Below, piece after piece: positions 1 to 55,391 of a stretch of 55,391 nucleotides of DNA (the stretch's first letter is position 1; each line of letters starts with the position of its first letter). This stretch comes from Promethearchaeota archaeon (lineage in GTDB: Archaea > Asgardarchaeota > Lokiarchaeia > Sigyniarchaeales > SOKP01), in contig RDOA01000020.1 in NCBI GenBank assembly GCA_011364925.1, positions 1 to 55,391 of the forward strand. Direction: 5' to 3'. Both the position numbers and the translations under genes were made by a program. A model generated the notes under the pieces. That model saw nothing but the letters and a program-made list of their open reading frames with translations. It did no database searches and was not told where the DNA came from.

Positions 1-329
1 ATTTATAGTACTGTTTCTAGATTAAAAATATTTTATGTATTTGAACAGAGAAACTACTCTTAGAGAAGAAATAAGCTAAAAGAATAATGCTAGGTATTAT
101 TAAATTTTACTTTGTAAAAGATTTTAATAACTATCGTTTAAAAGTCTCACCAATTAGTAATATATTTACTAAGTTTCATTGATCAACCTTGTCATTCCAA
201 CTCAATTTTTGACCATATACTTCGATCCGATATTGCTAGTAAAAAGAATATTTTTTATCAACACCCATTTTTTTTGTCGACTAAAATCGGAAGATAAAAT
301 CACTCGAATAATCTAAGATCAACCAACAC

Positions 330-362
330 ATTTAAATATAAGAAATTCCAATTTAAATATAA
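330..362 (+). promoter_or_regulatory. Tandem TATA-box-like direct repeat (ATTTAAATATAA x2) upstream of histone gene
   Basis: Identical 12-mers at 330-341 and 351-362, 60-90 nt upstream of the histone ATG; GGAGG Shine-Dalgarno at 409-413. Confidence 0.45.
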
Positions 363-421
363 TTAACATCTAATATTTATAACAAATCTTTAAAAATTTA
401 AAATTAGTGGAGGAATAAAAA

Positions 422-628
422 ATGGCTGCATTTGCATGGAGTCCTTTACGGGCTTTAATGAAAAAGGCTGGAGCAGAAATCGTAAGCAGAGCCGCAGTAG
501 ATAAATTAATGGATTATTTAGAAGAATATGCCAAAAATCTAACTGGCTGTGCTTTAGATATCGCTAAACACTCTGGTCGTAAGAAAGTAACACAAGCAGA
601 CATGAAAATCGCTATTAGCTTGATTTAA
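422..628 (+). CDS. Archaeal histone (HMf-type histone fold)
   Basis: 68 aa; P..R.MK..GA..VS..A and C-terminal A.HSGRKKV...D motifs; SD GGAGG. Confidence 0.93.
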   Translation: MAAFAWSPLRALMKKAGAEIVSRAAVDKLMDYLEEYAKNLTGCALDIAKHSGRKKVTQADMKIAISLI

Positions 629-657
629 AGCGATTTCCTGTAAGCTTTAGATATAAA

Positions 658-690
658 TTTATTTTTTCTTTTTTTTAGGTTTTAATTTTT
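658..690 (+). terminator. Oligo-T tract, probable archaeal intrinsic terminator
   Basis: TTTATTTTTTCTTTTTTTTAGGTTTTAATTTTT 30 nt after histone stop. Confidence 0.5.
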
Positions 691-853
691 GAGAGTTCTT
701 ATTAATTTGAAATATATTACCTATATCACTAGATTGGTGCTTACCTTCACATCATATATATATATTTAAAAAAATTAAGCAATAGAAAATTATATAACAA
801 TATTATCTAAATTTAATTTATTAAACAAAAGTGATCTCTATTTTTGATGTAAC

Positions 854-1450
854 ATGTCTGAAGAGTATGATTATCTTTTTAAGTCGATTATTATAGGAGA
901 TGGGGGAGTAGGTAAAACGTCTCTATCTCGGCGATTTTCAAAAGGTATTTTTACCGACAATTATAAAATGACCATTGGAGTAGATTTTCACGTCAAAACT
1001 ATACCCATAGAAACAGTTGACGGTGTAATTACATGCAAATTGCAACTATGGGACACGGGTGGTCAGGAACGGTTCGGGCATATACGGCCTATGTATTATC
1101 AAGGAGCTTTAGGAGCCCTTTTAGTTTATGACGTTACAAATTATGCCAGTTTTGAGCATCTTCCTCAATGGATTGAAGAAGTGCGTACGAATATAAAATT
1201 TGAAATACCTCTATTGTTAGTGGGCAGTAAGAACGATTTAGCGGGCCAAAGAATGGTCTCTATCGGGGAAATTAATAATTTCACAAGAGCTTTCAATCTC
1301 TTTTATATGGAAACCTCAGCCAAAACTGGTGATGGAGTTAAGAATTGTTTCTATATATTAACTTGCCTTATGCTCGGAGCTGGAGTCCCTGAACAGTTAA
1401 TAGCAAATCAAACAGTGTTTAGTCCGGGACAAATCACTTTAGATTATTAA
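854..1450 (+). CDS. Rab-like small GTPase
   Basis: YDYLFK, GDGGVGKT, TIGVDF, WDTGGQERF, ETSAK motifs. Confidence 0.93.
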   Translation: MSEEYDYLFKSIIIGDGGVGKTSLSRRFSKGIFTDNYKMTIGVDFHVKTIPIETVDGVITCKLQLWDTGGQERFGHIRPMYYQGALGALLVYDVTNYASFEHLPQWIEEVRTNIKFEIPLLLVGSKNDLAGQRMVSIGEINNFTRAFNLFYMETSAKTGDGVKNCFYILTCLMLGAGVPEQLIANQTVFSPGQITLDY

Positions 1451-1485
1451 TTAATCAACTAATTTATTAGGGGGTTTATTAAATA

Positions 1486-2412
1486 CTATTGATTTTCATA
1501 AAAGGGGGATCCTGCTTTCATAAAACGATTCAAATGACGCATTGACGCTATAATTTTTCCCGTTTCTTTTTCTTCTAAGGTAGAATCAAGCCATAAATAT
1601 TCTGTCTTCTTTGATGCTCCAATACAAGTAAATTTACCTTTAGCAATATAATGAATCCCAATAAGTGCTGGTCCGTTGATGTTTCTAATTTCGGTCGCCC
1701 CATAGAATGGAACGGCTTTGTATTCTTCAGTAGTTGTAAATGCAAAACCAAATGCCATAGCCTCAAACATAGCTGTGGGATAAATAATCGCATTTCCCCA
1801 GGGAGACTTATCTTTACTTTTATAAAACTCTAGTTGGTCTGTTATTCTTCTTAAACCACTATCGGCTTCTTCCTGCGTAAGTAAAATCTCTTTGGCAGGA
1901 AGTTCATCCCCAACTTTATGCCTTGCTAAAATATGTAATTCTTCGGGTGGACTATTTTTCAGTTCTACAGCTTGCAAATACGATGGTTCTTTAGGGGTGC
2001 CTATTGATACCGTTCCAGTCATTATTTGTTGTCTATTTTTCACTTCAGCCCAGGCTTTAACTTGGACATCTTTTGCTGCAATAGGAAGCATCTCTTCAGT
2101 ATAATCTGGGGGTAATTCAATAATTGCTCTTACTTCTTCTTTATCGATTGTTGCAAATGTGTAATACATGCTAATAGTTCCCTGCTCAAACCAACGATCA
2201 CCAAATATTCTTTGCGCCAAAGGAGCGAACATGCTTAAATGTATAGTTCCTTGTATTGTCCCACCACGCATGCCAACGCTTTTAGCTACACCATCATCAT
2301 GAATAGATGTAGTACTGGCTCTAATAAGATTTTCTGGTGCTCGCCAACCTCCGAAAATTTTACCCTCCTTAATTTCAATATCTTCTGCCATAAAATGCTT
2401 GCCTATTCTCAT
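1486..2412 (-). CDS. Double hot-dog fold (MaoC-like dehydratase-related) protein
   Basis: SIHDD..A...G.RGG.I.G..H resembles the MaoC/hydratase-2 motif; true start may be the second Met (MAEDIE). Confidence 0.55.
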   Translation of the reverse strand: MRIGKHFMAEDIEIKEGKIFGGWRAPENLIRASTTSIHDDGVAKSVGMRGGTIQGTIHLSMFAPLAQRIFGDRWFEQGTISMYYTFATIDKEEVRAIIELPPDYTEEMLPIAAKDVQVKAWAEVKNRQQIMTGTVSIGTPKEPSYLQAVELKNSPPEELHILARHKVGDELPAKEILLTQEEADSGLRRITDQLEFYKSKDKSPWGNAIIYPTAMFEAMAFGFAFTTTEEYKAVPFYGATEIRNINGPALIGIHYIAKGKFTCIGASKKTEYLWLDSTLEEKETGKIIASMRHLNRFMKAGSPFYENQ

Positions 2413-2468
2413 TTAATTTTTAAAAATTTTCATATTATTTAATTGAATATTTTTCGTAATAATTATTT

Positions 2469-3302
2469 TTATTTTAGATATGAAGCGACCATCATTCCAT
2501 AGTAGGAGGGAGTTTCTCGAATTAAAACATTTGGGTTAAAATTGTCATTTCCAATCATTCCTTGGAGTATAGCAAATCCCATTAATCCACAACACTTTGC
2601 TTTATCTAAAATTGGGGCAATTTCATCAGTTAGAATTTCGCTATTCAAACTGGTTGCCCAATCTTGAATCATTCTGTCAAAGGTTTCTGCTTCCTCTGAA
2701 AATCCATATGGTCCTTCCTTTTCATGCGTATGACTGAGATCAGCACTTATTGTTAAAACCACTCGTTTATCAATTGATTCAAAAAACATTTTCAAATCAT
2801 GTCCTAAATTGATTGATTCAAGTATCATATTTTTGGTGTATTCAAATCTTCTCAGCGGTTGAGAGAGAATAATATATTCCAAATTTAATTGCAGGTCTAT
2901 AAAAAACCAGAGAGGTACTACTTCACCCCATTGTAAGGGAAATTTTACATCTGCTGAGTATGCTGAAATTCCTTGGACCGCATTTTTTTTTTCTCTCAGG
3001 AAATTCAAGATGTTAGAAGATAATTCTTGATTTAATCTTATATCTATGCAAAATTCTCTATACTCGCCATTCCACTCTGCCGTCCCACTTGCACGCTTGT
3101 TTAAATATATCCCATAATCATGAGATAATGCAACACTATGAGGCGTTGTTAGGAAAATAATATCAGGATTTAATTGGTTAACAATTTTCCCGACTTTTTT
3201 CATTTCATCATGTAATCTAATTGCCTGTTTTGAAATTCTATTCTTCTTAGGATCTAAAATCATGGATCCATGAGGAAGAATAAATGCTCCTACAATTCCC
3301 AT
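2469..3302 (-). CDS. LigB/MEMO-like class III extradiol dioxygenase subunit B family protein
   Basis: PHG, PDIIFLTTPH, WGEVVPL, ISADLSH, YYGMMVA motifs. Confidence 0.8.
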   Translation of the reverse strand: MGIVGAFILPHGSMILDPKKNRISKQAIRLHDEMKKVGKIVNQLNPDIIFLTTPHSVALSHDYGIYLNKRASGTAEWNGEYREFCIDIRLNQELSSNILNFLREKKNAVQGISAYSADVKFPLQWGEVVPLWFFIDLQLNLEYIILSQPLRRFEYTKNMILESINLGHDLKMFFESIDKRVVLTISADLSHTHEKEGPYGFSEEAETFDRMIQDWATSLNSEILTDEIAPILDKAKCCGLMGFAILQGMIGNDNFNPNVLIRETPSYYGMMVASYLK

Positions 3303-3379
3303 ATTAATTCAATTAGATCCTTTCTTATATTAAATTTAAAAATTTTGTATTTGGCTATAGATAGAAAATAAAGAATTAA

Positions 3380-3862
3380 CTAACCATCATCTACTTCAAT
3401 TATTTTACTGATTTCGCTAAAGTTATCTTTATGTTCACATCCTTCGCACTCAGATCCCCCACCGCAACTTCTTTCTGCTATGTTCATACTAACTAGAACA
3501 TCTCCGAAATTCCGAAAAGGAACTATATTTCCATGAAACTCTTGCAGGTATTCTTTATATTTTTCTTCAAAAATCTCAGCAATTCGATGGATTTTGAAAT
3601 TGATTTCTTCAAGATCATCGTCCACATCTGTTACAACAACATAGAACATGTTAGAATCGTAAGGATCTCTGTAAAAGTGGAACGCGATTTGTTCGAAGTT
3701 AAGAGATTTTATTGAAGTGCCAGTAATTTCTAGCGAAAGTTGTTGAATGGCATATAAATAGCTCGAAATCAAATTGATGTCGTTTCCTAAAGCGTGACAT
3801 TGACCAAAATTTTGGTCCACCAATGCGATCCCTGCTTTAAAGATAAAAATGTTTTGTATCAA
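3380..3862 (-). CDS. Longin-like domain protein with C-terminal Cys cluster
   Basis: IQNIFIF..GIALV, LISSYL.AI..LS.EI....IKSL.F, F...Y pattern typical of longin/AP-sigma folds; C-terminal C-x5-C-x2-C; TTG start. Confidence 0.6.
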   Translation of the reverse strand: MIQNIFIFKAGIALVDQNFGQCHALGNDINLISSYLYAIQQLSLEITGTSIKSLNFEQIAFHFYRDPYDSNMFYVVVTDVDDDLEEINFKIHRIAEIFEEKYKEYLQEFHGNIVPFRNFGDVLVSMNIAERSCGGGSECEGCEHKDNFSEISKIIEVDDG

Positions 3863-3967
3863 TGGTATACATATGTCCTAATTAAAATATCCTAAACTCA
3901 AAATCCAAGATAAGAGATTTAAATCTTTATTTTATAAAATATCAAAAAAATAGGAGTTAAGCTTTTA

Positions 3968-4798
3968 TTAATCGTCAATCATCCTACGATGTCCAGCAGG
4001 ACATTCACCCATAGTACAATCGTAAAAACCGTCATCGTACTCTACTCTTGCGTTATAATGTTCCCAGCAATATATTTTATCGCATTCTGGGCAATATGCA
4101 TCCATCCCTTCGAAACAGAGGTATTCTTTCATGAACGAATGAACTCCAGAAAGATCCTCCTTTTTTAGTATTTTAAATAATTTATTTGCGAGACTCTTGC
4201 TTAACGATCGGCTGTGCGTAATGCCACTGTAAACAAGCGATTCTTGCTTATCAAAATGACCATAGCCTATTTTACATTCAACAGCAATTTTGCCACAAAT
4301 TGAGCAGGGTAAATGATATTCTGAATCAGATACTTTAATAACTCTTTTGATGACTCCAGAATTCTTCTTTTCTGGTGTTAAAATATTGAAAATGTCAAAA
4401 AATACGCTCCAACATTTTTCAAAACTACTCTTAAGTTCTTCAATTAGGTTTTGCGCCAGTTCTTCCTTATAATACGCTAACTGACTTATCGATTTAGCTA
4501 AAAGACTTCTAGCGTTGAATAAATAATTCTTAGATTTGTCTAAATGTTCTATATATCCATCTGAAACACTTTTTAACATTTCCCACGCAGATATAGTGTT
4601 GTAAGAGAGCGCACTAACATCTGAAATCCATAAATCTTTCGTCACATCATCCAATTTCTTGCGTGAAAGTAAAAAGTGTGTGATTCCTTCTAAAATATTC
4701 TCAAGCTCGTGAATATCATCTCGAATATTCCAAATTTTTTCTTTTAAATGATTTCCAATTTTAAATTTATCATTTTCACTCAAATTAAATAACCCCAA
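3968..4798 (-). CDS. Hypothetical protein, helical N-terminus plus Cys/His-rich putative zinc-binding C-terminus
   Basis: 276-aa ORF; CSIC, CPECDKIYCWEH, CPAGH motifs. Confidence 0.7.
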   Translation of the reverse strand: MGLFNLSENDKFKIGNHLKEKIWNIRDDIHELENILEGITHFLLSRKKLDDVTKDLWISDVSALSYNTISAWEMLKSVSDGYIEHLDKSKNYLFNARSLLAKSISQLAYYKEELAQNLIEELKSSFEKCWSVFFDIFNILTPEKKNSGVIKRVIKVSDSEYHLPCSICGKIAVECKIGYGHFDKQESLVYSGITHSRSLSKSLANKLFKILKKEDLSGVHSFMKEYLCFEGMDAYCPECDKIYCWEHYNARVEYDDGFYDCTMGECPAGHRRMIDD

Positions 4799-4882
4799 GA
4801 TTTCTAGACAAAAACGCGCTAAAAAATGTATCTGATTAATTATGAACCCACAGAGAAGAAGAAAACCAACTATGGTTACTAA

Positions 4883-5344
4883 CTACAAATTGATTATTGT
4901 TTCTTTAGTAGCTTTTTCAGCGTAGAAGAAGCGCCCTGATCCCATAACATCCACATGCCTAAATGATATTTCGAAAAAATTAACTTGTTGAGATCGAATG
5001 TTATATCTTAATTTTAAAGTTTTTAATTGTTGTTTGGTATACGATTCGATAAGTTGTACTATCATTTTACCTAGTTCTGAAACTAATAATTCCTCTTCTG
5101 AAGGATAATATTGGTCTGGATCTGCGCCGATTGCTACATTGCCTTTCTCATATTTCCCCACCTTCTTTTTTGCTTTCTTTTTATATTTATCAAACAGCTT
5201 TAATATATTATTTAACTTACTGATGTGAGGTTCACCAATTTCTCCAAGAATCTCATACACTCTATTGGGTTTCCCTAAGTAATCTTCGATTGTATCAGGA
5301 GTAGTTTTTGGTTCGTAATCGGGGAATAAATTTTTATCATCCAT
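4883..5344 (-). CDS. Hypothetical protein
   Basis: 153-aa ATG ORF filling the gap, co-oriented with neighbours; no recognised motif. Confidence 0.65.
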   Translation of the reverse strand: MDDKNLFPDYEPKTTPDTIEDYLGKPNRVYEILGEIGEPHISKLNNILKLFDKYKKKAKKKVGKYEKGNVAIGADPDQYYPSEEELLVSELGKMIVQLIESYTKQQLKTLKLRYNIRSQQVNFFEISFRHVDVMGSGRFFYAEKATKETIINL

Positions 5345-5472
5345 AATTCATAATATTTCATATCAAAAATATAAATTTCCTTTAATGATATAAAGATTTA
5401 AAACCTATTGTAGTGTTTATTTCTAGAAAAACAAAAGTTTTATGATAAATTCAAAACAGTTGTTGAAAACTA

Positions 5473-6051
5473 ATGGCATCTGAACAAGAAGAACAGCCTT
5501 ATTACATCTTTAAAATATGTATGCTTGGACAAGGTGGAGTGGGTAAAACTTGTATCGCTAGACGCTTATGTTTTGATACATTTGATGTAAATACACGATT
5601 AACGATTGGTATCGATTTTTATACTTATGATCTTCCAGTAGTAGTCGATGGAAACAAAACATACATCAGACTTTCAATTTGGGATTTTGGTGGTCAGGAG
5701 CAATTTAAACAAATGTTTAGTTATTACATCCACGGTGCAAATGGGATCTTCATGGTTTTTAGCTTGTTCAATCTTAATAACACGCTACTTGGGTTAGAAT
5801 GGTGGTATGAGCAACTTTTTAAGCAAAACCAGAGTGAAACGCTGAAGATATTAGTTGGATGTAAAAGTGATTTAGTAAAGAAGTTAGAGAAAGTAGATGA
5901 GTTAGTTATAGAAAGTTTCAGGAAGAAACACGATAAAGTCGAATTTTTCAAAACTTCTGCCAAAAAGAATTATAATGTGAGAGAGATCTTTGTAGAAATG
6001 GCGAAGAACATATTGGATACTCACAGCTTTAAATACGATAAAATTCTCTAA
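5473..6051 (+). CDS. Rab-like small GTPase
   Basis: GQGGVGKT, TIGIDF, WDFGGQEQF, KTSAK motifs. Confidence 0.92.
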   Translation: MASEQEEQPYYIFKICMLGQGGVGKTCIARRLCFDTFDVNTRLTIGIDFYTYDLPVVVDGNKTYIRLSIWDFGGQEQFKQMFSYYIHGANGIFMVFSLFNLNNTLLGLEWWYEQLFKQNQSETLKILVGCKSDLVKKLEKVDELVIESFRKKHDKVEFFKTSAKKNYNVREIFVEMAKNILDTHSFKYDKIL

Positions 6052-6126
6052 GTACAACTACTAACTTTTTCTAGATCAAGTAGAAATAATCATTAGACTG
6101 TTAATTTACAAATTAGGGGAAATAGA

Positions 6127-7206
6127 TTGGTAGAAATATTTCGTGAATCAGATGGTAATATAGCTCTGTTAAAGACAAAGATAATTGCTATTATCGGATA
6201 TGGGAATCAAGGTCGAGCTCAAGCTTTAAATTTAAGAGATTCTGGGCTAGATATTATAATAGGTAATATTGACGACGATTATAAAAAGCTGGCAATTAAA
6301 GATGGATTTCCTGTTTATGAAATTAAAGAAGCAATTATTAAATCAGACATATCATTTCTTTTGATCCCCGATGAAGTTATAAGATCCGTTTTTAGAGAAG
6401 AAATCCAAAATAATCTTAAACCTAATTCTTCCCTCGTATTCGCCAGCGGATATACCATAGGATTTAAATTGATATCACCGCCACAAAATATAAACATTAT
6501 ATTAATAGCCCCAAGAATGATTGGTGTGGGTGTCAGAGAGAATTTTCTTAATGGTCAAGGTTTTTTTAGTTTCGTTGCTATCGAACAGGATTATACTGGA
6601 AACGCTCGAGAGATATTACTTGCGTTGGCTAAAGGTATAGGAACTCTAAAAAAAGGAGCGATTCTGCTTTCGTTCAAACAAGAAGCGGAATTAGACTTAT
6701 TTAACGAGCAAGGATTTGGTCCTGCTTTTGGTAGAGTACTACTTTCTTCAATATATACGCTTATTGATGCGGGGTATCCTCCAGAAGCGGTGTTAATAGA
6801 GATGTACATGAGCAACGAAATGGCTTATACTTATAAAAAGATGGCGGATATTGGTTTAATCAAACAGGTCGACTTCCATTCTCAAACGAGTCAGTATGGC
6901 GCCATAAGTAGAGGCATACGGTTCAGGAAACTTCCTCTTAAAAATAAAATGGAGCAAATCTTAAAAGAAATTCAAGACGGTGATTTTACAAAAGAATGGG
7001 AAAATAAAATTACGAAACTTAAGTTTAAACTGATAAAATACTTCGCTACAAAACAGAAAATTAATAGTATAGAAAGAGAAGTAAGAAAAAACCTGCAATT
7101 AAAACTTTACGATATTTACGAGGAAGAACCACCCACGAAAGAAGAAATGGTTAAATTACAAAGTATATCAGAAGAGTTAAACCTATTTAGGCAGTACTAC
7201 GAATAA
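6127..7206 (+). CDS. ilvC: Ketol-acid reductoisomerase (class I, divergent)
   Basis: IIGYGNQGRAQALNLRDSG, LIPDE, APR..G, E.DLF.EQ motifs. Confidence 0.88.
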   Translation: MVEIFRESDGNIALLKTKIIAIIGYGNQGRAQALNLRDSGLDIIIGNIDDDYKKLAIKDGFPVYEIKEAIIKSDISFLLIPDEVIRSVFREEIQNNLKPNSSLVFASGYTIGFKLISPPQNINIILIAPRMIGVGVRENFLNGQGFFSFVAIEQDYTGNAREILLALAKGIGTLKKGAILLSFKQEAELDLFNEQGFGPAFGRVLLSSIYTLIDAGYPPEAVLIEMYMSNEMAYTYKKMADIGLIKQVDFHSQTSQYGAISRGIRFRKLPLKNKMEQILKEIQDGDFTKEWENKITKLKFKLIKYFATKQKINSIEREVRKNLQLKLYDIYEEEPPTKEEMVKLQSISEELNLFRQYYE

Positions 7207-7210
7207 AATA

Positions 7211-8173
7211 TTAAATGAGAATTACTATCACTCCAATTATAGTTAAAATAACTCCTAGAAATCCGTATTTTGTTATTCTCTCCTTATTTACTAAGTAAGT
7301 CAAGGGGAGTGAAAATAATGGACTCGCGCTAGCTACTAATGACATCACTATAGCTCCAGCTGTACGAGCTGCTTCAGTGTATAAAAATGCTCCCAGAGAG
7401 GTACCTATAATAGAAGCGATTATCAATATTACCCATGTTTTAGGTGATTTCCTAAACGAATTAAACTTTTGAGGACTACTTGCAATTCTATCTTCTCTCA
7501 ACACCATCGCTAGCAAAATTATTACAGCAAAGGGAAAACGAATTACATTACCAATGATTGAACTTAATCCATTTGTATTCAAGATTTGGTCAATTTGGTT
7601 TGTTGCATAATCGAGAATAACAAGACCTATAGCCCATCCTAGCGATGCAATTAAACCGTATCCAATGAATTTAAAAGAAGTGTAAGAAGTTAGCTTTCTA
7701 TGTTCGATTTCCGACTCCTGTAAATTCTTGTTTTCATTTGTTGTATTGATTTTTGATTTTCCGATAATTATAATCCCAACTCCGATAAGTAAAATCGAGA
7801 TTATTACTTTATAATCAAAGGGGTGATTTAGAAATATTAATGAAAGGATAACGGTGAACAACGGAAAAGTCATAGAAACTGCAAGAGCTATTGTAGTACC
7901 CAGCTCCTTTTGTGCCTTAAAATATGCAGTATCGCCGATTACTTGTCCGAACAAAAAACTTATGAAAAGTATCATCCATAAATTCCATGATAATAAGAAA
8001 ATATATGAAAAAATACCAAAAACAACAGATAGGATTAAAAAGGTTAACATTCCAACACCGGTGCGAAAAAAGTTAATAAAAGAGGGGCTAGCTTCACGCT
8101 CCGTTTTTCGGAAGAACACATTAGATACAACAAAAGTTAGAACTGCTAAGATTGCGATTATTTCACCAGCCAA
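7211..8173 (-). CDS. DMT/EamA family transporter
   Basis: About 10 hydrophobic helices in two repeats; P.F...L..L...E.I pattern. Confidence 0.88.
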   Translation of the reverse strand: MAGEIIAILAVLTFVVSNVFFRKTEREASPSFINFFRTGVGMLTFLILSVVFGIFSYIFLLSWNLWMILFISFLFGQVIGDTAYFKAQKELGTTIALAVSMTFPLFTVILSLIFLNHPFDYKVIISILLIGVGIIIIGKSKINTTNENKNLQESEIEHRKLTSYTSFKFIGYGLIASLGWAIGLVILDYATNQIDQILNTNGLSSIIGNVIRFPFAVIILLAMVLREDRIASSPQKFNSFRKSPKTWVILIIASIIGTSLGAFLYTEAARTAGAIVMSLVASASPLFSLPLTYLVNKERITKYGFLGVILTIIGVIVILI

Positions 8174-8185
8174 TACCCTTCTCCT

Positions 8186-9637
8186 TTACCTGCGTGTTTT
8201 TCTCCCATATTCATATAGCTTTAAAAAAGATTTAGCAGCACTCTCGATTGAAGCGTATACAAGAAATCCATTACTAACTAACTTAGCGTGGAAGATCCCT
8301 CTCGATTTACTTGGATAATCGGGGAGTACAATAATAAAAGTTTTATCCATTGATTCTACGTGAGATTTAATCCCGAGTAAGTTTTTAAAATAGTTTTTAA
8401 ACCTTTCTTCTTCTAAATCTTTCCACGCATCTGATACTACTAATACTAAGTCAATGTCTTCATCGATTGCCGCTTTAGATACATCTAAATACACATCATT
8501 CGAGACGATCCATGGCACATCTAACGGATTAGCTAAACTTCCAATTTTTATAGGATAGATATCTTTTAGCTTTTCTAATTTTTCTCCCGTAAAAAAAGGT
8601 AAGGTAAGACCTAATTCAGTCAAAATATCCGTTGCTAATATACCAAATCCACCTGACCATAAAATAACTAGCGCGTTTTTGTTCATAGGGTATTTTACAG
8701 GCTTGTTAAGATTTTTAAATCTATAGATGTGTTTTGAGAATAAATACGAGTAATCAATCAATTCATCAAGTGAAGGAGGAACATCAATTATAAGCGTTTG
8801 GTTAAATATTGCCTTCCAAATAGTATTCTTAGTTGCTAACGAACCGGTATGAGTTAAAACTGCTTTTTGTCCCCTTTTAGTTCTCCCTCCTCGCATAAAA
8901 AGCACGGGTTTTTGCATAGATTTTAGCACTTGAAAAAGTCTCTTTCCTTCATGTTCATATAACGCCGGCAAACCTTCGAAATAAACACATACAATATCAG
9001 TTGCTTCATCTTGGTTAAAGTATTGTAAAAGCTCAGAAATTTGGATATCAATGCAATTTCCTATGCTTACGCCTTTTGAAAATCTTAGATTATACCGACG
9101 CGAACTAAATTTAACCATTTTAGAGTGTAAATCTCCAGATTGGAAAATCAAGGCGATATTTCCACTTTCAATAGGAAATGAGGAATAATATGCGATCTTT
9201 CCTTGAGGACAATACAATCCCATACAATTGGGACCAATACTTCTGGTTTCTGGATGATTTTCTAATAAATTGCTAATTTCCAGCTCGATTTTAGCACCTT
9301 CTTCGTCAAATTCTCCAGTTCCAGCTGTAAAAATATGTATAAATTTGATCTCTTTTTTAGACAATATATCAATAATACTAGCAACTAAACTGTCCCGTCT
9401 AACTGATAAGATTAAGAGGTCAATAGAATTTATAGGAACCTCATCAATTGTTTTATAGCATTTTATTCCAAGAAGATCATTCTCTTTCGACGAGACCAAA
9501 TAAAGATTTTCGAGATTAAATCCTTGCCTGATAAACCCTTCCACGAAAAAAGATACTTTCGCTGATGCTTTATATATTACCACCGTTTCAGGTTTAAACA
9601 TTCTTTCAAAAGAGAGAAAATCATTTTGCTTTTCCAA
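8186..9637 (-). CDS. ADP-forming acyl-CoA synthetase alpha-subunit-like CoA-binding protein
   Basis: IGPNCMG, QSG, S.GN..D, THTGSLA (phospho-His), NPLD motifs. Confidence 0.85.
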   Translation of the reverse strand: MEKQNDFLSFERMFKPETVVIYKASAKVSFFVEGFIRQGFNLENLYLVSSKENDLLGIKCYKTIDEVPINSIDLLILSVRRDSLVASIIDILSKKEIKFIHIFTAGTGEFDEEGAKIELEISNLLENHPETRSIGPNCMGLYCPQGKIAYYSSFPIESGNIALIFQSGDLHSKMVKFSSRRYNLRFSKGVSIGNCIDIQISELLQYFNQDEATDIVCVYFEGLPALYEHEGKRLFQVLKSMQKPVLFMRGGRTKRGQKAVLTHTGSLATKNTIWKAIFNQTLIIDVPPSLDELIDYSYLFSKHIYRFKNLNKPVKYPMNKNALVILWSGGFGILATDILTELGLTLPFFTGEKLEKLKDIYPIKIGSLANPLDVPWIVSNDVYLDVSKAAIDEDIDLVLVVSDAWKDLEEERFKNYFKNLLGIKSHVESMDKTFIIVLPDYPSKSRGIFHAKLVSNGFLVYASIESAAKSFLKLYEYGRKTRR

Positions 9638-10241
9638 TATTTTCCCCTAAATCGTTTGTTAATAGATTATTACAGTTAAAACAGTATTTAGGAATAGAAT
9701 CGAATTGAGTACCGCATTTAGGACATGCAATTCTATTAAGAGATTCGATCTGTTCTAAATTTTCTATAGCTGCTTTTTTTCCATGACTTGTAATGAATTT
9801 TAAAATTAATGAAAGTACAATAGAAATAATAATTACAGATAGCCCCAATATAACAGTTCGAATAATAAATGTAGGAAAAAGAGCGTTAAAATACGTTTCA
9901 GAATATCTCCAATAAAAAACATAAAAAAAGAAGTTAGGAAAAAAGAATGTGGTTAAATTCATGGAATAAGCCTTCTTATAATCTCTAAAAATAAGAATTG
10001 GAATTAAAGATACTGTTATCCAAGTTAAATAGATATATATTAAACCAAAGTTATTGTTATACAGAACCATATTTGCTAAAAATTGAATTATAAATTGTTG
10101 TTCAGCTGCTCTAGGGTCTACACTTAATTCAAATTCAATTTGAAACTCGTAATTAAAAGATATTATAAAGAATATTAATAGAAGTATTTGAATGCAAAAA
10201 AGCACTAATTTACTTTTAAAAACATTCTTAATCTTCATCAT
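9621..10241 (-). CDS. Four-helix membrane protein with C-terminal zinc ribbon
   Basis: Hydrophobic segments followed by CPKCG...YCFNC; stop overlaps start of next gene. Confidence 0.75.
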   Translation of the reverse strand: MMKIKNVFKSKLVLFCIQILLLIFFIISFNYEFQIEFELSVDPRAAEQQFIIQFLANMVLYNNNFGLIYIYLTWITVSLIPILIFRDYKKAYSMNLTTFFFPNFFFYVFYWRYSETYFNALFPTFIIRTVILGLSVIIISIVLSLILKFITSHGKKAAIENLEQIESLNRIACPKCGTQFDSIPKYCFNCNNLLTNDLGENIGKAK

Positions 10242-10427
10242 TAAATGAGTAAATCCATCATTTTATTATAATGCCTGTTATAGATTAATAAAAGAAAGGA
10301 TAAAAAAATGCCTAATTCGAAAAATTTTTAATAATTGCTTGTTTATACTCCTTATAGTGCAAAACTTGTTAACTTATTCTTTATCGCTTTATCCTATTAG
10401 TTTAATTTATGAGGTAGTTTTAGGTTT

Positions 10428-13349
10428 ATGAGTTATTCCTTTAGTCGTACGAAATTAATTGAAAAAATCAAATTCGGATTGCTTAGTCCCGATGAGATTA
10501 GAAAAATGTCTGCTGCGAGAATTATCACCGCAGATACTTATGATGAAGATGGTTTACCAATCCCAAGTGGGCTGATGGATCAACGATTAGGAACTATCGA
10601 GCCTGGTCAGAGATGCCAAACCTGTGGAAATCTTGTTAGTAATTGTATGGGTCATTTCGGTCACATAGAATTAGCTCGTCCGGTTATCCACGTTGGTTAC
10701 GCGAAGAAGGTCCTAAAAGTTCTAAGAAGCATATGTCCGGAATGCTCACGATTGATGCTGACTGAAGAGGAAATGGAAACCTTCAGACAAGAACAGTTAA
10801 AACACCAGAAACTATTTTTTGAGGGGGACGAGGATGCAACTAAAATCGTGTTTAAACGCGCAAGAAAAAGTAAACTCTGCCCTTATTGTGGAGCTAAAAA
10901 GAAAAAGATTGTTATTGAAAAACCTACTACTTTTTATGAAGAGGAAGAGGCAAAAGGGTCGAGAAGAATTACTCCAATTGAGATACTAGAGCGCCTTGTC
11001 AAAATGACTGACAATGATCTTAGAATTCTTGGAGTATCTCCCGAAAATGCAAGGCTTGAATGGGTTATATTTACAGTGTTACCAATTCCCCCGGTATGTG
11101 CAAGACCTTCTATTACATTAGATAGTGGAATTAGATCTGAAGACGATTTAACTCACAAATTAGTAGATGTTATCCGAATAAATCAAAGATTGAGAGAAAA
11201 TATCGACGCTGGAGCTCCGCACTTAATTGTAGAAGATTTGTGGGAACTACTCCAGTATCATATCACTACTTATTTTGATAACCAAGTGTCAGGAATTCCT
11301 CCTGCGCGACATCGCTCCGGAAGGGCGTTAAGAACACTTACCCAAAGACTAAAAGGGAAAGAAGGAAGGTTTCGAAGTAATTTAAGTGGGAAGAGAGTCG
11401 ATTTCTCTGCTCGTTCTGTGATATCACCTAATCCATTTATAAGTATTAACGAAGTAGGTGTTCCAATCGAAATCGCTAAAATTTTAACTATTCCTACTAA
11501 TATTAACGATTGGAACATCGAAGAAATGAAGCAACTCGTTTTAAACGGTCCATTCAATCATCCAGGAGCAAATTACATTATTCGAAACGATCGAAGAAGG
11601 ATTGACCTACGTTACGTTAAAAATCGCCAGATTATCGCTGAAATGCTCGCTCCGGGATATACTGTAGAACGACATTTAGCAAATGGTGATTTAGTCTTAT
11701 TTAATCGGCAACCTTCTCTTCATCGAATGTCTATTATGGCACATGAAGTAAAAATTATGGATGGAAGAACCTTCAGATTAAACCTAACGGTCTGCCCTCC
11801 TTATAACGCTGATTTTGATGGTGACGAAATGAATCTCCATGTCCCACAAAGTGAGGAAGCACGGACTGAAGCCGAATTACTCCTAAAAGTTCAAGAACAC
11901 ATATTATCTCCAAGATTTGGTGGTCCGATACTGGGGGGAATTCAAGATTTTATTTCTTCTGTTTTTCAATTTACAAGTTTAGATTCTTTATATAATAGAA
12001 AAGATGCATTTAAGTTATTATACTTAGGTGATGTTTTTACTACTAAACCCAATTTTAGTTTAGACGATATTGAACCCATAAAAACAGATCCTGAACCCTA
12101 TTATTCAGGTAAGCAGCTTTTTAGCACTCTATTTCCAGATGATTTGAATATTAAAGTCAAATCTAAATTTTGCAAGAAATGTGAGGTATGTAAGGAAGAA
12201 GATTGCGAATACGATGCGTATGTCGTAATTAAAAATGGGGTGTTAATAACTGGAACAATCGACGAAAATTCGTTTGGGGCCATGCAGTCCAATAGTATTT
12301 TGCAAAGAATTATTAAGGATCATGGTAATGCTCGTGGAAGACAATTTTTAGATAACTCAACGAAAATGCTACTCTATGTTATCCGTCAAAATGGAATGAC
12401 AATGGGTTTAGATGAGGTATATGTTCATGGTGAAGCTTATGATAAAATCCAACAGATTCTTCACGACGCTGATATTGAAGCGGATAAGTTAATCAAAGCG
12501 TATAATGAAAACGATACAACCATATTAAGAAGGGCTCCTGGGCGTTCAATGCGTGAAACTCTTGAACTTAGGATTCGTCAAGTGCTCGCTGAAGCACGTA
12601 AAATGGCCGAAGAAACAGCAGCTCACTATATCGGAGACGAAGCTCATTCTGTAATTATGACCAAGTCAGGAGCAAGAGGTAATATTTTAAACTTAGGACA
12701 AATGTCTGCTGTTGTTGGTCAACAGGCGATACGAGGTGAAAGAATCAACAGAGGATACAGTTCGCGAACACTTCCCCATTTCAAAGTGAACGATTTAACT
12801 CCTCAAGCTCGTGGATTTGTTGAAAGTTCTTATCGTAAAGGTTTAAATCCAGAAGAATTCTTCTTCCATGCTATGGGCGGAAGAGAAGGCCTTGTGGATA
12901 CTGCTGTCCGAACATCGACAAGCGGATACATGCAGAGACGATTAGTAAACGCTTTACAAGATATGATAATTGAAAACGATGGAACCGTTCGAAACAGCGA
13001 CAAAAATATCATTCAGTTCCGTTATGGTGACGATGGTGTTGATCCAATGCATACGGATCATTCTGACGCAGTAAATCTTGAAGTTTTATTACTTAAAGCT
13101 AAAGCGCTTGATTTAAACGAAATTAGGCAAGAAATTAAAAAAACTCCCGAATCCTCAGATAAGAAAACCAAAACCAAAAAACTTGTAGAGGAAGCACCTA
13201 AAGAAAAGCCTGTTAAAAAAGAAAAAAAACAAGATCTAAGTGAAGAAGCATTAAGGGAGTTGTACAATAAAGAAACAGGAAAGAACGCAGAATGGAGAGG
13301 AAAACTCACTAAAGGATATCTTGAATGGAAGGAAGAAAAATTAAGTTGA
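10428..13349 (+). CDS. rpoA1: DNA-directed RNA polymerase subunit A' (Rpo1N), with C-terminal extension
   Basis: NADFDGDEMN active site, C.GHFGHIEL, GKRVDFSAR, GGREGLVDTA. Confidence 0.99.
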   Translation: MSYSFSRTKLIEKIKFGLLSPDEIRKMSAARIITADTYDEDGLPIPSGLMDQRLGTIEPGQRCQTCGNLVSNCMGHFGHIELARPVIHVGYAKKVLKVLRSICPECSRLMLTEEEMETFRQEQLKHQKLFFEGDEDATKIVFKRARKSKLCPYCGAKKKKIVIEKPTTFYEEEEAKGSRRITPIEILERLVKMTDNDLRILGVSPENARLEWVIFTVLPIPPVCARPSITLDSGIRSEDDLTHKLVDVIRINQRLRENIDAGAPHLIVEDLWELLQYHITTYFDNQVSGIPPARHRSGRALRTLTQRLKGKEGRFRSNLSGKRVDFSARSVISPNPFISINEVGVPIEIAKILTIPTNINDWNIEEMKQLVLNGPFNHPGANYIIRNDRRRIDLRYVKNRQIIAEMLAPGYTVERHLANGDLVLFNRQPSLHRMSIMAHEVKIMDGRTFRLNLTVCPPYNADFDGDEMNLHVPQSEEARTEAELLLKVQEHILSPRFGGPILGGIQDFISSVFQFTSLDSLYNRKDAFKLLYLGDVFTTKPNFSLDDIEPIKTDPEPYYSGKQLFSTLFPDDLNIKVKSKFCKKCEVCKEEDCEYDAYVVIKNGVLITGTIDENSFGAMQSNSILQRIIKDHGNARGRQFLDNSTKMLLYVIRQNGMTMGLDEVYVHGEAYDKIQQILHDADIEADKLIKAYNENDTTILRRAPGRSMRETLELRIRQVLAEARKMAEETAAHYIGDEAHSVIMTKSGARGNILNLGQMSAVVGQQAIRGERINRGYSSRTLPHFKVNDLTPQARGFVESSYRKGLNPEEFFFHAMGGREGLVDTAVRTSTSGYMQRRLVNALQDMIIENDGTVRNSDKNIIQFRYGDDGVDPMHTDHSDAVNLEVLLLKAKALDLNEIRQEIKKTPESSDKKTKTKKLVEEAPKEKPVKKEKKQDLSEEALRELYNKETGKNAEWRGKLTKGYLEWKEEKLS

Positions 13350-13369
13350 ATTTATAACGAAATTTTAGG

Positions 13370-14578
13370 TTGAAGAAAATGGGAAAAGTAACTCAACAAA
13401 TATTGGAAAAGAACTTGCAAGAATTAAGAGAAGATGGAATTCCCGAGGATCTAATCGAACAAATACGAAATCGCGTTAAAGATGAAGATTTAGAAGAAGA
13501 ACAACTAGAATACCTTTTAAATAAGATTTACATCAATTTTAACAATGCAGTGGTTGAAACGAACGAACCTGTAGGAACCGTTGCTGCTCAAAGTATTGGC
13601 GAACCAGGGACACAGATGACCTTGAGGACTTTTCATTACGCAGGAGTTGAAGAATTCTCAGTAACGCAAGGACTACCCAGACTTATAGAAATAGTTGATG
13701 CACGAAGATTTCCTAGTACGCCTCAGCAAACGATATATTTGGAAGAACCATACAATCAGAGTGAAGAAAAAGCACTTGAAGTGCATAGAAGAATCGAGCA
13801 AATTCGGATCGAACAAATTACTCACGATGTCGATTTAGATTTTGTTAATTGGCACATCATCATCAATTTAATTCCTGATATTTGCGAAAAAAAGGGAATC
13901 GACATCGAAATAATACCAGAAATCTTAAAAAGATATAAGAAAAAGGGGACAATCAAACGAGAAGGAAACGCGATAATAATTGACCCCCAAATTGAAGATC
14001 TTCAAAACCTTCAAAAGTTAAGAGAAAAAATCCTCAAAAAAGTTGTAAAAGGCGTAAGAGGAATTAAAAGAGGATTGCTAACTCCAACTGACGATAAAAA
14101 GGAATGGGTTATTAAGACTGAAGGGACAAATATGCAAGGAGTCGTTCAAATTGAAGGAGTAGACACTACTCGAACGGTTTCAAACCATATCCACGAGATT
14201 GAAAAGCTTTATGGCATCGAAGCTGCGAGAAATATGATCATTAAAGAGTCTCAAAAGGTGTTAGAACAACAAGGATTAGATGTCGATCAAAGACATTTAA
14301 TTATCTTGTCCGATTTAATGTGTGTTGAAGGTTCAATTCAATCAATTGGTAGGCATGGTATATCAGGATCTAAGTCAAGTGTGTTTGCTAGAGCTGCTTT
14401 CGAAGTGACCGTGAATCAATTATTGGACGCGGGTTTATATGGTGAGGAAGAGCGCTTATTAGGAATCCCCGAGAATGTAATCATCGGACAAGTGACTCCT
14501 ATTGGTACGGGTCGTGTAAGCGTGCAATTCGACTTGGACGCTAATCTAAAGATATTAGAACAGTTAAGAAAAGAATAG
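13370..14578 (+). CDS. rpoA2: DNA-directed RNA polymerase subunit A'' (Rpo1C)
   Basis: [35 protein letters not shown]; start may be ATG at 13379. Confidence 0.98.
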
Positions 14579-14713
14579 GAACATATTAATAATTCTAATC
14601 CTTTTTTTAAAAATTAATAAGAAATAGGAGAACAAGCGATAAAATTTTATATTATTGTGTATTTTTATAATCAGTTATTCTTGAAATTAAAATCAGATAC
14701 TTAAGTTGAGACG

Positions 14714-15088
14714 ATGGCAAGGAAAAGCAAGAAGATAAGCGAATCAATCGATTTATCTCGCAAGAAAGTAAAAGAATTTGATATTGATAACAATATCAAA
14801 GTTGCGTATAAGACTGGTAAATTGATCTATGGTCATTCACAAGTCTTAAGGCAAGTTAGACGAGATCCTTTTAAAATGATAATAATCTCTAATAATTGTC
14901 CGGATGAACTAGAAACCCAATTGAGATATTACAACTCGCTTATTAATAATCGTATTTTTATACACAAATACCAAGGTTCTTCATGGGATTTAGGACTAGC
15001 AATGGGTAAACCTTATATGATTTCCGTAATTGGAATAAACGACTTTGGAGATTCGGACTTAATGAGCCTAAAGACTAAAAATAATTAA
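14714..15088 (+). CDS. rpl30e: 50S ribosomal protein L30e
   Basis: KTGK...G, NNCP, G...DLG.A.GKPY, GDSD; canonical position after rpoA''. Confidence 0.95.
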   Translation: MARKSKKISESIDLSRKKVKEFDIDNNIKVAYKTGKLIYGHSQVLRQVRRDPFKMIIISNNCPDELETQLRYYNSLINNRIFIHKYQGSSWDLGLAMGKPYMISVIGINDFGDSDLMSLKTKNN

Positions 15089-15109
15089 TAACTAAGTTGA
15101 ACATGTAGC

Positions 15110-15583
15110 ATGCTACGAAAAAACATTAAATTTGACAGACAATCAATGGAATTAATATCGCTCTTCAACAATATATCTGGTGCAATAATAAAAGATTGCT
15201 ATATATTTCAATCTCCAGAAAACAATTCTGATATAATAATATTCTTAGTGAAGAAGGAAGACATAGGCAAAGCAATAGGAAAAGCTGGAGAACACGTAAA
15301 GGATCTGATGTCTAAACTTCAAAAGAAAATTGATGTTATCCCATGGTCAGACAACCTCGATCAATTCATCCAATTTATTTTAAACACTACCAAGAATTCA
15401 ATTCAAATCCAGAATATTGAAATTAAGGAAAGTCGAAATGAAAAGAAGACCGTAATTATCTCCGTAAGACCTCAAGATCGTGGGAAAGCCATAGGTAAAG
15501 AAGGCTCCATGATACGGAAGATAAAGGAGCTCGTCTTACGTCATTTCGAAGTGGATAACGTTATTATCAATACAAAAAATTGA
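15110..15583 (+). CDS. nusA: Archaeal NusA (two KH domains)
   Basis: Two GKAIGK.G KH motifs; operon position. Confidence 0.95.
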   Translation: MLRKNIKFDRQSMELISLFNNISGAIIKDCYIFQSPENNSDIIIFLVKKEDIGKAIGKAGEHVKDLMSKLQKKIDVIPWSDNLDQFIQFILNTTKNSIQIQNIEIKESRNEKKTVIISVRPQDRGKAIGKEGSMIRKIKELVLRHFEVDNVIINTKN

Positions 15584-15771
15584 ATCTGGTTAATCTTTCG
15601 AATTCTTTATTAGTTTTGGTTATAATTCACACTTTTTTTAAACTCTAAATCTAAATTCTTATCAAAAATTACCTTCCTAATTTTACAAATTCAAAAATTT
15701 TAAGTTCTAAGGAAGATATTAAGGTATATCTCAACTAGATAATTTTCAAATATTATAAAAATTGAACTTTT

Positions 15772-16206
15772 ATGGCCAAGCCTAAAGGACTTTATGCGGC
15801 AAGAAAACTACGCAATAACCGAAAGAAGCTTAAATGGAGCAAGACTAAATACAAAAGGAAAAAACTTAAATTAAAACAAAGAGTTGATCCAATGGAAGGT
15901 GCTCCTCAAGCATTAGGAATTGTACTTCAAAAAGTAGGAAGAGAAAGCAAACAACCTAATTCAGCTATTAGAAAATGCGTCCGTGTTCAGTTAAAAAAGA
16001 ATGGGAAAGGTATCACTGCCTTTCTTCCAGGAGACGGTGCTCTTAACTTTATTGAAGAACATGATAGAGTAGTCGTAGAGGGAATTGGTGGAGCAAAAGG
16101 ACGTGCGGTAGGAGATCTTCCAGGTGTACGATGGCGTGTGGTAAAAGTAAACGGTGTAAGCTTAGAGGCGCTAATATCCGGAAAAAAAGAGAAGCCATTG
16201 AGATAG
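15772..16206 (+). CDS. rps12: 30S ribosomal protein S12 (uS12)
   Basis: [22 protein letters not shown]. Confidence 0.99.
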
Positions 16207-16216
16207 GGGTTGTAAG

Positions 16217-16834
16217 ATGAGTAAAACGAAGCAAGAAATTAACCTTTTTAATAAATGGACTTACGAAAACATTGAAATTAAAGATTGGACCTTAGAAAAG
16301 TATATTAACTTAAAACCGGTTATAATTCCTCATACAGCAGGAAGACATGAGCATAAACGATTTTGGAAAAGTTCTAAAATATCTATCATAGAGCGTTTTG
16401 TAAATAGATTACTAGCACCGGGTTTTATTGGGAGTAAAATCAAAGGACATAAAAGTTCTTATAGTTCTGGAAAGAAGAGTAAACTTTTAGGAAATATAGA
16501 AAATGCTTTTACCTTACTAGAATTAAATACAGGCGAAAATCCCATTCAAGTTTTAGTAGACGCGATTTGCAACGCAGCACCTAGAGAAGAAGTCACAAGG
16601 ATCGCAATGGGAGGTATATCGTATTCTTCTGCCGTAGATGTTTCACCCCAACGTAGAGTTGACTTAGCAATTAAATATCTAGTTCAAGCTATCGGTTCAA
16701 GCTCCCATTCTGGTGAGCGAGCTTTCGCGATAAACATTTCTCGGGAATTAGCTTTAGCTGCACAAGATAACATTGAATCTAAGGCCATAAAAAGAAAAGA
16801 CGAGATTGAGAGAATAGCGGTTTCAGCACGTTAA
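16217..16834 (+). CDS. rps7: 30S ribosomal protein S7 (uS7)
   Basis: NPIQVLV.AI.NAAPREE, VDVSPQRRVD, ERIA.SAR. Confidence 0.99.
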   Translation: MSKTKQEINLFNKWTYENIEIKDWTLEKYINLKPVIIPHTAGRHEHKRFWKSSKISIIERFVNRLLAPGFIGSKIKGHKSSYSSGKKSKLLGNIENAFTLLELNTGENPIQVLVDAICNAAPREEVTRIAMGGISYSSAVDVSPQRRVDLAIKYLVQAIGSSSHSGERAFAINISRELALAAQDNIESKAIKRKDEIERIAVSAR

Positions 16835-17129
16835 AATCTTTTCAAGATATTGATTTAAGACATTTTTCACACTTCCTTTATTGATATTAATGTTTTCCAA
16901 TCGTTTTTCTCAGTTAATTTGATTGATAAACGCCTAAAATTTAAAATTAAAAGAGAAACATAGAAAATGTGGTCTCAAAACATAAAAAATAGAAGTTACA
17001 TATTGAGATATCACTTACATAATACCTCATATTATTTAGGGCTGAAAAAATTCCTAATTCTTAAATATTTTTAAATTCTAATATTTAGTTAAGCAGACTT
17101 AATGATAATTAAGGGTTCCTTTATATAAA

Positions 17130-19076
17130 TTGAGTTCCGACAAAAATCAAGATCTATTAGAAAAGCAACTTAAAACACTAGGTCAAAAAATAAGAATTGA
17201 CATTTTAAAAAAGTTAAGTCTAACTAGCGATCCTTTACCCTATTCATCGCTGCAAAAGGAAGTATTGGGAACAAATCCAAATTCCATAAATTTTTCATTT
17301 CATTTAAAAGCGTTAAAAAATAGCGTTCTAATAGAATCATCTGATAATGGCTATATGTTAAGTCTTCTTGGGAAACAGATTTTAAAGAACATTGTGTCTA
17401 TTGAACAAATCCTTAATAATAATAATAAGACAGTAATGATTAGGACTTCTAAATACTCAAAGGAACCATTTGATGTTAATAAAATCGAAGAATATTTGAT
17501 CAAGGAAGGAGAAGTAGAAAAAAGCGAAGCAGAACAAATCGCAAGGGAGGTCGAAGAACGTTTATCAAAAACAAACATTAATTATTTAACAGCGCCCTTG
17601 ATGAGGGAATACATTAATGTTATTTTATTAGAAAATGGTCAAGAAGAAATTAGGCACAAATTAACGAGATTAGGTACCCCTCCTTTTGACGTGCATAAAA
17701 GTTTTGATAACTCTTTATTAGGTCCCGAGCAGTTTCTCTCAAAATTAGGATCAGATGTATCTGAGCAATTTTTACTCTTAAATTTAATTCCTAAAAACTT
17801 AGCTGATCTTTACTTATCTGGAGATATTGCCCTACTTAATCTAAATTACTGGAGTTTAAGACCTTTAGCACTACTGTTGGATACAAAAGCAATTGTAAAT
17901 TATGTTCAAGATCGATATTCGATAAATGGGGAGAAAAGTAACCTTAAAGTAAACAATATCAGGTTAATAACACATTTCTTCGACACTCTTGCTATGATGA
18001 GCCCTTACTTCTCCGAAGATATATTACTTTGTAACTTTTCCGAAATGTTAGTGGCTCTTCAAAATTGTAATGGACAGGGTTCACAACTTCTAAAAATTCT
18101 AATGTCACAACTTTTCAATCATAACAGACATCCATACGACGTAAAATCCCACCTATCCCTTGAAATTTCCAATCACGATGTTTTTTTTGATGAGATATTT
18201 AACCAAATCGATACAAGTGAGGAGCCTATTGCTCCGTTGATCTTATTTGATTTTAATAAACTTAATACTACTAACAGTTCATACAATCTCTTTATCCAGA
18301 ATATAAAATTAGGTAATTGTCGTAATTTTATCTTCTATAATAAGAAAAAGTCAAGTTTACTTAATTCTACGCATATTAATGCCACCAATTCAAATGGTGA
18401 TAAAACTATAGAAAATAGAATCGTTTTGGATAAAATTTTAATAAATTTACATAAGATTGCTGAAGATTCTAATCAAGATGATGCTAAATACTTTGAAAAG
18501 CTACAGAAAAAACTCGATTCTGTTTTTACCCTCTTCTCTTATAAGAAGGAATTAGTAAGTCGTAAGTTGAAATCCTCAAATCGATGGAAAAGAATAATTT
18601 CTGCCTTTTTTCAATCTGACGACGCTAAATTTTTTAACAATGCGTTAAAATCTGTCAGCTTTTTTGGCTTTAATGAAGCAATTAAAACTCATTGTGGTAT
18701 CGAGATTGATAGAATTGAACCAAGTGAGTCATTTGCGTTGAAAGTTTTAGATTTTATGGGAAAATTAATTGAAGAAAAAAACCAGGACGAAAGTGAAAAT
18801 TTTGTCTTAACTCAACCTCATTACGATTCTTATTTATACGATGCGTGGCACAACACTCAACATAATTTAAATGATACAGCTGATCAATACAGTATTAATA
18901 TTGTCAGAGGTGATTCGAAAGCGCCACTCAATAGAAAAATTGAGTTATACAGTAAATTTGGGAAACTCCTTAGAGGAGGAAGCTTATTTACATCAGGAAT
19001 CGATAAAAAATCTGTCGAGGATCAACTGGATGTTTTAATAAAATCAAAAATAAATGCATTTCAATTAAAAATTTAA
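17130..19076 (+). CDS. Winged-HTH + ATP-cone + degenerate class III ribonucleotide reductase (NrdD-like) fusion
   Basis: R..IL..L...PLPYSSLQ...FSFHLKAL..S.LI (ArsR-like wHTH); VMIRTS...EPFD..KI...L..E...YLTAPLMRE (ATP-cone); RHKLTRLG.P, INL.KIA, GFNEA, GG motifs of NrdD; radical sites absent. Confidence 0.78.
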   Translation: MSSDKNQDLLEKQLKTLGQKIRIDILKKLSLTSDPLPYSSLQKEVLGTNPNSINFSFHLKALKNSVLIESSDNGYMLSLLGKQILKNIVSIEQILNNNNKTVMIRTSKYSKEPFDVNKIEEYLIKEGEVEKSEAEQIAREVEERLSKTNINYLTAPLMREYINVILLENGQEEIRHKLTRLGTPPFDVHKSFDNSLLGPEQFLSKLGSDVSEQFLLLNLIPKNLADLYLSGDIALLNLNYWSLRPLALLLDTKAIVNYVQDRYSINGEKSNLKVNNIRLITHFFDTLAMMSPYFSEDILLCNFSEMLVALQNCNGQGSQLLKILMSQLFNHNRHPYDVKSHLSLEISNHDVFFDEIFNQIDTSEEPIAPLILFDFNKLNTTNSSYNLFIQNIKLGNCRNFIFYNKKKSSLLNSTHINATNSNGDKTIENRIVLDKILINLHKIAEDSNQDDAKYFEKLQKKLDSVFTLFSYKKELVSRKLKSSNRWKRIISAFFQSDDAKFFNNALKSVSFFGFNEAIKTHCGIEIDRIEPSESFALKVLDFMGKLIEEKNQDESENFVLTQPHYDSYLYDAWHNTQHNLNDTADQYSINIVRGDSKAPLNRKIELYSKFGKLLRGGSLFTSGIDKKSVEDQLDVLIKSKINAFQLKI

Positions 19077-19086
19077 CTCAACAGTT

Positions 19087-20013
19087 TTAATCTGATAAGA
19101 GTTCAGCCAGTATTGCCTTTCTCATTGGAATTCCATAATATGCCTGTTTAAAGAAAATTGCCTTTGGTGAATCGTCAATCTCGGATGAAATCTCGTTAAC
19201 TCTTGGTAATGGGTGCATTATCTTAAAGTCGTCTTTCGTTTCTTCCATATCCTTTTTAGTAAACACATAAAAATCTTTAACTCTATCGTATTCTTCAATA
19301 TCGGCGAATCGTTCTTTTTGTATTCTTGTAATATAAAGAACATCAAGAATACCTAAAATGTCTCGATATCTCTCAATCTCTTTATACTTCACATGTCTCT
19401 GTTGCAAAAAATCCTTGTCTCTGTTTCTCAACATCAAGTCCTTAGGACTTATAAAGTATATATTCGCTTCGAAATTTGATAGTAGAATAGATAATGAATG
19501 AACCGTTCGACCATATTTCAAATCACCCATTATCCCAATATTTAATCCATCTAATTTATGTCCTGCTTGAGTAATTGTTAATAAATCTAAGAGAGCCTGA
19601 GTAGGATGTTCTCCACTTCCAGATCCCGCGTTAATAACAGGTATTCGTGCAAATTTAGCAGCTAACCTTGCCGCACCTTCTAAATTATGCCTAATCACAA
19701 TACCATCACAGTAATTCTCTACAGTTCGAACAGTATCTGCGATGGTTTCACCTTTTTTAGTTGAAGCCACGTCTCCAGTGTGAAAACCAATTACATTCCC
19801 TCCAAGACGATACATTGCTGATTCAAAACTTAACCTTGTCCTAGTAGAAGGCTCAAAAAATAAAGTGGCAAGAATTTTTCCTTTTAAAATCTCAGAGTTT
19901 TTATCGTTATTAATCATTTCTTTGCTTTTTTGGAGTAGATAATCAATATCTTCTCGCGTAAAATCCTTCGCTGTTATGATTCCTTCTTCAAATTTTTCTT
20001 TAAACGACATCAT
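19087..20013 (-). CDS. pyrB: Aspartate carbamoyltransferase catalytic subunit
   Basis: FFEPSTRT, HPTQ, GDLKYGRTVHS, HPLPR; start moved to ATG 20013 (or 20010) from the track's upstream TTG. Confidence 0.97.
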   Translation of the reverse strand: MMSFKEKFEEGIITAKDFTREDIDYLLQKSKEMINNDKNSEILKGKILATLFFEPSTRTRLSFESAMYRLGGNVIGFHTGDVASTKKGETIADTVRTVENYCDGIVIRHNLEGAARLAAKFARIPVINAGSGSGEHPTQALLDLLTITQAGHKLDGLNIGIMGDLKYGRTVHSLSILLSNFEANIYFISPKDLMLRNRDKDFLQQRHVKYKEIERYRDILGILDVLYITRIQKERFADIEEYDRVKDFYVFTKKDMEETKDDFKIMHPLPRVNEISSEIDDSPKAIFFKQAYYGIPMRKAILAELLSD

Positions 20014-20167
20014 TCTGAACAAAAGTTTTAATAAAATTATTGTAATACCATATAAAACATTTTTTATTAACCTATGCTTTCCTAACAAAGAATAACGCAG
20101 AACTAATAAAATTTAAAATTTATAAATAATTAAATAATTTAAGTTGAACTTTAAAGGTGTGTGAAAA

Positions 20168-20449
20168 ATGAAATATCCGCGTTCAGTAAATCGCTATTGC
20201 CCAAACTGTAAATCACATAAATTGCATAATGTGTCAGTATACAAGAAGGGAAAAGAACGGATGCTTAACCACGGAAGAAGGAGGGTCGAGAGAAAGAAGA
20301 AAGGATACGGTAGTTTCCCCAAAGAAATATTTCACAAGAACGCCAAAATAAATAAGCGTACCCTCCCTGTTTTAGAATGTTCCGAATGCGGAAAAAAACA
20401 ATATGCTAAATCTTATCGGGTAAAAAAATTCGAATTGCAAGAAGCGTAG
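20168..20449 (+). CDS. rpl44e: 50S ribosomal protein L44e (eL42)
   Basis: YCPNC..H..H.V..YKKGK, GYG, L.C..CGK. Confidence 0.96.
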
Positions 20450-20459
20450 GTGTTTTCTC

Positions 20460-20666
20460 ATAACAAAAAAAAAGAGTAAAAATGTCTTAATTCCTCAACC
20501 CCAAAGTAGGTTCTTGAGAGTTAAATGTCTTAATTGTGGAAACCAACAAATTATTTTTGGATGTTCTGCTACAGATGTCGAATGTTTAGTGTGTGGAAAA
20601 ACACTTCTTCAGTCAACTGGGGGCAAAGCACGAATTTTAACTAAGATCTTAGAAGTGCTTTCTTAA
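20460..20666 (+). CDS. rps27e: 30S ribosomal protein S27e (missed by ORF track; apparent ATA start)
   Basis: Own translation: (M)[67 protein letters not shown]; canonical position after L44e; SD AGGTG at 20448-20452. Confidence 0.95.
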
Positions 20667-20710
20667 ATTATTGTTGCTTCTTTTATCAAGGTTTTAAATT
20701 AACTATCAGA

Positions 20711-20732
20711 TCGTGAAACCACCCTTTCACGA
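20711..20732. terminator. Perfect 8-bp hairpin between convergent rps27e and nitroreductase genes
   Basis: TCGTGAAA-CCACCC-TTTCACGA; flanked by an A-tract that reads as a T-tract on the minus strand. Confidence 0.4.
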
Positions 20733-20758
20733 AGATTAATAAAAAAAATAAAAATTGA

Positions 20759-21565
20759 TTATAATCCCTTCACGCGTTTAAAGGGGCGAGGCGGGGTACG
20801 ATACACCGGATAGTCAGGATACCCTACTGTAAACGCTCCAAACGCTTTAGCTCTAATGCCAGCTATTTTCATTATTTTTGGATTTAATTCAATGCCCACT
20901 TGAGTCCACCCATTCCAGCAGGTGCCTAAACCTAACGAATGGGCTGCTAAACGGCCATAAGTGATTAAGTTGGCAATATTCTGAATTCCTATAACTGTAG
21001 ATAGCTGAGAAGAGACAATGATTAGATGTGGTGCATCAAAATAGACGGGAGCTTCAAATTGTGTAGCAAGATTTTCCAATCTTTCACCATATAACCATCC
21101 CCAGGCCTTATCATTAGTTAAGGTTTCTTGAATTGCCTCTGATAACTCTATAAGCTGCTTTTTATCAGAGATAATCGTAAGCGATTCTGATCTCATGTTG
21201 CGACCTGTGGGAGCCCATTGCATTGCATCAAATAATTTTTGCAGTATCTCTTTTGGAACTTTTTGCTTTTTGTATTGCCGTATTGAGCGGTGAGCTTGAA
21301 AGAATTTGAACATCTCTTCGAAGCCAATGATTTCTTCTGGATTATTTATCCCTTTAAATGTATAGGTCTCTCCCATTTCTTCAAAAAGAATAGCGTCTTC
21401 TGGACATCTAGCAACACAGTGACCGCATCGGATACACATTGAATTAGGGTCATCGTAAGTGATTTTTTCCCCTTCTTCCTCCTCATTAAAGAGCATCCTA
21501 GGGCAAGTTCTTACACAAGTTCCGCAATTGGTGCATTTATCATAGTCAATACCAACAATTGGCAT
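20759..21565 (-). CDS. Ferredoxin-fused nitroreductase family protein
   Basis: Two CxxCxxCxxxCP motifs; RSIRQY, APTG.N, GLGTCW. Confidence 0.92.
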   Translation of the reverse strand: MPIVGIDYDKCTNCGTCVRTCPRMLFNEEEEGEKITYDDPNSMCIRCGHCVARCPEDAILFEEMGETYTFKGINNPEEIIGFEEMFKFFQAHRSIRQYKKQKVPKEILQKLFDAMQWAPTGRNMRSESLTIISDKKQLIELSEAIQETLTNDKAWGWLYGERLENLATQFEAPVYFDAPHLIIVSSQLSTVIGIQNIANLITYGRLAAHSLGLGTCWNGWTQVGIELNPKIMKIAGIRAKAFGAFTVGYPDYPVYRTPPRPFKRVKGL

Positions 21566-21678
21566 TTGATATCACTATATAAAACTAGGTATCTTTTGAA
21601 TTAATCTTGTTTCAATAGATTAAAAAATTATCGACTGGATGATGTATTAATTAATATTTTCGCATCAATTGAATAAGC

Positions 21679-22017
21679 TCAATATTCTCGCCAAGTGTGT
21701 TTGCACACTAAGCATCTGAAAAAAGAAGTACTTGGTTCATCAGCACCACGGGTTTGTTCCTGCCACGCTTCTGCTTCTGTATGGTTGCATTTTGGGCAAT
21801 ATTTTTTCACAATTGGATGTACAGATATTTTTTCTTCATGAGGTACTACTATAAGATTCTTCTCTAAAGCTTTTTTTTTCATTTTGATCTCTCGCGTGAT
21901 TTCTTCATTAGTGAGGTTAAAATCCTTTTGAAAACCACATCTACAGACTAATACACTATGACCATCAAAAACTTTCTTACGTAAGAGATTTGAACATTCT
22001 GGACAAAATTCAACCAT
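21679..22017 (-). CDS. tfs: Transcription factor S (TFS/RpoM family)
   Basis: FCPEC N-terminal ribbon; CPKC...QTRGADEP.T.FFRC..C.HTWREY with catalytic DE. Confidence 0.93.
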   Translation of the reverse strand: MVEFCPECSNLLRKKVFDGHSVLVCRCGFQKDFNLTNEEITREIKMKKKALEKNLIVVPHEEKISVHPIVKKYCPKCNHTEAEAWQEQTRGADEPSTSFFRCLVCKHTWREY

Positions 22018-22197
22018 ATACTTAACCTAAGGAATTAATATAGTTCCTAGTTGATTAAAAAAAACCATTAATAATAAAATTTTTCCTTTTAAAAAAAAAT
22101 TTTACAAAATATTAAGAATTTGATTAATTTATTAAATGAACAAGACATAAAAGAGCTGGTATTCAACTTTTTGATATTCAAAATCTTGAAGAAAGCT

Positions 22198-22521
22198 TTA
22201 AACTAACTTTAACTCCTTTTTTATATCGTAAAGTTTTTCATAATACTCAAAATTTAAATTTTTCTTGTCTTGTATAATTTCTGCGCCAACTTCTTTTTCT
22301 CCGCCCATAGTAATGTTAAGCTCACCTATAACATTAATGAGAGCGTTTTGTTTAAATAGAAACTCAACATTTTTAATGTTAACCTTTATATCTCCTGTTT
22401 TATCGTTTAAGACTAAATAGTCATTTCCAACGATTTCTTTGATGTAACCGGTTATCTGAACTCGATTATCTGAGCTTTTTAAATCTACAATCATTCTTTG
22501 AATCGCTGGTTCGCGCATCAT
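22198..22521 (-). CDS. Single OB-fold protein, RPA14/RPA3-like
   Basis: RV.I.G, L.D.TG.I.V, I.V.G and C-terminal IIQD...L.F..Y helix; divergent from PCNA. Confidence 0.65.
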   Translation of the reverse strand: MMREPAIQRMIVDLKSSDNRVQITGYIKEIVGNDYLVLNDKTGDIKVNIKNVEFLFKQNALINVIGELNITMGGEKEVGAEIIQDKKNLNFEYYEKLYDIKKELKLV

Positions 22522-22702
22522 ATTATATCAGTTTTTTTTTATTTATATAGATTAAAAAATTTAAGGTGACTATAAATAATTAATTCAAAAATTACAAATT
22601 GAATAGTAAACTATTATTAAACGTATAATACTGAATTTTATAAATATTGTCAATAAAACTATATTAATATAAATTAGTAAACAATAAAAGTGCTGATATT
22701 TA

Positions 22703-23506
22703 ATGAGCTTTACACTAAAACTGGAAAATAGTAGAGTACTGAAAGGTATAGTTGAAACACTTTCAAGTATCATCGATGAGACTGAATTTAAAGTTTCTCC
22801 AAAAGAATTTGTTATCACTGCCATGGACCCAAGTCGAATTTGCTTACTAAAATTATCAATAAAGAAGGAGAGTTTTGACGATTATAAGTGCAGTAAAGAA
22901 ACCAAAATAGGATTAAACTTAGATGATCTAGATAAAATTCTTAAGCGAAGTTCTATGGACGATAATATTGAAATAGATTTTAAGGAAACCGATCAAAAAA
23001 TCAAAATCACCATGCAACGTGAAGGGAGAGACCGAAAGAGAACGTTTAGTTTAGCGTTGATAGACCTTGAACGCGAAGAGATTCCAATGGAAAATCTATT
23101 GAAAATCGAATATCCATCAAAATGGGTAATTGATTCCGAATTTCTCGTAGAAGCTATCAAAGACGCAGAAATATATTCTGAAATACTCAATATGAAAGCT
23201 GTTGCAGATCAAGGGTTAGTTTTTAGCTCAACTGGTCAGATTGGTGAAATGCAATACGATCTTAGCTTGGAGGATTTAATCGAAAGCGAAATCAACGAAA
23301 CTTGCACGGGAGCTTACAGTCTTACGTTTCTAAAAGCAATCCTAAAGATTGCATCAATTACAGAAAAACTGGAAATCTCCTTAAAAACCGATCATCCCTT
23401 GAAAATGATTTTCAATCTCTTAGAAGGTGGTGAATTGAGCTACTTCCTCGCACCTCGCGTCGAAGAAGCTGAATTTGAAGAGGACGAAGACATGGATGAA
23501 TTTTAA
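22703..23506 (+). CDS. pcn: DNA sliding clamp PCNA
   Basis: AMDPSRI.L, YSL.FL, YFLAPRVE plus acidic tail. Confidence 0.97.
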   Translation: MSFTLKLENSRVLKGIVETLSSIIDETEFKVSPKEFVITAMDPSRICLLKLSIKKESFDDYKCSKETKIGLNLDDLDKILKRSSMDDNIEIDFKETDQKIKITMQREGRDRKRTFSLALIDLEREEIPMENLLKIEYPSKWVIDSEFLVEAIKDAEIYSEILNMKAVADQGLVFSSTGQIGEMQYDLSLEDLIESEINETCTGAYSLTFLKAILKIASITEKLEISLKTDHPLKMIFNLLEGGELSYFLAPRVEEAEFEEDEDMDEF

Positions 23507-23610
23507 GGTACATTCAATAAACTAGTTAACTCTTTGCAGTTAAAACGAATTACCTGTATTCTCAAGTGTAAGAACTTATTTTTATTTTAAACAACGAGGT
23601 TAAATGAGCC

Positions 23611-24825
23611 TTGAGCATATCAAATGAATTAGTCAACCGTTACCCTTGGCTTCCCTCCTTGAAGAAGTATTATAATGATATTGGGGAGAAGCCACCCGTT
23701 GAATTTATTGCAGAGATATTCAACTCTCCTGATAATCATCAAATAGCTGAACGAGTATTAAATATTTTTAAAGCGGCATTCGATAATTTAGAAGAGATTC
23801 CAAATTATCAAATCGATAATTTAAATGTTTACGTATATCTACTGCTTAAAATTATACTTTACGCTCTAAATAACAAATTAATAACGAACAGAATTGCAAA
23901 TCTATATTCTAAAAACGCATACAGCGATATGGAAAGAGAGAATAATGAATCAGACATATATGAAATCAGCCACGATTTAGGACTTAAAATTAACTATTAT
24001 GATCCTCCTATTGAGTATGGGTTAAAAATAGTTAAGGATCACAGAGAACCACGAAGAACCAATTTTACCATTCATTATATCGACTATCTCAGACTTGCTT
24101 CAAATTTAAGAGACGAATATAGAAAGTTAACGAATAATACCCTAATTAATGGTTTTGTCTTCGTCCAAAACAAAACATTAATACGATTGATCCAAGAATA
24201 TGTTAGAAATAAGCTTCTAATAGAAGAAACGGATGATAAAGCTTCCTTAAAGGCATTTATTAAAGAAGTATCCCGTATTCAAGGATTTAAAGATTTATAT
24301 GACAAAATTTTAAGTTTATGGGTGGAGCGAAAAGAAGATTTTGATTTTACGTTTAAGATCGACATCAAAAGTAAAGAAGAGCTCTTAACTCTTTATCCTC
24401 CTTGTGTCCTTGAAGTGCTAAAAAAAGCAGAAGAGGGCCAAAATCTTGCCCATCATGAACGACTTTATATTGTCTGGTTTCTACTTGCTTTGGAATATCC
24501 CGTTGAAAACGTTATTAATATATTTTCAACATTACCGGATTTTGATAGAGAACAGACTACTTATCAAGTAGAGTACGCAAAAAGGAAAAACTATACTCCA
24601 TATCAGTGTTCTACTTTAAAATCTTTAGGCTTATGTATGGCAGAGAAATATAAAGATGAGCTTTGCTTGACTGGATATGGTTCAAAAGATCCTACAGAGA
24701 GAAAACTATTGAAACATCCTTTAGCTTATGTTCGTATAAAACAATACAGAACTGAGAAGGAAGAGGAGTATCTAAAAAACCTAGCAAAAAGAAAATTGGA
24801 GGAACCAAAGAATCAAAATGACTGA
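23611..24825 (+). CDS. priL: DNA primase large subunit
   Basis: RYPWL, PPC, NL.H.ER, PDF....T.YQV, Y....C..L...GLC (Fe-S domain). Confidence 0.92.
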   Translation: MSISNELVNRYPWLPSLKKYYNDIGEKPPVEFIAEIFNSPDNHQIAERVLNIFKAAFDNLEEIPNYQIDNLNVYVYLLLKIILYALNNKLITNRIANLYSKNAYSDMERENNESDIYEISHDLGLKINYYDPPIEYGLKIVKDHREPRRTNFTIHYIDYLRLASNLRDEYRKLTNNTLINGFVFVQNKTLIRLIQEYVRNKLLIEETDDKASLKAFIKEVSRIQGFKDLYDKILSLWVERKEDFDFTFKIDIKSKEELLTLYPPCVLEVLKKAEEGQNLAHHERLYIVWFLLALEYPVENVINIFSTLPDFDREQTTYQVEYAKRKNYTPYQCSTLKSLGLCMAEKYKDELCLTGYGSKDPTERKLLKHPLAYVRIKQYRTEKEEEYLKNLAKRKLEEPKNQND

Positions 24826-26101
24826 CCTTATATATTTAAAAAGGTTATTTCAGGCGTACTATCAAGAAGAACGAGAATCAATCCCTATCGTCAACTCCTT
24901 AAATTTGAGAGAATTTGGTTTTATCCCATGGGAAAAAAAGGTCTTTATGAAAAGACATATGAAGTTTGAGACTCCAGACGAACTAAAAGATAATATAATT
25001 CAAAATGCGCCTAAACATTTATATTCAAGTGGTTCTCTCTATATGCTCCCCGACGCGAAAGAAATGGAAAACAAAAAGTATCTGGGATGTGACTTAATAA
25101 TTGATATCGATGTTGATCATTTCTATACTCCTTGTAAAAACAATCATGATCTATGGGTTTGTAAAGAATGTGGAAATAAAGGAAGTGGAATGCCTGATAA
25201 ATGTCCTAAATGTAAAGCATCTAAGTTTAGTAAGCTGAATTGGGTATGTGATGATTGTTTAGATATTGCTAAAAAAGAAATCAAGAAGTTAATCTATGAT
25301 TTTCTTATTCCTGACTTTGGAATAAATGAAAAAGACATGAAAATCGCGTTTTCAGGTCATAGAGGTTACCATTTAAAAATTGAAGGGGACGAATTAAGAT
25401 CATTAAATAGTGATGAACGAAGAGAAATCGTCGATTACTTAACGGGTAATAACATTTCTTTTGAGCTATTAGGTCTTATTGAGAGATCAAAAGAAATTCA
25501 TGGACTATCGAAAGAAAATCTTGGATGGTCTCAAAAAATTATGCGCAAAGTGGAAGAATTTTTAAGCAAGCCTAAAACTGAAATAGAAAGAATATTATTA
25601 GACGATAAACGATTTAACTTTAGCCAGAATTATGTTTCCAGCTTTTTGAATTATAAAGATGATTTCTTGGAATTAATTAAAAAAGGAGAAAGAAACGTTT
25701 GGGCTATAGAAGGCTTCGGTTTAATTATGTGGAAAAAATTTCTAAAAGAAATTGTTAAACAAGTTGGAGTTGAATTAGACGAACCTGTGTCTATAGATAT
25801 TCACAGACTTATAAGGTATCCAGGATCCTTACACGGAAAAACGGGATTTAAAGTCCAAGAAATTAACATGAATGAATTAGAAGATTTTAATCCGTTGGAT
25901 GAACCAAATGAAAGAATAGATCCAATTGTTTTTAAAACTGAGAAAAATCTAAGCTATAAATTAGAGATCACCGAAATGGAGGTACCAATGACAAAAATCA
26001 AAGGAGCAAAGTACGGTCCTTATGTAAAAGGAGAAAAAATCGAAGTCCCTCACCATATAGCAGTATTTTTATTGTGCAAAGAAGTTGCGAAATTAATTTG
26101 A
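24818..26101 (+). CDS. priS: DNA primase small (catalytic) subunit
   Basis: REFGF, DLIIDID, FSGHRGYH, D..V..DIHRLIRYPGSLHGKTG. Confidence 0.96.
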   Translation: MTDLIYLKRLFQAYYQEERESIPIVNSLNLREFGFIPWEKKVFMKRHMKFETPDELKDNIIQNAPKHLYSSGSLYMLPDAKEMENKKYLGCDLIIDIDVDHFYTPCKNNHDLWVCKECGNKGSGMPDKCPKCKASKFSKLNWVCDDCLDIAKKEIKKLIYDFLIPDFGINEKDMKIAFSGHRGYHLKIEGDELRSLNSDERREIVDYLTGNNISFELLGLIERSKEIHGLSKENLGWSQKIMRKVEEFLSKPKTEIERILLDDKRFNFSQNYVSSFLNYKDDFLELIKKGERNVWAIEGFGLIMWKKFLKEIVKQVGVELDEPVSIDIHRLIRYPGSLHGKTGFKVQEINMNELEDFNPLDEPNERIDPIVFKTEKNLSYKLEITEMEVPMTKIKGAKYGPYVKGEKIEVPHHIAVFLLCKEVAKLI

Positions 26102-26162
26102 GTTAAAATAATAAAATCTCTCCTCTTTCAATATTATAGAAGAACTTGATTTTTTGATACTT

Positions 26163-26861
26163 ATGAACTTAAAAACGGATTATCAGAATCTCTACAAACA
26201 TTGGCTTAAAGAATTTGAAAGCAGTGAATTAACACCATTAACTCAAGAAATTTTTGAATACTATCGGAAATCAATTGATTACATCACTAAGTTTGAGTTG
26301 GAAAGTAAACAAAATGTTGAGATACAAATATTAAATTCCTATAAGCAGAACTTCAAGTATTTATTCAACGATTTTTTAAAAATACGAGAAGTCAAAATAT
26401 TAAACGCAGCGTTAATCCTTCAAGAAATTAATTACGACAATGTTATAGAAGCTGAAAAGCTGTTCTATCGAAATCTAGTTAGCGCGATTAAAGGATTTAC
26501 GAAGCTTAAATCGTTCTCATTATACGATATAAACGAACCAGTTGAATTAGATGAGGTTTTCGAAGAAGAAGACATATCCTCAGAACCTATCCAAGCTGAA
26601 ATTACTACAGAGAGTGAAATAGAACACAATGAAGCTGGTGCTACTCCCATAAAAACTCCGCAACTAGATATTGAACAACTAAAACAAGAGTCTGAATTCG
26701 ATTATACCATTATTAGGTTTATTTCTCCTTCGCCGCCACTGGTTGGAATTGATAGTATTACCTATGGACCTTTTCAAGAAAATGATATTGTTAATATGCC
26801 TTATAAAAACGCAAAAATTCTTATATACGAGAAATTAGCTGAAGAAATCGATGTTTCTTAA
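26163..26861 (+). CDS. GINS subunit (Gins15/Gins51 type)
   Basis: R..KI helical A-domain then B-domain VG.D...YGPF...DIV.MP..NA..L; follows priS; ATG 26163 preferred over TTG 26154. Confidence 0.85.
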   Translation: MNLKTDYQNLYKHWLKEFESSELTPLTQEIFEYYRKSIDYITKFELESKQNVEIQILNSYKQNFKYLFNDFLKIREVKILNAALILQEINYDNVIEAEKLFYRNLVSAIKGFTKLKSFSLYDINEPVELDEVFEEEDISSEPIQAEITTESEIEHNEAGATPIKTPQLDIEQLKQESEFDYTIIRFISPSPPLVGIDSITYGPFQENDIVNMPYKNAKILIYEKLAEEIDVS

Positions 26862-27049
26862 TTAGTTTCGAATTTTTTTTTAAATTCTTCCTTAAAATAC
26901 ATCATCCTATATTTTGAATATTTGTCAATAGGGGAATATTTGGGAGGAAATGGATTAATTAAAGTTCCACCGCAAAGATTACACTTTGATTCCTGGTTGA
27001 ATAATCTATATTCTCCACAATCTTTACATATTTGTAGATATTTAGTCAT
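26858..27049 (-). CDS. nop10: H/ACA RNP protein Nop10
   Basis: CKDCG...C.LCGG and PPKYSP.DKYSKYR; follows aIF2-alpha. Confidence 0.92.
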   Translation of the reverse strand: MTKYLQICKDCGEYRLFNQESKCNLCGGTLINPFPPKYSPIDKYSKYRMMYFKEEFKKKFETN

Positions 27050-27077
27050 ATTATTGTTAAATTCTGTTAATTAAGTA

Positions 27078-27902
27078 TTAATCCCTAATAAATTCATAGG
27101 AACTATCACTATCTTGAACGCTGTTTTCTAATACTTCAATTGCGTCTGATAGTATTCCTTCCGCGTCAAGGTAATCTTTAGAGGTTATGTCTATTCTGTA
27201 GAATGGCGCTCCCAGATATGATAAATTTATATTTCTTGTAGGTTTTGGCTTGGGAACAACTTTCATGATGTTAGTTAGGGTTTCCTTTATCTTTGTTATG
27301 CCATCACCACTTCTATTCGTTAGTTTAATTTTTCCTTTTATATTAACTGTAGAAACCTCGACATTCTCCTCTATAATTTTTAAAAAAGCTTTCTTAATAT
27401 CATCACTAATATTGTCAAATTCATCCAATATCTCTTGTCCTTCTTCTTTAAGAGCCTCGAGGGTTTCCTGGTAAAGATCAAACTGATCTTTAATTGGCCA
27501 ACCTAAAAGTTCGTAAGCTTGGTCTAAAGTCAAATCTATTCCTTCTGTCTCTGTTAAAAACTGCAAAAGATTCTCAAACTTGTTAGCGTATTTATGTTCT
27601 TTTGCTATCAACTCTTTTTGTGCGGAATTTACGCGTCTCAATGATAAATCTATCTGTCCTTTATCAGGAACAACTTTTAAAACTCTTAACACAAGGCGTT
27701 GGCCAATTCTCACAATGCTCCTAATGTTTTTTACCCATCTACTTGAGATTTCGCTAATATGAATCATACCTCTTGCAATTTTTTCAGAAGACAAACCCTC
27801 ATAATCTGGTAAATCCACATAAATATATTGATCTTGGATATCAACAACTCGACCCATAATGAAAGCTCCTTCTCGTGGGAAGTTTTCTTTATTTTTTACC
27901 AT
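27078..27902 (-). CDS. eif2a: Translation initiation factor 2 alpha subunit
   Basis: S1 domain IHISEISSRWVKNIR, IDLSLRRV, GAP.YRI. Confidence 0.95.
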   Translation of the reverse strand: MVKNKENFPREGAFIMGRVVDIQDQYIYVDLPDYEGLSSEKIARGMIHISEISSRWVKNIRSIVRIGQRLVLRVLKVVPDKGQIDLSLRRVNSAQKELIAKEHKYANKFENLLQFLTETEGIDLTLDQAYELLGWPIKDQFDLYQETLEALKEEGQEILDEFDNISDDIKKAFLKIIEENVEVSTVNIKGKIKLTNRSGDGITKIKETLTNIMKVVPKPKPTRNINLSYLGAPFYRIDITSKDYLDAEGILSDAIEVLENSVQDSDSSYEFIRD

Positions 27903-28059
27903 GATACTATTTTAATGCTTTGGATAGTTTTTTGAAGTATTATTGTTATATAACGCAATATGGCTTTTTATTTTTATTATCCTAAATGAAGAAAAATGTT
28001 TTTTTTAATCCTTCGCTATCAAAATAATACTTTAAATTCAAACTTAAAGTGATCTAAAA

Positions 28060-28500
28060 ATACCTAATTGGCTTATTCATAATAAATGGGCAAAAAAAGC
28101 TGGAATTGAAGAATTTATCTCGAATTTCGTTAACAGAGACATCGATTACGGGACTTCCTGGGCATATTCCTCAAATAACAACAACTCTTATAAGAATCCA
28201 CATGATAACAAAGCTATTCAACAACTACAGTTCTATCACCAAAAAGACTCAAATAATGAAGCTATTATACAAAATTCTTATGTAAGAGCTTTTTTTCTTC
28301 ATCACCTCTTAGATTTTTTCACTGAAACTCGAATTGATGTAAATAATTTTGAGTTAGTGTTCGAAAAATTCTTGCGTAATAAGGTCGTGATAGAAATTGT
28401 TAATTCTGATGGAATTAAGATAAATTTTAAAGAAGATGTTAACGCTCTTTTCAAATTATTAAATGAAAATAAAAAAGAATTTTTAGATGACTTAAAGTAA
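28060..28500 (+). CDS. Hypothetical protein, possible metal-binding hydrolase (missed by ORF track; apparent ATA start)
   Basis: Stop-free frame from 28048 to TAA 28498-28500; (M)PNWLIHNKWAKKAGIEEFISNFVNRDID...HD...AFFLHHLLDFF...DDLK*; fills an otherwise empty 600-nt gap. Confidence 0.75.
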   Translation: MPNWLIHNKWAKKAGIEEFISNFVNRDIDYGTSWAYSSNNNNSYKNPHDNKAIQQLQFYHQKDSNNEAIIQNSYVRAFFLHHLLDFFTETRIDVNNFELVFEKFLRNKVVIEIVNSDGIKINFKEDVNALFKLLNENKKEFLDDLK

Positions 28501-28521
28501 TAGAATGGTTCGGAACTTTTT

Positions 28522-30393
28522 CTAAAGATATTGACTAACCCAGTCAATTTCTAATTCCTCTAATTTCGATTGAGTTGGGATTCCATCCTCGCTCCAACCC
28601 ATTAGCTTATAATAATTCATTATAGCGTTTTTAAACTCGTCGGGATTAATCGCGGTTTTCGCTAAGGCTCCAGAAGTCTGAGGCTTGAAGAATCTATCGG
28701 GCAACCAGTCATCCTTTTTGGTAAGGCCTTCTCGGAGGTTAAAAACCCTTGCCATGGTTGTTACCCTCTCTCCTACTTTCATTAGCTCCCAAGACGAGGT
28801 ATACCATCCAGTCACAGCACGTACAATCTCAGGTACGTCAATGTAATCCCAAGGTGTGAAATAGCATACTAACAAAGCATTCAACATATTTCGCCAATTC
28901 GTATAATAAACCAATGCTCTTATTTTCTTTATTCCTAAATCGCTAACTTCAAGTGGTTCCAAAATCCCTATAGCACTATGAGTTGCAATTGATCTTTCGT
29001 TAGCTATTGATGTGTCGTGCATGTTTGCCATGTGTTCTGCTCCTGTAGGCGATATAGCGTACCCCACTCCTAAACCTTGTTTGAAACGAGGTTCGTGCAT
29101 AGGAATTTCTTGACCTTTCACGTGCATGGCAAACTTTTCAGCTCCATTTTTTAATTTCTCTGCGGCTCTCTTAACCCCTTCAGCTAAAATATCTCCTAAT
29201 CCTTCTCGTTTAGCGATCATTTCAACGAGCTGGATAATTGCTTCTGCATTTCCAAAATTTAATTTCATTCCATTTGTGTCATTGTCAGTAAGAATTCCAT
29301 TTTCGTAACATTCCATCGCAAAACCAATAGAAACTCCCGCAGATATCGCATCGATCGAATATTTGTTACAAAGCTCATTCGCTTTACAAACTGCTTTCAT
29401 ATCGTCTATCCCACAATTAGAACCAAACGCTCCTATCGACTCGTACTCTGGCCCCCCATAAAGGGGATCAACGTTCCAAGGCTCTCCAATTTCCACAACT
29501 TTCTTACAACGAATAGGACAAGCGTAACAAGATTCCATTGTAAGACCGATTTCGTCTTTCATAACTCCAGGATCCAACACTTTTGCTCCCTTAAAATCAC
29601 CGTCTCTAAAATTCCGAGTTGGAAGATTTCCAGACGCAGCAAATTGCTCCATTACACCATAACCTGTTCCATACTCAAAATTAGCCCTATACGGTTTGTA
29701 GCCCACTTCGTTAAATTCTCTGATTTTCGCCCTTAACTTTTCTTTATCGCTAACTTTAAGTCTTTTACGCCCTCTCACAGCAATCGCCTTTAAATTCTTA
29801 GAACCCATGACTGCTCCCATGCCTGAACGACCAGCAGCGTTTCTTAAATCGTTAATAATACACGCGTAACGTACGAGATGCTCTCCTCCCGGTCCTATTT
29901 GGGCAACGCGAATTAAAGGATCTCCCAATTCTTCTTTAATTATTGCCTCTACTTCACCAGTAACCTTTCCCCAAAGGTGTCTAGCGTCCTTGATCTGTAC
30001 TTCTCCGTCTTGAATCCATAAATAAACAGGTGTTTTTGCTTTCCCCTCAATTATAATTGCGTCAAATCCAGCGTGCTTCAATTCGGCACCCCAATGACCT
30101 CCAACTTCAGCTTCACCAAAACCTCCGGTTAAAGGAGATTTAGCACCAACACTATTACGCCCCGTCCCTGGAATTGCGTATCCAGTTAAGGCTCCCGTAG
30201 CAAAAATCAGTTCATTTTTATCGCTTAATGGATCAATTCCCTTCTTCAATTCCTTCAAAAGATAATACGCCACAAATCCTTCGCCTCCAATATATCGCCG
30301 GTAGAAAAGATCCTCGGGGTGTTCTATCCTGATTTTCTCGCCTGTTAAATTCACTCTAAGTATGTTTCCTATGTATCCGTATACTATAACCAT
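28522..30393 (-). CDS. aor: Tungsten-dependent aldehyde:ferredoxin oxidoreductase family protein
   Basis: KSPLTG, GRSGMGAVMGSKNLKAI, C..CPI.C, EYES, D.IS.G, DDWLP.RF. Confidence 0.95.
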   Translation of the reverse strand: MVIVYGYIGNILRVNLTGEKIRIEHPEDLFYRRYIGGEGFVAYYLLKELKKGIDPLSDKNELIFATGALTGYAIPGTGRNSVGAKSPLTGGFGEAEVGGHWGAELKHAGFDAIIIEGKAKTPVYLWIQDGEVQIKDARHLWGKVTGEVEAIIKEELGDPLIRVAQIGPGGEHLVRYACIINDLRNAAGRSGMGAVMGSKNLKAIAVRGRKRLKVSDKEKLRAKIREFNEVGYKPYRANFEYGTGYGVMEQFAASGNLPTRNFRDGDFKGAKVLDPGVMKDEIGLTMESCYACPIRCKKVVEIGEPWNVDPLYGGPEYESIGAFGSNCGIDDMKAVCKANELCNKYSIDAISAGVSIGFAMECYENGILTDNDTNGMKLNFGNAEAIIQLVEMIAKREGLGDILAEGVKRAAEKLKNGAEKFAMHVKGQEIPMHEPRFKQGLGVGYAISPTGAEHMANMHDTSIANERSIATHSAIGILEPLEVSDLGIKKIRALVYYTNWRNMLNALLVCYFTPWDYIDVPEIVRAVTGWYTSSWELMKVGERVTTMARVFNLREGLTKKDDWLPDRFFKPQTSGALAKTAINPDEFKNAIMNYYKLMGWSEDGIPTQSKLEELEIDWVSQYL

Positions 30394-30694
30394 CCCCTGC
30401 TTTTAATACAATTTTTCTCGTTAACTAGTAAAATTTCAACTCCTTTATATTTCTTATTTAAATAGCGGCTTCTTCGTTCAACTGACATCAATCTTCGAAT
30501 TCAGTGTAAAAAATCGTAATTTATCTCTTATTAAGTACCTTTACAAATGTCTCCCTCAGAATTTATACTACAAATTATAGTAAAATTTAAGTAATTTTAC
30601 ATACTAAAGTAGTTATCATTTTGTCTAAAATGAGAATTTGTTAAATTCAAACAAAATAATAAATACAATAATAAATAAAGGAAATTGATTTAAA

Positions 30695-31996
30695 ATGCCG
30701 ACTGATAAACAACATTTGAATTTGGTAATTATTGGGCACATAGATCATGGTAAAAGCACGATGATGGGCGCTATGCTCATTAAAACTGGAGCAGTATCTG
30801 ATAGAGAAGCGAGAGAACTTGAAAAGTTAGCGAAAGAATATGACAGAGAAAGCTGGTCGTATGCGTACGTTTTTGATAAACTAAAAGAAGAGCGACAGCG
30901 AGGTATTACAATTGATTTAGCTTTCCGTAAATTCGAAACGAATACAAAATATTTCACTATAATTGACGCTCCCGGACACGCAGACTTCGTTAAGAATATG
31001 ATTACTGGTGCTTCTCAAGCTGACGCTGCCATTCTAGTTGTTTCTGGAAAGAAAGGCGAAATGGAAGTTGGTATTGCCGCTAACGGTCAAACTAGAGAAC
31101 ACGCTTATCTAGCACAAACTCTAGGTGTAAAGCAATTAGTTGTAGCAGTCAACAAAGCCGATGTCTATGATTACAGTGAGGCACGATATAACGAAGTAAA
31201 GGATGCAGTGTCTGATCTCCTAAAAAATATCGGTTTTCCTGTGAAAAAGATTCCATTCGTACCTGTAAGTGGAATTAAAGCTGAAAATCTTACAGAGAAG
31301 TGTGACAAAATGCCATGGTACGATGGTCCAACCTTAATTGAAGCCATTGATGCTTTTGAATTACCTCCAAAACCTACTGGTAAACCATTGCGCGTTCCTA
31401 TTCAAGATGCTTACAATATCAAAGGTACTGGAGTTGTTCCTGTTGGGAGAGTAGAAACTGGCATATTAAAGAAAGGAGATAAGATAATCATTCAACCAAC
31501 TGGGTTTCAAGGGGAAATTCGCTCAATAGAAATGCATCATGAAGAAATACCCCAAGCAGAACCAGGAGATAACATCGGATTTAGTATAAGAGGGATTGCA
31601 ATGAAAGATGTTGGCCGTGGTGATGTTTTGGGACATCCATCAAGTGTACCAACTGTAGTAACTCCAAATGGGAATTGGACTGGACAAGTTATTGTCATTT
31701 GGCATCCAACAGCAATTGCTCAAGGATATACGCCAGTCATTCACGCCCACACAGCTCAAGTAGCAGCTAAATTCATTGAATTAAGTAAAAAGTTAGATCA
31801 GAAAACCGGTGCAGTAATTGAGGACAACCCTAAATTCTTAAAGAAAAACGAATCCGCTATAATTAAACTTCAGCCAATTAAAAAGCTTTGTATTGAAAAA
31901 TACAACGATTTTCCAGAATTAGGGCGATTTGCTGTAAGAGATATGGGCAGAACAGCTGCTGTAGGGATTGTCAAAGACTTGGAGACTGGAGCCTAA
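30695..31996 (+). CDS. tuf: Translation elongation factor EF-1 alpha
   Basis: GHIDHGKST, RGITID, DAPGH, NKAD, GRFAVRDMG. Confidence 0.97.
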   Translation: MPTDKQHLNLVIIGHIDHGKSTMMGAMLIKTGAVSDREARELEKLAKEYDRESWSYAYVFDKLKEERQRGITIDLAFRKFETNTKYFTIIDAPGHADFVKNMITGASQADAAILVVSGKKGEMEVGIAANGQTREHAYLAQTLGVKQLVVAVNKADVYDYSEARYNEVKDAVSDLLKNIGFPVKKIPFVPVSGIKAENLTEKCDKMPWYDGPTLIEAIDAFELPPKPTGKPLRVPIQDAYNIKGTGVVPVGRVETGILKKGDKIIIQPTGFQGEIRSIEMHHEEIPQAEPGDNIGFSIRGIAMKDVGRGDVLGHPSSVPTVVTPNGNWTGQVIVIWHPTAIAQGYTPVIHAHTAQVAAKFIELSKKLDQKTGAVIEDNPKFLKKNESAIIKLQPIKKLCIEKYNDFPELGRFAVRDMGRTAAVGIVKDLETGA

Positions 31997-32181
31997 CTGA
32001 ATTCTAAAAATTGCTTTTTTTATAAACATAATTTAAATTTTATTTCATAATTTTTTTTGATATTATTAATCCCAAATTTAATTCAATTAATTTTAGGTAC
32101 AATTTACTGTTTGGTATAAATCAACCTGTGAACCCTATAAAATCATATTTTCTTGATGGTTTAATTTAAAAGTTCTCTCCT

Positions 32182-33285
32182 TCATGAACTTCGGTTCTTC
32201 AATATTTTATTATGAAGCGTTTGAAAATCTTTTTCTGGCAACTTATCTTCGATATCTCCTCTTGGAACGATTATAATTGCTTTATTAGGACATTTAGATA
32301 CACATACCCCACATCCTATGCACCAGTTATTATCAACGACAGCGTGATTTTCTTCTAATTTAACAGCATCAGCGGGACAGATATCGATACAACTACCACA
32401 TTCAACGCAATTCTCACTTCTAGTTTCCCGAATAAAATAGGTAGCAATTATCTCGTCTCTTGGTATAATTCTCCTTTTAATTCTCCCAAGATTCCAGCAA
32501 GAACAACCACAACAATTGCAATTTTGTTGTACGTTGCCTATAGCATTATCAGTGAAGTGAACTAATCCATTCTCTGAAGCTGTTTTAGAGATTTCTAATG
32601 CTTCTTCTACGCTTATCTCTCTTGCGAAACCCTTTTCAATTATATAATCAGCTAACTCATTAAATTTCATACAGACTTCAGTTGGGTGGCCACAATCTCT
32701 TCCTATTAACTTCATAGAATGACGACATATACAATGAGCCACAGCAATTCGATTTGCGTTTTTAATTATTTGTTCCATTGCTTGATACGGAAGAACAGCT
32801 TGAGTGTCTGGTTCGATTGTTTCATCAACAGGGACAAATCTGAAAGGAATGGGCTCTGGACCAAAAGTTTCCTTGGTTACCTCACTATTGAAATATCCTA
32901 GAACTTGCTTAGCCATGCTTTTTGAATGAGGTGTAACTTCTCCTTTCCAGAAAAAGGTCTGGGGAAATCCAAATCCGGCTTGATGTAAAGCATAGCCCAA
33001 TTCGCCCGTTTCTTGGTTTTTACACGAAAAAAGTAAACCTTTATCCACAAGGTTATTAAGGATCTTTTGTAAATCCTCCATGGCGATTTCACTAGCTTTC
33101 GAAATCTCTGCCAGACTGGTTCCTTGGAGCGGAATTTTATGGGAGGGTATCAATAAAGCAACCTCAGCTTCCGCTTCACTGAAATTTGCTTTCAAAATGT
33201 TAAGTAACCCCTCTTTTGGAGGGTACATCATCCCCATCGATGATAAATGGAACATTAATTTCTCGTGAATGTCTTGAGTTGTCAT
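32182..33285 (-). CDS. 4Fe-4S dicluster protein with N-terminal HTH-like region
   Basis: C.CR, CNCCGCSC and two CxxCxxCxxxCP motifs. Confidence 0.85.
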   Translation of the reverse strand: MTTQDIHEKLMFHLSSMGMMYPPKEGLLNILKANFSEAEAEVALLIPSHKIPLQGTSLAEISKASEIAMEDLQKILNNLVDKGLLFSCKNQETGELGYALHQAGFGFPQTFFWKGEVTPHSKSMAKQVLGYFNSEVTKETFGPEPIPFRFVPVDETIEPDTQAVLPYQAMEQIIKNANRIAVAHCICRHSMKLIGRDCGHPTEVCMKFNELADYIIEKGFAREISVEEALEISKTASENGLVHFTDNAIGNVQQNCNCCGCSCWNLGRIKRRIIPRDEIIATYFIRETRSENCVECGSCIDICPADAVKLEENHAVVDNNWCIGCGVCVSKCPNKAIIIVPRGDIEDKLPEKDFQTLHNKILKNRSS

Positions 33286-33534
33286 AAATGTGCTCTCTTA
33301 ATTAAAAATAAAATATATGATACTTAATTAAAATTTTCAAGAGAATATTATTTCTTTTTGATTTTATCTACTAGTTATGTGTAATATCGCGATATTATAT
33401 CTTCTTTAGAATATTTAACGAGAATTGGATTTTTGGGGATCCTAATTAAAAGATTTCATATTATGTAAATATTATTTTCATTTTTGAACAATTATTTGTC
33501 TTTTCTAATTAATACAATTCTCGATTAGAAAGGA

Positions 33535-34017
33535 TTGGCGTTGCTTTCAACAAAACAAAAGATTTGTTTTATAGGTGAAGGGGGGGTTGGTAAAACCTCG
33601 TTACTATCTTTATTAAATGGAAGGGAAGTTCCACGGGAAAGAATCCCTACAGTAGGTTTAGAAGTTGAGGATTCTCTATTAAACGGAAAGAATTGTTCTA
33701 TTTGGGATTTAGGTGGCCAGAAGCGATTCAAATTCATGTGGCAAGATTTCTTAAGGGGTGCTGGGTTAGCTGTGATTGTTTGCGACTCTACTGAAGAGAA
33801 CGTGGAAAAAACGAAAGCGATTTACGATAGATTTGAGCGTAGTTTAGGGACAAAAATTATTGCTATTGCGAATAAACAAGATTTACCTGGTGCTTTAAGC
33901 GCTAGAGCGGTTCAGAAAAAATTAGGTGGGTTAAAAACTTATGGGATGTCTGCGATTAGACCTGAATTACAACAGCGTATGAAGGAAATCTTAGAATACG
34001 AAATTTCTACTTTTTAA
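33535..34017 (+). CDS. Arf-like small GTPase
   Basis: GEGGVGKT, PTVG, WDLGGQ.RF..MW, ANKQDL. Confidence 0.9.
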   Translation: MALLSTKQKICFIGEGGVGKTSLLSLLNGREVPRERIPTVGLEVEDSLLNGKNCSIWDLGGQKRFKFMWQDFLRGAGLAVIVCDSTEENVEKTKAIYDRFERSLGTKIIAIANKQDLPGALSARAVQKKLGGLKTYGMSAIRPELQQRMKEILEYEISTF

Positions 34018-34036
34018 AAGTATTTACCAAATTGGT

Positions 34037-34597
34037 TTATAATGCCCTTCCAATGATGTGAGCAAGCCGAACTGGTTCTGGAATTTTTGAGTCAATACAC
34101 ACTTTGTTCAATAAAGCATCAACTTCTGGAAACTGAATTCCTTTTGAATGAAAATACACGTTCGAAAGGCCTCCTGCAGTTTTAATTGAAGTCTCATACA
34201 AATCTCCTGCGTTCACAATATTTTTTAACTTCTCTTCGTATCTCTTAGGAAATTTGTTTACTAATGCTTTTCTAACAGCGTTGAGATCCACTAACCTTTC
34301 AGTCACAGCTATAATTGGTTTCTTGGTGATGTCATAAATCTTCTCTAAATCAATAATATTAAACCCGCCAAAAGTAATCGTATCTGTGAGGATGAATTGC
34401 ACATGCTTTTCGTTTTGCCTTGTAAGTTCTATTAAAATATCTGTTGCATTGTCTCCGTCAATAAAAATTTCGTCTTTAACCATGCCTACCATTCTTGTAC
34501 CTTGGCATATTATTCCTATTAGATTCGTAGTTTTAGAATTAGAATTAAATTCAAATTTTGCATCATCAAATCCAATTGTAATCGGATAATCTTTCAT
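34037..34597 (-). CDS. DUF99 family (endonuclease V-like / endonuclease dU) protein
   Basis: IGFDD, DG.NAT, ITFGGFNIID, PEP.RLAH; ATG 34597. Confidence 0.88.
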   Translation of the reverse strand: MKDYPITIGFDDAKFEFNSNSKTTNLIGIICQGTRMVGMVKDEIFIDGDNATDILIELTRQNEKHVQFILTDTITFGGFNIIDLEKIYDITKKPIIAVTERLVDLNAVRKALVNKFPKRYEEKLKNIVNAGDLYETSIKTAGGLSNVYFHSKGIQFPEVDALLNKVCIDSKIPEPVRLAHIIGRAL

Positions 34598-34599
34598 TC

Positions 34600-35052
34600 T
34601 CAATTCTCTGGTAAAAATTTTATGATCTCAAGTAAGAGATTTCTGAACGCGATTGTAGCGTTTTTTATTTCTTCGCTTCGAACAGTGAGGTTGCTTTCTA
34701 AAGAATCAACAAGAATATTAATTATATCCTCTATCGTGACTTTTTTACTAAGCCAAACATAAGCTACTACAGCTTCAACTGTATCTGCCATATCGTGAGC
34801 ATCCGCTCTAGTTTTTGAAAAGCATTTCATATTAGCTTCTTTTAGCGCGTTAGCCAATATTGTTTTGCTAACTTTTACGCCGGTTCTAATGCTATTATTA
34901 ATTTTGCTATTGCGAGTTAAAACGATAGATTTAGCTATAGAATAAGTAAGATTAACAATACTATCTCCTATCTTTGCTAATCCTTTGTCTGTTCCAATTG
35001 ATTTTTGGGTTAGATTATTGTTTAAATCTTTTAATAAAAATTCATATGACAT
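34600..35052 (-). CDS. Archaeal ribonuclease III-like protein
   Basis: DKGLAKIGDS.VN..YS.A, KV....LA.AL, D..EA...Y.W motifs; rpoL-adjacent. Confidence 0.8.
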   Translation of the reverse strand: MSYEFLLKDLNNNLTQKSIGTDKGLAKIGDSIVNLTYSIAKSIVLTRNSKINNSIRTGVKVSKTILANALKEANMKCFSKTRADAHDMADTVEAVVAYVWLSKKVTIEDIINILVDSLESNLTVRSEEIKNATIAFRNLLLEIIKFLPEN

Positions 35053-35111
35053 TAAGATTAGAAGACGAGTAATTTCTTATAAACTTTTCAAAAGTCGAAA
35101 ATTATGTCGAT

Positions 35112-35606
35112 TTAGATAAGTTTCTTAAACAATTTCTGAACCTCTGATACTTCGGTTCTCAAGGTTTCTATTGCCTTAATAAGGATTTCTTTAATCTTAA
35201 AACCATCCTCGAGCCGAATAAAAATCTCGGGTGGAGCAATTTGGGTAATCTTATATGCTGCAGAATTCACACCTTCCGTATTTAAAAGGTGTTGTACGAA
35301 AATGTTACAGAATCCATGCGATTGACCTTGAACAGTTAAGATGTAGTCGTGTTCACTAACACCTTTTTTCATAGCTAATTTTAAATATTTATAATCAGGC
35401 AGTTCTGGACCCGCTTCAGGTTCATATTCCTCTTCAAGCTCATAATCTTCATCTTCCTCTATGAAGTCTTCAGAGAGAGGTTTTTTCTTAGGTTGAGAAA
35501 CATCTTTTAAATCGGGATAATGGCTTTCTACTTCGTCGTCCTCAAATAGGTCCTCGTCGTCAAAATCGCTTTCTTCTTCCTTTGGTTCAACTTTTTTTTT
35601 TGCCAC
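35112..35606 (-). CDS. rpoL: RNA polymerase subunit L (Rpo11), divergent, with acidic N-terminal extension
   Basis: G.SH.F.N.....LL...GV..AAY and C-terminal helix; conserved csl4-rpoL context. Confidence 0.78.
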   Translation of the reverse strand: MAKKKVEPKEEESDFDDEDLFEDDEVESHYPDLKDVSQPKKKPLSEDFIEEDEDYELEEEYEPEAGPELPDYKYLKLAMKKGVSEHDYILTVQGQSHGFCNIFVQHLLNTEGVNSAAYKITQIAPPEIFIRLEDGFKIKEILIKAIETLRTEVSEVQKLFKKLI

Positions 35607-35688
35607 AATATTCCACCAAGACTATTGTCTCTAATTCAGAATTAAATAAATGTTTTTTGGTTTTAAACCAGTACTACAATAAGAGTTC

Positions 35689-35910
35689 CTATAAATATTG
35701 ATTAGCCAACGCTCTCAATCTTTCAGTTGCGAGATTTTGAAGGTCTCTAGGACCAAATAACGTTATTTTAATCGATTTTCCATCGACTTTACAATTTAGA
35801 CTCAGGTAATTTACCTTCTTTTGGACTTCTTCAAGAAATCTAATAACATTCTTAACATCTCCACTTGAGTTATAAAAATTTATTACTTTTCTTCCCCCAC
35901 GACGACTCAA
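35689..35910 (-). CDS. Small hypothetical protein (possibly DUF2067-related)
   Basis: 73-aa TTG ORF co-oriented between csl4 and rpoL; GGT SD-like element upstream. Confidence 0.6.
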   Translation of the reverse strand: MSRRGGRKVINFYNSSGDVKNVIRFLEEVQKKVNYLSLNCKVDGKSIKITLFGPRDLQNLATERLRALANQYL

Positions 35911-35971
35911 GATAGACCACTTAAATTAATTTTAAAATGATTTTGATATAGAATTAGACAATTAACTAGGT

Positions 35972-36577
35972 TTAATACTTTAAGCTTTCAGCAACGTTTC
36001 CATAATCGTTTGCGAGCTTTCGGTTCTCAACGTTACCGCATCTTTCGCATCTTAATTTATCTGGGCTTATTCTTCCCAGAGTTGTTCCGCAAATGCTGCA
36101 ATCAGCGTGAATAACGCCAAAGTCATTCCCTTCCGTACTTAAACTATATTCATTCTCTTCTTGGCTAGTTACTTTTGCTCTCACGATATCAGTAATTTGG
36201 AACGCGTCTGAGATTTTTTCTGTGTATCTTTTCGATATATGAGAAACATGAACATTGCCAAGATAAGAACTATTAAATTGAATCTTATTATTAATTGTAG
36301 CAAAACTAATACCAACGGAATACAGTCTTAAAAAAAGTACTGTTCCAATAACAATATCCCCAATCTTAACCGTTTTTCGATCCTCTTCTTGATAACCTAA
36401 AACTTTAATCGATCTGCGATCTTTATCAATTTTAACGATTCCTGTTTTAGTAGCGTAAATCCCACCATCTTTCACGTACGTAGACTGTTTGTCTGGTAGG
36501 TATTCTTCTACAACACCTAAATACTGTCCTGTAAGAACTATTTCTTTATCTTTCGCAGAATCTTTCATAAATTTCAA
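35972..36577 (-). CDS. csl4: Exosome RNA-binding subunit Csl4
   Basis: G..LG..EEYLP, S1 domain (DIVRAKV), GVI.A.C..CG...C..CG..E.RKLA. Confidence 0.93.
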   Translation of the reverse strand: MKFMKDSAKDKEIVLTGQYLGVVEEYLPDKQSTYVKDGGIYATKTGIVKIDKDRRSIKVLGYQEEDRKTVKIGDIVIGTVLFLRLYSVGISFATINNKIQFNSSYLGNVHVSHISKRYTEKISDAFQITDIVRAKVTSQEENEYSLSTEGNDFGVIHADCSICGTTLGRISPDKLRCERCGNVENRKLANDYGNVAESLKY

Positions 36578-36681
36578 CTAAAATCTTTTATTTTCCCTAT
36601 CTAATAAATATTAAATAAATTAATTAAATTTTTTTATAATTTTTCATAAAACAAATTATAGAGCGCGCTTATTAGGCGATT

Positions 36682-37329
36682 GTGATAAAAAAAATAGAGC
36701 TAATATCAATTATTCAAGAAACTAAAGGATTTTTGAGCCCTCAAATAGAGCTAGAACAATACTGTATTGATGCACAAAGTGCTGTTGATATTGTTTATTT
36801 CGCGGGAGCTGAAAATAATGATATTAGAAATCAATTAGTAATAGATCTTGGAGCTGGCACTGGAAGATTGTCCATTGCCTGTGCTTATCTTCAAGCGTTC
36901 TATATCTTAAGCGTCGACATTGATATCAACGCTCTAAGAGTCTTAAAAACTAATATTAATACCTTAGGTTTAGAAAATATAATATTCCCTATATGCTCTG
37001 ATGTAAATCACTTTGAAATAGAAAGACAACTATTCCCTAAAAATATACATATCACAACTATAGAAAATCCTCCATTTGGAGTTCAGACAAGGACAGCAGA
37101 CCGATACTTTCTACAAAAAGCATTTAGTTTTTCTAATGTTGTATATTCAATTCATTTAGCAAATCAAAAAGTCCATGATTTTCTCTTAACTTACATCAAA
37201 AAATTTGATTGGAGAATCGACTATGTCTTTCCCTTTCAATTAAAGCTAGATAAAGTCTACGAATTCCATACAAAAAAAACTAAATCAGTAGATGTTAATA
37301 TTTATAAGTTTAAAAGAAATGATGAGTGA
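36682..37329 (+). CDS. METTL5-like N6-adenine RNA methyltransferase
   Basis: LEQY, DLGAGTG.L, NPPFG, VYSIH, FH.K. Confidence 0.9.
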   Translation: MIKKIELISIIQETKGFLSPQIELEQYCIDAQSAVDIVYFAGAENNDIRNQLVIDLGAGTGRLSIACAYLQAFYILSVDIDINALRVLKTNINTLGLENIIFPICSDVNHFEIERQLFPKNIHITTIENPPFGVQTRTADRYFLQKAFSFSNVVYSIHLANQKVHDFLLTYIKKFDWRIDYVFPFQLKLDKVYEFHTKKTKSVDVNIYKFKRNDE

Positions 37330-37335
37330 AAATAA

Positions 37336-38646
37336 TTAGGAGAATTTCCTCCACGAATCAAATTTTTCAGGATAGACACCTTTAGAACCTAGTATTTCTT
37401 CGATTCTAAGTAATTGATTAAACTTACATGTTCGATCTGACCGACATGTTGCACCTGATTTTAATTGCCCTGTACACAGCCCTACTGCTAGATCAGCGAT
37501 AAAAGTATCTTCAGTTTCTCCAGATCGATGAGACACCATAACATTAAATCCATTATCAAACGCCATTTTAGCAGCGTTAATTGCTTCAGTTAATGTTCCA
37601 ATTTGATTAACCTTAAGTAAAAGAGCATTACCTGCTTTTTCATCAATGGCTTTCTTCAAGATGTTTATGTTAGTTACAGTTAAATCATCATCCACAATCT
37701 GAATAGAACTATCGACTTTCTCCGTTAACTCCTTAAAAGACCGAAAATCCTTCTCGTCAAATGGATCTTCAATAGACTTTAAAGGATAATCACGTAATAA
37801 ATCTAAATAATATTGTAATAGTTCCTCATTTGTAAGCCTTTTTCCATCAATACGGTAATATCCGTCTTCATAGAACTCACTAGCGGCTGCGTCCATACCA
37901 AGAACGAAATCAACACCCATTTGGAAGCCAGCTGTTTCGATTGCTTCAATTATTATCTCAAGTGCCTGAGAGGTTAGCGATAAATTAGGTGCAAACCCTC
38001 CCTCATCTCCAACATTGATAGCGGACGGTCCGTATTTTTGATGCAATAATTTTTTGAGAGTTTGGTATACTTCTGATACGTTTTGTATTGCTTTAGAAAA
38101 TGAATCTGCACCAATAGGTAATACCATAAATTCTTGTACAGCTAAATTGTTTCCTGCGTGTTTTCCTCCGTTTATAATATTACAACACGGAAGTGGAAGT
38201 AAGTAATTATCTCCGTTTCTATTATAAGCGAGATGATAAAGATATTCAAATAGGTGTTTTTGGGACAAATATGCTGCTAATCTCGCGCTCGCTAAGGATA
38301 CGGATAAAATCGCATTAGCACCTAAGTTACTTTTATTCTCCGTTCCGTCAATTTCGATCATTGCCTTATCGAGCTCAAATTGCTCTCGAACATCGAAATC
38401 AAGTAATTTTTTTCCAAGAATATTGTTTACATTTGATACTGCCTTTGTCACATGCTTCCCTAAGAAAGCATCTCCTCCATCTCTCAATTCTAAAGCTTCT
38501 AAAACTCCAGTTGAAGCGCCCGAGGGAACAGCAGCTCTTGCGTACGTGTCTCCCGCGTATACATCGCTTTCAACTGTTGGATTTCCCCGAGAATCTAAAA
38601 TCCAGCGAGATTTGATTTTAGTTATTTTAAAATTAGTCATTTTCAA
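37336..38646 (-). CDS. eno: Enolase
   Basis: DSRGNPTVE, PSGASTG, GDEGGFAP, LLKVNQIG, SHRSGET. Confidence 0.98.
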   Translation of the reverse strand: MKMTNFKITKIKSRWILDSRGNPTVESDVYAGDTYARAAVPSGASTGVLEALELRDGGDAFLGKHVTKAVSNVNNILGKKLLDFDVREQFELDKAMIEIDGTENKSNLGANAILSVSLASARLAAYLSQKHLFEYLYHLAYNRNGDNYLLPLPCCNIINGGKHAGNNLAVQEFMVLPIGADSFSKAIQNVSEVYQTLKKLLHQKYGPSAINVGDEGGFAPNLSLTSQALEIIIEAIETAGFQMGVDFVLGMDAAASEFYEDGYYRIDGKRLTNEELLQYYLDLLRDYPLKSIEDPFDEKDFRSFKELTEKVDSSIQIVDDDLTVTNINILKKAIDEKAGNALLLKVNQIGTLTEAINAAKMAFDNGFNVMVSHRSGETEDTFIADLAVGLCTGQLKSGATCRSDRTCKFNQLLRIEEILGSKGVYPEKFDSWRKFS

Positions 38647-38759
38647 GTTTTCTTCTCTATGATTTAATGTGATATAATATATTAAATAAAGAAACTTTAT
38701 TCTTTAATAGTATTTTTATTAATTTTTATTAATAGAAATTGTTAAGATCTGGTGTTTCA

Positions 38760-39728
38760 ATGTCAGAAAATCAACCTTGGGTGGAAAAATATAGACCTCG
38801 CCGTTTAGATGATGTAGTTAATCAAAAAGGCATTATAAAAAGATTAAAACAGTTTATAAAGGACGAGTCAATGCCTCATCTTATCTTTGCGGGTCCAGCA
38901 GGTACGGGGAAAACGACATCAGCGTTAGCAATGGTGAGAGAATTATATGGTCGAAAAATGGCTATAAACACCACATTTCTAGAGTTGAACGCTAGCGACG
39001 CGAGAGGTATAGATGTTATTAGAACATATATTAAGGATTTTGCTAAAGCTAAACCTCCTGCAGATATATCGTTTAAGATATTAATTTTAGACGAAGCTGA
39101 TAATATGACGGCACCTGCTCAACAAGCTTTAAGGAGAACAATGGAAAAATACACGAAAAATTGCAGAATGATTCTAATTTGTAATTACTCTAATAAAATA
39201 ATACCTCCAATACAATCAAGGTGTGTCGTATTTAGATTTTCCTTGTTAAGCAACGAAGATATAAAAGAACGAGTAAAATTTGTAGCCAACCAAGAAAAGA
39301 TTAATGTTAGTTCAGATGGTCTGAATGCTTTGGTAGAGGTTTCTAAAGGGGATTGTCGTAGAGCAATAAATTACTTACAATCTTGCGGGACTATCTCAAA
39401 AAAAATTGATCAGGACATAGTTTTTCGCGTAGCAGGCGAGGTCCCTTCCGAAAAAATCCGCGAAGTCCTTCAAACCGCTCTTCAAGGACAGTTACAATTT
39501 TCTTTAAAACTTTTAAATGATGTTACAAGGGAATATGGCTTGTCCGGTGTTAACATTATTAAAAATATTTATCGAGAAGTCTATGATTTAAGCATTTCCG
39601 AGGAGTTGAAGATTAGCCTTTCAAAACTGCTTGCTGAATTTGAATATAGATTAAGTCAAGGAGGAACAGAAGAAATTCAATTACAAGCTCTTTTAGCTAA
39701 TATTGTTATGCTGAAGGAGTCGGAATAA
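38760..39728 (+). CDS. rfcS: Replication factor C small subunit
   Basis: PWVEKYRP, GPAGTGKT, ELNASD.RG, LDEAD, SRC; ATG 38760 preferred. Confidence 0.97.
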   Translation: MSENQPWVEKYRPRRLDDVVNQKGIIKRLKQFIKDESMPHLIFAGPAGTGKTTSALAMVRELYGRKMAINTTFLELNASDARGIDVIRTYIKDFAKAKPPADISFKILILDEADNMTAPAQQALRRTMEKYTKNCRMILICNYSNKIIPPIQSRCVVFRFSLLSNEDIKERVKFVANQEKINVSSDGLNALVEVSKGDCRRAINYLQSCGTISKKIDQDIVFRVAGEVPSEKIREVLQTALQGQLQFSLKLLNDVTREYGLSGVNIIKNIYREVYDLSISEELKISLSKLLAEFEYRLSQGGTEEIQLQALLANIVMLKESE

Positions 39729-40520
39729 TCTCGTTTTGGAAGCATGGATCTTCTCTTTTTCGCTAAAATACTTATACATTCTTTCCTTTGATTTCATATC
39801 TATAATGAATTGTATACTACTTCCGAAGCACACATCCCATAAAACCAAACCTTTCGGATCAGCAGGTCGGTAAGAAATCGTGTTACTCGAATCAAATAAG
39901 TCTAAAAAATCGTCGAGATTGATTATCTCTAACCCAATTTCTAGTATTTTCGCAACCATTCGCCTTATTTGTTGTCTTAAGAAAGCTCTGCTTTTAAAAT
40001 CGAATATTATGAAATTGTCATTAATATGTAAGGTTGCCAGTTGAAGATCTCTAATTGTTTTTTCTTCCTCTTTGTCAAATTTTGAGAAATTTTTAAAATC
40101 GTGTTTTCCTTCCAAAGCATTGCACGCCTTCTTCATGTTCTTAACATTCATTAACGTTTTTTCATACGGTGTAATGTATTTATAGTGCCTATATTCTGCG
40201 TTAAATCGCGACAAAAAATCTAAAGGAACTTCAGAGAAAGCCCAGATTCCTAAGTTTTTCGGTAAAACTGAGTTTATTTCCATCAGTATTGGCTCTTTTT
40301 TAGATATAAAAGAAAAAGCAGACCCTCGAGCTGATACAAATCTATCAGTTCTACTTGCTACCTCAAAACCGGATTCCTTTATATTATTTATATACTTTTT
40401 TTCTTGGAGGGCCGTTAATAAAATTTGTTCAATAGATCTATGATTAGGTTGCCGTTGAGAGCCATAATATTTTTTTGATCCAATGTAGAAGAATTTAAAA
40501 AGATATCTAGTATTTTCCAT
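39693..40520 (-). CDS. truA: tRNA pseudouridine synthase A
   Basis: G.QRQP, SRTD..VSA, G.HDF.NF, FL.QQIRRMV. Confidence 0.93.
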   Translation of the reverse strand: MENTRYLFKFFYIGSKKYYGSQRQPNHRSIEQILLTALQEKKYINNIKESGFEVASRTDRFVSARGSAFSFISKKEPILMEINSVLPKNLGIWAFSEVPLDFLSRFNAEYRHYKYITPYEKTLMNVKNMKKACNALEGKHDFKNFSKFDKEEEKTIRDLQLATLHINDNFIIFDFKSRAFLRQQIRRMVAKILEIGLEIINLDDFLDLFDSSNTISYRPADPKGLVLWDVCFGSSIQFIIDMKSKERMYKYFSEKEKIHASKTRLFRLLQHNNIS

Positions 40521-40711
40521 TTTTATAACTTTGATTTTTCGAAATACTTTTCTTTTTCTAATGAAAACATAATTTCAAACTAAATTAATATCGTGTTATG
40601 ATATTGAAACCAATTAATTTATCAAAAAATAATCTTTTAATGGAACTTAACATTTATATTTTTTAATTTCATTTGTGATTTTCAGCTTATCAAATTTAGT
40701 AAAGATATAAT

Positions 40712-43700
40712 ATGTCCAGAATTTATTCGTCATTAAAAAATTTAAGAGATCGCGCAAGAGCAAGCATTAGTATAAAACAATTTAATATCTTGTTCTTCTT
40801 GGCACTTTTTTTTGTTATTTTCTTAGCTATATATATTAGACTCTCTCCTATTGCGTCTGATAATTCCTTAATCAAAGCGTTCGACCCTTGGATTCAATAC
40901 TATAACGCGAATTATCTTTCAACTCATTCAATCTTTGATTATTTTCATTGGCACGACTTTAAAAGTTGGTTTCCACAAGGGTATAACCGAGCAAATCTGA
41001 GACCAGGTTTGACATTTACTGTAGTAGCGATTTATCAATTTATCAACTCAATTGGAATTCCTGTCTCTCTTTACGATGTTTGTTTTTATTTTCCCGCGTT
41101 TATGGGGGGTGCTTCAGTCTTTGCGATTTATTTAGTAGGAAAAGAGGCGTTAGATCGAAGATGCGGGCTAATAGCAGCATTCTTTTTGGCGTTTAATCCT
41201 GGATTCATGCAGCGGACAACCGCTGGATTTTTTGACAATGAAACTATAGGTGTTTTTGCAACATTAATGACTTTTTATTTCTTTATAAAAACAATACGAA
41301 CCGGTAAAATCGTCAATTCTTTCTTAGGGGGTCTATTTTTAGGTTATCTCTCCTTAAGTTGGGGTGGATTTAATTTTACTTATATGATACTTCCTCTTGT
41401 GTGTGGCATAATTATTCTATTAAAAAAATATACTCCAAACTTATTGATCGCCTATGTAGGAACTGAAGGTATAGGTTTGCTAATTTACGCTTTGAGTATT
41501 AAATTTCCTTATGGGAAATTCTTCACAACTTTAGAACTTGGAGGTATATTTTATTTTTCCATCTTTTTACTCGTGTTTCATCTATTATACACGCATCGAG
41601 ATAGTATTTCGCGATTTTACAATGGTTTGATAAACTTTATCAAATGGGGATTAATTCCTGGCGTTTTAGTAATAGCAGGAGTTATTTGGATTGCTCCTGA
41701 TCTCATTCCTTTTGGATTTGGAGCTAGACTGACGAGTGTTTTAAGTCCTATGCTCCGAGATTCTATAAGCATTGTAGCATCTGTAGCGGAACACATGCCA
41801 AGTTCTTGGAGTGTCTTCTATTATAATACTTTAATCCCTCTTATGCTTTTACCTTTGGGATTATTTTTCCTATTTAAAAGGGGAAATGTGGCAGATGTCC
41901 TTCTTTTAGTATTCTTAATTTTAATTTTCTATTTTACGGGTAGTATGATTCGTATTATCCTTTTATTTGCTCCTGCCGCTTGTTTAGTGGGAGCCTACGG
42001 CTTGGTTAATATATTAAAAATTTTTGGTAGCTTTTACGGAGAACAAAGAACGGGCGTAAGCAGAAAACGCAAACGCCAAGTAAAAAGAACAGTAGGGAAG
42101 ACTGAGATCGGTGCTGTCTACTTCATTGTAGGAGTGATGTGCATCGCGCAAGTTATGCACGCCTCTAACATTGCGGTCACCCAGTTATCTCAGAGTCAAA
42201 TCGCCCCTGGCGGGCAAGTTCACGACTGGGAGGAATCGCTAACGTGGATGAAAGATAATCTCCCTGGAACTACCGTTGTTGTCTCTTGGTGGGATTATGG
42301 ATATTGGATAACCCCAATTGGAAATATGACAACCGTGAACGACAATGGGACTGTAAACGAAACAAGAATAGGTTTGACAGGAATGGCACTGATGCAAACG
42401 AATGAGATTTATAGCGCAAAGATATTTAAACTGCTGAAAGCAGATTACGTGTTAGTTTATTTTGGGATGCTTTACTCAAATTTAGGAGGAGATGAGGGCA
42501 AATGGCCCTGGATGATTAGGATTTGCAACGATAATTACCAAACATATAAGGAATGGGGTCTGGAAGAAGATAATTGGGGTCCAAACTCAGTTTTCGTGGA
42601 GAGCGAATATTTTAACGATACGCTCCAAAGGCCTAACCCGAAATGGTTCCAAAGCCAGTTAGTAAAGTTGATGTTTTACGGACTTCCGACCAGTGCACCT
42701 GACGATCCAAATAACCTTAAATCCTTCATTGAATACTATCAAGCAGCAATCAATTCAAGACAAGATGCTCTAGGAAACACTTATGCATCCAATATACCAC
42801 AAAATGGACAATACGATTTTAATGTGTTTAAAGAGGCATATATTTCTAGAAATCAAATGGTTAGGTTGTTTAAGATTGACTATACAGCATTGGAATCGAG
42901 TTTTCGGATTTTAAACCCCGAAGTATATGATTCTGGTTATAGCACCTTCAAACTTAAGAACACTGGAACAAAAAACTTAACAATTACAAGCGTCAAAATA
43001 AACGGTCAAAGTTATTCGTTTAATCTGGGTAAAGGAGTTAATACAAATCAACTAAACGTAGACGATGAAGATTTAGTATGGGTAGATTATAAATCTGGTG
43101 GAACATCTTTCAACACAAACGATGTCGTTAATATTGAAGTTGAAGCAGAATCAGTAGGAATCGATAATTCGCCTTATACATTTTCAAACGACACGAGTAA
43201 TTTATTTGTAAAAGAAGCGACTAAAGGAGATATTCGAATTAGTAAGCCAGATAGCCAAATAGTTCATGTATCCAACGATTTAAGCGAAATCTATCTTAAA
43301 GTGCAAAATGTTGGGCTTAGAACAGTGATCCTAAAAGACTTTTATGTTAATACTAGAAGTAATATTCTTGATGATGTCACATATCTTTCTGGATCTTCTA
43401 TATTAGAAGCGGGTCAAAGTGCTTCTGTAAAAATTAACTATATGGACTATTCAAATTATCAAAATTTTACGAAGTATTTCAAAATTGGAGTCATCACGCC
43501 TAATAACATTACGGATGAGCTGTTGTTAGCTTCAAATTACGAAGATTATAAAATTTCAATGCTCCCTGAGACCAGAATTAAGTCTCCTGAAGCATCAATA
43601 CTTACTCAAACAGACTTTAGGAAGCACATCCCCATTAACTTAGATCAGACATACGCTTACACCTACGATAATGGTACAACTGTTGTAAATCTAGTGGTTA

Positions 43701-44587
43701 GAAACACGGGTGATATTATAATTGGACTGGATTCGGTCTATTTTAGAAACACAGGTGATTGGGTATCAGCTCTAGATTTTGATACTGTTTTCTTAATGGA
43801 AGGGAGTGAAACAAGTATACCCGTAAATGTACCAAGTGCAGTTGGCGATATCCATGTAAATGACGAGCTGGGAATTATCGTTACGGCGATCTTTGATAAC
43901 GAAACTAAAGCTGCTGATGTTGGATACGTACACACAATTGTTGACAGACCTGACATTCAGATTATTGAGTCTGTCGAAGATCAAATTGGAACATACATTG
44001 CTGCTAATGAAACCGGCAAAATTCTAATTAAAAATACTGGTGACGAAACGATTACTCTAGATAAAATTTTCCTCAATACTACAACTGAACTGGACTTCTC
44101 TAGTGACGTAGTCTTTGAATACGGAGATAAGACATTAGATATACAAGAATGCGCTTTAGTGTCATTTAACGTTACTGGATTAATGCTAAATGCTTCAAAC
44201 ACTCTAAATGTGAAAGTGACAACCAATACATCAGCTGAATTTGACTTAGATGTAATAGTTACTGTTGATTCAAATCTGTACAAGATTGATATTGACGATC
44301 CCGGAACAATTGCATCCAATACTGGTAATGTTGTGATTTACATTAAAAATACTGGATTACTTAATGTGACTTTAGATGCCGTTTATATAAACAACACATT
44401 CATTTCCTTAACCGAATTCATTATAACGAGTTATACAATAGAAACTAGCAACCCGATTCAATTAACAATTGCCATGACGAGCCTTGAAGCTATTATTGGG
44501 GCCGTTAATGTCGGTGATAAGCTAGAGATTTTGGTTCGGACCAAAGAAGGAGCAGAAGATACTCATATAGAAACCGTTAGAACCTAA
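40712..44587 (+). CDS. aglB: Oligosaccharyltransferase AglB/STT3 with extended C-terminal beta-sandwich repeats
   Basis: FDP, GFFDNE, SVAEH, WWDYG, DN.T, DEGKWPWMIRI; multi-TM N-terminal half. Confidence 0.95.
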   Translation: MSRIYSSLKNLRDRARASISIKQFNILFFLALFFVIFLAIYIRLSPIASDNSLIKAFDPWIQYYNANYLSTHSIFDYFHWHDFKSWFPQGYNRANLRPGLTFTVVAIYQFINSIGIPVSLYDVCFYFPAFMGGASVFAIYLVGKEALDRRCGLIAAFFLAFNPGFMQRTTAGFFDNETIGVFATLMTFYFFIKTIRTGKIVNSFLGGLFLGYLSLSWGGFNFTYMILPLVCGIIILLKKYTPNLLIAYVGTEGIGLLIYALSIKFPYGKFFTTLELGGIFYFSIFLLVFHLLYTHRDSISRFYNGLINFIKWGLIPGVLVIAGVIWIAPDLIPFGFGARLTSVLSPMLRDSISIVASVAEHMPSSWSVFYYNTLIPLMLLPLGLFFLFKRGNVADVLLLVFLILIFYFTGSMIRIILLFAPAACLVGAYGLVNILKIFGSFYGEQRTGVSRKRKRQVKRTVGKTEIGAVYFIVGVMCIAQVMHASNIAVTQLSQSQIAPGGQVHDWEESLTWMKDNLPGTTVVVSWWDYGYWITPIGNMTTVNDNGTVNETRIGLTGMALMQTNEIYSAKIFKLLKADYVLVYFGMLYSNLGGDEGKWPWMIRICNDNYQTYKEWGLEEDNWGPNSVFVESEYFNDTLQRPNPKWFQSQLVKLMFYGLPTSAPDDPNNLKSFIEYYQAAINSRQDALGNTYASNIPQNGQYDFNVFKEAYISRNQMVRLFKIDYTALESSFRILNPEVYDSGYSTFKLKNTGTKNLTITSVKINGQSYSFNLGKGVNTNQLNVDDEDLVWVDYKSGGTSFNTNDVVNIEVEAESVGIDNSPYTFSNDTSNLFVKEATKGDIRISKPDSQIVHVSNDLSEIYLKVQNVGLRTVILKDFYVNTRSNILDDVTYLSGSSILEAGQSASVKINYMDYSNYQNFTKYFKIGVITPNNITDELLLASNYEDYKISMLPETRIKSPEASILTQTDFRKHIPINLDQTYAYTYDNGTTVVNLVVRNTGDIIIGLDSVYFRNTGDWVSALDFDTVFLMEGSETSIPVNVPSAVGDIHVNDELGIIVTAIFDNETKAADVGYVHTIVDRPDIQIIESVEDQIGTYIAANETGKILIKNTGDETITLDKIFLNTTTELDFSSDVVFEYGDKTLDIQECALVSFNVTGLMLNASNTLNVKVTTNTSAEFDLDVIVTVDSNLYKIDIDDPGTIASNTGNVVIYIKNTGLLNVTLDAVYINNTFISLTEFIITSYTIETSNPIQLTIAMTSLEAIIGAVNVGDKLEILVRTKEGAEDTHIETVRT

Positions 44588-44717
44588 AAACAAATTTCTT
44601 TTATTTTTTTTCGTAAAAATCAAATTGAATGCAAGATTAAAAAATCTATAGACCAATCGTCTATAAATTATCTTTTATATCATTTCTAATTAGCATTAAA
44701 TTTTTTATCTTTAATAT

Positions 44718-46724
44718 ATGATATCTAATTTCAAAATTGAATCAGAATTTGTCCCTCGTGGAGATCAGCCAGAAGCGATAAATGCTCTTGCAGAGAATAT
44801 AAAGAATGGAAAGAGATTTCAAACTTTGCTTGGAGCAACTGGTACGGGTAAAACATTTACAATTGCAAATATGATTGAGGAAATTCAAAAGCCAACCTTA
44901 GTCATGGCGCCAAACAAAACCCTCGCAGCACAGTTGTACAACGAGCTTAAAGAACTATTTCCTAACAACGCGGTCCATTACTTCGTAAGTTATTACGATT
45001 ATTATCAACCCGAAAGCTATATGCCAATCACTGGGTTATATATTGAGAAAGATTTTAGCGTAAATGAAGAAATTGAAAGGCTTAGGTTAGCAGCAACTCA
45101 TGCAATAAGAACGAGAAATGATGTTATAATAGTAGCGACTGTGTCATGCATTTATGGAATTGGGGATCCTAAAATTTGGACAGCCATTTCTCTGGACCTT
45201 GAAGTGGGTCAGACAATTAAAAGAAATGAAATTCTAAAAAGATTAATTTTAATGAATTACGAACGAAAGGATATTGAATTTAAACCAGGGATAGTGAGGG
45301 TTCGGGGAGACATTATAGATGTCTTTCCTGCATACTTAGATACTGCTATTCGCATATCCTTGTTTGGAGATGTTATTGAGTCAATTCAAGAAATTCACTA
45401 CATTACTAATAATATATTAAAAGATATCTCAAACTGTAGAATCTTTCCGGCTACTCATTTTATCATACCGGAGGAAAACAAAGAAGTTGCTTTAGAGACA
45501 ATAGCAGCAGAACTCGAAATCCAAGTAGAAAAATTTATGAAAGAGAAAAAATACGCAGAAGCGCAGCGAATAGAAAAAAGAACTAAGTTTGATCTTGAAA
45601 TGATGAAGGAAATGGGATGGTGCAAAGGAGTAGAAAATTATTCTAGACACCTAGATAGAAGACCCCCTGGTAGTGCTCCAATGTGTTTGGTTGATTATTT
45701 TCCAGAAGACTTCTTAATTGTTGTTGATGAAAGTCACGTAACGATTCCGCAAATTCATGGAATGATCGGTGGAGACCGATCAAGAAAAAAGAATCTCATA
45801 GAATATGGGTGGAGACTTCCATCTGCTTACGATAATCGTCCACTTACATTCGAAGAATGGGAATCTAAAATTAAATACATCGTATTTATGAGCGCAACTC
45901 CCGGTGATTGGGAGTTAAAGAAAAGTGAAGGTATCTCAGCAGAACAAATAATTAGACCAACAGGACTCGTCGATCCTTTTGTCGAGATACGCCCCGCCAA
46001 AAACCAAATTGACGATTTGCTTGGGGAAATAAGAAAAGTTATTTCCAATAACGGACGGGTTTTGATTACGACCCTAACTAAGCGAATGTCTGAAGATATT
46101 GCGGAATATTACTCCGAAGTCGGTTTGAAGGTCACTTATTTACATTCAGAAGTAGACACTGTAGAAAGATTCGAAATTCTTAGGCACCTTAGAGACGGCA
46201 CCCATGATGTATTAGTTGGAATAAATTTACTAAGAGAAGGACTCGATCTACCAGAAGTACAATTGGTTGCCATTCTGGACGCTGATAAATTAGGATTTTT
46301 AAGGGATACGCGATCACTAATACAAACTATTGGAAGAGCTTCGAGAAATATTGAAGGGAAAGCAATTTTATACGCCGATAAAACGACTTCTGCCATGAAA
46401 GAAGCAATTGAAGAAACTAATAGAAGAAGGAAAAAACAGATAGAATATAATGAGCTTAATAAGATCACACCTCAAACTGTAAAAAAGAACATTTTAAGTT
46501 CACTTTCAGAAGAACAAGAGTTGAAGGAAAAGGAAACTAAGAAATTAAAGCGAAATATTAAAGATAAGATTGATGAGTTAGAAAAACAAGGAGATCAGGA
46601 AGCAATCGTCCAATATCTCGAGAATAAAATGTTCTTAGCGGCTAAAGAACTTAGATTCGAAGATGCTGCGTTCTTGAGAGATAAAATAAGGGATTTAAAG
46701 AAGGACTACAATTTTAAACAGTGA
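44718..46724 (+). CDS. uvrB: Excinuclease ABC subunit B
   Basis: GATGTGKT, YYDYYQPE, DESH, GINLLREGLD, QTIGRA.RN, C-terminal UVR motif. Confidence 0.98.
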   Translation: MISNFKIESEFVPRGDQPEAINALAENIKNGKRFQTLLGATGTGKTFTIANMIEEIQKPTLVMAPNKTLAAQLYNELKELFPNNAVHYFVSYYDYYQPESYMPITGLYIEKDFSVNEEIERLRLAATHAIRTRNDVIIVATVSCIYGIGDPKIWTAISLDLEVGQTIKRNEILKRLILMNYERKDIEFKPGIVRVRGDIIDVFPAYLDTAIRISLFGDVIESIQEIHYITNNILKDISNCRIFPATHFIIPEENKEVALETIAAELEIQVEKFMKEKKYAEAQRIEKRTKFDLEMMKEMGWCKGVENYSRHLDRRPPGSAPMCLVDYFPEDFLIVVDESHVTIPQIHGMIGGDRSRKKNLIEYGWRLPSAYDNRPLTFEEWESKIKYIVFMSATPGDWELKKSEGISAEQIIRPTGLVDPFVEIRPAKNQIDDLLGEIRKVISNNGRVLITTLTKRMSEDIAEYYSEVGLKVTYLHSEVDTVERFEILRHLRDGTHDVLVGINLLREGLDLPEVQLVAILDADKLGFLRDTRSLIQTIGRASRNIEGKAILYADKTTSAMKEAIEETNRRRKKQIEYNELNKITPQTVKKNILSSLSEEQELKEKETKKLKRNIKDKIDELEKQGDQEAIVQYLENKMFLAAKELRFEDAAFLRDKIRDLKKDYNFKQ

Positions 46725-46751
46725 AATTTTTCATTTTTAGAATTTCTACTA

Positions 46752-47219
46752 TTATATATTCAAGGCTTTCTCTTTCCTATTTCTTGCTTTTATTACAAAC
46801 TCCTTAATTTGAGTTGGTAATTGATCATTTTGCCAGTTTTTCTCATCTTCAATAGATTTACCCACACCTTTAACCGCTTTTAATGCGTAAAACGCAGCAC
46901 CTAGTGAATGATCAGCCATATGGGCTGTTGCTACAGCATGTCCAACTGAACGTGCTATCGCTATCGAAGTCGGATTGGAAGATTCTCTTGCAACCGAGTG
47001 TGCTCCTAAAGAAGCATTTCTTGCTTCTCCTACTAAAGCGTTTCCTTTTATCCATTCCTTAGCCACCGTGAGAGCATCGATTAGTCGCTCATCAATTTCT
47101 TTTCCGGCGAGATATAGTACATGTTCAGCGCAATCGCAACCCCACTGCATTAATTGCCGGTGTTGTTCCTTCCTTAGTACTCCACCACGATGTTCTGCTA
47201 CAAATTTTTTATCTCGCAT
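46752..47219 (-). CDS. Imm5-like putative immunity / helical-repeat protein
   Basis: W..DCAEHVL, AH..AR, AR..GHAVATAHMADH, E..WQ...LP. Confidence 0.7.
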   Translation of the reverse strand: MRDKKFVAEHRGGVLRKEQHRQLMQWGCDCAEHVLYLAGKEIDERLIDALTVAKEWIKGNALVGEARNASLGAHSVARESSNPTSIAIARSVGHAVATAHMADHSLGAAFYALKAVKGVGKSIEDEKNWQNDQLPTQIKEFVIKARNRKEKALNI

Positions 47220-47471
47220 TATTTTAAATTTTAGAATTTTACATTAGGATGTATTTAGTCATTAAACCGTTAAATTTAATCTAATTTAAAGCTTAATTAA
47301 CCTATTAATAATTTGCTTTGATTATTAATATTTCTTTGACATCTCCAATCAATTTTAGCGCATTTTTAGAAAATCAACAGTCTTTTGGAGCAATAATAAG
47401 AATTTTAACGATTATAAAATAACACCATGAAATTTTTGTTTTATAAAATATTATAATATTTAGTTGTAAAC

Positions 47472-50345
47472 ATGAGTCAGAATTCGATCATAATAAAAGG
47501 AGCGCGTCAGAATAACCTAAAAAATATTGACGTTGTCATTCCAAGGAATAAATTGGTCATTATTACTGGGATAAGTGGTAGTGGAAAATCAAGCTTAGCA
47601 ATGGATACTTTATACGCGGAAGGGCAACGAAGATTCTTGGAATCCTTATCTAGTTATGCGAGACAATTTCTTGGCGAAATGGATAAACCTGATGTTGATT
47701 CCATTGAAGGATTGTCTCCTGCTATAGCAATTGAACAAAAAGCACTTTCAAAAAATCCTCGGAGTACAGTTGGAACAGTCACAGAGATATACGATTATTA
47801 TAGGCTCCTTTTTGCTAATATTGGAATCCCACACTGCCCAAATTGCGGTAAAGAAATCAGACCCCAAACTCCTCAACAAATAATCCAACAAATAATGGAT
47901 GGTTTGGAAGATAATCAAAAGTTCATTATTAAAGCACCAGTTATCCGAGATCGAAAGGGTGAATATAAAGACCTTCTCAGCGACTTGAAAAAACAAGGAT
48001 ACGTAAGAGTTGAAGTAGATGGCATTCAGTATACTTTGGACGAAGAAATCTCCATGGAAAAGAATGTAAAACATAATATTAGCGTAATCGTTGATAGACT
48101 CGTTATGAAAAGTGACATCAAGACAAGATTAGCCGACTCCATTGAAACTGCTTTAGAATTGACAGATGGGATAGTAGTTGTCGAAGTTGTTGATATTGGA
48201 GAACAGGTTTATTCTGAGCATTTAGCATGTGTTAATTGTGGAATCTCTCTTCCACCAATTGATCATAAAATGTTTTCTTTTAACATTCCTCATGGAAGTT
48301 GCAAATATTGTAGTGGATTAGGAACCGTTATGGAATTTGACTATGGCTTGGTTTTAGGAAATGACATCAATGTACCATTACAAGAGTCACCTATAAGAAA
48401 CATTCCAGGATTCGGTTCTTTGACGGGATATTCTTGGCAATCAATAGAACATGTAGCTAAGCATTATGGGTTTGACACGGAGACCACAGCTATAAAGGAT
48501 ATTGATCCGAAAAAGTTACATAAATTATTATTTGGTACGGGAGAAGAAGCCATTGAATTTCTTTACAAAAGCGAAAATAATGGTTATAGAAATAATAAAG
48601 GCGAAATTAAAGCAACGTATCAAGTTGTACGACCCTTTGAAGGAATTATTCCTATGCTCCACAGAAGATATATGGATACCACCTCTGAGTGGGCTCGCGA
48701 TACTTATGAAGGTTTTATGAACCAAATTAATTGTCCTCAGTGTAATGGCCAAAGATTAAAGCCTGAAAGTCTTTCCGTTCTCGTTGATAATTATAATATC
48801 GCACAATTATCAGATTTAGCGGTTAAAGATTCGCTAAATTTCTTTAAAAACCTACAATTAGATGATATCCAAAAGAAGATCGTTAAAGATGTTTTAAAGG
48901 AGATTTTGGATAGATTGTCTTTCTTAGAAAATGTAGGATTAGACTACATCAGTTTGAGTCGACGATCCCATACGCTTTCTGTAGGTGAAGCTGAGAGAAT
49001 TAGGTTAGCGACTCAGTTAGGTTCAAGCTTGGTGGGCGTATTATATGTTTTAGATGAACCTTCTGTAGGTTTACATCAAAGAGATATCTCTCGATTAATA
49101 GAAATGTTGAAAAAGCTAAGAGATTTAGGCAATACTGTAATAGTTGTAGAACACGATGATGAGATAATGCGTAACGCTGATCACATCATTGATCTTGGTC
49201 CATTAGCAGGGGAAAGTGGTGGAGAAATCGTAGCTGAAGGTCCGTTATCTACGATATTAGAATCTAAAACATTAACTGGTAAATTTTTGTCAGGTAAAAA
49301 GAAGATCGAAGTTCCTAAAGAAAGACGAGAGATTGATGACAACTTTATTGAAATCACAGGTGCGAGAGAAAATAATCTTAAAAATATAAATGTAAGAATT
49401 CCGCTCGGAGTTTTTACATGTATAACAGGTGTCTCAGGAGCGGGAAAAACAAGTCTTATTATCGATTGTCTGTATAAAGGATTGCGTAATATAGTTAACA
49501 CACGCAGCTCTCGGTTAGTTGCCGGTGATTTTGACGAAATAAAAGGACACAAATCCATTGATAAAATTATTAATATTGACCAATCTCCCATTGGCAGAAC
49601 CCCCCGTTCTGTACCGGCCACTTACACAAAAGCGTTAGACTATATAAGAGAAATATTTGCCAAACTAGAAGAGTCTAGAGAAAGAGGATATAAAAAGGGA
49701 CGGTTTAGTTTCAATACTAAAACGGGTCATTGTAAAAAATGCAGAGGAACTGGTTATATTCTCAAAGAAATGTACTTCCTGCCAGATGTATATATTAAAT
49801 GTGATTTATGTAAAGGCCACAGATATAACGCTGAAACTTTAGAAGTTCGTTATAAGGGAAAGACGATTTCAGACGTGTTGAAAATGACCTTTCATCAAGC
49901 TCTTGAGTTCTTTGATAGTATTCCTAACTTGAAACAAACATTAAAAACAGTAGTAGATGTTGGATTGGGATATTTAGAGCTAGGGCAATCATCAACGACT
50001 CTGAGTGGAGGGGAATCTCAACGTTTAAAAATTGCGCGGGAACTCAGAAAAACAAGCACGGGGAATACTTTGTACATACTTGATGAACCAACGACAGGAT
50101 TACATGCATATGATATAAAGTTTTTATTAAATGTACTCCAAAAATTGGTCGATAAAGGTAACACTGTAATTATTATAGAACATAATATGGATGTAATAAA
50201 ATCCGTAGATTACCTAATTGACCTTGGACCCGAGGGCGGAGAAAAGGGAGGTAAAGTAGTTGTAATGGGAACCCCTGAAGAAGTTATTAAAAATAAAACA
50301 TCATTTACCGCGAAATATCTTAAAAAATACTTAAATCAAGCATAA
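47472..50345 (+). CDS. uvrA: Excinuclease ABC subunit A
   Basis: Two Walker A (GISGSGKSS, GVSGAGKTS), zinc fingers, LDEP motifs, LSGGE. Confidence 0.98.
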   Translation: MSQNSIIIKGARQNNLKNIDVVIPRNKLVIITGISGSGKSSLAMDTLYAEGQRRFLESLSSYARQFLGEMDKPDVDSIEGLSPAIAIEQKALSKNPRSTVGTVTEIYDYYRLLFANIGIPHCPNCGKEIRPQTPQQIIQQIMDGLEDNQKFIIKAPVIRDRKGEYKDLLSDLKKQGYVRVEVDGIQYTLDEEISMEKNVKHNISVIVDRLVMKSDIKTRLADSIETALELTDGIVVVEVVDIGEQVYSEHLACVNCGISLPPIDHKMFSFNIPHGSCKYCSGLGTVMEFDYGLVLGNDINVPLQESPIRNIPGFGSLTGYSWQSIEHVAKHYGFDTETTAIKDIDPKKLHKLLFGTGEEAIEFLYKSENNGYRNNKGEIKATYQVVRPFEGIIPMLHRRYMDTTSEWARDTYEGFMNQINCPQCNGQRLKPESLSVLVDNYNIAQLSDLAVKDSLNFFKNLQLDDIQKKIVKDVLKEILDRLSFLENVGLDYISLSRRSHTLSVGEAERIRLATQLGSSLVGVLYVLDEPSVGLHQRDISRLIEMLKKLRDLGNTVIVVEHDDEIMRNADHIIDLGPLAGESGGEIVAEGPLSTILESKTLTGKFLSGKKKIEVPKERREIDDNFIEITGARENNLKNINVRIPLGVFTCITGVSGAGKTSLIIDCLYKGLRNIVNTRSSRLVAGDFDEIKGHKSIDKIINIDQSPIGRTPRSVPATYTKALDYIREIFAKLEESRERGYKKGRFSFNTKTGHCKKCRGTGYILKEMYFLPDVYIKCDLCKGHRYNAETLEVRYKGKTISDVLKMTFHQALEFFDSIPNLKQTLKTVVDVGLGYLELGQSSTTLSGGESQRLKIARELRKTSTGNTLYILDEPTTGLHAYDIKFLLNVLQKLVDKGNTVIIIEHNMDVIKSVDYLIDLGPEGGEKGGKVVVMGTPEEVIKNKTSFTAKYLKKYLNQA

Positions 50346-50481
50346 GTAGCTTGTCTGATCTAATTTATCATTTATTTAAATAGACAATATTGTAGATTTA
50401 TAAAGCTAAGTAACTTAATTTACAATTATATTTTAACTAGGGAAATTCAATTTATGAATTTCCCTAAGAGAGTGTTGGATC

Positions 50482-50841
50482 ATGATAAAACGTGATGTTA
50501 AATTTGGGAAAGGAAAAATTAAAGGTATTGCATCATTTTCTCGAAAATATTGGGATGATGGAAAGCTTACTACCGATGCTGATGAAATTCTACTTAAAAG
50601 TGAAAAACGCTCGTTCGAACTCCCTACTAAAGATATCAAAAGCGTGGAGTTTGCGAGTCATCGCACTGTCAAAATATTAAAAATTACAATGCAAAACGAT
50701 GATTATTATTTCATTAGCAGTATTCCAGATAAAATCAGTAGGTTAGGTATAGACATGCAAGATTTTGCCGATATATGGGCAGACGCAGAGAGGAAAAATG
50801 AAAGACTATATACTGCCTTACAGGAGTTTTTAAATCCATAA
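50482..50841 (+). CDS. Hypothetical protein, possible PH-like fold
   Basis: G.L......I.L......FE.P..DI.SV pattern of beta strands plus C-terminal helix. Confidence 0.55.
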   Translation: MIKRDVKFGKGKIKGIASFSRKYWDDGKLTTDADEILLKSEKRSFELPTKDIKSVEFASHRTVKILKITMQNDDYYFISSIPDKISRLGIDMQDFADIWADAERKNERLYTALQEFLNP

Positions 50842-51012
50842 AGCTTTGGTTTTACTTAAATATCCTTAATTCGCTATACTTATTCAAAGAAAGTAATCAA
50901 TCTCAATTCCAAACCAATAGTTTATTCTAATAATAGGAAAAATTCTAATCTTTTGGTTACTTTTTTATCATACTACTACCTTAATTTAAACATTATTTAA
51001 GAGGTTGTACGC

Positions 51013-52818
51013 ATGGAAACCAAGGAAGAAAAAGTAATTAGGGCACCCATTGTAAGCATTTTGGGGCACATAGATCATGGAAAAACTTCAATTCTTGACT
51101 ATATTAGAGGAACAGTAGTACAACAAAGAGAAGCTGCTGGAATTACGCAACATATCGGAGCATCTTATTTTCCAACCGTTGATGTGAAAGAATTTTTAAG
51201 GAAATCGAAGCAAGAATTTGCCGAAAAAGACATAAAATTACCCGGTATTCTTATAGTTGATACACCAGGACACGCCGCCTTTATGAACCTCAGAAGAAGA
51301 GGAGGCGCTGTTGCGGATATTGCAATATTGGTTATAGATGTTACAGCAGGAAATATGCCTATTACTTGGGAGTCGGTCAGAATTTTACGCGAGAGAAAGG
51401 TACCATTTGTTATAGCAGCTAATAAAATCGATAGGATATCTGGTTGGAAATCAATTAAAGACGCTGATTTTTTAGATTCGTACAATAAACAAAAACCTCA
51501 CACAAAAGACTTTCTCGACGAAAAACTAATTCAAATCGGAATAGATTTCATTCAAGAAGGTTTTAAAGGAATCGATAGATACGACAAAATAAAAGATTTT
51601 ACCAAAAAAGTTGCTATCGTCCCCACAAGTGCCAAAACAGGCGAAGGAATATCAACGCTGTTAATGGTCTTAATGGGATTAGTTCAACAATTTCTGACTG
51701 AAAACCTAAAATTCAGCGAAGGTCCCGCAAAGGGAGTAGTCCTAGAGGTTAAAAAGGAGAAAGGACAAGCTGTCACGATGGATGTCTTAATATACGATGG
51801 TGTGATCAAGAAAGGCGAGGAATTCATTGTTGGTGGCTTAGAAAAACCGATAAAGTCAAAAGTAAGAGCGCTCCTCGTGCCAAAACCCTTAGATGAAATT
51901 AGAGATCCAAGACAAAAATTTGATTCGGTTGATATGGTAAGTGCAGCTGCTGGAATTAAGATTTTAGCCCCTAATATTGATGATGTCGTAGCAGGATCCC
52001 CTTTTAAAGGAATAAGGGATCCTTCAGAAGAAGAAACTGTATACAACGAAATTGAATCTGAAGTTGAGAGCATTCGAATTAAAACCGATAAAGCAGGGGT
52101 AGTATTAAAAGCAGATACGCTTGGATCACTTGAAGCGTTAGAAAACCACTTTACAAAAAATGGTGTGAAAATTAGTATAGCTGATGTAGGTCCGATTAAG
52201 AAGGAAGATGTAATGAATGCGAAATTAGTAAAACAGCTTGATCCATATTCCGCCGCTGTTCTGGGCTTTAATGTAGCTATTCTACCCGATGCTGAAGAAC
52301 AAGCATTTTCAGATAATATCCGAATTTTTACAAATAATGTAATCTACCGTTTATTAGAAGAATACATCGAATACGCTGAAGTTAGAAAAGCTGAAGATAC
52401 CGCAAAAGGATTGAGTGAGTTAATATTACCTGCCAAGCTACGAATGATGCCCGATTTTATATTTAGAAACTCAGATCCCGCTGTTTTTGGAGTACATGTG
52501 GAAGCTGGTACACTATATCCAAAAGTAGCTTTAATTACCGCAGATGGGAAAAAAGCGAGAAGAGTTCACCAAATTCAAGATAAAGGGAAAACATTAGAAA
52601 AAGCTGGAAAAGATTCCGAAGTAGCTATCTCTATTCGAGGAATAGAAATTGGAAGAGATATCGGTAAAAGTGAAACCTTATATGTTAACGTACCAGAATC
52701 TCATGTACGGCAAATTATGGGCAAGTTTCTTGACGAATTAACAACAGATCAAAAGCAAGCTTTACGAGAATTTATCATCCTCCAACGATCCTTACAACAT
52801 CCTTGGTGGGGAATGTAA
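51013..52818 (+). CDS. infB: Translation initiation factor aIF5B (IF-2)
   Basis: GHIDHGKT, GITQHIGA, DTPGH, NKID, DTLGSLEAL. Confidence 0.98.
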   Translation: METKEEKVIRAPIVSILGHIDHGKTSILDYIRGTVVQQREAAGITQHIGASYFPTVDVKEFLRKSKQEFAEKDIKLPGILIVDTPGHAAFMNLRRRGGAVADIAILVIDVTAGNMPITWESVRILRERKVPFVIAANKIDRISGWKSIKDADFLDSYNKQKPHTKDFLDEKLIQIGIDFIQEGFKGIDRYDKIKDFTKKVAIVPTSAKTGEGISTLLMVLMGLVQQFLTENLKFSEGPAKGVVLEVKKEKGQAVTMDVLIYDGVIKKGEEFIVGGLEKPIKSKVRALLVPKPLDEIRDPRQKFDSVDMVSAAAGIKILAPNIDDVVAGSPFKGIRDPSEEETVYNEIESEVESIRIKTDKAGVVLKADTLGSLEALENHFTKNGVKISIADVGPIKKEDVMNAKLVKQLDPYSAAVLGFNVAILPDAEEQAFSDNIRIFTNNVIYRLLEEYIEYAEVRKAEDTAKGLSELILPAKLRMMPDFIFRNSDPAVFGVHVEAGTLYPKVALITADGKKARRVHQIQDKGKTLEKAGKDSEVAISIRGIEIGRDIGKSETLYVNVPESHVRQIMGKFLDELTTDQKQALREFIILQRSLQHPWWGM

Positions 52819-52944
52819 TAGCAGATTCTTTCCTAACTATTACCGGAATAAGAACTTTAATTTGAAAATATATTTATATTTAAATTCTCAATACCTTAAT
52901 ATAATAGAACCCAATATCACCTTAATCAAAGCTGTCAAACATAT

Positions 52945-54399
52945 ATGAATTCAATAAATTCGATCTTTGAAGATGTTTTAAAAGAAATAATCCCAACTCA
53001 GCAAGAGCTTAAATTAATCAAGGATGTCGTAGAAAAGCTTAAAACATTATTAGATGAGAAAGCCCAACAAATAGGAATAGAATATACTAGAATTGAGCCT
53101 CAAGGCTCAACAGGAATCAAAAGAACGCAATTAAAAAACGATTTCGATATAGATTTGTTTATTGGATTAGATTATGAGTTGTATAAACCGAGATATAAAG
53201 GTTTAAGTAAGAATAAATTAAAGAAAGAATCTAAGAAAGATTTTCTTCAATTATGCAATCACTGGATTAAGAAATCATTAACTTTAAAAGAATTCCATAA
53301 TCCACGCCTCCTCTACGCTGAACATCCGTATGTCACCGTAGATTACCTGATAGACAAATATTCTCTTAAGATTGATATAGTTCTTTTCTTTGATTTAACC
53401 TTAGAGTATATTATGAAACACGGACCAATAACTGCTGTTGATAGATCCCCTTGGCACGGACGCTTTGTAGAAAACAACCTATCTCAAGCACAAAAGAATG
53501 ATGTGAGGTTGTTAAAGCAGTTTTTTAAAGCTAATCATAGTTATGGCGATAAAAGCGCTGTAGGAAAAGTAGGATTTATTGGATATAGTGCAGAACTTCT
53601 TATACACTATTATGGAAACATCCAAAATTTATTCTCGAATTTCCATATGCTTCGAGATAAACCGATAGATTTTCATAATCGAACCATCGAGCAATTAAAA
53701 AAGATTCAACATTTTCAGAACGATTATTTAATCATTACTGATCCTGTTGATCAAAACCGTAACGTAGCTTCTGCTATTTCAGAAAAAGCTTACAAATATT
53801 GCAACGAACTGATTAAACAATTTTTAGAGTGCCCAAGTAAGGATTTCTTCACAATAGAAGATATTCCTGAAATTAACTTTTCTTCTTTAGAAAACTCATT
53901 TTGGGAGAAAATCTTTTTAATCGAATTAGAAAACGAAAATCCAGATGTTCATTATACAATCATTAGAGATAAATTATATTCTCTTGGAGAAAGTATTAAG
54001 GTAAATGGAGAAAAAGAATTTTCTCATGCTGAAAGATTTAGTAAAATTGAATTCGAAGTATACTTTGAACAAGAACGGGATGAGTACAATCTGGTAGCAT
54101 ACTGCGAAAAACCCAAAATTGAGGAAAAGTATCTACGGCGAGGTCCTCCTAGTAAAGATAAGTCTCATGTTGAAAAATTTATTAAAAAAAATCCTCAATA
54201 CTTTGAAAAAGACAGCTTTCTTTGGGTAGAGGCTATTAGAGATTATTCATTATTTAAAAACTTTTTAAGTAATTTCATAAGCGATAAGTTACCTGATAAT
54301 TTACGCGTTGTAAATTTATCGAATGCTAAAGATGTAAAAACACTTTCGGGAAAAAGAAGTATATATGTATTGGTAAATATGGTTTTACCTTTTACTTGA
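52945..54399 (+). CDS. cca: Archaeal CCA-adding enzyme (class I)
   Basis: GS....T.L..D.DIDLF, YAEHPY, AVDRSP.H, GF.GY..ELL, DPVD..RNVA. Confidence 0.93.
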   Translation: MNSINSIFEDVLKEIIPTQQELKLIKDVVEKLKTLLDEKAQQIGIEYTRIEPQGSTGIKRTQLKNDFDIDLFIGLDYELYKPRYKGLSKNKLKKESKKDFLQLCNHWIKKSLTLKEFHNPRLLYAEHPYVTVDYLIDKYSLKIDIVLFFDLTLEYIMKHGPITAVDRSPWHGRFVENNLSQAQKNDVRLLKQFFKANHSYGDKSAVGKVGFIGYSAELLIHYYGNIQNLFSNFHMLRDKPIDFHNRTIEQLKKIQHFQNDYLIITDPVDQNRNVASAISEKAYKYCNELIKQFLECPSKDFFTIEDIPEINFSSLENSFWEKIFLIELENENPDVHYTIIRDKLYSLGESIKVNGEKEFSHAERFSKIEFEVYFEQERDEYNLVAYCEKPKIEEKYLRRGPPSKDKSHVEKFIKKNPQYFEKDSFLWVEAIRDYSLFKNFLSNFISDKLPDNLRVVNLSNAKDVKTLSGKRSIYVLVNMVLPFT

Positions 54400-54440
54400 A
54401 GTTCTCTCTTATCCCTTCTATAGGATGCCAACTAAAAAAC

Positions 54441-55391
54441 TTAGTTGTTATCTTTCATCTTTCTCTGTTCTCTTTTCTCTAATCTTCTTCTAACAACGCA
54501 ATAAACCGGACCAGTAAAAATAGTCACATAGCAAGAATTGCAGCTGGTACATTTAGCTGGGCTTAAATCTCCACTCATCCATCTATTTGGTAGATTCGGT
54601 TCATATATTAAGGGTCTACAGATGGAGATAAAATCTGTTACTCCTGTTTTAAGGAAATTCTCAGCAGAAATTGGATTTTTAATACCACCCATTAACATCA
54701 TTTTACTGTTTTTCATAAAAGGTTTTAACTTCTTAACAACCGGGAGAAAGTAGTTCTCTTCTTCAGGTGATTTAATCTGCCTACTTGGATAAGCGTTCTT
54801 AGTTCCAATCTGAGTTTCTCCTATCCCTCCGCTAGGTTCAATTGCATCGAAACCTTTGTTCACTAATATTTTTGCGATTTCTATACTTTGTTCCATCTCT
54901 AACCCTCCAGGTACAAAATCTTGCGTTTGTAATTTAATAGTTACGGGAAAGTGTTTACCGACCTCGTCTTTTATGCCATCGTAGATTTCGGTAAGAATTC
55001 TTGTCATATTTTCGTTGCTTCCACCATAATCATCAATGCGCCTATTTGTGTAAGGAGAAATAAAATTACTTAAAAAGTAACCGTGTGCTGCATGTAATTG
55101 AACCATATCGTATCCGCTTTCGTAAGCTCTTCTTCCTGTTGCAACAAATTTTTGAATGAGCTCTTCAATTTCAAGTTTTGTTAACTCTCTGGGTGTTAAC
55201 CCTGTAATTTTATCGGGTATTGGCGACGGTGCAACAGGAGGATATTTAGGGTGAACCCCTTGACGACCCGTGTGAGCAATTTGAGCCGCTATTTTTACCT
55301 CCGAATAATTATGAACCGTTTCAACCAATTTTCGATGATCTAGAATATATGAATCATTATCTAAACGAACCTGATACTGGCTCGCCGTTCC
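54441..55391 (-). CDS. NADH:flavin oxidoreductase (Old Yellow Enzyme family), 5' end beyond window
   Basis: QI.H.GR, HAAHGY.LS.F.SP..N.R.D.YGG, RP....P; frame stays open to the window edge. Confidence 0.93.
   Translation of the reverse strand, partial: GTASQYQVRLDNDSYILDHRKLVETVHNYSEVKIAAQIAHTGRQGVHPKYPPVAPSPIPDKITGLTPRELTKLEIEELIQKFVATGRRAYESGYDMVQLHAAHGYFLSNFISPYTNRRIDDYGGSNENMTRILTEIYDGIKDEVGKHFPVTIKLQTQDFVPGGLEMEQSIEIAKILVNKGFDAIEPSGGIGETQIGTKNAYPSRQIKSPEEENYFLPVVKKLKPFMKNSKMMLMGGIKNPISAENFLKTGVTDFISICRPLIYEPNLPNRWMSGDLSPAKCTSCNSCYVTIFTGPVYCVVRRRLEKREQRKMKDNN

Follow-up and report, generated by a model that had tools for sequence, protein, structure and literature searches.

A non-catalytic relative of class III ribonucleotide reductase as a candidate nucleotide-sensing regulator of reductase genes in Asgard archaea

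A 55,391-nucleotide contig of a Promethearchaeota archaeon (RDOA01000020.1, positions 1–55,391, referred to here as the window) carries a gene whose product, judged by sequence comparison and structure prediction, is a non-catalytic descendant of the class III ribonucleotide reductase (RNR) NrdD. The protein retains the ATP-cone, the barrel scaffold and the N-terminal portion of the barrel that forms dimers; it has lost the thiyl-radical cysteine, a second active-site cysteine and the entire glycyl-radical domain, and it has gained an N-terminal ArsR-like winged helix-turn-helix (wHTH). We consider it reasonably probable that it is a nucleotide-sensing, autoregulated regulator of reductase genes, with candidate binding to a shared element, and hence a functional analogue of NrdR. 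An earlier, sequence-only reading had proposed a reductase scaffold repurposed in this way; the fold, the orthologues, the pattern of selection and the presence of separate reductases now support that interpretation, while we infer the binding of nucleotides and DNA, the identity of the element's binder and the sign of regulation.

The open reading frame is uninterrupted over 648 codons from a TTG start, and the start position is held in orthologues as TTG, GTG or ATG. Pfam and the AlphaFold2 (AF2) fold bear out the three-part layout of ArsR-like wHTH, ATP-cone and NrdD-like region of about 470 residues previously read from the sequence. The wHTH matches DUF7347 (PF24038, E 6e-10; 39.7–44.1 bits against a cut-off of 27.6), is modelled at residues 20–77 as three helices and a β-hairpin wing, and corresponds to the region where the family profile matches structures of ArsR, HxlR and CzrA chains. 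The presumed recognition helix spans residues 55–64, with N54, S56, F57, H58, L59, L62 and K63 each at least 95% conserved. No CxxC pair occurs within residues 1–100, the N-terminus being a wHTH and not a Zn ribbon, and the NrdR family models do not match the protein. The ATP-cone scores 25.3 bits in the whole protein and 31.2 bits as an isolated domain (Pfam cut-off 25.8). Among 94 sequences R105, E126, R159, L166 and R175 are invariant, as is R180 directly past the Pfam match, the matching of the cone's basic residues to known phosphate binders being approximate. The Pfam NRDD model scores 53.1 bits against a cut-off of 26.2 and spans only residues 392–624; the cut-off of the TIGR02487 equivalog is 326, and the protein reaches 49.3 bits.

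Table 1 Coordinates of the gene, its predicted parts and its surroundings in the window
Feature	Position	Strand	Remarks
Distal block GATATCAC-N-ACATAATA(C/T)C, GATAT/ATATC inverted repeat	17007–17026	+	Conserved
Putative BRE/TATA (TTCCTAATTCTTAAATAT)	17051–17068	+	Predicted; conserved in orthologues
TTTAGTTAAGCAGA block, about 25 nt past TATA	17084–17097	+	Likely TSS region; conserved
Whole gene	17130–19076	+	648 aa; wHTH, ATP-cone and NrdD-like barrel without glycyl-radical domain
Extended element TCCGACAAAAAT	17136–17147	+	Over the start of the regulator gene
CCGACAAAA element	17137–17145	+	Over codons 3–5; conserved at nucleotide level; common to nrdD and nrdJ leaders
ArsR-like wHTH (DUF7347), aa 14–88	17169–17393	+	Pfam and model
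ATP-cone, aa 103–174	17436–17651	+	Pfam
NrdD-type α/β barrel core, aa ~179–648	17664–19073	+	Terminates at core/glycyl-radical-domain boundary
Finger-loop remnant, aa 404–429	18339–18416	+	Thr414 codon at 18369–18371
pyrB (aspartate carbamoyltransferase), convergent	19087–20088	-	ORF

The AF2 model has a pLDDT of 86. All of the top 36 Foldseek matches are class III RNR (NrdD), and superposition on P. copri NrdD (8p27_A) by VIA gives Z 31.0 and an rmsd of 3.4 Å over 438 aligned residues, which confirms the NrdD barrel anticipated for the C-terminal region. Foldseek and VIA agree on a 10-stranded α/β barrel of the RNR/glycyl-radical-enzyme type, in which Asn439, the NLPR asparagine, is retained. 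A homodimer model of residues 179–648 scored 0.80 (best control 0.00). Among proteins of solved structure, 20 of 30 one-chain pairs and 1 of 23 single chains attain this mark; the pass may stem from likeness, NrdD dimers having been solved. The homodimer runs share at least 85% of contacts with a partner pLDDT of at least 81, and the modelled interface (residues 179–218, 239–244, 277–293 and 319–330) falls in a conserved region.

Both radical sites had been thought lost, and the alignments agree. Residue 648 of the model aligns with residue 675 of PcNrdD, whose glycyl-radical domain comprises residues 676–739 (PMC11226230), so the protein does end ahead of the Zn site and glycyl-radical loop. 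The hhalign alignment to P0122, the true NrdD of the same genome, stops at P0122 residue 645, ahead of its C656 Zn site and Gly686; neither alignment provides a counterpart of the Cys4 Zn site or the RxxGY loop. At the finger loop, where LLNSTH had been taken to replace the catalytic cysteine, two alignments, a multiple alignment through intermediates and the family profile against the 'MGC' of S. thermophilus NrdD, place Thr414 in the thiyl-radical Cys column. Cysteine occupies this column in 4 of 94 aligned sequences: the true NrdDs P0122 and P0245, plus 2 of the 92 others. Ala247 stands at the first active-site Cys position, such that the other cysteine is also lost. BLASTP and hhalign instead pair C397-R398 (GNCR) with the CCR of true NrdD; this counterpart was rejected because C397 lies ahead of strand 400–403 in the model, is a cysteine in only 6 of 40 members, and is disfavoured relative to Thr414 by the multiple alignment and the profile-to-PDB comparison. 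It is situated outside the modelled finger loop. Close orthologues likewise have neither the catalytic cysteine nor the RxxGY loop, and this copy is therefore not merely truncated.

At least 476 homologues share the same three domains, homologues form 723 representative clusters, and hundreds of them in Asgard archaea are about 650–670 residues long; the wHTH form is present in seven families of the phylum. Databases often name these homologues 'anaerobic ribonucleoside-triphosphate reductase'. We found no paper describing the family in literature searches that included DUF7347, Asgard RNR regulators and pseudoenzyme RNR. The overall dN/dS of 0.19–0.28, the intact frame and the maintained length uphold the earlier view that this is no decaying pseudogene. 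Purifying selection is strongest on the wHTH (dN/dS 0–0.09) and ATP-cone (0.07–0.13), with 0.33–0.42 for residues 261–429; identity across 40 members is 73% for the cone, 67% for the wHTH and 32% for residues 261–429. Read from these sequences, the pattern, with cone and wHTH high and barrel interior lowest, is the reverse of that of an enzyme.

Reductase activity appears to be supplied by other genes. The same genome carries a separate NrdD (contig C101), NrdG (contig C48) and class II RNR (contig C24), all read from sequence as working. The class II RNR was detected via an ATP-cone search and contains NPCGEQ; a PF02867 search of the genome returned nothing despite its presence. NrdG, noted before as missing from the window, has no match anywhere on the contig. 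The genome contains no further ATP-cone proteins above the Pfam cut-off, hence no NrdR was seen. A 148-residue ATP-cone-like ORF on contig C91 was considered as NrdR and rejected, the Zn ribbon being absent and the cone match weak. Downstream, 10 nt separate the end of the gene from the convergent pyrB ORF, as described from the sequence, and the order S12-S7-regulator<-pyrB is maintained in close relatives. The distant family members P0157 and P0155 are not adjacent to RNR genes.

A link to the reductase genes is provided by a 9-nt element, CCGA(C/T)AAAA, found in the nrdD leader, the nrdJ leader and codons 3–5 of the candidate regulator gene. CGACAAAA is the sole non-AT 8-mer in at least 96% of the upstream regions of regulator and nrdD orthologues, and CCGAY[AG]AAA is present in 39 of 42 regulator, 24 of 26 nrdD and 19 of 26 nrdJ orthologues. 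Codon 3 of the regulator varies between GCC, ACC, TCC and CCC (Ala, Thr, Ser or Pro), with codon 4 always GAC; usage in this genome is 8–10% for these NCC codons and 22% for GAC. As the amino acid at codon 3 varies yet the codon is always NCC, the constraint acts on the nucleotides and not on the protein. Alone, the 9-mer is not rare: the genome has 135 loose sites, and the window has 3 where 2.3 would be expected. In the source genome, only five extended-motif sites lie in non-coding DNA no more than 300 nt from a gene start in the sense orientation; three of these belong to the regulator gene, nrdD and nrdJ. The element is asymmetric, always in the sense orientation and located ~30–55 nt downstream of putative TSSs predicted from TATA-like boxes; almost every orthologue of the regulator gene has it at +7 relative to the start codon. 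In genus g14, nrdD carries the tandem GCCGACAAAATACGACAAAAA, which repeats every 10 nt, and in several genomes tandem copies at 10–11-nt periodicity also occur well upstream of nrdJ. The shared, conserved element lends sequence-based support to a regulatory role.

The distribution has exceptions. No copy was found at nrdG, at nrdJ in five genus members, at the start of the g14 regulators themselves, or upstream of P0157 and P0155, and no clear copy was apparent in nrdD upstream regions of family f2. In family f9 none of 20 nrdD upstream regions carries the element and no wHTH form was found, but phylogeny and GC content confound this contrast with family f1. Among the remaining upstream features (Table 1), the TTTAGTTAAGCAGA block is similar to TAGGTTAAGGCA of nrdJ and TTAAGGG of nrdD. 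Palindromes near nrdD (TAACGG-N7-CCGTTA) were considered and rejected, orthologues not conserving them.

In the proposed mechanism, a homodimer would sense ATP/dATP through its ATP-cones, and dNTPs might be sensed at the retained NrdD-type dimer interface. The nucleotide state would then set the binding of the winged-helix pair to CCGA(C/T)AAAA boxes in the nrdD, nrdJ and own-gene leaders, such that reductase expression would be tuned and the regulator would control itself, as with bacterial NrdR. We extend this only tentatively, with slightly less than even confidence, to an Asgard transcription factor family born from the enzyme it controls: a dead NrdD dimer sensing ATP/dATP at its ATP-cones, and perhaps dNTPs at an interface that keeps the specificity sites, and binding CGACAAAA boxes, single or in helical-phase tandem, in class II, class III and own-gene leaders.

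Sharing of the element indicates co-regulation only and does not give the identity of the binder. Another transcription factor might thus bind it, with the protein a mere member of the reductase regulon, for example as a heterodimer partner of the true NrdD or as a nucleotide buffer; the conserved, NrdD-like dimer-interface region would suit such a role. We regard this as fairly unlikely: the wHTH is the most constrained part of the protein, with almost no variation in its presumed recognition helix, a pattern not easily accounted for unless the domain binds nucleic acid.

That nucleic acid could be RNA, with the protein or another factor binding CCGAYAAAA in the nrdD and nrdJ mRNA leaders and at its own translation start, and controlling translation or stability. 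For an archaeal repressor, a site downstream of the putative TSS would be unusual; this position also fits an RNA-level site, as do the invariable sense orientation and the near-constant +7 placement in the regulator gene. However, the ArsR-like wHTH is of a DNA-binding type and the 10–11-nt tandem spacing suggests binding to one face of the DNA helix; the nrdJ leader has no conserved RNA structure (3 pairs, -1 kcal/mol, covariation absent) and no Rfam match was obtained. Control at the RNA level is judged unlikely.

It is very unlikely that the true targets lie elsewhere, in pyrimidine synthesis via pyrB or in a wider regulon, with the reductase motif match coincidental. The S7-regulator<-pyrB synteny in close relatives and the several other non-coding motif sites in the genome could be cited for this, but pyrB is convergent and therefore shares no promoter with the gene, the other motif-bearing genes look unrelated or are of unknown function (MGMT-like, CoA-transferase, VWA, polyprenyl synthase and small unknowns), and conservation of the element at nrdD and nrdJ extends over many genomes. 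Despite the database names, it is hardly credible that the gene is an NrdD pseudogene, whether truncated or in decay, or that its product is still an active reductase using unusual chemistry, given the intact frame and steady length under purifying selection, the absence of a conserved cysteine at either active-site position and of the glycyl-radical domain, the weakly conserved barrel interior and the low TIGR02487 score.

The regulator reading, if true, would represent an independent, pseudoenzyme-based invention of NrdR function. How archaea control their dNTP supply is poorly understood, and NrdR is reported in only some of them (PMC9110341); the present family is widespread in Asgard archaea. 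Were it a regulator, it would offer a testable protein with a candidate operator and target genes, and a clear case of a pseudoenzyme serving as sensor of its own pathway. Metabolic reconstructions that score the family as a reductase need correction.

The protein can be compared with three known groups. With class III NrdD (P. copri 8P27/8P23, T4 1H78, T. maritima 4COI and the paralogue P0122) it shares an N-terminal ATP-cone, an RHKLTRLG-type linker, the 10-stranded barrel, the conserved NLPR-strand asparagine and, as modelled, the NrdD-type dimer interface. It differs in having Thr414 and Ala247 for both cysteines, no Zn ribbon or glycyl-radical loop, an NxN-flap stretch that is 7 residues shorter (hhalign), an extra wHTH and a poorly conserved barrel interior. 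The N-terminal 90 residues resemble DUF7347 and ArsR/SmtB-type regulators in the profile matches described above, but this wHTH does not stand alone, being joined to an ATP-cone and an enzyme scaffold. NrdR, the bacterial repressor of RNR operons, combines a Zn ribbon with an ATP-cone and exerts nucleotide-dependent control of dNTP supply (PMC9110341, PMC12176259). The Asgard protein likewise joins an ATP-cone to a DNA-binding domain, with an operator, in this case a candidate, at several RNR genes and its own gene; it uses a wHTH in place of the Zn ribbon and has a 470-residue dead enzyme body attached. The NrdR box is a 16-bp palindrome, whereas the candidate site is the asymmetric CCGAYAAAA. 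The origin of the Asgard protein is independent of NrdR and lies in the enzyme itself.

The candidate regulator had been described from sequence alone as a wHTH, an ATP-cone and an NrdD-like region in that order, and the details of this description are correct. Pfam places the three domains in sequence, and the first 90 positions of the family profile also match ArsR, HxlR and CzrA structures. An AlphaFold2 model from a 94-sequence alignment (mean pLDDT 86.2, pTM 0.76) recovers the class III ribonucleotide reductase fold claimed for the C-terminal region, the best 36 Foldseek matches in the PDB all being class III ribonucleotide reductases. VIA-align superposes model residues 197-648 on chain residues 120-675 of P. 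copri NrdD (Z 31.0, rmsd 3.4 Å, 438 residues), while profile-profile alignment pairs regulator residues 102-642 with 29-645 of P0122, the true NrdD of the source genome (probability 99.9%).

Since the glycyl-radical domain of P. copri NrdD spans residues 676-739 (PMC11226230), the regulator stops exactly where the barrel core ends. The P0122 alignment terminates ahead of the Zn site (C656-C673) and Gly686, in agreement with the proposed end before both sites. The thiyl Cys is indeed lost from the finger loop (LLNSTH): Thr414 takes its position in a multiple alignment via intermediate sequences and in family-profile alignment to the 'MGC' of S. thermophilus NrdD. Ala247 corresponds to the first active-site Cys (P0122 C181). 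A pairing of C397 (GNCR) with the NrdD CCR, obtained by BLAST and hhalign, was rejected, as it is contradicted by both of these alignments, by the model (C397 precedes strand 400-403; the finger loop is 404-429) and by conservation, with Cys in no more than 6/40 family members. Cys522 is present in 40/40 close family members, and is not Cys in P0122.

The start codon is credible because orthologues keep one at that position, TTG or GTG throughout the genus and ATG in the family's other genera. That the uninterrupted ORF is no decaying pseudogene is borne out by its length, by homologue lengths and by purifying selection, dN/dS being 0.28 and 0.19 in comparisons with close relatives of 93% and 87% amino acid identity, respectively. 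By region, the smallest dN/dS values belong to the wHTH (0-0.09) and cone (0.07-0.13), whereas aa 261-429 have the largest (0.33-0.42). Identity to the regulator among 40 family members is 73% in the ATP-cone, 67% in the wHTH, 64% in aa 179-260 and 32% in aa 261-429, site of the would-be active-site loops, a pattern that is the reverse of an enzyme's. R105, E126, R159, L166, R175, R180, G182 and P184 are invariant in 94/94 aligned sequences, and family members differ very little in the presumed recognition helix (aa 55-64). We conclude with high confidence that the regulator derives from NrdD, is catalytically dead and is under selection, with the wHTH as predicted DNA-binding head.

A word-index search gave at least 476 homologues, the best 120 of which are about 640-670 aa, have the same three domains and come for the most part from Lokiarchaeota/Promethearchaeota records; 723 representative clusters were recovered when the search was made exhaustive. 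More distant homologues (700-850 aa) retain wHTH and cone, and many a C-terminal Cys4 Zn ribbon, without the RxxGY context or finger-loop Cys. When 201 genomes of the phylum were sampled, 7 families had wHTH-containing matches (f1 38/40, f2 3/3, f15 3/3, f21 5/6, f17 3/4, f23 2/3, f11 1/1); in family f9 only ordinary NrdD was found. Our literature search found no published description of the regulator family or DUF7347.

A separate active-type reductase is present in the source genome (3.9-Mb assembly, 100% complete), which carries a complete NrdD, an NrdG2-type activase and a class II enzyme. No further ATP-cone protein reaches the Pfam cut-off there, and thus no NrdR is seen. A stand-alone ORF has a weak cone match followed by a TRIGFPF linker resembling the NrdD N-terminus, without Zn ribbon; similar frames of 144-197 aa are present in many relatives. 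Many genus members have a second NrdD paralogue 45-54% identical to NrdD, not found in the source genome; ACGACAAAAAT lies upstream of one copy in genus g12. Some relatives have nrdD or nrdJ frames whose matches are split in two (for example 1-185 + 179-711; 1-450 + 448-583), which suggests in-frame insertions such as inteins.

Locations of features
Feature	Location	Detail
Regulator ORF	window 17130-19076 (+)	648 codons, TTG start
DUF7347 wHTH	regulator aa 14-88	Pfam
ATP-cone	regulator aa 103-174	Pfam
NRDD	regulator aa 392-624	Pfam
Cys522	window 18693-18695	within FFGFNEAIKTHCG
pyrB, mechanical call	window 19087-20088 (-)	TTG start, 333 aa
Inverted-repeat block	window 17007-17026	GATATCAC-N-ACATAATA(C/T)C
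[A/G]TTAAG[G/C] block, regulator	window 17084-17097	
Element, regulator	window 17137-17145	codons 3-5
Element, nrdD	64-87 nt ahead of start codon	source genome: ACCGACGAAAAT
Element, nrdJ	-48	fixed
12-mer, nrdJ leader	L079:1415-1426	TAGGTTAAGGCA
Regulator upstream site, f2-family genome	L124:4719-4727	CCGACAAAA, 43 nt upstream of start
Full NrdD	contig C101	CCR, Zn site, RITGY
NrdG2-type activase	contig C48	
Class II enzyme	contig C24	ATP-cone, NPCGEQ motif
Stand-alone ORF	L116:93-539 (-) = C91:23392-23838	148 aa; ATP-cone E 0.012
Second NrdD paralogue	e.g. G012:C4:27360-28448; G019:C37; G007:C46	600-630 aa
Split nrdD frames	G013:C36; G014:C211	~1100-1250 aa
Split nrdJ frames	G044:C87; G016:C24; G005:C201	~1100-1250 aa

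The regulator lies after an rpoA''-L30e-NusA-S12-S7 cluster and faces a convergent pyrB, a synteny retained in close relatives. The pyrB call exceeds the 307-aa product of close relatives by 26 codons, and its true start probably lies downstream of this TTG.

Upstream regions of the regulator, nrdD (class III) and nrdJ (class II) were compared across 23-26 genomes of the genus. CGACAAAA is the only non-AT-only 8-mer that is close to universal in both the regulator and the nrdD set (96%, 96%), and nrdJ regions mostly have CGATAAAA; the element core is [G/T]CCGA[C/T]AAAA[A/T]T. The codon pattern marks the regulator copy as a nucleotide-level signal: genus members have TCC or GCC as codon 3 and, without exception, GAC as codon 4, with synonymous usage in the source genome of 8-10% and 22%, respectively. 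In six other family genera, codon 3 is GCC, ACC, TCC or CCC (Ala, Thr, Ser, Pro), and CC-GAC-AAA-A is kept despite the changing amino acid in 17/19 sequences. In two genus members the element precedes an ATG start. Of 41 extended-motif sites in the source genome, most are within genes; only 5 are non-coding with a sense gene start within 300 nt, and the regulator, nrdD and nrdJ account for 3 of the 5. No copy occurs in 20 nrdD upstream regions of f9, in which the wHTH form was not found, a contrast confounded by phylogeny and GC content. One f2-family genome has, besides an upstream CCGACAAAA, a second copy inside the regulator's last codons. We regard autoregulated, nucleotide-sensing control of both reductase genes as the most likely function, with moderate confidence.

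Alternatively, the regulator could act on RNA rather than DNA. At all three genes a conserved TATA-like box precedes the element by 54-80 nt, with an [A/G]TTAAG[G/C] block in the same relative place at the expected transcription start. If these putative assignments are right, the element lies in the transcribed leader, always sense-oriented, a position that would also fit an RNA-level mechanism. No conserved structure is seen in the nrdJ leader, and an Rfam search gave no match. Tandem GCCGACAAAATACGACAAAAA with a 10-nt period occurs in the nrdD leader of genus g14, and extra CGACAAAA copies 11 nt apart lie upstream of several nrdJ, a spacing that would suit a protein on one DNA face. The nrdJ 12-mer is invariant in 11 leaders, ~25 nt after a TTTATATTA box; together with the [A/G]TTAAG[G/C] block, it may represent a second shared element or initiator region. 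Every genus orthologue conserves the block with a GATAT/ATATC inverted repeat that lies ~40 nt upstream of the regulator TATA; none was seen at nrdD and none at nrdJ.

The regulator might also be a co-regulated accessory, for instance a heterodimer partner of NrdD, with another factor on the element. A two-copy model of aa 179-648 scores 0.80 (best control 0.00), passing a mark reached by 20/30 proteins solved as one-chain pairs and 1/23 solved single, a pass that may reflect likeness only, since NrdD dimers are solved. Contact agreement between runs is ≥85%, with partner pLDDT ≥81. The modelled interface (179-218, 239-244, 277-293, 319-330) maps to the conserved stretch that follows the cone, which in NrdD serves both for dimerisation and for binding of the specificity effector. 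Finally, the regulator could act on other targets, and the remaining motif-bearing genes of the source genome are apparently unrelated.

Read as a nucleotide-sensing regulator of both reductase genes, this protein is a functional parallel to NrdR, built independently from the NrdD enzyme itself. NrdR has a Zn ribbon, whereas the regulator has none and is thus not an NrdR member. With NrdD it has the fold in common, but the defining catalytic features of that enzyme are missing.
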